Shown one piece after another: positions 1 through 33,378 of a stretch of DNA of 33,378 nucleotides. A program made the translations under genes and the position numbers. The stretch spans positions 1 through 33,378 of the IMG/VR virus record IMGVR_UViG_3300006738_000035, one strand, 5' to 3'. Every line of letters begins with the position of its first letter. Within the stretch, counting starts at the first letter, position 1. Origin of the DNA: a virus (taxonomy: Duplodnaviria; Caudoviricetes). Under the pieces are notes generated by a model. That model saw only the letters and a program-made list of their open reading frames with translations. It ran no database searches and was not told where the DNA came from.

Positions 1-2160
1 ACTGGTGGTGCATTGGGTGGAACTTTAACAACAGATGCCAATGGTGCAGTAGGTGGAGTATTTGCTATTCCAAGTCCAACTGTATCTGGTAATCCTACAT
101 GGCAAACTGGTACTATTAATTTTAGATTAACATCAAGTTCCACAAATGAGATATCATCTGATATAGAAACTTTTGCACAAGTAAATTATGTTGCAACTGG
201 AATATTAGAAACAAGAGAAAGAGATGTTATCGGAACTAGAAATGGTCGAATTATTACCAATGATGTTTCGGAAAGTGTTACTAGTAGAAGGGAATATTAT
301 ACTCCATTTGGTATGGGTGCAGATGGTACAGGTGCGATAATCACTGGTTATCAAGACCCATTAGCACAATCATTTATATCTGAAAGCACTACTGGAGAAT
401 TTATAACAAAAATAGATGTATATTTTTCTGCAAAAGATTCTACAATTCCAGTAACATTACAAATAAGAGAGATGGATAATGGATTTCCAACAAGAAATGT
501 TTTACCACTTGGTAGTGTAACATTAAATCCATCTTCAGTAAATATTGATGCAAGTACAGCTGCTACTGCAACAACATTTACTTTTGATTCACCAATTTAT
601 ATTGCACCTAATGTAGAATATGCTATGGTATTAATGTCAGATTCACAGGATTATAATGTTTGGATTTCTCGAATGGGAGAAACAGATGTAACTGCTGGAA
701 GATTTATAAACGACCAACCACATCTTGGTGTATTATTTAAATCACAAAACAATTCTACTTGGAGTGCCTTTGATTTTGAAGATTTAAAATTTACTTTATA
801 TAGAGCATCATTCACAACTGGAACAAATGGTACTTTAACATTAAATAATGATGCATTATCAACACAAACTTTAAATGCGAATCCTATTGAAAGTTTTGCT
901 TCAACTGCTCTTGTTAAAGTTAGACAAACAGACCATCAAATGTATTCAACATCAAACAATGTAACTATCGCTGGTGTATCGAGTGGATTATCAACAACAT
1001 TAAATGGTGCGATTAATGATAGTACCACAAGTCCTGTTATGGATGCTGTAACAAACTTTACAGATTCAAGTGGAGTTTATAATGCGATTTCATCAAATTA
1101 TTATATTAAGATTGATGATGAAATTATTTTATATACAGGTGTTTCTACCAAGACACTTACTGGTGTAGTAAGGGGTTCAAGAAGTACAACTGCAGCTGCT
1201 CATGATGATGGCGCAACGGTTGAGTTCTATCAATTCAATGGATTAATATTAGATGAAATTAATAAAACACATACTGCAGTTGCGAATGTGGGGATTGATT
1301 CTTATACAGTTTCAACCACACTTTCAGCTGAAACTGCTGGAACATTTGGTGGTAGTTCTGTAACTACAACACAAAATGCATTGTTTGATACTTTTAAAGT
1401 ATTAATACCAACATTAGGATTTCCAGAAACAACATTAGCTCCAACTATTAAATCTACATCTGGAACAAGTTCAGACGGAACGCAAACTTCATTTAGTAAA
1501 GCAAGTACAGGTGTAGCGTTTGATTTAAATGAAAATTATGATTTTGATGTTCCAAAAATTATTGCATCTGGTATCAATGAAACAAATGAATTGTCTGGTG
1601 TTAAATCATTATCGTTAGATTTTGTATTAAATAGTACAAGTGAGTATGTTTCTCCATATGTTGATTTAGACCAAAAGACAATTGTTTGTGTTGCGAATAG
1701 AATGACAAATGTAGATAGTTCATCTGATGTTTATCCAACAGGCGATTATGTTGATGCAGTCGAACCAGAAGGCGATAGTGGCGAAACAGTTTATGTGACT
1801 AGAAAGGTTGGATTAGATACTCCTGCTACTGCGTTGAGAGTTATCCTTGATGCACATAAACCTTCTACTGCTGATATTAAAGTTATGTATAAAATTCTAA
1901 GGTCAGATGACGCATCTAACTTTGATGACTTGGGTTGGGTATATTTCAATAGTACAGGAACTACTGATAGCACTGTAACTGCAAATACTACGAAAGATAA
2001 CTTTACTGAATATCAATATACTGCAGGTAAAAAAGATGATGGTACGGGAAGTGCGTTAGATGAATTTATTTCATTTGCGATTAAGATTAAAATGCAAGGA
2101 ACAAATTGTGCTGAAGCACCAAGAATAAAAGATTTAAGGGCAATGGCACTAGCAACATAA
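1..2160 (+). CDS. Large virion structural protein (DUF4815/VrlC-like), C-terminal part; 5' end lies outside the window
   Basis: Frame is open from base 1. The motif DPLAQSF...FITKIDVYF..KD..IPVTLQIR...NGFP and the C-terminus 'FAIKIKM..TN.AEAPRIKDLRAMALAT' are typical of the large structural gene just before g13 in marine T4-like phages. Rich in S/T/G. Confidence 0.75.
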   Translation, partial: TGGALGGTLTTDANGAVGGVFAIPSPTVSGNPTWQTGTINFRLTSSSTNEISSDIETFAQVNYVATGILETRERDVIGTRNGRIITNDVSESVTSRREYYTPFGMGADGTGAIITGYQDPLAQSFISESTTGEFITKIDVYFSAKDSTIPVTLQIREMDNGFPTRNVLPLGSVTLNPSSVNIDASTAATATTFTFDSPIYIAPNVEYAMVLMSDSQDYNVWISRMGETDVTAGRFINDQPHLGVLFKSQNNSTWSAFDFEDLKFTLYRASFTTGTNGTLTLNNDALSTQTLNANPIESFASTALVKVRQTDHQMYSTSNNVTIAGVSSGLSTTLNGAINDSTTSPVMDAVTNFTDSSGVYNAISSNYYIKIDDEIILYTGVSTKTLTGVVRGSRSTTAAAHDDGATVEFYQFNGLILDEINKTHTAVANVGIDSYTVSTTLSAETAGTFGGSSVTTTQNALFDTFKVLIPTLGFPETTLAPTIKSTSGTSSDGTQTSFSKASTGVAFDLNENYDFDVPKIIASGINETNELSGVKSLSLDFVLNSTSEYVSPYVDLDQKTIVCVANRMTNVDSSSDVYPTGDYVDAVEPEGDSGETVYVTRKVGLDTPATALRVILDAHKPSTADIKVMYKILRSDDASNFDDLGWVYFNSTGTTDSTVTANTTKDNFTEYQYTAGKKDDGTGSALDEFISFAIKIKMQGTNCAEAPRIKDLRAMALAT

Positions 2161-2164
2161 AATT

Positions 2165-2392
2165 ATGAGTGGAAGAATACCAGTAAAAGATAAATCAGAT
2201 TTAGCAAGAGATGTTCATTCTAGTGGAATCGTAAATACAAATAGAAGTGCATACGAAACTGCAATTAAACGAGCAAGAGATGCACAAAGACAAAGAGATG
2301 AAATCAGGGAAGCTACACGAGAAATAAACGAATTAAAGAATGAAATGGGTGAAATTAAATCTCTTTTGATGAAGTTAGCGAACACTTCTTAG
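2165..2392 (+). CDS. Small conserved hypothetical protein with C-terminal coiled coil
   Basis: 75-aa ORF with an LARD..S.GIVN motif and a heptad-like C-terminus, in the usual position upstream of g13. Confidence 0.7.
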   Translation: MSGRIPVKDKSDLARDVHSSGIVNTNRSAYETAIKRARDAQRQRDEIREATREINELKNEMGEIKSLLMKLANTS

Positions 2393-2414
2393 TCGTTTAC
2401 TAACCCATCTTCTT

Positions 2415-2422
2415 TATAAATA
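2415..2422 (+). promoter_or_regulatory. T4-type late promoter TATAAATA (g13)
   Basis: Exact gp55 consensus, 19 nt before the g13 ATG. Confidence 0.8.
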
Positions 2423-2441
2423 TAAACAAAGGAAGAAGTAA

Positions 2442-3260
2442 ATGGCAACACCAACAACAAAAGCAACATTCAAAAATTATTGTTTAAGGTCATTAGGTCA
2501 ACCTGTTATCGAAATTAATGTTGATGATGACCAATTAGACGATAGAGTTGAAGAAGCGCTTCAATATTTTCAAGAAATGCACTATAATGGTGTAGAAAGA
2601 GTTTTTCTTAAACACGTAATAACAGCCGCAGATTTAACAAGGGGACAAGCAAACGATACTGCTGCAACTGCAACAGATGATAAAGATGGTTCAACAACTG
2701 CCGATTGGGTAGAACAAAAAGGTTGGATACCTGTTCCAGATACAGTTTTATCAGTCGTTAGAGTTTTTCCTTTTGATGACAGTTCAACAAATAATTTATT
2801 TGATGTGAGATATCAATTGAGATTAAATGATTTATATGATTTTTCTTCTACATCTGTTATGCATTATAAAATGACAATGCAACATTTATCTTTTTTAAAT
2901 CAAATGTTAGTGGGAGAAATTCCCCTAAGACATAATCAACATCAAAACAGATTGTATATAGATATGGATTGGACAAATGATATTGCTGCTGGTGAATATT
3001 TAATTATAGAAGCATATAGACAACTTGACCCGACAACTTATACTTCAATATGGAATGATATGTATTTCAAAAGATATGCAATCGCCTTGGTAAAAAAACA
3101 ATGGGGGAATAATCTACTTAAATTTCGAGGTATGCAAATGTTAGGTGGTGTTGAAATTAATGGTGAGACTATTCTTACCGAAGCGAAAGAAGAACTAGAA
3201 AAACTTCAAGAAGAAATAAAATTAGCATATGATGTACCACCAATGGTTCAAATAGGATAG
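2442..3260 (+). CDS. g13: Neck protein gp13
   Basis: YCLRSLG.PVIEINVDDDQLDDR..EALQYF and KKQWG.NL.KF.G.Q..GGV..NG motifs; synteny. Confidence 0.92.
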   Translation: MATPTTKATFKNYCLRSLGQPVIEINVDDDQLDDRVEEALQYFQEMHYNGVERVFLKHVITAADLTRGQANDTAATATDDKDGSTTADWVEQKGWIPVPDTVLSVVRVFPFDDSSTNNLFDVRYQLRLNDLYDFSSTSVMHYKMTMQHLSFLNQMLVGEIPLRHNQHQNRLYIDMDWTNDIAAGEYLIIEAYRQLDPTTYTSIWNDMYFKRYAIALVKKQWGNNLLKFRGMQMLGGVEINGETILTEAKEELEKLQEEIKLAYDVPPMVQIG

Positions 3261-3264
3261 ATAA

Positions 3265-4344
3265 ATGCCAACAAATGTATACTTTGATACTGGAACTCAA
3301 TCAGAACAAGACCTTTATGAAGCAATCGCTATTGAACAAATAAAGATTCAAGGTCAAGAAGTATATTATTTACCAAGAACACTTGTAAAAGAAGATAGTC
3401 TTTTTTATGAAGATAGTCTTTCTAAATTTGATGATGCTTATTTAATTGAAATGACATTTAATGAAGTTGAAGGTTTTGGTGGCGAAAAAGAATTAATGGG
3501 CAAATTCGGTTTGGAAATGAGAGAAGAATGTTCCTTTACCGTTGCAAGAAGAAGATTTGAAGAATTAGTTGGGATTGATTCCAACCTTATAGTTTCGTCA
3601 AGACCAAACGAAGGCGATTTAATTTACTTCCCTAAAGTAAATAAAATGTTTGAAATAACATTTGTTGACCATGACGACCCATTCTATCAAGTACAAAATA
3701 GACCTACATACAGATTAAGTTGTAGAACATTTGAATATTCAAGTGAAATTATTGATACTGATATAGCAGAAATAGATGCAGTAGAAACAACATTTACAAG
3801 AGATTCAATGCAGTATCAAGTTTCAATGGAACAATCTGGTTCATATACAGAAAGTTTCCAACTGGAAAGTTCTGCTGGTGGAGAGAATTTAATATTAGAC
3901 GGAACAGATGGTTCTAGTACAAATGCTGATAGTGATATCATTGGTGAAACTGAATACTTATCTGGTGCAATACTCGCAGAAGATACCGAACAATCAAGAA
4001 TTGATTTCTATAATAATTTTGGTTTATCATTCACAGTTGGTGAAAGAATTGTCGGTGCAAGTTCTGGTGCTATCGCATATGTGTTGGATACATTAGACCC
4101 AATGGCATATACTTTAATTACTGCAACAGAATTTACAGATGGTGAAACTTTTACTGGGCAAACAAGTCAAACCACAGCGAAAATAAAAGATTTGCTAGGA
4201 ACAAAACACTATATAGTTAAAGAGGATTATATAGTAGGAGACCAAAGTTCAGATTATAAAGCACAAAATGAATATCTTGATGTACTTGATGATACCATTT
4301 TTGATTTTTCTGAATCAAATCCATTCTCAGAAGGTGGATTATAG
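3265..4344 (+). CDS. g14: Neck protein gp14 with a long internal/C-terminal extension
   Basis: EQIKIQG.EVYYLPR, KFGLE, RPNEGDLIYFP, FEITFV...PFYQ and C-terminal DFSESNPF motifs. Confidence 0.9.
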   Translation: MPTNVYFDTGTQSEQDLYEAIAIEQIKIQGQEVYYLPRTLVKEDSLFYEDSLSKFDDAYLIEMTFNEVEGFGGEKELMGKFGLEMREECSFTVARRRFEELVGIDSNLIVSSRPNEGDLIYFPKVNKMFEITFVDHDDPFYQVQNRPTYRLSCRTFEYSSEIIDTDIAEIDAVETTFTRDSMQYQVSMEQSGSYTESFQLESSAGGENLILDGTDGSSTNADSDIIGETEYLSGAILAEDTEQSRIDFYNNFGLSFTVGERIVGASSGAIAYVLDTLDPMAYTLITATEFTDGETFTGQTSQTTAKIKDLLGTKHYIVKEDYIVGDQSSDYKAQNEYLDVLDDTIFDFSESNPFSEGGL

Positions 4345-4356
4345 GAGTTATAAATC

Positions 4357-5160
4357 ATGTTAGGACAATCACAATTCTATCACGAAACAATTAGAAAATT
4401 AGTAGTAGCTTTCGGAAGTATGTTTAATGACATTCACTTAGTTCGTAAGAACAATGCTGGTGTTATTACACAAACTATGAAAGTTCCACTCGCATATGGA
4501 CCGAAACAAAAATTTCTTGCGAGACTTAGACAGGACTCAACTTTAGATAATAAAGTCGCAATAACTTTGCCTCGTATCGGTTTTGAAATAACTGGATTAA
4601 CTTATGACCCTACACGAAAATTAAATCGTGTTCAAAAATTTAAAAAAGTTAAAAGTGGTAGTAATAAACAATTAGAAACTCAATATATGCCTGTTCCTTA
4701 TAATTTGGAATTTGCATTATCTATCATGTCAAAAAATAGTGATGATGGGTTACAAATATTAGAACAAATACTTCCATATTTTCAACCAGATTATACTGTA
4801 ACAATTAATGATAATGTTGCAATGGATTCTAAAAGAGATATTCCTATTATATTAAATAGTATTAGTTATGAAGATAGTTATGAAGGCGATTATGCTTCAA
4901 GACGTTCTATATTATATAATCTTGCTTTCACATTGAAATTTTATCTATACGGGCCAGTTACTTCAACAAGTATTATCAAAACTGTGCAAGTCGACCAATA
5001 CGCAGATATGCCTGATAAATCTCCTACAAGAGAACAGAGATATACAGTTACACCTGACCCAACATCTGCAGATGCAGATGATGATTTTGGATTTAATGAA
5101 ACATCATCTTTCTATCAAGATGCGAAAGATTATAATCCAACTACAGGTTCAGACGAATAA
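4357..5160 (+). CDS. g15: Tail sheath stabiliser/completion protein gp15
   Basis: FYHETIRK.VVAFGSMFNDI, KVPLAYGPKQKFLAR, LPRIGFE and QILEQILPYFQP motifs. Confidence 0.92.
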   Translation: MLGQSQFYHETIRKLVVAFGSMFNDIHLVRKNNAGVITQTMKVPLAYGPKQKFLARLRQDSTLDNKVAITLPRIGFEITGLTYDPTRKLNRVQKFKKVKSGSNKQLETQYMPVPYNLEFALSIMSKNSDDGLQILEQILPYFQPDYTVTINDNVAMDSKRDIPIILNSISYEDSYEGDYASRRSILYNLAFTLKFYLYGPVTSTSIIKTVQVDQYADMPDKSPTREQRYTVTPDPTSADADDDFGFNETSSFYQDAKDYNPTTGSDE

Positions 5161-5181
5161 ATACTTCTGTAGGATAGTATT

Positions 5182-5634
5182 ATGAGTATTGATGAAAAAA
5201 TAAATGAAGCATTGGATATCGTTGAGGATATAAAAAACGAAGAAAAGAAAATTATTCCCCGACCATCTGGTGATGATGAAAAAGAAATTGACTACAAGTA
5301 TAGTCGTGAAAATTTCTATAACCTAATTGAAAGAGGTCAAGATGCGATTGAAGGTATTCTTACTCTTGCAAAAGAATCAGAACATCCAAGAACATATGAA
5401 GTTGCTGGACAATTAATTAAAAATGTTGCTGAAGTAACAGAAAAATTAATGCAACTTCAAAATGATATGAAAAAATTAAAACAAGTTCCAAACAACGCAC
5501 CAAAAAGTGTAACCAATGCATTGTTCGTTGGTTCAACTGCTGAATTACAAAAAGCGTTAACTGGAAAAGGGAGAATTGAAAAAGATGTTTCCACCGATGC
5601 CGACATTAGAAGCACAGACAGCGGAACTGACTAG
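5182..5634 (+). CDS. g16: Terminase small subunit gp16
   Basis: DYKYSRENFYNLIERG, SEHPRTYEVAGQLIK and NALFVGSTAELQK motifs. Confidence 0.92.
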   Translation: MSIDEKINEALDIVEDIKNEEKKIIPRPSGDDEKEIDYKYSRENFYNLIERGQDAIEGILTLAKESEHPRTYEVAGQLIKNVAEVTEKLMQLQNDMKKLKQVPNNAPKSVTNALFVGSTAELQKALTGKGRIEKDVSTDADIRSTDSGTD

Positions 5635-6034
5635 GTTTTTGTTGCCATGGGTTGGCATTTTACTTAGTGCTATCATTGCGATTATGTTTAAAGATTGGGC
5701 GACATCTTTAGCAAAAGGATTGCAATTTAAATGGAATCCTGCTTTTAATGAAGGCGATGAAATTATTCTTGATGGCACACAGGGAATGATTGTAAAGATT
5801 GGTGCAAGAGAAACAGTATTCAGTGTATATTCTGATAGTGGTTTAATATGGAGATATGTTCCAAACGAAAGAATTGCATATTTAAAATTAGAAAAAGTGA
5901 TTAATCCCGATTTGCATTTAGATACCAAAGTAGAAAAAGCAAAAAAATTACAAGACATGATTGATATGTTGCAAAATGAAAAAATTACTGCGAATAAAAA
6001 AGATATAGAGCAACTGAAAAATGGCGACAAATAA
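5585..6034 (+). CDS. MscS-family-like small membrane protein (TM helix plus Sm-like beta domain)
   Basis: A hydrophobic segment (FLLPWVGILLSAIIAIMF) is followed by F.EGDEI.LDG..G.IVKIG.RET.F......VPN.RI, matching the MscS middle-domain signature. ATG 5585 is preferred over TTG 5576 because GGGAG lies at 5569-5573. Confidence 0.6.
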   Translation: MFPPMPTLEAQTAELTRFLLPWVGILLSAIIAIMFKDWATSLAKGLQFKWNPAFNEGDEIILDGTQGMIVKIGARETVFSVYSDSGLIWRYVPNERIAYLKLEKVINPDLHLDTKVEKAKKLQDMIDMLQNEKITANKKDIEQLKNGDK

Positions 6035-7667
6035 AACTTATCTTGGCAATCCCAACTTAAAAGCTGCCAATACAAAAATAAACTGGACACCAGAAACGGT
6101 TAAAGAATACACTAAGTGTATGAAAGACCCACTTTATTTTATTGAACAATATATTAGAATCATATCTCTTGATGAAGGTTTAATACCTTTCAAGATGTAT
6201 AAGTTTCAAAAGAAAATGATTAAAACTTTTCATAAGAATCGTTTTAGTATTTGTAAACTCCCAAGACAATCTGGAAAATCTACGACCATAATAGCTTATT
6301 TGTTATACTATGTTTTATTTAATTCAACTGTTAATGTTGCTATTCTCGCAAACAAAGCTGCAACTGCAAGAGATATCCTCGGGAGATTACAACTTGCATA
6401 TGAAAATTTACCTAAGTGGTTACAACAAGGTGTGTTACAATGGAATAAAGGTTCTCTTGAATTAGAAAATGGTTCGAAAATACTTGCCGCTTCTACAAGT
6501 GCTAGTGCAGTAAGGGGTGGTAGTTATAATATTATCTTCTTAGATGAGTTTGCATATGTTCCAAGTAATATCGCAGAACAATTTTTTAGTTCTGTTTATC
6601 CTACAATATCTGCTGGTAAAGATACAAAAGTGATTATCGTTTCAACCCCACGGGGTATGAATATGTTTTATAAATTGTGGATTGATTCGGAAAATAAAAG
6701 GAATTCTTATATACCAATAGAAGTTCATTGGAAAGAAATTCCTGGTAGAAATGAAAAATGGAAAAAAGAAACGATACGGAATACATCAGAAGCACAGTTC
6801 CAAACAGAATTTGAATGTGAATTTTTGGGTTCTGTAAATACTTTAATATCGCCGTCTAAATTAAGACGACTTGCATATAAAAATCCAATTAAAACAAGTG
6901 CTGGATTAGATGTTCATATAATGCCAGAAAAAGGGCATACTTATATGTTGGTTGCAGATGTATCAAGAGGACTTGCAAATGATTATTCTGCATTTTTAGT
7001 TATTGATATAACAGAACTGCCATATAAAGTTGTTGCGAAATATAGAGATAATGAAATTAAACCTTTATTGTTTCCAAATAAAATATATGATGTTGGAAAA
7101 GCGTATAACCAAGCATTCGTGCTTGTGGAAGTAAATGATATCGGAGAACAAGTCGCACATGCATTACAATTTGATTTAGAATATGATAATATGTTAATGG
7201 CGATGATGCGTGGTCGTGCTGGACAGGTACTTGGTTCTGGACTTGGTGGAGCTGGTAGGTCGCAACTTGGAGTAAGAACAACAAAATCTGTAAAGAAAAT
7301 TGGTTGTTCTAATTTTAAAACTCTGATAGAATCAGATAAACTTATTACACAAGATTATGATTTCATTAATGAAATGTCAACTTTTGTTATTCATGGAAGT
7401 TCATATACGGCAGATGATGGGTGTAATGATGATTTGGTAATGTGTGGTGTATTGTTTTCGTGGTGTACTACCCAACAATTTTATAAAGAATTAACTGATA
7501 TTGATTTAAGAAAAAAGATAAGTTTAGAATCAGCAGAACAACTTGAAAGTGATATGTTGCCATTTGGGTTTGTCGTAGATGGTTTAGAAGAAGAAAATGT
7601 CGGTGAAATGGTAGATGATTTTGGAACTCGGTGGTCACCTGTTATAAGAACAACTGACGATTTTTAA
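6021..7667 (+). CDS. g17: Terminase large subunit gp17
   Basis: Walker A PRQSGKS, Walker B IIFLDEFA, nuclease motifs ADVSRG and DDLVM. No intein is evident. Confidence 0.96.
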   Translation: MATNKTYLGNPNLKAANTKINWTPETVKEYTKCMKDPLYFIEQYIRIISLDEGLIPFKMYKFQKKMIKTFHKNRFSICKLPRQSGKSTTIIAYLLYYVLFNSTVNVAILANKAATARDILGRLQLAYENLPKWLQQGVLQWNKGSLELENGSKILAASTSASAVRGGSYNIIFLDEFAYVPSNIAEQFFSSVYPTISAGKDTKVIIVSTPRGMNMFYKLWIDSENKRNSYIPIEVHWKEIPGRNEKWKKETIRNTSEAQFQTEFECEFLGSVNTLISPSKLRRLAYKNPIKTSAGLDVHIMPEKGHTYMLVADVSRGLANDYSAFLVIDITELPYKVVAKYRDNEIKPLLFPNKIYDVGKAYNQAFVLVEVNDIGEQVAHALQFDLEYDNMLMAMMRGRAGQVLGSGLGGAGRSQLGVRTTKSVKKIGCSNFKTLIESDKLITQDYDFINEMSTFVIHGSSYTADDGCNDDLVMCGVLFSWCTTQQFYKELTDIDLRKKISLESAEQLESDMLPFGFVVDGLEEENVGEMVDDFGTRWSPVIRTTDDF

Positions 7668-7970
7668 TTATATAAATTCAAGTAAATCATTATCTATTTT
7701 TAACCAACAATTATAACAAACAATTTTACATTCGGATAATAATTGCTTGATTTCTTCTCTACTTGATTCATTTAACCCTTTTCTTTTAGAGAGTTTTCTA
7801 ATTTTCGCATCATGTGGGTGGAATTTAAGACATATTGTTTCACTTTCACTACAATATTTGCATGATTTACCAATCAGATACTCATTTAACCACTGAACAC
7901 GCTTATAATAGTTTCTTCTCGCAACTTTTTTAATGGTATCTTTATATTTGTCGTAATGATTATTACCCAT
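7668..7970 (-). CDS. Small Zn-binding, HNH-like protein (100 aa; MGNNHYDKYK...LEFI)
   Basis: The CxxC...LKFHPHD...C..VCYNC pattern resembles phage HNH proteins. ATG at 7970 is preceded by a minus-strand TATAAATA. The longer 213-aa ORF in the track overlaps g18 and is unlikely. Confidence 0.65.
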   Translation of the reverse strand: MGNNHYDKYKDTIKKVARRNYYKRVQWLNEYLIGKSCKYCSESETICLKFHPHDAKIRKLSKRKGLNESSREEIKQLLSECKIVCYNCWLKIDNDLLEFI

Positions 7971-7975
7971 AAAAC

Positions 7976-7983
7976 TATTTATA
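7976..7983 (-). promoter_or_regulatory. Late promoter TATAAATA on the minus strand, 5 nt before the HNH-like ATG
   Basis: Plus-strand TATTTATA at 7976-7983. Confidence 0.7.
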
Positions 7984-8026
7984 TGTCTTATCACATATAA
8001 AACATCTTTTTTAGAAACATCAATTT

Positions 8027-8034
8027 TATAAATA
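8027..8034 (+). promoter_or_regulatory. Late promoter TATAAATA (g18)
   Basis: Exact consensus upstream of the AAGGAG RBS and the g18 start. Confidence 0.8.
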
Positions 8035-8097
8035 TTATTAAAATCTAAAAAGATTTTTATGATAATATCATAAATTTTAATAAAAGGAGACACAAAC

Positions 8098-10101
8098 ATG
8101 GGATTTTTAGTTTCTCCAGGTGTACAAGTTAAAGAAATAGATTTAACTAATGTCATTCCTGCTGTTTCTACTTCCATTGCGGCTATTTCATTGCCTGCAT
8201 ATAAAGGACCAGTAGAAGACGTAGTAGATATTAGTTCTGAACAAGAACTTGTACAAACTTTTGGAAAACCAAATGGTAGTAATTTCGAGCCTTGGTTCGT
8301 TGCTGCCAACTTTCTTAAATATGGAAATGCATTAAGAGTTGTAAGACCAACATCTGCAATTGTAAATGCTTGTGTAAGTGGTACTGCTGTATTAATTAAG
8401 AATGACGACCATTACCAAGAAAACTATGCAAGTGGACAGGGTTCTGTCGGCGAATGGGCTGCAAGAACTGCTGGTACTTGGGGTAATTCAGTCGGCGTTT
8501 CAATGTGTCCAAGTGCAACTGCATTTGAACAACATATGGGTGACACTTATCAAGTTAATGACGCATCTGCAGCTGCATTAGATACAACTATAACTGTTGA
8601 TAGTAATGCTGGTAGCACGATTAATGTCGGCGACTTGGTATCTTTCTCATCTGCTGACGCTTCATCTGATTCAAGTGCATTTAGTGCTGTAACAGGACAT
8701 GAAGGCATTGAATATGAAGTAACAGCAAACAGTGGTACTGTATTGACTATTCGTCAAAAAGACCACGGTGATGGTAAAGGATTAGAAGCTGCCGTTACAG
8801 ATGATTCTTATATTCTTAGACGTTGGAGATGGTATGATTTATTCTCTACTGCTCCAGGCACATCTGCATGGGCAACTGCAAATAGTCGTGGGTCAAATGA
8901 TGAAATGCATGTAGTCGTATATGACACAACTGGTGATATCACTGGAAGTGATGTTGATGTAAACGGTCAACGAACAGCGTCAGTTATTGAAACTTTCGCA
9001 CATTTATCTAAAAACTCAGCTGCAAAAACACCACAGGGTGGTACTAATTACTATCCAGATGTAATTTTTGCACAATCACAATGGATTTATTGGACGGACC
9101 ACAATTCAAGTGGCTCAAACTGGGGTACAGATACAACTTCAACATATACTGCTGTAAATTCGCCAACCTTAAACGCACTTTCAAGTGGTACTGATGATTA
9201 TTCAGTAACAATCGGCGAACACACAGTCGCATATGACAGATTTAAAGACCCTGAACTTATAGATGTTAATCTAATTTTAGCAGGGACAACTCCAAATAGT
9301 GCAACAGATGGTGACACATATGGTACAATGTTAATCGACCTTTGTGAAAAAAGGAAAGATTGTATTTGTTTCATCTCGCCAGCAAGGAATGATGTTGTAA
9401 ATGTAGCAACTGCATTGACACAGACTGACAATGTTAAAACATATTTTGATACATTACCATCTTCATCTTACGCAGTATTTGATAGTGGTTACAAATATAT
9501 GTACGACAAATATAATGATGTTTATAGACATGTTCCATTAAATGGAGATGTTGCTGGGACTTGTGCAAATACAGATATAGTAACTGACCCTTGGTTCTCA
9601 CCTGCTGGATTCAACAGGGGACAAATCAGAGGTGCAGTAAAACTTGCATACGACCCAAAACAAGCACACAGAGATACTCTTTATAAAGCACGAATTAATC
9701 CAGTAGTTAATTTTTCTGGACAGGGTGTACATTTATTCGGAGATAAAACTGCATTAACAAAACCAAGTGCATTTGATAGAATCAACGTAAGAAGATTGTT
9801 TATCGTTCTTGAAAAAGCAATTTCAACTGCTTCTAAATATCAACTTTTTGAATTCAATGATGAATTTACAAGAGCACAATTTAGAAATATGGTTGAACCA
9901 TTTTTAAGAGATGTACAAGGTAGACGAGGAATTACAGACTTTAGTGTAGTTTGTGATGCGTCAAATAACACAGGAGAAGTCATTGACAGAAATGAGTTTA
10001 TTGCTGATATATACATCAAACCAGCAAGGTCAATCAACTTCATTACACTAAATTTCATAGCAACAAGGACTGGTGTCGCATTTAGCGAGGTCGGTGGTTA
10101 A
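8098..10101 (+). CDS. g18: Tail sheath protein gp18
   Basis: SPGVQVKEIDLT, PWFSPAGFNRG, SAFDRINVRRLF, FEFNDEFTR and IKPARSINFITLNF motifs. Confidence 0.96.
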   Translation: MGFLVSPGVQVKEIDLTNVIPAVSTSIAAISLPAYKGPVEDVVDISSEQELVQTFGKPNGSNFEPWFVAANFLKYGNALRVVRPTSAIVNACVSGTAVLIKNDDHYQENYASGQGSVGEWAARTAGTWGNSVGVSMCPSATAFEQHMGDTYQVNDASAAALDTTITVDSNAGSTINVGDLVSFSSADASSDSSAFSAVTGHEGIEYEVTANSGTVLTIRQKDHGDGKGLEAAVTDDSYILRRWRWYDLFSTAPGTSAWATANSRGSNDEMHVVVYDTTGDITGSDVDVNGQRTASVIETFAHLSKNSAAKTPQGGTNYYPDVIFAQSQWIYWTDHNSSGSNWGTDTTSTYTAVNSPTLNALSSGTDDYSVTIGEHTVAYDRFKDPELIDVNLILAGTTPNSATDGDTYGTMLIDLCEKRKDCICFISPARNDVVNVATALTQTDNVKTYFDTLPSSSYAVFDSGYKYMYDKYNDVYRHVPLNGDVAGTCANTDIVTDPWFSPAGFNRGQIRGAVKLAYDPKQAHRDTLYKARINPVVNFSGQGVHLFGDKTALTKPSAFDRINVRRLFIVLEKAISTASKYQLFEFNDEFTRAQFRNMVEPFLRDVQGRRGITDFSVVCDASNNTGEVIDRNEFIADIYIKPARSINFITLNFIATRTGVAFSEVGG

Positions 10102-10113
10102 TAGGAGAGAACA

Positions 10114-10647
10114 ATGGCAACATTAGACGAATTTAAAGCTCAGTTAATCGGCGGCGGTGCTAGACCGAATCAGTTTAGAGTTACATTAACACCACCATCT
10201 GGAATCGTAATAGAATTAGATGTAAGAAGAACATCTTTTCTTGTTAAAGCAACTAACTTACCAACACAAAATATAGGTGAGATACCTGTACCATTTAGAG
10301 GTAGAACACTTTATATGGCAGGTGATAGAGCAGAATTTGATGCATGGACAACAACTATCATCAATGATACTGACTTTATGGTAAGAAACGCTGTTGAAAG
10401 ATGGATGAATGGTATTAATGACCTTGCAGAAAATACAGGTGTTACTGATGTTTCTGATTATCAGACAGACGCAACTGTAGAACAACTCGATAGGGATGAT
10501 ACTGTGTTAAAAACATATATCTTTAGAGGATTATGGCCACAAAGTTTGGGTGCAATTGAATTAAGTCATGAGACTGCAAATGCACTTGAAGAATTTGAGG
10601 TTACTTGGAGATATCAACACTTTGTAGCATCTGGAGTAAACTTCTAA
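10114..10647 (+). CDS. g19: Tail tube protein gp19
   Basis: GGGARPNQF, VPFRGR...AGDR.F..WT.T..ND.DF and EEFEVTW.YQ motifs. Confidence 0.95.
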   Translation: MATLDEFKAQLIGGGARPNQFRVTLTPPSGIVIELDVRRTSFLVKATNLPTQNIGEIPVPFRGRTLYMAGDRAEFDAWTTTIINDTDFMVRNAVERWMNGINDLAENTGVTDVSDYQTDATVEQLDRDDTVLKTYIFRGLWPQSLGAIELSHETANALEEFEVTWRYQHFVASGVNF

Positions 10648-10686
10648 TTTAGTCTTACTAAATAATAGTAGTAAGAAAATTAGAAG
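10641..10686 (+). promoter_or_regulatory. 18-bp hairpin with a late-promoter variant ACTAAATA (10657-10664) at its apex, upstream of g20
   Basis: CTTCTAATTT (10641-50) pairs with AAATTAGAAG (10677-86), and TCTTACTA (10653-60) pairs with TAGTAAGA (10669-76). Confidence 0.65.
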
Positions 10687-10700
10687 GCAGGTAATACACA

Positions 10701-12326
10701 ATGGCAGAACTCTTTGGGTTCAAGATTACCAGAGTTAAAGAAGGAGAAGGCAGTGGTGAAGGTTTCACCACTCCATCCCCTGATGATGGGGCAGTTGAAG
10801 TCTCAGGCGCTGGGCATTTTGCATCAGTATTAGATTTAGAAGGCAAAACAAAATCAGATGATGATTTAATTCGTAGATATCGTGATATCGCACAACAAGC
10901 AGAGTGTGATATGGCAGTAGAAGATATCGTTAACGAAGCGATTGTCGCTGACGAAGCGGACCAATCCGTTTCGCCTATTCTGGAAAACGTACCTGTTCCA
11001 GAAAATATCAAAAGAAAAATAAGAGACGAATTCAATAATATTTTAAGTCTTTTGCATTTTCAAAAGAAAGGACATGATGTTTTTAGAAGATGGTATGTTG
11101 ACGGAAGATGTTATTATCATATGATAATAGATAAAGAAAATCCGAAATTGGGTATCAAAGAATTAAGATATATCGACCCTCGGAAAATTAAAAAAGTAAG
11201 ACAAGTTAATAGAAAGAAAGACCCTAAAACTGGATTAGATTTAGTAAAAAATATAGATGAATTTTATGTATATAATGAAAAAGGAATGCAACAAGGTCTC
11301 AATACTTCTGGTATTCAAATCGCTAGCGATTCAATCGCATATTGTACATCTGGATTAATAGACCAAAACTCTGGTAGAGTTCTTTCACATTTACATAAAG
11401 CAATTAAACCTGTTAATCAATTAAGAATGATTGAAGATTCTCTTGTTATTTACAGAATATCAAGAGCGCCAGAAAGAAGAATTTTTAGAATTGATGTAGG
11501 AAATTTACCTAAAGTAAAAGCAGAACAATATCTTCGTGATGTAATGAATCGTTATAGAAATAAACTTGTATATGATGCAACTACTGGTGAAATCCGTGAT
11601 GATAGAAATCATATGTCAATGCTAGAAGATTTCTGGCTACCAATCAGAGAAGGTGGTAGGGGAACAGATGTTCAAACTCTGCCTGCTGGACAAAATCTTG
11701 GTGAAATTGAAGATATAAAATATTTTCAAAAAAGATTATATCGTTCACTAAATGTTCCAGTTTCAAGACTTACAGAAGAATCTCCAGGAACAGTAGTGGG
11801 TGCTGGTAGGTCAACTGAAGTAACAAGAGATGAATTAAAATTTACAAAGTTTGTTCAAAGATTAAGAAAGAAATTTACAGGATTGTTCCTTGATGTAATG
11901 AGAACACAATTAATATTAAAAGGAATAATCAATGACGAAGATTGGCATGACATGAAAGAACATATCAATTTCAATTTCTTAAAAGATGGACATTTCTCAG
12001 AATTAAAAGACGCAGAACTATTACAAAACAGAATAGATACTCTTGATAGAATGCAATCATATATCGGAACATTTTATAGTAAAACTTATGTACAAAAATA
12101 TGTTTTACGAATGAGTGATACCGAGATATCAAGAATGAAAGATGAAATTAAATCAGAAAGTGGTGAAGGTGACCTTAATGTGCCAGACCATAGTGATGGC
12201 GTAACAAGATATCCAATTATGCCTCCAGGTGCTACTCAAATTGATATGACAAAAACTGAAGAAATGCCTGAAGATGATGAAGGAGAAACTGGAGAACCAT
12301 CAGATGATGAAGGAGATAAATTATAA
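10701..12326 (+). CDS. g20: Portal protein gp20
   Basis: FRRWYVDGR, LHKAIKPVNQLRMIEDSLVIYRISRAPERRIF, MLEDFWLP and RDELKF motifs. Confidence 0.97.
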   Translation: MAELFGFKITRVKEGEGSGEGFTTPSPDDGAVEVSGAGHFASVLDLEGKTKSDDDLIRRYRDIAQQAECDMAVEDIVNEAIVADEADQSVSPILENVPVPENIKRKIRDEFNNILSLLHFQKKGHDVFRRWYVDGRCYYHMIIDKENPKLGIKELRYIDPRKIKKVRQVNRKKDPKTGLDLVKNIDEFYVYNEKGMQQGLNTSGIQIASDSIAYCTSGLIDQNSGRVLSHLHKAIKPVNQLRMIEDSLVIYRISRAPERRIFRIDVGNLPKVKAEQYLRDVMNRYRNKLVYDATTGEIRDDRNHMSMLEDFWLPIREGGRGTDVQTLPAGQNLGEIEDIKYFQKRLYRSLNVPVSRLTEESPGTVVGAGRSTEVTRDELKFTKFVQRLRKKFTGLFLDVMRTQLILKGIINDEDWHDMKEHINFNFLKDGHFSELKDAELLQNRIDTLDRMQSYIGTFYSKTYVQKYVLRMSDTEISRMKDEIKSESGEGDLNVPDHSDGVTRYPIMPPGATQIDMTKTEEMPEDDEGETGEPSDDEGDKL

Positions 12327-12529
12327 TGAGTGATGAAGTTAAAAAAGTGATTGATTCAATCGAAAAAGGAGATAATATCGAAGCGGAAAGGGGATTTAAA
12401 GATGCCATGACGACAAAAGTCGCAGATGGACTTGAAGTTAAAAGACAAGAAGTCGCAGGTAATATAATTAAAACAACTGTTCCCGAAGAAGCTCCTGATA
12501 ATGTCAACGATAAACCAAATGAAGAATAA
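12326..12529 (+). CDS. Small prohead-core-like protein (gp67 position)
   Basis: 67-aa acidic ORF with an AGGAG RBS, coupled to the g20 stop. Synteny only. Confidence 0.6.
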   Translation: MSDEVKKVIDSIEKGDNIEAERGFKDAMTTKVADGLEVKRQEVAGNIIKTTVPEEAPDNVNDKPNEE

Positions 12530-12773
12530 AAAGTTCGAAGATTTCCTTTCTCAGATTTCTGAGAAAGATGAACACAAAAAAACTAAGGGATATAAAAAGC
12601 TTTCTCCGAAAATGAAGAATGCTGTGGACTTTATTATGAAAAAAATGCACGATAAGCCACAAAATTTCCTAAATAGTTTTGATAACAGTATAAAAGATAC
12701 TGCAAGAAAATTTAAAGTAACGAAAAACGAACTTATGGACTATTTTGAAAAAGAATTATTTGCAGTAATGTAA
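12519..12773 (+). CDS. Hypothetical protein in the head module
   Basis: 84-aa ORF (alternative start 12501) overlapping the previous stop. Confidence 0.55.
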   Translation: MKNKKFEDFLSQISEKDEHKKTKGYKKLSPKMKNAVDFIMKKMHDKPQNFLNSFDNSIKDTARKFKVTKNELMDYFEKELFAVM

Positions 12774-12785
12774 GGATAGAAAGAT

Positions 12786-13175
12786 ATGGCAGTAACAAAT
12801 CAAACATTAATAGATACAAGTTATAAAACAGTTATCAAAACAGTAAGTGATAACGCATCAAATAGTGCAGTAAGTGTTTTAGACGCATCTGCAATGACTC
12901 TTGCATCTACAGACCCTAGATTATCTATTGCAAAAATATGGTGGTCTATTGAATCTGCATCTGGTGGTGTCGAACTTTTATGGGACGCAACATCAAATGT
13001 TCAAGCAATTATTTTAACAGGCAACGGTACTTATGGTTATGATGCTGGTCAACCAGCACTGACAAACAATGCTGGTTCTGGAATTAGTGGAGATGTTTTG
13101 GTCACAAATGCGACTGGTACATTTACTTTAGTTACAGAATTCCACAAAGTATCTGGTTGGACTAACACTACATAA
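12786..13175 (+). CDS. Hypothetical, probably virion structural protein
   Basis: 129 aa, S/T/G/A-rich beta-type composition, AAGGA RBS, located before g21. Confidence 0.6.
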   Translation: MAVTNQTLIDTSYKTVIKTVSDNASNSAVSVLDASAMTLASTDPRLSIAKIWWSIESASGGVELLWDATSNVQAIILTGNGTYGYDAGQPALTNNAGSGISGDVLVTNATGTFTLVTEFHKVSGWTNTT

Positions 13176-13189
13176 GAGAGGATAGTTAA

Positions 13190-13843
13190 ATGGCATTAAA
13201 GTTAATCGCAGAACACATAGAAGATGTAGAATACATTACTGAAGAAAATGAGAAAGGTGAGAAAGAATATAAAATAAAAGGTATATTCATGCAGGCTGAT
13301 GTTAAAAATCGGAATGGTAGAGTATATCCGTTTGATATTCTAAAGAAGGAAGTTGCTAATTACAATAAGAACTTCACAAGACAAAAAAGAGCATTCGGTG
13401 AATTAGGACACCCAGACGGTCCGACTGTAAATCTTGAAAGAGTTTCACATATGATTACAGCATTGTATCCAGATGGTAAGAACTTCATAGGAGAAGCGAA
13501 AATCATGGATACACCAATGGGTAAAATTGTCAAGTCGTTGATGGATGAAGGTGCTAAACTCGGAGTATCTAGTCGTGGATTAGGTTCTCTAAAGGAAAAA
13601 AATGGTGCATCATACGTTAAGGATGATTTTTACCTAGCAACGGCTGCTGATATCGTTGCCGACCCATCTGCACCAAACGCTTTCGTAGAAGGTATTATGG
13701 AAGGGAAAGAGTGGATATGGGACAACGGTATATTACAAGAAGCAGAAATTGCACAACATAAATTGGAAATTGAGAAAGGAATTCAGTCAAGAAACGCAAA
13801 CATTTACGCATTAGAGTTTGCAAAGTTTCTCAAAAAACTTTAA
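13190..13843 (+). CDS. g21: Prohead protease gp21
   Basis: GIFMQA..KNRNGRVY, GELGHP, LGVSSRGLGS and DIVADPSAP.AFV.GIME motifs. Confidence 0.96.
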   Translation: MALKLIAEHIEDVEYITEENEKGEKEYKIKGIFMQADVKNRNGRVYPFDILKKEVANYNKNFTRQKRAFGELGHPDGPTVNLERVSHMITALYPDGKNFIGEAKIMDTPMGKIVKSLMDEGAKLGVSSRGLGSLKEKNGASYVKDDFYLATAADIVADPSAPNAFVEGIMEGKEWIWDNGILQEAEIAQHKLEIEKGIQSRNANIYALEFAKFLKKL

Positions 13844-13845
13844 TT

Positions 13846-13853
13846 TATAAATA
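13846..13853 (+). promoter_or_regulatory. Late promoter TATAAATA (g22-g23)
   Basis: Exact consensus in the intergenic gap. Confidence 0.8.
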
Positions 13854-13889
13854 TTATTATAAAAAATATAGGAAAAAGGAGATTTCCAC

Positions 13890-15101
13890 ATGTCAGAAAT
13901 AGATAAAACAATTGAGGAACTTGAAACTGAGGTATTAGCCGAACTCGAAGCTGCTGATTCTGAAGAAGCTCAAGAAGTTGCTGAAGAAACTAAAGAAGAA
14001 GAAACAGCACTAGATGAGAAAAAAGCTCCGAAAGTTGAAAATAAGGACGTAGAAGATTTAGGTCCTGCTGTTACATCTCCTACTGACGCTAAATCGTCAT
14101 CTGCAAAATCTGGTGAAAAAACCAAACAAACTAAAGACGCTGCACATAAACATGCTGCGCCTGCAGATAAACCAGAAAAACTAAAAGCAGAAGATATGTT
14201 AAAAGCAATATCTGATAAATTATCGAAAGCAGATGAAGCTAAGTTAGAGAAGATGTATAATAAAATCGTTAACGAACAAGTCAAAGATGACGAGGACGAA
14301 GACGAAACTAAACAAGAACTTGCAAAAGCCAAAGAAGAAAAGAAAGAAGCAATGGAAAAAAGAATTAAGGAAATCAAAGTCAAAGAAGACGTTGATGCCC
14401 TAGTATCTGGAGAAGATAAACTTTCAGATGAATTCAAAGAAAAAGCTTCTACAATCTTCGAAGCCGCTGTAAAATCAAAAGTCAGAACAGAAATTGAAAG
14501 ACTAGAAGATGAATATACTAAGGAACTTACTGAACAATCTGATAAATCAAAAGATGAGTTAATAGATAAAGTTGATTCTTATCTTGACTACGTAGTTCAA
14601 GAATGGATGAAAGAAAACGAACTCGCAATTGAAAGAGGATTAAAAGGTGAGATTTCTGAGGATTTCATTAGTGGTTTAAAACAATTGTTTGACGACCATT
14701 ACATTGATGTTCCTGACGAAAAATATGATGTGTTAGAAGCTCAATCTAAAAAAATTGAAGAACTTGAAGAACAACTCAATCAACAAATTGAGAAAGATAA
14801 AGAACTTCATTCAGAAATCGGCGAACTAACAAAAGATTCTATCGTAAAAGAAGTATCAGACGAATTAGTCGATACAGAGGTAGAAAAGTTCAAAGGTCTT
14901 ATTGAAGATGTTGACTACACAGATGCTGAAAGTTATAAATCAAAACTTGAAACATTAAAAGAGTCATATTTTCCAAAAAGAGCTGAAGAACAAAGCACAA
15001 ATGAAATATCAGATGACGAAACTGTTAACGAAGTAGAAACATCTGATAAGATGGCTGCGTATATGTCCGCTATCAGTAAAACTCATAAACGTGCAAAATA
15101 A
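13890..15101 (+). CDS. g22: Prohead core scaffolding protein gp22
   Basis: Acidic coiled-coil protein with LSDEFKEKASTIFEAAV, VDSYLDYVV.EW..EN and KLETLKESYF motifs. Confidence 0.93.
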   Translation: MSEIDKTIEELETEVLAELEAADSEEAQEVAEETKEEETALDEKKAPKVENKDVEDLGPAVTSPTDAKSSSAKSGEKTKQTKDAAHKHAAPADKPEKLKAEDMLKAISDKLSKADEAKLEKMYNKIVNEQVKDDEDEDETKQELAKAKEEKKEAMEKRIKEIKVKEDVDALVSGEDKLSDEFKEKASTIFEAAVKSKVRTEIERLEDEYTKELTEQSDKSKDELIDKVDSYLDYVVQEWMKENELAIERGLKGEISEDFISGLKQLFDDHYIDVPDEKYDVLEAQSKKIEELEEQLNQQIEKDKELHSEIGELTKDSIVKEVSDELVDTEVEKFKGLIEDVDYTDAESYKSKLETLKESYFPKRAEEQSTNEISDDETVNEVETSDKMAAYMSAISKTHKRAK

Positions 15102-15173
15102 TAATAAATTGAATTATATTGATGGAAATAGAGACGTATACTAAAGTAAAATTTAAAAAAGGAGACGCAAAAA

Positions 15174-16502
15174 ATGTTTCAATCTAATAATTTACAAGAA
15201 AAGTGGCAGCCAGTCCTTGAACACCCAGAATTGGGCGAAATCAAAGACCCTTATAGACGTGCTGTAACTACTGTAATTCTCGAAAACCAAGAAAAAGCGT
15301 TAAGAGAAGATAGAAGCTTTTTACAAGAAGCTGCGCCAACTAACTCAACTGGTTCTAACGTAGATAATTGGGAACCAATCCTAATTTCACTCGTTAGACG
15401 AGCAATGCCTAACTTGATTGCATACGACATTTGTGGTGTGCAACCAATGACAGGTCCTACTGGTCTTATTTTCGCAATGAGAAGTAGGTCTGTATCACAA
15501 ACAGGTGCTGAAGCGTTAGTTAATGAAGCTGATTCTGGTATATCTAATGATGACGCTGCTGGTGATTTAACATCATCTGCAATGACTGGAAGCAACCCTG
15601 CAACTTTAAACGATTCACCATCTGCTGGTACATACTTGTCGCCAGGCGGCATGTCAACTGCACAAGGTGAAGCACTTGGAGATGCAGCGGCAAATGCTTT
15701 CGCAGAAATGGCTTTCTCAATTGAGAAACAAACTGTTACTGCTAAATCCAGAGCATTAAAAGCTGAATATTCTATGGAACTTGCACAAGACCTTAAAGCT
15801 ATTCATGGTCTTGACGCTGAGACTGAGCTTGCAAACATTCTCTCTGCAGAAATACTTGCAGAAATAAACAGAGAAGTTGTAAGAACAATTTACATTGTTG
15901 CGAAAAAAGGTGCCCAGATTAACACAACTACTGCTGGTATCTTTGATTTAGACACAGACTCTAATGGTAGATGGTCCGTTGAGAAATTCAAAGGACTATT
16001 ATTCGCTATCGAGAGAGATGCCAACGCTGTTGGTCAACAAACAAGGAGAGGAAAAGGTAACATAATTATTTGTTCTGCTGATGTAGCATCTGCATTACAA
16101 ATGGCTGGTGTACTTGATTACACTCCTGCATTAAACTCAAATCTTAATGTTGATGATACTGCAAACACATTTGCTGGTACATTAAACGGAAGATATAAAG
16201 TTTATGTTGACCCATATGCTGCTAACGTAGCTGCTTCGCAGTATTATGTTGTAGGATATAAAGGTAGTTCACCTTATGACGCTGGTTTGTTCTATTGTCC
16301 ATACGTACCACTACAAATGGTAAGAGCAGTTGGAGAAGATACTTTCCAACCAAAAATTGGCTTTAAAACAAGATATGGTATCACAGGCAACCCATTTGCT
16401 TCAGGTGTACTTGCATCTGGAACAGCTGCTGGTGATGTCGGTGCGCTAGACGCAAACGATAATGTTTATTATCGCAGAGTCAAAGTCACAAATCTGATGT
16501 AG
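15174..16502 (+). CDS. g23: Major capsid protein gp23
   Basis: LISLVRRAMPNLIAYDICGVQPMTGPTGLIFAMR, KSRALKAEYS.ELAQDLKAIHGLDAE and FQPKIGFKTRYG motifs. Confidence 0.98.
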   Translation: MFQSNNLQEKWQPVLEHPELGEIKDPYRRAVTTVILENQEKALREDRSFLQEAAPTNSTGSNVDNWEPILISLVRRAMPNLIAYDICGVQPMTGPTGLIFAMRSRSVSQTGAEALVNEADSGISNDDAAGDLTSSAMTGSNPATLNDSPSAGTYLSPGGMSTAQGEALGDAAANAFAEMAFSIEKQTVTAKSRALKAEYSMELAQDLKAIHGLDAETELANILSAEILAEINREVVRTIYIVAKKGAQINTTTAGIFDLDTDSNGRWSVEKFKGLLFAIERDANAVGQQTRRGKGNIIICSADVASALQMAGVLDYTPALNSNLNVDDTANTFAGTLNGRYKVYVDPYAANVAASQYYVVGYKGSSPYDAGLFYCPYVPLQMVRAVGEDTFQPKIGFKTRYGITGNPFASGVLASGTAAGDVGALDANDNVYYRRVKVTNLM

Positions 16503-16555
16503 CTTTTAGTTACATTAGTTTGTTACTGCAACTTACGCAAGTAAAAACGCAAGAG

Positions 16556-16579
16556 AGGGAACTTTTAGTTCCCTTTTTT
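16556..16579 (+). terminator. Rho-independent terminator after g23
   Basis: AGGGAACT-ttt-AGTTCCCT stem followed by a T run. Confidence 0.85.
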
Positions 16580-16609
16580 GTTTGATACTATACATGAGGT
16601 TTGTTTCTT

Positions 16610-16617
16610 TATAAATA
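16610..16617 (+). promoter_or_regulatory. Late promoter TATAAATA, 5 nt before the thioredoxin ATG
   Basis: Exact consensus. Confidence 0.75.
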
Positions 16618-16622
16618 GATAT

Positions 16623-16982
16623 ATGAACCCCCTAATTAAAACAACAGATGATAATTTCCACAAAGAAGTTCTTGATTCCGACATTCCTGTTCTGGTAGAT
16701 TTTTGGGCACCTTGGTGTGGTCCGTGTAGAATGCTTATTCCAACATTGCAACGGATATCAGAAGAAAATGCTGGAAAAATAAAGATTGTAAAAATTAATA
16801 TAGACGAGAATCAAGAAACGGTGGCAAAGTTTAAGATTAGAAGTATTCCAACAATGCTAATTTTCAACAAAGGTGAAGTTGAAAAAAGGATAGTTGGTTC
16901 ATTACGTAAACAACAGATTGAGACAATTTTGGAAGAAATTTTCTATAGAATTTCTCAACGGACCATCTATAATGCATTATAG
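16623..16982 (+). CDS. trxA: Thioredoxin
   Basis: VLVDFWAPWCGPC active site and IRSIPT cis-Pro motif. ATG 16623 is preferred because the track's start (16578) sits in the terminator T run. Confidence 0.93.
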   Translation: MNPLIKTTDDNFHKEVLDSDIPVLVDFWAPWCGPCRMLIPTLQRISEENAGKIKIVKINIDENQETVAKFKIRSIPTMLIFNKGEVEKRIVGSLRKQQIETILEEIFYRISQRTIYNAL

Positions 16983-16990
16983 GAGTAAAA

Positions 16991-17302
16991 ATGGCAAAGT
17001 TAGGAAAAAAGTTAACACAGGAACACAAAGATAAGATAAGCAAGGGTTGCATGGGACATGTACAACCAGAAAGTCAGAAAGAAGCTGTAAGAATGGTGCA
17101 GTCTATGACTTGGATAGTAACCACACCACATGGAAAGCAAGTACGAGTAGTCAATCTTTGCGAATACGGAAGGAAACACAACCTCGGTCCAGCATGGCAA
17201 GGCAATTGCGTAAAGCACGGTCATAGCAAGGGTTACTACGTCAAAAGAGTATCAAGAACTAAATCAGACATTAAAAAAGGACGTATACAGGTAAACCCTT
17301 GA
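16991..17302 (+). CDS. NUMOD3-type DNA-binding protein lacking a nuclease domain
   Basis: GKKLTQEHKDKISK and GHVQPESQKEAVR are NUMOD3-like repeats, followed by W.VTTP.G....V.NL.EY.RKHNL as in homing-endonuclease C-terminal domains. Strong AGGAG RBS. Confidence 0.6.
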   Translation: MAKLGKKLTQEHKDKISKGCMGHVQPESQKEAVRMVQSMTWIVTTPHGKQVRVVNLCEYGRKHNLGPAWQGNCVKHGHSKGYYVKRVSRTKSDIKKGRIQVNP

Positions 17303-17326
17303 CTTTATGGTTAAATATGTTATACT
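17299..17326 (+). promoter_or_regulatory. sigma70-type promoter overlapping the start of ORF 17307
   Basis: TTGACT (17299-304), 16-nt spacer, TG-n-TATACT (-10 at 17321-26). Confidence 0.65.
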
Positions 17327-17831
17327 CTCATTATTATTATGGACAATACCGCTTTATGCAGAAATAAAAAACGAGGGGGTCGTAGTTCAATTGGAGAGAG
17401 CCCCTGGTTGTCGACCAGGAAGTTGTGGGTTCGAGTCCCATCGACCCCGAGGAAGTATTGTAATAAATGGATTGTCTTGGCATGATAGCAATATTGGATT
17501 CAATGAAAAGAATTACGGTTTAGGATTAGAAAAAGATTTAAATAAAAAAGTTTTTATATATGGTGGTTTTTTTAAAGATAGTTTTAATGCAACAGCAAAA
17601 TATATAGCAACAGGTTATAGGATTTTATCAAAAGGAGATATTAGTTTTAACGGAATCGTAGGAATAACACATAAAAATATAAATTGGAATGAAGATAGGG
17701 TGTTGCCGTATATACTTCCAAGTGTTTCGTTTTATAATTTTAATCTTGTTGTATTACCAGAAGGTGGATATAAAGACTATAAATGGCCTACAACATTATT
17801 TCTTCAATATAAACTAAATATTAATAATTAA
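17307..17831 (+). CDS. Secreted outer-membrane beta-barrel protein, PagP-like, with a tRNA nested in frame
   Basis: Signal peptide MVKYVILSLLLWTIPLYA/E. The mature region SWH.....NEKNYGLG......GGFFKDSF....Y..GY resembles the PagP-like H...NE.N.G.G...F.DS pattern, with amphipathic strands ending LFLQYKLN. There is no in-frame ATG after the tRNA. Confidence 0.6.
   Translation: MVKYVILSLLLWTIPLYAEIKNEGVVVQLERAPGCRPGSCGFESHRPRGSIVINGLSWHDSNIGFNEKNYGLGLEKDLNKKVFIYGGFFKDSFNATAKYIATGYRILSKGDISFNGIVGITHKNINWNEDRVLPYILPSVSFYNFNLVVLPEGGYKDYKWPTTLFLQYKLNINN
17376..17449 (+). tRNA. tRNA-Asp (GUC), no encoded CCA
   Basis: Acceptor GGGGTCG/CGACCCC, D arm GTTC/GAGC with TGG, anticodon stem CCTGG/CCAGG with loop TT-GTC-GA, T arm GTGGG-TTCGAGT-CCCAT, discriminator G. 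Confidence 0.9.
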
Positions 17832-18481
17832 TGAAAAAACTAGAAAAAATTCAAAAAATGATTGAAACAATCAGGAATTATGGTTCTGCCATTGAAGAAG
17901 AAGTATTATTAACAATGCAAATTGTTCCAAGAGAAAAATTTGTAAATGAAAATCCGTTTGGTAATCATCCCGTAGCAATAGGTTATGGACAAACTATTTC
18001 GCAACCTTTTATCGTGGCATATATGACACATAAATTAAATTTAAAACCAAATCATAAAGTATTAGAAATAGGAACTGGGTCAGGATATCAAACTGCTATC
18101 TTGTCAATATTATGTGAATCTGTTTATACGGTAGAAAGACTTAAAGAATTATCTGTTAAAGCACAAAAGATACTTGAATCTTTGGAATATAATAATATAC
18201 AATTTGCGATTGAAGATGGTCATGATGGTTGGGAAGAACATGCACCTTATGATAGAATCATGGTAACTGCAACAGCAAAAGGCGTACCTATGAATTTATT
18301 AAGACAACTTAAAGTAAATGGTAAAATGATACTTCCAATTGAAATTCCTAACGGTAAGGAACAATTGATTATGGTAACCAAGAAAGATTCTGATTGTTTA
18401 TATGAACAAGAAGACTTAATACTTGTGCGTTTTGTGCCTTTGGTACATGGAACTTCTTTAAAATATTTACAAAAAGAATAG
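17831..18481 (+). CDS. pcm: Protein-L-isoaspartate(D-aspartate) O-methyltransferase
   Basis: VPRE.FV, IGYGQTISQP, VLEIGTGSGYQTA, DG..GW.EHAPYDRI.VTA, QLK.NGKM.LP and VRFVPL, i.e. the PIMT signature motifs. Confidence 0.93.
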   Translation: MKKLEKIQKMIETIRNYGSAIEEEVLLTMQIVPREKFVNENPFGNHPVAIGYGQTISQPFIVAYMTHKLNLKPNHKVLEIGTGSGYQTAILSILCESVYTVERLKELSVKAQKILESLEYNNIQFAIEDGHDGWEEHAPYDRIMVTATAKGVPMNLLRQLKVNGKMILPIEIPNGKEQLIMVTKKDSDCLYEQEDLILVRFVPLVHGTSLKYLQKE

Positions 18482-18485
18482 TTGG

Positions 18486-18502
18486 TTGGTACGTTTCTTG
18501 CA
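18486..18502 (+). promoter_or_regulatory. Putative sigma54 (-24/-12) promoter
   Basis: TTGGTACGTTTCTTGCA versus consensus YTGGCACG-N4-TTGCW: GG-N10-GC spacing is exact, with one mismatch. Confidence 0.6.
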
Positions 18503-18534
18503 TCATTATATGATAGATTAAAGAGATTGAATCT

Positions 18535-18542
18535 TATAAATA
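18535..18542 (+). promoter_or_regulatory. Late promoter TATAAATA upstream of the porin-like gene
   Basis: Exact consensus. Confidence 0.65.
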
Positions 18543-18642
18543 TAGATAATGTACGAGGAGTTTATAATAAAATAGACACAGATGTTTCTATATCTATAGG
18601 AACAATTTTCGCAAACAAAAAAAGAAAACTAGGAGAACAAAG

Positions 18643-19272
18643 ATGATAAAAAATATTTTCCTTGTTCTATTTGCATCTTTACTGCTTACAGTAGGTTCGA
18701 TTGCAGACGGAACGGCAAATAATGAATTTGAAAAGGTAGAAAATAATGTCATAGTTAATTTTGGTGACTTGACAGTAGGACATAGGTCATATGTTGATGA
18801 TGATGAAGCTCAACTTATATTAGGTTATAACGTATGGGATTCATTACAAGTTCTATACAAGAATGTAACTGGAGTTGGCGAAGACCAACACAAATTCAGA
18901 CTTACACATAATACTTTTCAAGTAGGTAATTTTTATGCAAACGCTGTTGTTGAATACATAATGAAAACAGATGACGGTGATGACGTTGTAAGAGTTAGAC
19001 CAGAAGTAGGTGTAGCATTTCCTATAACTGATAAACTTTCAGCTGGTTATTCATTCTCACCACATTGGGATGTTGACCAAGATGAAGATAGTTGGCTATG
19101 GGAACATAATCACTATAGACACGTTGCTGGTGTTGATTATCAAATCAATGACCAATTCACTTTAGGTGTTTTCGCTGAGATTCACCGAGATGCAGAAAAT
19201 AAACTTCAAGAACAGTTCTTAGGAACTGAATTGAGATTCAATTTTCCTGCATTAGCCATTTTTCATAAGTAA
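18643..19272 (+). CDS. Outer-membrane beta-barrel (porin-like) protein
   Basis: Signal peptide MIKNIFLVLFASLLLTVGSIA/D, alternating amphipathic strands (RVRPEVGVAF, AGVDYQINDQFTLG, LGTELRFNF) and an AGGAG RBS. Confidence 0.7.
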   Translation: MIKNIFLVLFASLLLTVGSIADGTANNEFEKVENNVIVNFGDLTVGHRSYVDDDEAQLILGYNVWDSLQVLYKNVTGVGEDQHKFRLTHNTFQVGNFYANAVVEYIMKTDDGDDVVRVRPEVGVAFPITDKLSAGYSFSPHWDVDQDEDSWLWEHNHYRHVAGVDYQINDQFTLGVFAEIHRDAENKLQEQFLGTELRFNFPALAIFHK

Positions 19273-19284
19273 AGATGGAGATTT

Positions 19285-19315
19285 AAAGGGGGGTTGCAAA
19301 ACAACCCCTTTTTTT
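19285..19315 (+). terminator. Rho-independent terminator
   Basis: GGGGTTG-caaaa-CAACCCC followed by T7. Confidence 0.85.
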
Positions 19316-19318
19316 CGC

Positions 19319-19357
19319 TTGACAAACCAAAAAAAATGTTATATACTATTATAAATA
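19319..19357 (+). promoter_or_regulatory. Tandem sigma70 promoter and late promoter
   Basis: TTGACA (19319-24)-17 nt-TATACT (19342-47), then TATAAATA (19350-57). Confidence 0.8.
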
Positions 19358-19365
19358 CTAATAAT

Positions 19366-19461
19366 AGGCAAGAGTGGTTTAGATTCGAGTTAACGTTCAT
19401 TAACTCACGGAGAAAATCAAGAGATTGATACTATAAAAATCTAAACATTCCACTCATGCCT
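19366..19461 (+). ncRNA. Putative structured ncRNA (long closing stem plus three-way junction)
   Basis: Closing helices AGGCA/TGCCT, GAGTG/CACTC and GTTTAGATT/AATCTAAAC; inner hairpins GAGTTAA/TTAACTC and ATCAA-GAGA-TTGAT. It has its own promoters and no meaningful ORF. Confidence 0.65.
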
Positions 19462-19470
19462 TATCTTCTT

Positions 19471-19478
19471 TATAAATA
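19471..19478 (+). promoter_or_regulatory. Late promoter TATAAATA, 5 nt before the g3 ATG
   Basis: Exact consensus; no SD is present. Confidence 0.75.
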
Positions 19479-19483
19479 TTAAT

Positions 19484-20086
19484 ATGGCAACTGTAACAAA
19501 TACTTTATCAAGACAACCCACTAAATTAGATTATGCTGCTCCTACGCAGTTTAAATTTAATATCTTTAATCTACCTAAAGTAGAATATTTTATAATCACT
19601 GCCAATGTACCAGGTATAAGTCTTACTGCTATAGACCATGCCACTCCATTTAAAACGACACCTATTTTGGGTGACGGATTAACATATGATAATCTGGATA
19701 TATCTTTTATTGTAGATGAAAACTATGAAAACTATCTTGAACTTCACAATTGGTTGGTCGGGATTGGTTTTCCACAAAAAAGAGAACAGTTCAAAGATTA
19801 TAGAGACACAGAATCAGGCAGATTTCCTGGTGCAAAAACAAGACACACAAGCAAAGATATTGGAGATACAAAACTCGGAGCTGCAACTCCAGATAAAAGT
19901 TTATATAGTGATGCAACAATGACACTTCTTTCTTCTAAACATAACCCCGTTGTCGAAGTTAGGTTTAGAGATGTCTTTCCATTGACAATGGCGGCATTAG
20001 AATATACTCAAGCGGATACTGATGTAACATATTTAACTATGACAGCAAGTTTCGCTTATTCTCATTACGAAGTTATAACTCTATAA
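19484..20086 (+). CDS. g3: Tail completion/tube terminator protein gp3
   Basis: PTQFKF....LPKVEYF...ANVPGISL, FIVDENYENYLE.HNW and F.DVFP..L motifs; position before uvsY. Confidence 0.85.
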   Translation: MATVTNTLSRQPTKLDYAAPTQFKFNIFNLPKVEYFIITANVPGISLTAIDHATPFKTTPILGDGLTYDNLDISFIVDENYENYLELHNWLVGIGFPQKREQFKDYRDTESGRFPGAKTRHTSKDIGDTKLGAATPDKSLYSDATMTLLSSKHNPVVEVRFRDVFPLTMAALEYTQADTDVTYLTMTASFAYSHYEVITL

Positions 20087-20138
20087 ATAATAATATAACG
20101 ACATAAACTATTGACTTGATTGAAAAATAAGGTATAAT
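20082..20138 (+). promoter_or_regulatory. Late promoter (20082-89) and sigma70 promoter for uvsY
   Basis: TATAAATA; TTGACT (20111-16)-16 nt-TATAAT (20133-38), 7 nt before the ATG. Confidence 0.75.
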
Positions 20139-20145
20139 ATATAGA

Positions 20146-20574
20146 ATGGATTTAAACACGTTACAGGAAGAAGTTGATAAAGATGTTAAAATTAAATCTG
20201 ACCACTTAGATATTGAATCTTTACGAATTCCTGAACTTCACAATAAATATTTAAAATATTATAATCGTTTCCAATTAATTCTTAGAAAAACAGAAACAGA
20301 CTATAAAGAACTTTATAAAGAGAAGTGGGAATATTATACTGGCAAATCTTCACCACAAGTTTATAAAGAAACCCCATTTGAGTTTAAAGTTTTAAAAGCA
20401 GATGTTCCAACCTATCTTGAAAGTGATAAAGACTTGATAGAACTACAACACAAAATAAATTATAACAAAACAATCGTAACATATCTTGAACAGGTTTTAC
20501 GGTCAATAAATAATCGTACATTCACGATTAAAAATGCAATCGAATGGAAAAAATTTGAAGCGGGAGTAATATAA
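20146..20574 (+). CDS. uvsY: Recombination mediator UvsY
   Basis: ESLRIPELH.KY, KWEYYTGK and I.NR.F.IKNAIEW.KF.AG motifs. Confidence 0.92.
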   Translation: MDLNTLQEEVDKDVKIKSDHLDIESLRIPELHNKYLKYYNRFQLILRKTETDYKELYKEKWEYYTGKSSPQVYKETPFEFKVLKADVPTYLESDKDLIELQHKINYNKTIVTYLEQVLRSINNRTFTIKNAIEWKKFEAGVI

Positions 20575-21179
20575 TGACAAAGAAAAATTCAATTGAATCG
20601 AAAAAAGTAGAACCAAAAATTGGCGATTACATTCAAGAATATCCAAACATCTTGTCACCCAAACTTTGTAATCAAATTATAAAGTATTATGAATCAACTG
20701 GTGAATTTGAAAAGAGTACATATAGCACAGATAGTGGTTTGTCGTCTAAAACCGAAGAACGAGTAAGAATGGACGAACAATGGATTACCAGAAAAGAAAA
20801 GGGTGGATTGTATGGCGATTTATTAGCAGGATTTAAAATTGCGTTACAAAAATATTCAGAACTCTATCCAGATGTTGTGATACAACATTCTACACCTTTT
20901 CGTTTAAATCGTTATTCAGCACCAGGTGGATTTATGGTCAGACATATTGATAACATACATCATAGTCATGGTCAACGATATGGATTTCCACACATTACAA
21001 TGTTAATGTTTATGAGTGATGATTATAAAGGTGGTGAACTTGATTTGTGTGATGGATTGTATGTTAAAAAACCTAAAACTGGAACTTGTGTAGTTTTTCC
21101 GTCTAACTTTATGTATCCACATGAAGTAAAACCAGTTACGGAAGGAACAAGATACACAGTTATGGTTTGGTTGATGTAA
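20574..21179 (+). CDS. 2OG-Fe(II) oxygenase (prolyl-4-hydroxylase-like)
   Basis: HID facial-triad motif, DDYKGGEL and VVFPSNFMYPHEVKPVTEGTRY. Confidence 0.85.
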   Translation: MTKKNSIESKKVEPKIGDYIQEYPNILSPKLCNQIIKYYESTGEFEKSTYSTDSGLSSKTEERVRMDEQWITRKEKGGLYGDLLAGFKIALQKYSELYPDVVIQHSTPFRLNRYSAPGGFMVRHIDNIHHSHGQRYGFPHITMLMFMSDDYKGGELDLCDGLYVKKPKTGTCVVFPSNFMYPHEVKPVTEGTRYTVMVWLM

Positions 21180-21193
21180 AGGAGAAAATTATT

Positions 21194-21808
21194 ATGAAAG
21201 AATTACAACATTATAGAATATTTCCTACTAATGTTTTTTCATTTAAAGGTGAAAGTATAAATGAAAAGAAAATGCAGGAATATCTTAATAAGAAATCGAA
21301 AGAAGACTCGGACAGGAAAGGAAACTGGCAATCTGAGCCCGAATTGCATAAAAATAAAATATTTAAAGCATTGGCAGATAATGCACTTGAAGCTACTCAA
21401 GCAGCTTGTGATGCGTTAAAGTACGACCCTAGTTACAAACTTGAAATTACAAGCATGTGGGGTAATATCTTACAAAAATATGAATGTCATCCACCACATA
21501 CACATTCAAATAATGTATGGTCGGGTGTATATTACATAACACAATCGCCAGGACAAAGCAGTATTCAATATTTTATTGGACAACAACAATCACAAGTTTT
21601 GTTACCAAGAGTAACTGAACAAAATTTAGACAATGGAAACCTTGTTGGTTTTCCGTCTGAAAAGGGACAGGGATATGTGTTCCCAAGTTGGGTAGTACAT
21701 TGGGTGCCTCCCCATTTAGATACGACACCAAGAATAAGTGTCGCATGGAATATAATACTTAGAGGCGAATATGGACACCAAAAGGATTTCCAATACGCTA
21801 GAATTTAA
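21194..21808 (+). CDS. Putative 2OG-Fe(II) oxygenase (TIGR02466-like)
   Basis: MWGN....HPPHTH.N..WSGVYY...FPSW..HWV.P....RISVAWN. ATG 21194 follows AAGGAG. Confidence 0.8.
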   Translation: MKELQHYRIFPTNVFSFKGESINEKKMQEYLNKKSKEDSDRKGNWQSEPELHKNKIFKALADNALEATQAACDALKYDPSYKLEITSMWGNILQKYECHPPHTHSNNVWSGVYYITQSPGQSSIQYFIGQQQSQVLLPRVTEQNLDNGNLVGFPSEKGQGYVFPSWVVHWVPPHLDTTPRISVAWNIILRGEYGHQKDFQYARI

Positions 21809-21820
21809 GATTGAAAACAA

Positions 21821-23305
21821 ATGTCATCAACTCTCCAGTCATGTATTGTAACCAAAATAAATGAAGTCTATCTACACTTAGATGTAGAACGAAATGTCGC
21901 TTATGAATTATCAGATTTTTTTACATTTGAAGTTCCAGGTTCAAGATTTATGCCGAGTGTTCGTAATAAATTCTGGGACGGAAAGATTAGACTTTTTAAT
22001 CAACAAACTGGAGAAATATATTGTGGTTTATTGCCACAAATTAAAGAATTTTGCAAACGCAATGAAATAGAAATCGTAATTGCAGATGATGTTGAAGCTT
22101 CCAGAAAGATAGATAAACCTGTTGTAAAAGATTTTATTGAATCTCTCAAACCAAAATCCAAAGGAAAACTTTTAGAAGTAAGAGATTATCAAGTAGATGC
22201 AGTTCATAATGCGATTTCAAACAATCGTGCATTGTTATTATCGCCTACTGCGTCTGGTAAATCACTTATTATCTATGCGTTAGTTCGTTATTATCAAATG
22301 ATGGATTTAAAATCATTGATAATCGTTCCTACAACAAGTCTCGTTGAACAAATGTATTCTGATTTTCTTGATTACGGATGGAAAGAAAACTATTTACAAA
22401 AATTATATCAAGGACACGATAAAAAAGTTATAAATGATGTCATGATATCAACTTGGCAATCTTTATATAAAATGCCGAAAAAATATTTTGATGAATTTGG
22501 TTGTGTCATAGGAGATGAAGCACATTTATATAAAGCAAAATCTCTTACAAGCATTCTTACCAAATTAACTAATGCAAAATATCGTTTTGGTTTGACTGGA
22601 ACTCTTGATGATTCACAAACTCATAGATTAGTTCTTGAAGGGTTGTTTGGAAGTTTAAGTAGGGTTGTTAAAACTAAAGAGTTAATGGATTCAAAAACAC
22701 TTGCAGAATTAAATATTAAATGTTTGTTGTTAGAATATTCAGAAGATGATTGTAAATATATAAAAGATTTTAAATATGCACAGGAAATAGATTTCTTAGT
22801 AACATCTGAAAAAAGAAATGAATTCATTTCAAATTTAACTGTATCCACGAAAGGAAATACTTTATGTTTATTTCAATTGGTAGAAAAACACGGCAACCCT
22901 TTACATGATTTAATAAAACAAAAAGTTTCTGCAAACAGAAAAGTATTTTTTGTATTTGGTGGAACGAGTGCAGATACAAGAGAAGATATCCGAAGAATAA
23001 CAGAAAAAGAAAACAATGCTATTATCGTAGCTTCTTATGGAACATTCTCTACTGGAATTAATATCCGTAATTTACACAATGTTATTTTCGCTAGTCCATC
23101 TAAAAGTAGAATCAGAGTATTACAATCAATAGGTAGGGGATTAAGAAGGGGAGATAACAAGAAAAATGTAAAACTTTATGATATTGCTGATGATTTAACA
23201 CATAAAAGTAGAAAGAATTTTACTTTAAAACACTTTATAGAAAGGATTAATCTTTATAATGAAGAACAGTTCGAATACAACATTAAAAAGATACAAATGA
23301 GATAA
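21821..23305 (+). CDS. uvsW: UvsW SF2 helicase
   Basis: WDGKIRLF, RDYQ, SPTASGKS, DEAH, GLTGT and QSIGRGLR motifs. Confidence 0.95.
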   Translation: MSSTLQSCIVTKINEVYLHLDVERNVAYELSDFFTFEVPGSRFMPSVRNKFWDGKIRLFNQQTGEIYCGLLPQIKEFCKRNEIEIVIADDVEASRKIDKPVVKDFIESLKPKSKGKLLEVRDYQVDAVHNAISNNRALLLSPTASGKSLIIYALVRYYQMMDLKSLIIVPTTSLVEQMYSDFLDYGWKENYLQKLYQGHDKKVINDVMISTWQSLYKMPKKYFDEFGCVIGDEAHLYKAKSLTSILTKLTNAKYRFGLTGTLDDSQTHRLVLEGLFGSLSRVVKTKELMDSKTLAELNIKCLLLEYSEDDCKYIKDFKYAQEIDFLVTSEKRNEFISNLTVSTKGNTLCLFQLVEKHGNPLHDLIKQKVSANRKVFFVFGGTSADTREDIRRITEKENNAIIVASYGTFSTGINIRNLHNVIFASPSKSRIRVLQSIGRGLRRGDNKKNVKLYDIADDLTHKSRKNFTLKHFIERINLYNEEQFEYNIKKIQMR

Positions 23306-23315
23306 ATATAAGTAT

Positions 23316-23720
23316 ATGAGTGATTTAGCTAAAGAACTCCCAACATATTATATAATTAAATTTTTTAATGGTGAAGAAATTGTTTGTGATTTAAATCATA
23401 TAGATGAAGAACAAGTAAAATTAATTAATCCAATGAAAATTCATGCTTATCCTAAGATGACAGAAACAGGACAAGTCAAAGAACAAATTGCACTTCATAG
23501 ATGGTTACATCCTTACACTAACGAAACAGAGTTCACTGTTGGTAAAAAAAACATAATGACAATTGCAAAGTGTTCGGATACAATGATGATATATTATGAA
23601 AACTTTTTATTTAAAAAAGATGATGATAACTTAACACACAAAGAAGTTGAACTAAAAAATCAAGAGAAGAAACATACAAGAGAATATGTTACAGTTAAAA
23701 CTGAAGATGATGTACACTAA
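23316..23720 (+). CDS. Conserved hypothetical protein (Sm-like fold likely)
   Basis: IKF.NGEEIVC....L.NP pattern; usual position between uvsW and g55. Confidence 0.65.
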   Translation: MSDLAKELPTYYIIKFFNGEEIVCDLNHIDEEQVKLINPMKIHAYPKMTETGQVKEQIALHRWLHPYTNETEFTVGKKNIMTIAKCSDTMMIYYENFLFKKDDDNLTHKEVELKNQEKKHTREYVTVKTEDDVH

Positions 23721-23778
23721 CTTATATTTGAAGAACCCACATGGTAAGTATACACAAAAAATATTTTTTGTCAAGCGA

Positions 23779-23807
23779 TTGACAAGATAAAAAAGATGGT
23801 GTATAAT
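23779..23807 (+). promoter_or_regulatory. sigma70 promoter for g55
   Basis: TTGACA-17 nt-TATAAT perfect consensus, 8 nt before the ATG. Confidence 0.85.
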
Positions 23808-23815
23808 ATTATATA

Positions 23816-24400
23816 ATGAAAAAAAGAAAATCAAGAAAAACAACTGATGAACATTATGTAGATAACAAACAGTTTCTACAAGCGATGAAAGATTGGAAAG
23901 AGGAATGTAGGATTGCGAAAAATTTAAACAAACCTGTTCCAATTGTTTCTAATTACATTGGCGAATGTTTTATGAAGATAGCAAATCATTTATCGTATCG
24001 CCCCAACTTTATTAACTATACTTACAGAGATGAAATGATTTCAGATGGAATAGAAAACTGTGTACAATATAGTTATAATTTTAACCCAGAAAAATCAACC
24101 AACCCATTTGCATATTTTACACAAATAATTTATTATGCATTTGTGAGAAGGATACAAAAAGAAAAGAAACAATCCCATATTAAAAACAAGATGATGGAAC
24201 GAGATGTTTTTGAACCCTATATAAAACAGAAAGGGGACACAAACGATTATAATAGTCCAGCATTTGATGAGTTTAAAAATATGATGTTGCCGGAAGAAGA
24301 TGTTTATAAACCTAAGACCAAGATTAAAAGTAAGAAAAAATCTTTAAAGAAAAAAGGAATAAACTTGGGATTAGAAATATTCATGGGTAACGCTGACTAA
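23816..24400 (+). CDS. g55: Late-transcription sigma factor gp55
   Basis: HYVDNK.F, YIGECFMKIA.HLS.RPNF.NY and NPFAYFTQIIYYAF.RRI.KEKKQ motifs. Confidence 0.95.
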   Translation: MKKRKSRKTTDEHYVDNKQFLQAMKDWKEECRIAKNLNKPVPIVSNYIGECFMKIANHLSYRPNFINYTYRDEMISDGIENCVQYSYNFNPEKSTNPFAYFTQIIYYAFVRRIQKEKKQSHIKNKMMERDVFEPYIKQKGDTNDYNSPAFDEFKNMMLPEEDVYKPKTKIKSKKKSLKKKGINLGLEIFMGNAD

Positions 24401-24412
24401 CAATTTAATATT

Positions 24413-25483
24413 ATGAAGATAGCAATAATCGGCGACCAGCACATGGGTGCAAGAAACGACAACCTTTCGTTTGTAAAATATTTTAAAAAGTTTTATGAGG
24501 AAATATTTTTTCCTTATATGGACGAACATAATATCACTACCATAATAAATTTGGGCGATATGTTCGATAGAAGAAAGTATGTCAACTTTAATACTTTACA
24601 TTTTACAAAAGAAACATGGTTAGAACCTTTAAGAAAAAGAAACATTAGTGTTCATTGTCTTGTAGGAAACCATGATACTTATTTTAAAAATACAAACGAG
24701 ATAAATTCTTGTAATCTTTTATTTGATGAATATGAAAATATCCACATATATCCAGAACCAGAAGTAATTGAATTTGGTGGAGTGCCAGTATTGTTTATGC
24801 CTTGGATGAATGCTGAAAACTATCCAGAGTGTGTTCGTTATCTTCAACAAGCAAAAACTGATATATGTTTTGGACATTTAGAAATAAGTGGGTTTGAACA
24901 ACATAAGGGACATCTTGCAGAACAAGGTTATGATAAAAGTTTATTTAAAAGATTTGAATTAGTTTTTTCTGGACACTACCACCGTAAATCAGATGATGGA
25001 CAGATTTGTTATCTTGGAGCTCCATATGAAATGACATGGAGTGATTACGAATGTCCAAAGGGATTTCATGTCTTTGATTTAGATACGAGAGAACTAACAA
25101 GGATTGAAAATCCACATAAGATTCATAAAAAGATTTATTTTGATGACAAGAAGAATGATTATGATAAACATGATGTATCACAATATAAAGATTCTTATGT
25201 AAAAGTGATTGTTGTTAACAAAAAGGATTTTTATAAGTTTGATAAGTTTACGGATAGACTTATAGGTGACTCTGAAGCATATGAAGTAAAAATTATAGAA
25301 GATTTTTCTGAAATAAATGCCGAGAATATAAGTGATGAGATTATGGAGAACACAGAAGATACAATGACGTTGGTTGAAAAGTATATTGATGATATAGATA
25401 CAGATTTAGATAAAAAAAGATTAAAAGAGATAATGAAAAGTTTATATATTGAGGCAAGTGATTTAGATGTCAATAATATTTAA
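24413..25483 (+). CDS. g47: Recombination nuclease subunit gp47 (Mre11/SbcD-like)
   Basis: D.H.G, LGD.FDRRK, GNHD, GH.E and SGHYH metallophosphoesterase motifs. Confidence 0.93.
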   Translation: MKIAIIGDQHMGARNDNLSFVKYFKKFYEEIFFPYMDEHNITTIINLGDMFDRRKYVNFNTLHFTKETWLEPLRKRNISVHCLVGNHDTYFKNTNEINSCNLLFDEYENIHIYPEPEVIEFGGVPVLFMPWMNAENYPECVRYLQQAKTDICFGHLEISGFEQHKGHLAEQGYDKSLFKRFELVFSGHYHRKSDDGQICYLGAPYEMTWSDYECPKGFHVFDLDTRELTRIENPHKIHKKIYFDDKKNDYDKHDVSQYKDSYVKVIVVNKKDFYKFDKFTDRLIGDSEAYEVKIIEDFSEINAENISDEIMENTEDTMTLVEKYIDDIDTDLDKKRLKEIMKSLYIEASDLDVNNI

Positions 25484-27185
25484 CAAAGTCAAGTGGAAAA
25501 ACATACTTTCCACTGGCAATAACTTTATAGAAGTAGACTTAAACTCTAAATCAAAAACATTGATTGTGGGTGAGAATGGTTCTGGTAAATCTACTATTCT
25601 TGACGCAATTTGTTTTGGATTATTCAATAGACCTTTTCGTCAAGTTACCAAAGGACAACTTGTTAATTCTGTAAATGAAAGAGATGGCGAAGTTCAAGTA
25701 GATTTTTCTGTTGGACAACAAAAGTTTAAAATTATTCGTGGTATTAAACCAAACAAGTTTGAGATTTATTCTAATGGAACAATGATAAATCAGGATGCAG
25801 CTGCTAAAGATTATCAAAAATATCTTGAACAACAAATACTTAAATTGAATTATCGTTCTTTTACCCAAGTTGTTATCTTGGGCGCTTCTACATTTGTTCC
25901 TTTTATGAAACTATCATCTACACACCGTAGAGAAGTTGTAGAAGAAATCTTGGATATTAAAATCTTTTCGTTGATGAATCTTTTATTAAAAAACAAGTTA
26001 AAAGATATCACTAATGATATTACTTCTATAGACAACGAATATAAATTATACGAACAGAAAATAGAACTTCAACAAAAACATTTAAAGGATTTACAAGACA
26101 ACAAAGATAAAATTATTGATGATAATAATAAAAAGATTGAGAAAAATGTTAAATCTATTACAACAAGACAAGATAAAGTGGACAAACTAGAAATAAAGAA
26201 TGTAGATTTTATGAAACAGATTGAAGAACAACCTATTATCGCCAAGAAATTAAAAAAATTAAACAAACTTCATAATACAATAACTGAAAAAGAAACAAGG
26301 ATTAAGAAAGAAGTAGAATTTTTTGATAACAACGAAGAATGTCCTACATGCGAACAAGTTATTGATTCTGATTTTAAATCTAAAGCAGTAGAATTAAGAA
26401 CAAAGAAACTTAAAGAGTATATCCTCGGATTAAAAGATATTGAAAAGGATATTGATACGAATGAACAGGAACTTGATATCATAAAAAATATTTTGGAAAA
26501 AATTAAAAAGAATGATGTTGAGGTTGGTAAACTAAATTCTTCAATAGAAGAACTAGAAAATGTTAATAAAGAATATGAAGATGAGATTAAATCATACACT
26601 GATGAAGATGCTACAGAAAAACAATTAAAAGAACTAACACAACTACAAGAAGATTTATTTGCCTTTGGAAAAAGAAAAGCAGATTTAATTGAAGATAAAC
26701 ATTATAATACTGTTGTAAGAAATATGTTACAAGATACTGGTATCAAAACCAAGATTATTAAAAGATATCTTCCTGTAATGAATAAACTAATAAATGGGTA
26801 TCTATCTTCAATGGATTTCTTTATTAATTTTACTATAGATGAAAACTTCAATGAAGTTATTAAATCAAGATATCGTGATGAGTTTAAATATTACTCTTTC
26901 AGTGAAGGGGAGAAAATGAGAATTGACTTATCATTGCTGTTCACATGGAGAGCGATTGCTAAAATGAAGAATTCTACAAACACGAATCTTTTACTTCTTG
27001 ATGAGATATTTGATAGTTCATTAGATACAACTGGAACAGATGATTTTTTAAAGATATTAAACACATTTAAAGATGAGAATGTGTTTGTTATTTCCCATAA
27101 AGGTGATGTCCTGTTTGATAAGTTCGCACATATTGTTAAATTTGAGAAAATTCAAAACTTTAGTAAGTTGGTAGATGTAACATGA
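25467..27185 (+). CDS. g46: Recombination ATPase subunit gp46 (Rad50/SbcC-like)
   Basis: GENGSGKS, CPTC zinc hook, FSEGEK.RIDL, LDEIFD and ISH motifs. Confidence 0.95.
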   Translation: MSIIFNKVKWKNILSTGNNFIEVDLNSKSKTLIVGENGSGKSTILDAICFGLFNRPFRQVTKGQLVNSVNERDGEVQVDFSVGQQKFKIIRGIKPNKFEIYSNGTMINQDAAAKDYQKYLEQQILKLNYRSFTQVVILGASTFVPFMKLSSTHRREVVEEILDIKIFSLMNLLLKNKLKDITNDITSIDNEYKLYEQKIELQQKHLKDLQDNKDKIIDDNNKKIEKNVKSITTRQDKVDKLEIKNVDFMKQIEEQPIIAKKLKKLNKLHNTITEKETRIKKEVEFFDNNEECPTCEQVIDSDFKSKAVELRTKKLKEYILGLKDIEKDIDTNEQELDIIKNILEKIKKNDVEVGKLNSSIEELENVNKEYEDEIKSYTDEDATEKQLKELTQLQEDLFAFGKRKADLIEDKHYNTVVRNMLQDTGIKTKIIKRYLPVMNKLINGYLSSMDFFINFTIDENFNEVIKSRYRDEFKYYSFSEGEKMRIDLSLLFTWRAIAKMKNSTNTNLLLLDEIFDSSLDTTGTDDFLKILNTFKDENVFVISHKGDVLFDKFAHIVKFEKIQNFSKLVDVT

Positions 27186-27193
27186 GAAGGGTG

Positions 27194-27221
27194 TTGACAT
27201 TTTAAATAGATATGTTATTAT
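27194..27221 (+). promoter_or_regulatory. sigma70 promoter for tRNA-Gly
   Basis: TTGACA-16 nt-TATTAT with an extended TG, 6 nt before the tRNA 5' end. Confidence 0.65.
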
Positions 27222-27227
27222 TATTAA

Positions 27228-27304
27228 GCGGGTATAGTATAACTGGTAAGTACACTATTCGTCCAGAATAGAGGCATGGGTTCGAATCCCATTCACCCGC
27301 TCCA
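27228..27304 (+). tRNA. tRNA-Gly (UCC), atypical, CCA encoded
   Basis: GCGGGT/ACCCGC acceptor with U73-CCA (Gly identity), anticodon stem CTATT/AATAG with loop CG-TCC-AG, T arm ATGGG-TTCGAAT-CCCAT. Confidence 0.8.
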
Positions 27305-27346
27305 AAAATAATTCTTGCCAAATGAAAACTAATGATTACCTTGTAA

Positions 27347-27400
27347 TTAAGATGTTGCCGAAAGGGATATCTTAAACTCGCTTAAAAGGAGATAAAAATT
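27347..27400 (+). promoter_or_regulatory. ROSE-like RNA thermometer in the hsp20 5' UTR
   Basis: A GAAA-capped hairpin (27347-75), then CTC-G-CT pairing with the SD AGGAG with a bulged G (27377-91). Confidence 0.55.
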
Positions 27401-27847
27401 ATGACAAGATTAGTTCGATATACAACTAACGAGTTAGATGACCTGTTTAAATTGACACCGTTTTCAGTCGGTTTTGATAGTATGTTTGATAGGTTATTGA
27501 CAAACACTTACAATACATCTGCGACATATCCACCTTACGATATAGTAAAAGTGGATTCTGGTCATTATGAAATTAGAGTGGCACTTGCTGGATTTACCAA
27601 GAAAGGTATCCAAGTCAAATGTGAAGATGGCACTTTGAGTATTGAATCTGTTGAATCTGATTCTAAAGTTGTTGACAAAGAAGAACATTTGGTTCATGGA
27701 ATTTCCAGTAGGAAATTTAAAAGAGCATTTACTCTTTCAGATGATATGGTGGTAAATGATGCTACATTTAAAGACGGTCTATTGACAGTCAAACTTGAAA
27801 AAATCATACCAGATGAAAAGAAACCAAAAACGATAGACATTAAATAA
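27401..27847 (+). CDS. hsp20: Small heat-shock protein Hsp20 (IbpA-like)
   Basis: YPPYDI, IRVALAGF, HGISSRKF.R.FTL, A.FKDGLL.V.LE..IP.EKKP..I.I motifs. Confidence 0.95.
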   Translation: MTRLVRYTTNELDDLFKLTPFSVGFDSMFDRLLTNTYNTSATYPPYDIVKVDSGHYEIRVALAGFTKKGIQVKCEDGTLSIESVESDSKVVDKEEHLVHGISSRKFKRAFTLSDDMVVNDATFKDGLLTVKLEKIIPDEKKPKTIDIK

Positions 27848-27870
27848 TGGTGTTTATATTTTATTATGAG

Positions 27871-27899
27871 AGGGGATTGTTTTTACAATCCCTTTTTTT
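27871..27899 (+). terminator. Rho-independent terminator after hsp20
   Basis: GGGATTGT-tttt-ACAATCCC followed by T7. Confidence 0.85.
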
Positions 27900-27921
27900 A
27901 TAAAAAATTTTATATTGCCTA

Positions 27922-27949
27922 TTGACAAGATAGGAGAATAAGGTATAAT
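27922..27949 (+). promoter_or_regulatory. sigma70 promoter for the g45 operon
   Basis: TTGACA-16 nt-TATAAT. Confidence 0.8.
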
Positions 27950-27977
27950 ATTAGAATACAATTAAAGGAGTTACATT

Positions 27978-28649
27978 ATGAAACTAAGTGAACAAACCAG
28001 AGAAGTTCTTAAAAACTTTTCTACTATTAACCAAAACTTATTGGTTAAGCCTGGGAAAACACTTACCACTATGTCGGCAATGAAAAACATTGTTGCGAAG
28101 GCAGAAGTTGGTGATTCATTCCCAAAAGAATTTGCGATTTATGATTTAAATGAATTTTTAGCCGCATTATCTTTATTTCAAACACCTGATTTGGATTTCC
28201 AAGAACATTGTGTTGTTATCACAGAAGGGAAAACAAAGAATAAAACTTTAAAATACTTTTATTCTGACCCTAGTGTTATAACTTCACCATCAAAAGAAAT
28301 ACAAATGCCTGAACCAGAAGTATCATTTGAATTTAAACATGATACATTCAATAGAGTTATAAAGGCATCTGCAGTTCTTGGAGTACCTGACCTTGTATTG
28401 AATGGAAGTGGTGCTTTATCGGTTACAGATAAGAAAAATTCTTCAGCAAATAATTTTTCGGTTGATGTTGATACGGAAGGAATAGGCGATTATAAGTTTT
28501 ATTTCAAAGTTGAAAACTTAAAAATTATTTCTGGTGACTATGATGTAGAGATTTCTTCGAAGAATATCTCACATTTTATAAATAAAAGCAACGACAAGAC
28601 TGTTCAGTATTGGATTGCACTTGAACCAGATTCTTCCTATACTGTATAG
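27978..28649 (+). CDS. g45: Sliding clamp gp45
   Basis: MKLS..T..VLKNFSTINQ, FAIYDLNEFL, FKVENLK...GDY.V and YWIALE motifs. Confidence 0.95.
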   Translation: MKLSEQTREVLKNFSTINQNLLVKPGKTLTTMSAMKNIVAKAEVGDSFPKEFAIYDLNEFLAALSLFQTPDLDFQEHCVVITEGKTKNKTLKYFYSDPSVITSPSKEIQMPEPEVSFEFKHDTFNRVIKASAVLGVPDLVLNGSGALSVTDKKNSSANNFSVDVDTEGIGDYKFYFKVENLKIISGDYDVEISSKNISHFINKSNDKTVQYWIALEPDSSYTV

Positions 28650-28670
28650 TGTGTGGTGGAGTGACGAAAA

Positions 28671-28832
28671 TTGGAAAAATATTTTAGAAAAATATTTTCT
28701 GCAGATGGTTGGAAACATTTTTGGGGAAAGCCAGAAATAAAACCTTTAGATGAAATTGACTGGGACAAAATTTGTAAATACAGTATGATATATTGGGGAA
28801 CAGTTTTAATATGGTCAATTTGGTTATTATAG
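28671..28832 (+). CDS. Small Trp-rich membrane protein (53 aa; below the ORF-track cutoff)
   Basis: TTG start after GGTGGAG; MEKYFRKIFSADGWKHFWGKPEIKPLDEIDWDKICKYSMIYWGTVLIWSIWLL*, with a C-terminal TM helix. It fills the g45-g44 gap. Confidence 0.6.
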   Translation: MEKYFRKIFSADGWKHFWGKPEIKPLDEIDWDKICKYSMIYWGTVLIWSIWLL

Positions 28833-28856
28833 TATTATGAATAGGGTGAATATATT

Positions 28857-29795
28857 ATGGAAAATACATTTTTATTTGTTGAAAAGTATAGACCAACAAA
28901 GATTAGTGATTGTATATTAGCGAAAGAACTTAAAGAAACATTTTCTAAGTTTGTAGAACAAAAACATATACCGAATCTGTTATTAACAGGTGGCGCTGGT
29001 ATAGGGAAAACTACGGTTGCGAAAGCAATGGTAGATGAAATTGATGCGACTTGGTATATGATAAACGGTTCAGAGGAATCTGGAATTGATATCCTACGAA
29101 CTAAGATTAAAAACTTTGCATCTACATCTTCATTGGAAGGTGGTAGAAAATATGTTATCATTGACGAAGCAGATTATCTTAATCCACAATCTACACAACC
29201 AGCATTGCGTGGATTTATAGAAGAATTCCATAAGAACTGTGGATTTATTCTTACTTGTAATTTTAAAAATAGGATTATTGAACCATTACAATCGAGATGT
29301 AGTGTTATAGATTTTATTATTCCTGTATCAGAGAAACCAATTCTTGCAGAGAATTTTTTTAAAAGAGTTTCAAACATATTAGCAAAAGAACAAATACCCT
29401 TTGACGCAAAAGTTATTGCAGAACTTATTAATACATTTTTTCCAGATTGGAGAAGAATGTTAAATGAGATTCAAAGATATTCTGTATCTGGAAAGATAGA
29501 CGCAGGGATTTTAGTCAATCTTTCAGATGTAAACATGAAAGATTTGGTATCTCATATGAAAGAAAAAGATTTTAAGTCAGTTCGTAAATGGGTTGTAGAG
29601 AATATGGATAACGACCCTGCTAAACTTTTTAGAAAAATATATAACCATGCGAATGATTATATCGACCCAAGTAGTGTTCCCCATCTTGTGTTAATCCTTG
29701 CAGAGTATCAATACAAACAAGCATTTGCTGCTGATAGCGAGATTAATGTTCTTGCGTGTCTTACAGAAATTATGGGGCAATGTAAATTTAAATGA
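28857..29795 (+). CDS. g44: Clamp loader large subunit gp44
   Basis: VEKYRP, GGAGIGKTT, IIDEAD, L.SRC and FPDWRR motifs. Confidence 0.95.
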   Translation: MENTFLFVEKYRPTKISDCILAKELKETFSKFVEQKHIPNLLLTGGAGIGKTTVAKAMVDEIDATWYMINGSEESGIDILRTKIKNFASTSSLEGGRKYVIIDEADYLNPQSTQPALRGFIEEFHKNCGFILTCNFKNRIIEPLQSRCSVIDFIIPVSEKPILAENFFKRVSNILAKEQIPFDAKVIAELINTFFPDWRRMLNEIQRYSVSGKIDAGILVNLSDVNMKDLVSHMKEKDFKSVRKWVVENMDNDPAKLFRKIYNHANDYIDPSSVPHLVLILAEYQYKQAFAADSEINVLACLTEIMGQCKFK

Positions 29796-30181
29796 GTTAC
29801 GAATTAAAGTCATATCTTAATGCAATCAACTATACGAAAGAAAAGTTGATGGATACTGATGATGAGATGTGGGAAAAGAAATACCCGTCTTTTATTATTA
29901 ATAAGGCATTATCTGCATTTGAGGAGTGTATTTTACTGGTAAACGAGATTAACATTAAATCGCATATGGATAAGAAGTTGCAATTCGAATTTTTAATAAA
30001 TAGTTTAAGAAAAAGGAAAAGATTTTCTCCATGGTTGAGAAAATCAAAGATTAATGATTTGGACGTGTGTAAAGAATACTATGGTTACAATAATGAAAAA
30101 GCAAAGGAAGCTCTCCAAATACTTAGCAAACAGCAATTGCGAATCATCAAACAAAAATTAAACAGAGGTGGAACCAAATGA
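29792..30181 (+). CDS. g62: Clamp loader small subunit gp62
   Basis: YPSFIINK.LS, RKRKRFSPW and KEYYGYN.EKA..AL motifs. Confidence 0.92.
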   Translation: MSYELKSYLNAINYTKEKLMDTDDEMWEKKYPSFIINKALSAFEECILLVNEINIKSHMDKKLQFEFLINSLRKRKRFSPWLRKSKINDLDVCKEYYGYNNEKAKEALQILSKQQLRIIKQKLNRGGTK

Positions 30182-30603
30182 CGGAAACAAAATGGGACAT
30201 TGAACATATGTTAGAAGTGTCTTTAAAAGAACCAGATGATTTTTTAAAAGTTAGGGAAACATTATCAAGGATAGGTGTTGCATCAAGAAAAGAAAAAAAG
30301 TTATTTCAATCTTGTCATATATTACATAAACAAGGGAAATATTATATAGTGCATTTTAAGGAATTGTTTGCACTTGACGGAAAAGAAACGAATATCAATG
30401 AAAATGATATTGCTAGAAGAAATACTATAACACAACTTTTGGCAGATTGGGGACTTGTTTCTATTGTCGGCACTAACGAACCGAAAGCACCATTAAGTCA
30501 GATAAAAGTTATTTCTTTTAAAGAAAAAAGTGAATGGATACTGGAAACTAAATACAACATTGGAAAGAACATAGAAAAGAAACCAGAACCAAAAGATAGT
30601 TGA
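30178..30603 (+). CDS. regA: Translational repressor RegA
   Basis: PDDFLKVRETLSRIGVAS, QSCHILHKQG.YYIVHFKELF.LDG and RRNTI..LL.DWGL motifs. Confidence 0.96.
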   Translation: MTETKWDIEHMLEVSLKEPDDFLKVRETLSRIGVASRKEKKLFQSCHILHKQGKYYIVHFKELFALDGKETNINENDIARRNTITQLLADWGLVSIVGTNEPKAPLSQIKVISFKEKSEWILETKYNIGKNIEKKPEPKDS

Positions 30604-30618
30604 TTAAAGGAGTATATT

Positions 30619-30870
30619 ATGGCAAATGATTATGAATTAAATATTATGGCTGATGATAAAAAGGAATCACAACATCCTGCTATATTGAATGCACTAAAAT
30701 TAAAATATGAAAGTGAAATCGCTATAGCAAAAACCAATATTGATGTTTATCTTGTGAATTCAGTTGGTGTTGGCCAACATCCAACTATAGTTGAAGCAGT
30801 TGAGTTAGAACTTAAAAAAGTTGATAACGCACAGAGTATGCTTGATGTTATTCAAAAGCATTATTCATAG
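30619..30870 (+). CDS. Conserved hypothetical protein
   Basis: AAGGAG RBS; NI.VYL.N.VGVG.HP.I.E motif common in marine phage small proteins. Confidence 0.7.
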   Translation: MANDYELNIMADDKKESQHPAILNALKLKYESEIAIAKTNIDVYLVNSVGVGQHPTIVEAVELELKKVDNAQSMLDVIQKHYS

Positions 30871-30884
30871 AATAAAAATATTAT

Positions 30885-33378
30885 ATGATGTTTTATACCA
30901 ATGTATATCAATGGGGTGATAATTTACTTGTCCGTGCTATCGAAAACGACAAACGAGTTTCGAAACGAGTAAGATATGAACCTACTTTGTTTGTTCCTGT
31001 TCAGAAACAAACTTCGTTTACTACATTAGATGGTAAGTTTCTTACACCAATGAAATTTACTTCTATAAAAGAAGCGAAAGAGTTTGTTGAACTGTATAAA
31101 GACCAATCTCATTTGGTTTTTGGACACACCCAATACGCATACACTTATATCGCAGAAAAATATCCAGATGATATCAAATGGGATTATAATAAATTACTTT
31201 TGATTACGATTGATATAGAAGTTGAATGTGAAAATGGATTTCCAAACCCCAAACAAGCGATAGAACCATTACTTTCTATCACAGTAAAAAACCACCAGAC
31301 ACAAAAAATAGTTGTTTGGGGTATTTCAGATTTTACAACAGATAGGGATGATATAACTTGTATTAAATGTAAAGACGAAAGACATTTACTTGAAGAATTT
31401 ATGGTGTTCTGGGAACAGAATACTCCAGATATCGTAACTGGTTGGAATATTGATTTTTTTGATATTCCTTATCTTATGAATCGTATCAAACAATTGTTCG
31501 GTGAAGATAAATTAAAAGTATTTTCTCCATGGGGCAATGTAAGTGATAAAGAAGTTTATATGATGGGAAGGAAACACCAGATGTATGATATTCTGGGTGT
31601 TGCGATATTAGATTATTTGGAACTATACAAAAAGTTTACTTATACAAGTCAAGAAAACTATCGTTTGGAACATATCGCATTTGTTGAACTAGGTAAACAG
31701 AAACACGAAAACCCATATGAAACATTTAAGGAATGGTATACAAAAGATTATCAGTCGTTTATAGAATATAATATTGCAGATGTTGAACTTGTTGATAAAC
31801 TTGAAGATAGATTGAAATTGATTGAACTTCTTATTACCATGGCGTATGATTGTAAAGTGAATTATAGTGATATGTTGGGTTCAGTAAAATATTGGGATAT
31901 ATTGATTTATAACTATCTCCGTAAGAAAAATATTATTGTTCCACAAAAAAGAAAACACACGGCAAAGGCAGAGAGATACGAAGGTGCATATGTTAAAGAC
32001 CCACAAGTTGGTTTACATAATTGGGTTATGTCTTTTGATTTGAATTCGCTATATCCACATTTGATTATGGAATTTAATATATCCCCAGAAACTTTGATTA
32101 AACAAGTTAAGAATATTGATGTGGATAAGTTACTAAACCAGAAAGTAGATACATCTTTTCTTCCAGAGAATACTACGATTACACCGAATGGTGCGATATT
32201 CAGAACTGATAAAAAAGGATTTCTTCCAGAATTAATGGAAAAGATTTATAATGATAGAGTTATCTATAAAAGAAAAGCATTAAATGCTAGTCAACTTTAT
32301 GAAGATACAAAAGATAAAAAATATCTTAATGATATTTCTCGTTACCACACAAAACAATTAGCACAGAAAATTCCTTTGAATAGTGCTTATGGTGCTATTG
32401 GAAATGAGTGGTTTCGTTATTACGATATTCGAAACGCAGAAGCGATTACAACTTCTGGACAACTTGCAATCCGTTGGATTGAAAAGAAGATGAATGAACA
32501 TCTTAATAAGTTGTTTAATACAGATGGAGAAGATTATATTATTGCATCAGATACAGATAGTATCTATGTTACATTTGATAAACTTATATCCCGTGTATTT
32601 AAAGAAGATGCATCGCCTACAAAGATTATTAATTTTCTCGATAAGATTACTAAAGAAAAAATTGAACCATTTATTGATAAATCATATGAAGAACTTGCAA
32701 AATATTTAAATGCATACGAACAAAAAATGGTGATGAAACGAGAAGTTATTGCAGATAAGGGAATATGGACTGCAAAGAAAAGATATATTTTAAATGTATG
32801 GGATAGTGAAGGTGTTAGATATAAAGAACCACACTTAAAAATAATGGGAATTGAAGCAGTAAAATCTTCAACACCTGCTTCGTGTAGAAAAAAGATTAAA
32901 GAGGCACTTAAATTAATAATGACTGGTGATGAAAAAGAATTAAATAAATTTATACAAGAGTTTCGTAAAGAGTTTTTACAATTACCACCAGAAGATATTG
33001 CATATCCACGTTCAGTAAATGGTGTGGGCAAATTTATGGACTCAAATGCGTTGTATAAGAAAGGAACACCTATACACGTTAAAGGTGCGATATTATATAA
33101 TCATTTATTGAGGGAAAATAAATTGATTGATAAGTATCCTATAATCCAAGATGGGGATAAGATAAAGTTTTTTCCATTAAGACAACCGAATATATATCAA
33201 TCGAATGTGATGTCTTTCTTTACAAAGATGCCAAAAGAATTTGAGATTGATGATATTATAGATTATGATACACAATTTGATAAGGCATTTGTAGAACCAC
33301 TTAACTTTGTTATTGAAAGGATTGGGTGGAAAGTTGATAGAAGTTATGGAACACAATTATCTTTGGAGGATTTCTTTG
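30885..33378 (+). CDS. g43: Family B DNA polymerase gp43 (stop codon just outside the window; absent from the ORF track)
   Basis: Read manually: exonuclease DIEVE and TGWN..FFDIPY, motif A SFDLNSLYP, motif B K..LNSAYG, motif C DTDS, KKRY, and the terminal clamp-binding peptide SLEDFF in frame at 33360-33377. Confidence 0.96.
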   Translation, partial: MMFYTNVYQWGDNLLVRAIENDKRVSKRVRYEPTLFVPVQKQTSFTTLDGKFLTPMKFTSIKEAKEFVELYKDQSHLVFGHTQYAYTYIAEKYPDDIKWDYNKLLLITIDIEVECENGFPNPKQAIEPLLSITVKNHQTQKIVVWGISDFTTDRDDITCIKCKDERHLLEEFMVFWEQNTPDIVTGWNIDFFDIPYLMNRIKQLFGEDKLKVFSPWGNVSDKEVYMMGRKHQMYDILGVAILDYLELYKKFTYTSQENYRLEHIAFVELGKQKHENPYETFKEWYTKDYQSFIEYNIADVELVDKLEDRLKLIELLITMAYDCKVNYSDMLGSVKYWDILIYNYLRKKNIIVPQKRKHTAKAERYEGAYVKDPQVGLHNWVMSFDLNSLYPHLIMEFNISPETLIKQVKNIDVDKLLNQKVDTSFLPENTTITPNGAIFRTDKKGFLPELMEKIYNDRVIYKRKALNASQLYEDTKDKKYLNDISRYHTKQLAQKIPLNSAYGAIGNEWFRYYDIRNAEAITTSGQLAIRWIEKKMNEHLNKLFNTDGEDYIIASDTDSIYVTFDKLISRVFKEDASPTKIINFLDKITKEKIEPFIDKSYEELAKYLNAYEQKMVMKREVIADKGIWTAKKRYILNVWDSEGVRYKEPHLKIMGIEAVKSSTPASCRKKIKEALKLIMTGDEKELNKFIQEFRKEFLQLPPEDIAYPRSVNGVGKFMDSNALYKKGTPIHVKGAILYNHLLRENKLIDKYPIIQDGDKIKFFPLRQPNIYQSNVMSFFTKMPKEFEIDDIIDYDTQFDKAFVEPLNFVIERIGWKVDRSYGTQLSLEDFF

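Follow-up and report, generated by a model that had tools for sequence, protein, structure and literature searches.

The window, that is, the whole stretch of 33,378 nucleotides analysed here, is a fragment of a T4-like myovirus with the gene order g23, g3, uvsY, uvsW-like, gp55 and g47/g46, and the record is ∼18% complete. The nearest cultured relatives of this phage are the SAR11/OM43 phages Melnitz and Mosig (76–77% in g23, at most 50% in g3). A variable island separates g23 from g3 (window 16578–19272; 618–2846 in L004 and 713–2741 in L006). It holds a thioredoxin, a PagP-like gene and a protein-L-isoaspartate methyltransferase, and relatives add other methyltransferase-like and small genes. 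The PagP-like ORF (17307–17831, phrog_3600) contains a tRNA-Asp(GTC) gene in its 5′ part (17376–17449); probably either the real start of the ORF lies later or the tRNA was inserted, and the stretch that holds it is missing from L004 and L006. A tRNA-Gly(TCC) gene lies between g46 and hsp20 (27228–27304). The last ORF before g3 had been labelled porin-like in a preliminary description of the locus, a label not borne out by Pfam or PHROG, neither of which gave a match for 18643–19272. The region between this ORF and g3 is the subject of the present analysis, and its features are as follows.

18643..19272, + strand: upstream gene of 209 aa (ORF, context); another gene takes its place in L003 and L004, where the RNA is kept
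19285–19313, U-run to 19315, + strand: terminator-like hairpin with a U-run, at the end of the upstream gene; −18.1 kcal/mol, z −3.9
19319..19347, + strand: sigma70-type promoter TTGACA-17-TATACT; early start predicted near 19354
19350..19357, + strand: T4-type late promoter box TATAAATA; start predicted near 19363
19366..19461, + strand: structured RNA, long form (outer stem, bulge, P1 and junction core)
19366–19376 with 19451–19461, + strand: outer stem of the long form, from the fold
19377–19385 with 19438–19446, + strand: P1, from the fold
19387..19406, + strand: P2 hairpin; family form of 8 positions and a 4-nt loop
19407..19415, + strand: J2/3 junction strand ACGNAGAAA (N free), invariant in the four variants found by g3 synteny
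19416..19429, + strand: P3 hairpin of 5 bp, capped by a GAGA loop; covariation in 4 of 5 pairs, 99% of cells paired
19430..19437, + strand: J3/1 strand ACUA and a short clade-specific insertion, from sequence comparison
19447–19450, + strand: 4-nt 3′ bulge of the long form, from the fold
19462..19471, + strand: U-rich tail, in which the RNA probably ends or is processed (predicted from sequence)
19471..19478, + strand: late promoter box TATAAATA for g3, with 5 nt between it and the ATG; g3 mRNA probably leaderless
19484..20086, + strand: g3, tail tube/completion gene (context); phrog_45, matches annotated tail completion

All features listed in the preliminary description were located in the sequence. 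The hairpin at 19285–19315 was not among the output of a simple terminator scan; hairpins resembling it are present in L006, L007 and the L334 group. The sigma70-type promoter, described as near-perfect, matches the consensus at 11 of 12 positions and is joint best among 44 sites between 16000 and 23000. Late-box 8-mers occur 10 times in the window against 5.9 expected, which makes the motif alone weak evidence. The box upstream of the RNA is retained in the T4-like carriers read, and both copies of TATAAATA are retained in element-bearing relatives whose sequence extends far enough. The copy at 19471–19478 agrees with the earlier statement that g3 has a late promoter of its own. A late box stands 5–6 nt before the g3 start codon in the window (19471–19486) and at many related g3 loci, from which it is likely that g3 mRNA is leaderless across this phage group. 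Pyrimidine-rich tails follow the element in other T4-like carriers, too.

The 96-nt segment at 19366–19461 begins 8 nt past the late box and is predicted to fold at −29.2 kcal/mol (z −6.39; 0 of 200 shuffles equally stable), with agreement between the MFE and centroid structures. The fold has 5+6+8 = 19 terminal pairs, which enclose a 7-bp hairpin, the unpaired ACGGAGAAA, and a second hairpin of 5 bp capped by a GAGA loop; this corresponds to the ∼100-nt structured segment previously described, with its paired ends in three helices and its two hairpins. The segment had also been called GC-richer, which is true against its flanks (35% versus 9–13%) and not against the whole window (32%). The minus strand of the element also folds (z −5.9), so that folding alone cannot assign the strand.

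A search with g3 gave 18 loci, 14 of which had upstream sequence. The element is present at 6 of these 14 (79–100% identity; four variants including that of the window) and not at the other 8 (55–56%). Across the four variants, ACGNAGAAAAUCAAGAGAUUGAUACU is unchanged except at N, P1 shows compensatory changes, and P2 differs in length. No new carriers were added by a wider g3 search, in which the best 80 of 438 matches were considered. The family was then defined by the pattern ACGNAGAAA-N5-GRRA-N5-ACTA with the P3 stem freed, scanned over 33 of 64 parts of the viral collection. This relaxed pattern gave 119 viral loci, and all five P3 positions are paired in 27 of them, where the base composition of the remaining pattern matches would lead one to expect 0.8. 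Five of the 27 belong to the clade of the window and 22 are new; L348, with four of five pairs, is also a member. If the unscanned parts are alike, we infer that the whole viral collection would hold ∼50 family records. Patterns built on the terminal stem and the 3′ end gave 102 and 37 loci, and among the loci listed only the clade of the window is real; the group of L030, L082 and their kin was rejected, being located within a DNA polymerase gene.

Covariation in relatives, which the preliminary description had named as a check on the structure, is present in an alignment of 21 distinct cores, from which near-duplicates and two long-P2 forms were omitted and which is gapless apart from one 3-nt insertion. 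Changes on both sides are seen in 21 of the 23 pairs of the three-helix structure, in a count that treats relatives as independent and represents ∼4–5 lineages rather than 21. The covariation score is 0.648, compared with 0.246 for shuffled alignments (0/500) and at most 0.2 with slid partners, and RNAalifold predicted the same fold from the alignment unprompted. For the long form, six T4-like sequences show double changes in 9 of 31 pairs, with 97.8% of cells paired. With a model of the family, each of 24 viral records gave a single match, and the only bacterial genome in the set gave no match. The long-P2 forms, absent from the alignment behind the model, are recovered as well (56–57 bits), and members score 56–110 bits while the other pattern matches tested reach at most 21 bits. 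L348 hardly folds by itself (z −0.15). In our judgement the element is very probably a real structured RNA.

Database comparisons place it outside the families described in Rfam, as had been supposed. Rfam returned only the two tRNAs for the whole window. For 19200–19600 at E ≤ 10 there were eight weak matches (best E 0.54), none of them over the element on the + strand, and 20 member loci searched against Rfam 15 at E ≤ 1 gave no match. An exact-core search of metagenomes gave nine matches, eight from the clade of the window and one due to chance (L131), and a search of GTDB genomes with the window-type core, which does not have the commoner P3, gave one chance match (L256). The family pattern was absent from 301 genomes of the phylum of G029, which is probably the wrong phylum, and BLAST of the RNA against cultured phages and plasmids gave no match. 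The element is a covarying structured RNA that is conserved across phages and lies outside Rfam.

The ∼65-nt core is a three-way junction composed of P1 (5–10 bp), P2 (8 positions and a 4-nt loop), the J2/3 strand, P3 (5 bp), and the J3/1 strand ACUA. It is this core that forms the conserved unit, and the long outer stem, part of the ∼100-nt unit first described, is an addition in T4-like carriers. The search pattern fixed the junction strands, the length of P3, and the GRRA loop, so that invariance of these features beyond the first four variants is overstated and variants are missed. Within this frame the P3 loop is GAGA in 20 of 21 cores and GGGA in one, and the free J2/3 position, the third base of GGA, is A in 13, U in 4, G in 3, and C in 1 (n = 21). 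Features not imposed by the pattern are the length of P2, its A-U pairs, the A-U pair near the tip of P3, and P1. The pair A45-U52, next to the closing pair of P3, is present in 21/21 cores, though the pattern left it free. Two A-U pairs of P2, at steps 6–7 from the junction, are found in 20 and 19 of the 21 cores, and they keep their distance from the junction in L006 and L007, where the tip of P2 is extended. We infer that the P3 loop makes a tertiary contact with P2 and that the junction is ordered. Sequence conservation is concentrated in loops and junctions, with no long pairing seed.

Genomic context was obtained for 24 of the 26 loci submitted, and carriers comprise T4-like myoviruses, ∼36-kb phages with an unrelated capsid, and HTVC010P-type podoviruses, with one copy per record. 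In the eight T4-like loci the RNA is upstream of g3 and is preceded by the so-called porin or another gene. The g3 proteins of these eight carriers (63–100% identity) form one side of a branch (support 98/91) versus 28 non-carriers. Ten loci belong to the ∼36-kb phages, whose capsid is at most 34% identical to that of cultured phages, and here the RNA is upstream of an HNH endonuclease (8 loci) or a glycosyltransferase (2 loci). The remaining six are podoviruses, in which the genes on both sides lie on the opposite strand and the RNA adjoins an exonuclease-like gene; the capsid of one of them, G021, is 81% identical to that of pelagiphage Baldr. Side by side with the HNH gene, the RNA occupies two genomic sites in ∼36-kb phages (L378:2489–3106 versus L382, L387, L388, L389, L411, L412, L413 and L415), and in G022 the pair lies away from the capsid gene, at a site unlike that of its relatives, which suggests that RNA and HNH gene move as a unit. 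A protein of ∼950 aa, in which two glycosyltransferase regions are combined with a methyltransferase-like one, adjoins the capsid genes of ∼36-kb phages (L379:3209–6100; genes after the RNA or HNH gene in L382, L383, L384 and L388).

The three kinds of carrier differ in capsid, terminase and replication genes. Tail-fibre-like proteins are common to them (53–76% identity), and lysis-type small genes (40–65%), a phosphoesterase and a few others are common to the two small kinds; the shared tail-fibre-like and lysis-type genes make one host lineage likely. The likeness of tail-fibre-like proteins across kinds in L386, L404, L388, L379, L385 and L418 suggests an exchange of modules. There is no small gene that all three kinds share. 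Homologues of the methyltransferase and phosphoesterase, and the members of their clusters, gave no named host organism, and dsrC was found in none of 29 records. The RNA is absent from 10 cultured SAR11/OM43 phages, Baldr included (best E 0.18). Two other RNA-like features were seen near these loci. In L373, L347, L333, L326 and L357, two to three tandem ∼26-nt units resembling H-type pseudoknots are found ∼130–240 nt before the junction motif, with the terminator of the capsid gene on one side and a short basic ORF on the other. The records with these units gave no Rfam match at the gathering threshold, and the units are possibly a second undescribed RNA motif. A sister T4-like group has a glutamine riboswitch (RF01739) and a small ORF upstream of g3 (L194:2401–2458, L227:5080–5137), with similar sequence in L211, L224 and L234, and one pseudoknot-like unit precedes the riboswitch.

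The strand and mode of expression can be approached from promoters, pairing and neighbours. A sigma70-type site ends 28–63 nt before J2/3 in members, and 89–99 nt before it in long-P2 forms. The promoter score, obtained with our own weighting in AT-rich intergenic DNA, is 8.8 at the expected position versus 7.2, 6.6 and 6.9 in antisense, upstream and downstream controls, which members exceed in 20, 21 and 21 of 23 cases; L333 and L259 score no better than a control. The alignment contains 30 G-U cells versus 14 A-C cells. This bias and the polarity of the promoter point to one transcribed strand, the + strand. Of the reading frames, none stays open in more than 13 of the 24 members. The neighbours differ between phages, the podovirus copies are antisense to theirs, and most members have an upstream promoter-like site, which together make a stand-alone RNA likely and lend indirect support to the independent sRNA proposed earlier. 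The same proposal held that the element is not needed as a leader of g3, and this is confirmed by its other neighbours in other phages and by 72 related g3 loci (49–60%; ∼5 with less than 200 nt of upstream sequence) that match neither model of the element. Many g3 loci without the RNA keep the late box directly before the start codon, so g3 does not need the element.

Other data on expression are mixed. In 10 loci a same-strand gene begins ∼17–70 nt past ACUA, an arrangement that also fits a 5′ leader, and most non-T4 members have no clear terminator. Four RNA runs kept as contigs had word shares of 0.12, 0.09, 0 and 0 (trace phage). In two of them, X1 and X2, four short contigs map to the upstream gene and to g3; the element has none, and it is still uncovered at 80% likeness. 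Such contig-level data are uninformative for a ∼100-nt RNA. The reading favoured by the sequence comparisons is a + strand, non-coding, stand-alone RNA, and we think it probable that the element acts as a free RNA.

Several known classes of small RNA invite comparison. T4 RNAC and RNAD are late small RNAs of unknown function (PMC9697503). As far as the available text on them goes, the junction RNA is like them a small non-coding RNA of a T4-like phage with a (here predicted) late promoter; unlike them it also has a sigma70-type promoter, occurs in non-T4 phages, and in the window does not adjoin a tRNA gene, a comparison made by description and not by sequence. Y RNAs (YrlA) are 80–130 nt long, with paired 5′ and 3′ ends interrupted by bulges, a distal structured module, and the motif GNCGAAN0-1G (PMC4201824). 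From the portion of that source consulted, the T4-like long form shares their two-module look, whereas the ∼65-nt forms of the small phages are without the long stem. A Y RNA was rejected, since the GNCGAAN0-1G motif, as given there, and the T-loop motif are each found in 0/24 members and Rfam gave no match. ARAGORN reported nothing at the element. A TROVE/Ro60 gene was found in none of five partial records by profile, and by eye in none of the flanking ORFs of the 24 contexts. A look-alike in rRNA, a one-mismatch copy of J2/3 at position 1427 of E. coli 23S rRNA, is without the GAGA hairpin and ACUA; the best match of model R2 in the E. coli rrnB operon, whose rRNA is not that of the true host, has E 0.4. 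Fremin et al. 2023 (PMC10690425) reported 8,495 unnamed candidate structured virus RNAs from IMG/VR. Judged by the description in the part of that report seen, these candidates have the same source, similar length and covariation, and a part of the junction RNA family may be among them. Literature searches by keyword and with four core strings returned no description of it, the alignments of Fremin et al. lying outside this comparison. The family is apparently undescribed.

What is conserved is a rigid fold together with unpaired bases of the junction and loops; there is no long seed, and no downstream gene is consistent, from which it is most likely that the RNA acts by its shape. We tentatively propose, from what can be read in the sequences, a short stand-alone three-way-junction RNA made from a host-type promoter that would serve as decoy to an RNA-binding protein of the host. 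The sigma70-type promoter would transcribe the + strand, with the late promoter added in T4-like phages, and yield a discrete and stable RNA of ∼65–120 nt shielded by its closing stem. The GAGA-capped P3 could pack on the fixed A-U pairs of P2 in a compact tertiary fold, and the two purine-rich junction strands may form the recognition surface. The partner would be encoded by the host, because no small phage gene travels with the RNA, and would be titrated early in infection. Most plausibly it would be a defence or stress nuclease or toxin, or another RNA-binding regulator of the shared host; a host defence or stress factor is a plausible target. A protein-titrating phage RNA is on record in VpdS, which competes for Hfq (PMC12197685). 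As far as the text available on VpdS describes it, the likeness to it and to CsrB/RsmZ is in the proposed action only, namely a free RNA that occupies a host RNA-binding protein; unlike them the junction RNA has no repeated GGA loops, no evident base-pairing seed, and one rigid junction fold.

A CsrA/RsmA-titrating RNA, suggested in the preliminary description from the one unpaired ANGGA in the window, is scarcely credible and was rejected: ANGGA occurs in 3 of 24 members, at least two GGA in 3 of 24, and the G falls on the free junction position. The main rival to the protein decoy is a small-molecule aptamer, which would be a riboswitch-like sensor before genes and a sponge for a metabolite or immune signal elsewhere; we regard it as unlikely. 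Purine- and c-di-GMP-type aptamers are three-way junctions of fixed dimensions, with conserved unpaired junction bases and a loop-helix clamp. The element, with a junction of fixed dimensions, conserved unpaired bases, one free J2/3 base and a possible loop-helix clamp, has an architecture that suits a small-molecule as well as a protein ligand. It resembles the purine, c-di-GMP-I and glutamine (RF01739) aptamers in size, three-way junction, conserved junction strands and GNRA-type loop, and related phages carry the last of these upstream of g3. However, no Rfam riboswitch matches any of the 20 loci at E ≤ 1, and with the versions of the riboswitch, hammerhead and IHF motifs used here, the purine and c-di-GMP-I cores are found in 0/24 members and the glutamine motif in 1/24, outside the core. 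An expression platform is not evident, and the downstream genes are functionally unrelated, unlike those of known riboswitches, with the six podovirus copies antisense to their neighbours and without a same-strand downstream gene. A variant of this idea, an RNA-only counter-defence aptamer passed among unrelated phages of one uncultured host, which would sponge a nucleotide immune or stress signal or jam an effector from the first minutes, seems distinctly unlikely; phage sponges, in the part of the literature surveyed, are proteins.

RNA leaders that modify RNA polymerase are known from put-like antitermination, and a 5′ leader acting in cis, whether by stabilising the transcript, by modifying RNA polymerase or through control over how the following gene is translated, would account for the position of the RNA at the very beginning of the predicted transcript in three phage kinds, and for HNH-linked start codons ∼8–30 nt past P1, often with no evident Shine-Dalgarno sequence. 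Such a role is quite unlikely, given that transcripts reading through in podoviruses would be antisense to the genes on either side, that the late box of g3 is its own and also present in non-carriers, and that a long covarying stem and U-rich tail close the RNA in T4-like phages. The compact fold and conserved core, and the company of an HNH gene in eight loci at two genomic sites, would fit a small self-cleaving ribozyme of a new type, or a processing signal, spread by HNH homing endonucleases, an improbable reading in view of 0/24 hammerhead cores, no Rfam ribozyme match, and 16 of 24 contexts without an adjoining HNH gene. A virion structural or packaging RNA, one of the roles suggested earlier, would agree with the late box of T4-like carriers and with capsid or tail genes next to the RNA in the T4-like and ∼36-kb phages. 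Yet the carriers have three unrelated capsid and terminase modules, the podovirus copy adjoins an exonuclease-like gene, and close cultured relatives build virions without the RNA, which leaves this role very improbable. There is a slender chance that the element works as DNA, either as a protein-binding palindrome (e.g. a double IHF box) or as an origin hairpin. The P3 palindrome of the window does fit the IHF consensus and the minus strand folds equally well, but the fit is limited to 4 of 24 members because P3 covaries, the G-U bias and promoter polarity speak for RNA, and the replication genes of the carriers differ.

Small phage RNAs of unknown function are already known, as in the case of T4 RNAC and RNAD in the source text available, and the notable part here is the crossing of three phage kinds. 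That an RNA outside Rfam should be single-copy in three phage kinds unrelated to one another, and missing from the 10 cultured relatives examined, points to a target specific to the host. A protein decoy, if true, would add to the few phage RNAs known to act through their structure; ligand binding or catalysis, if true, would make this a new RNA class. At ∼65 nt, the core is of a size suited to direct probing, cleavage and pull-down work. The junction RNA provides a handle on the defence and regulatory biology of an uncultured lineage and is a possible marker of host range.
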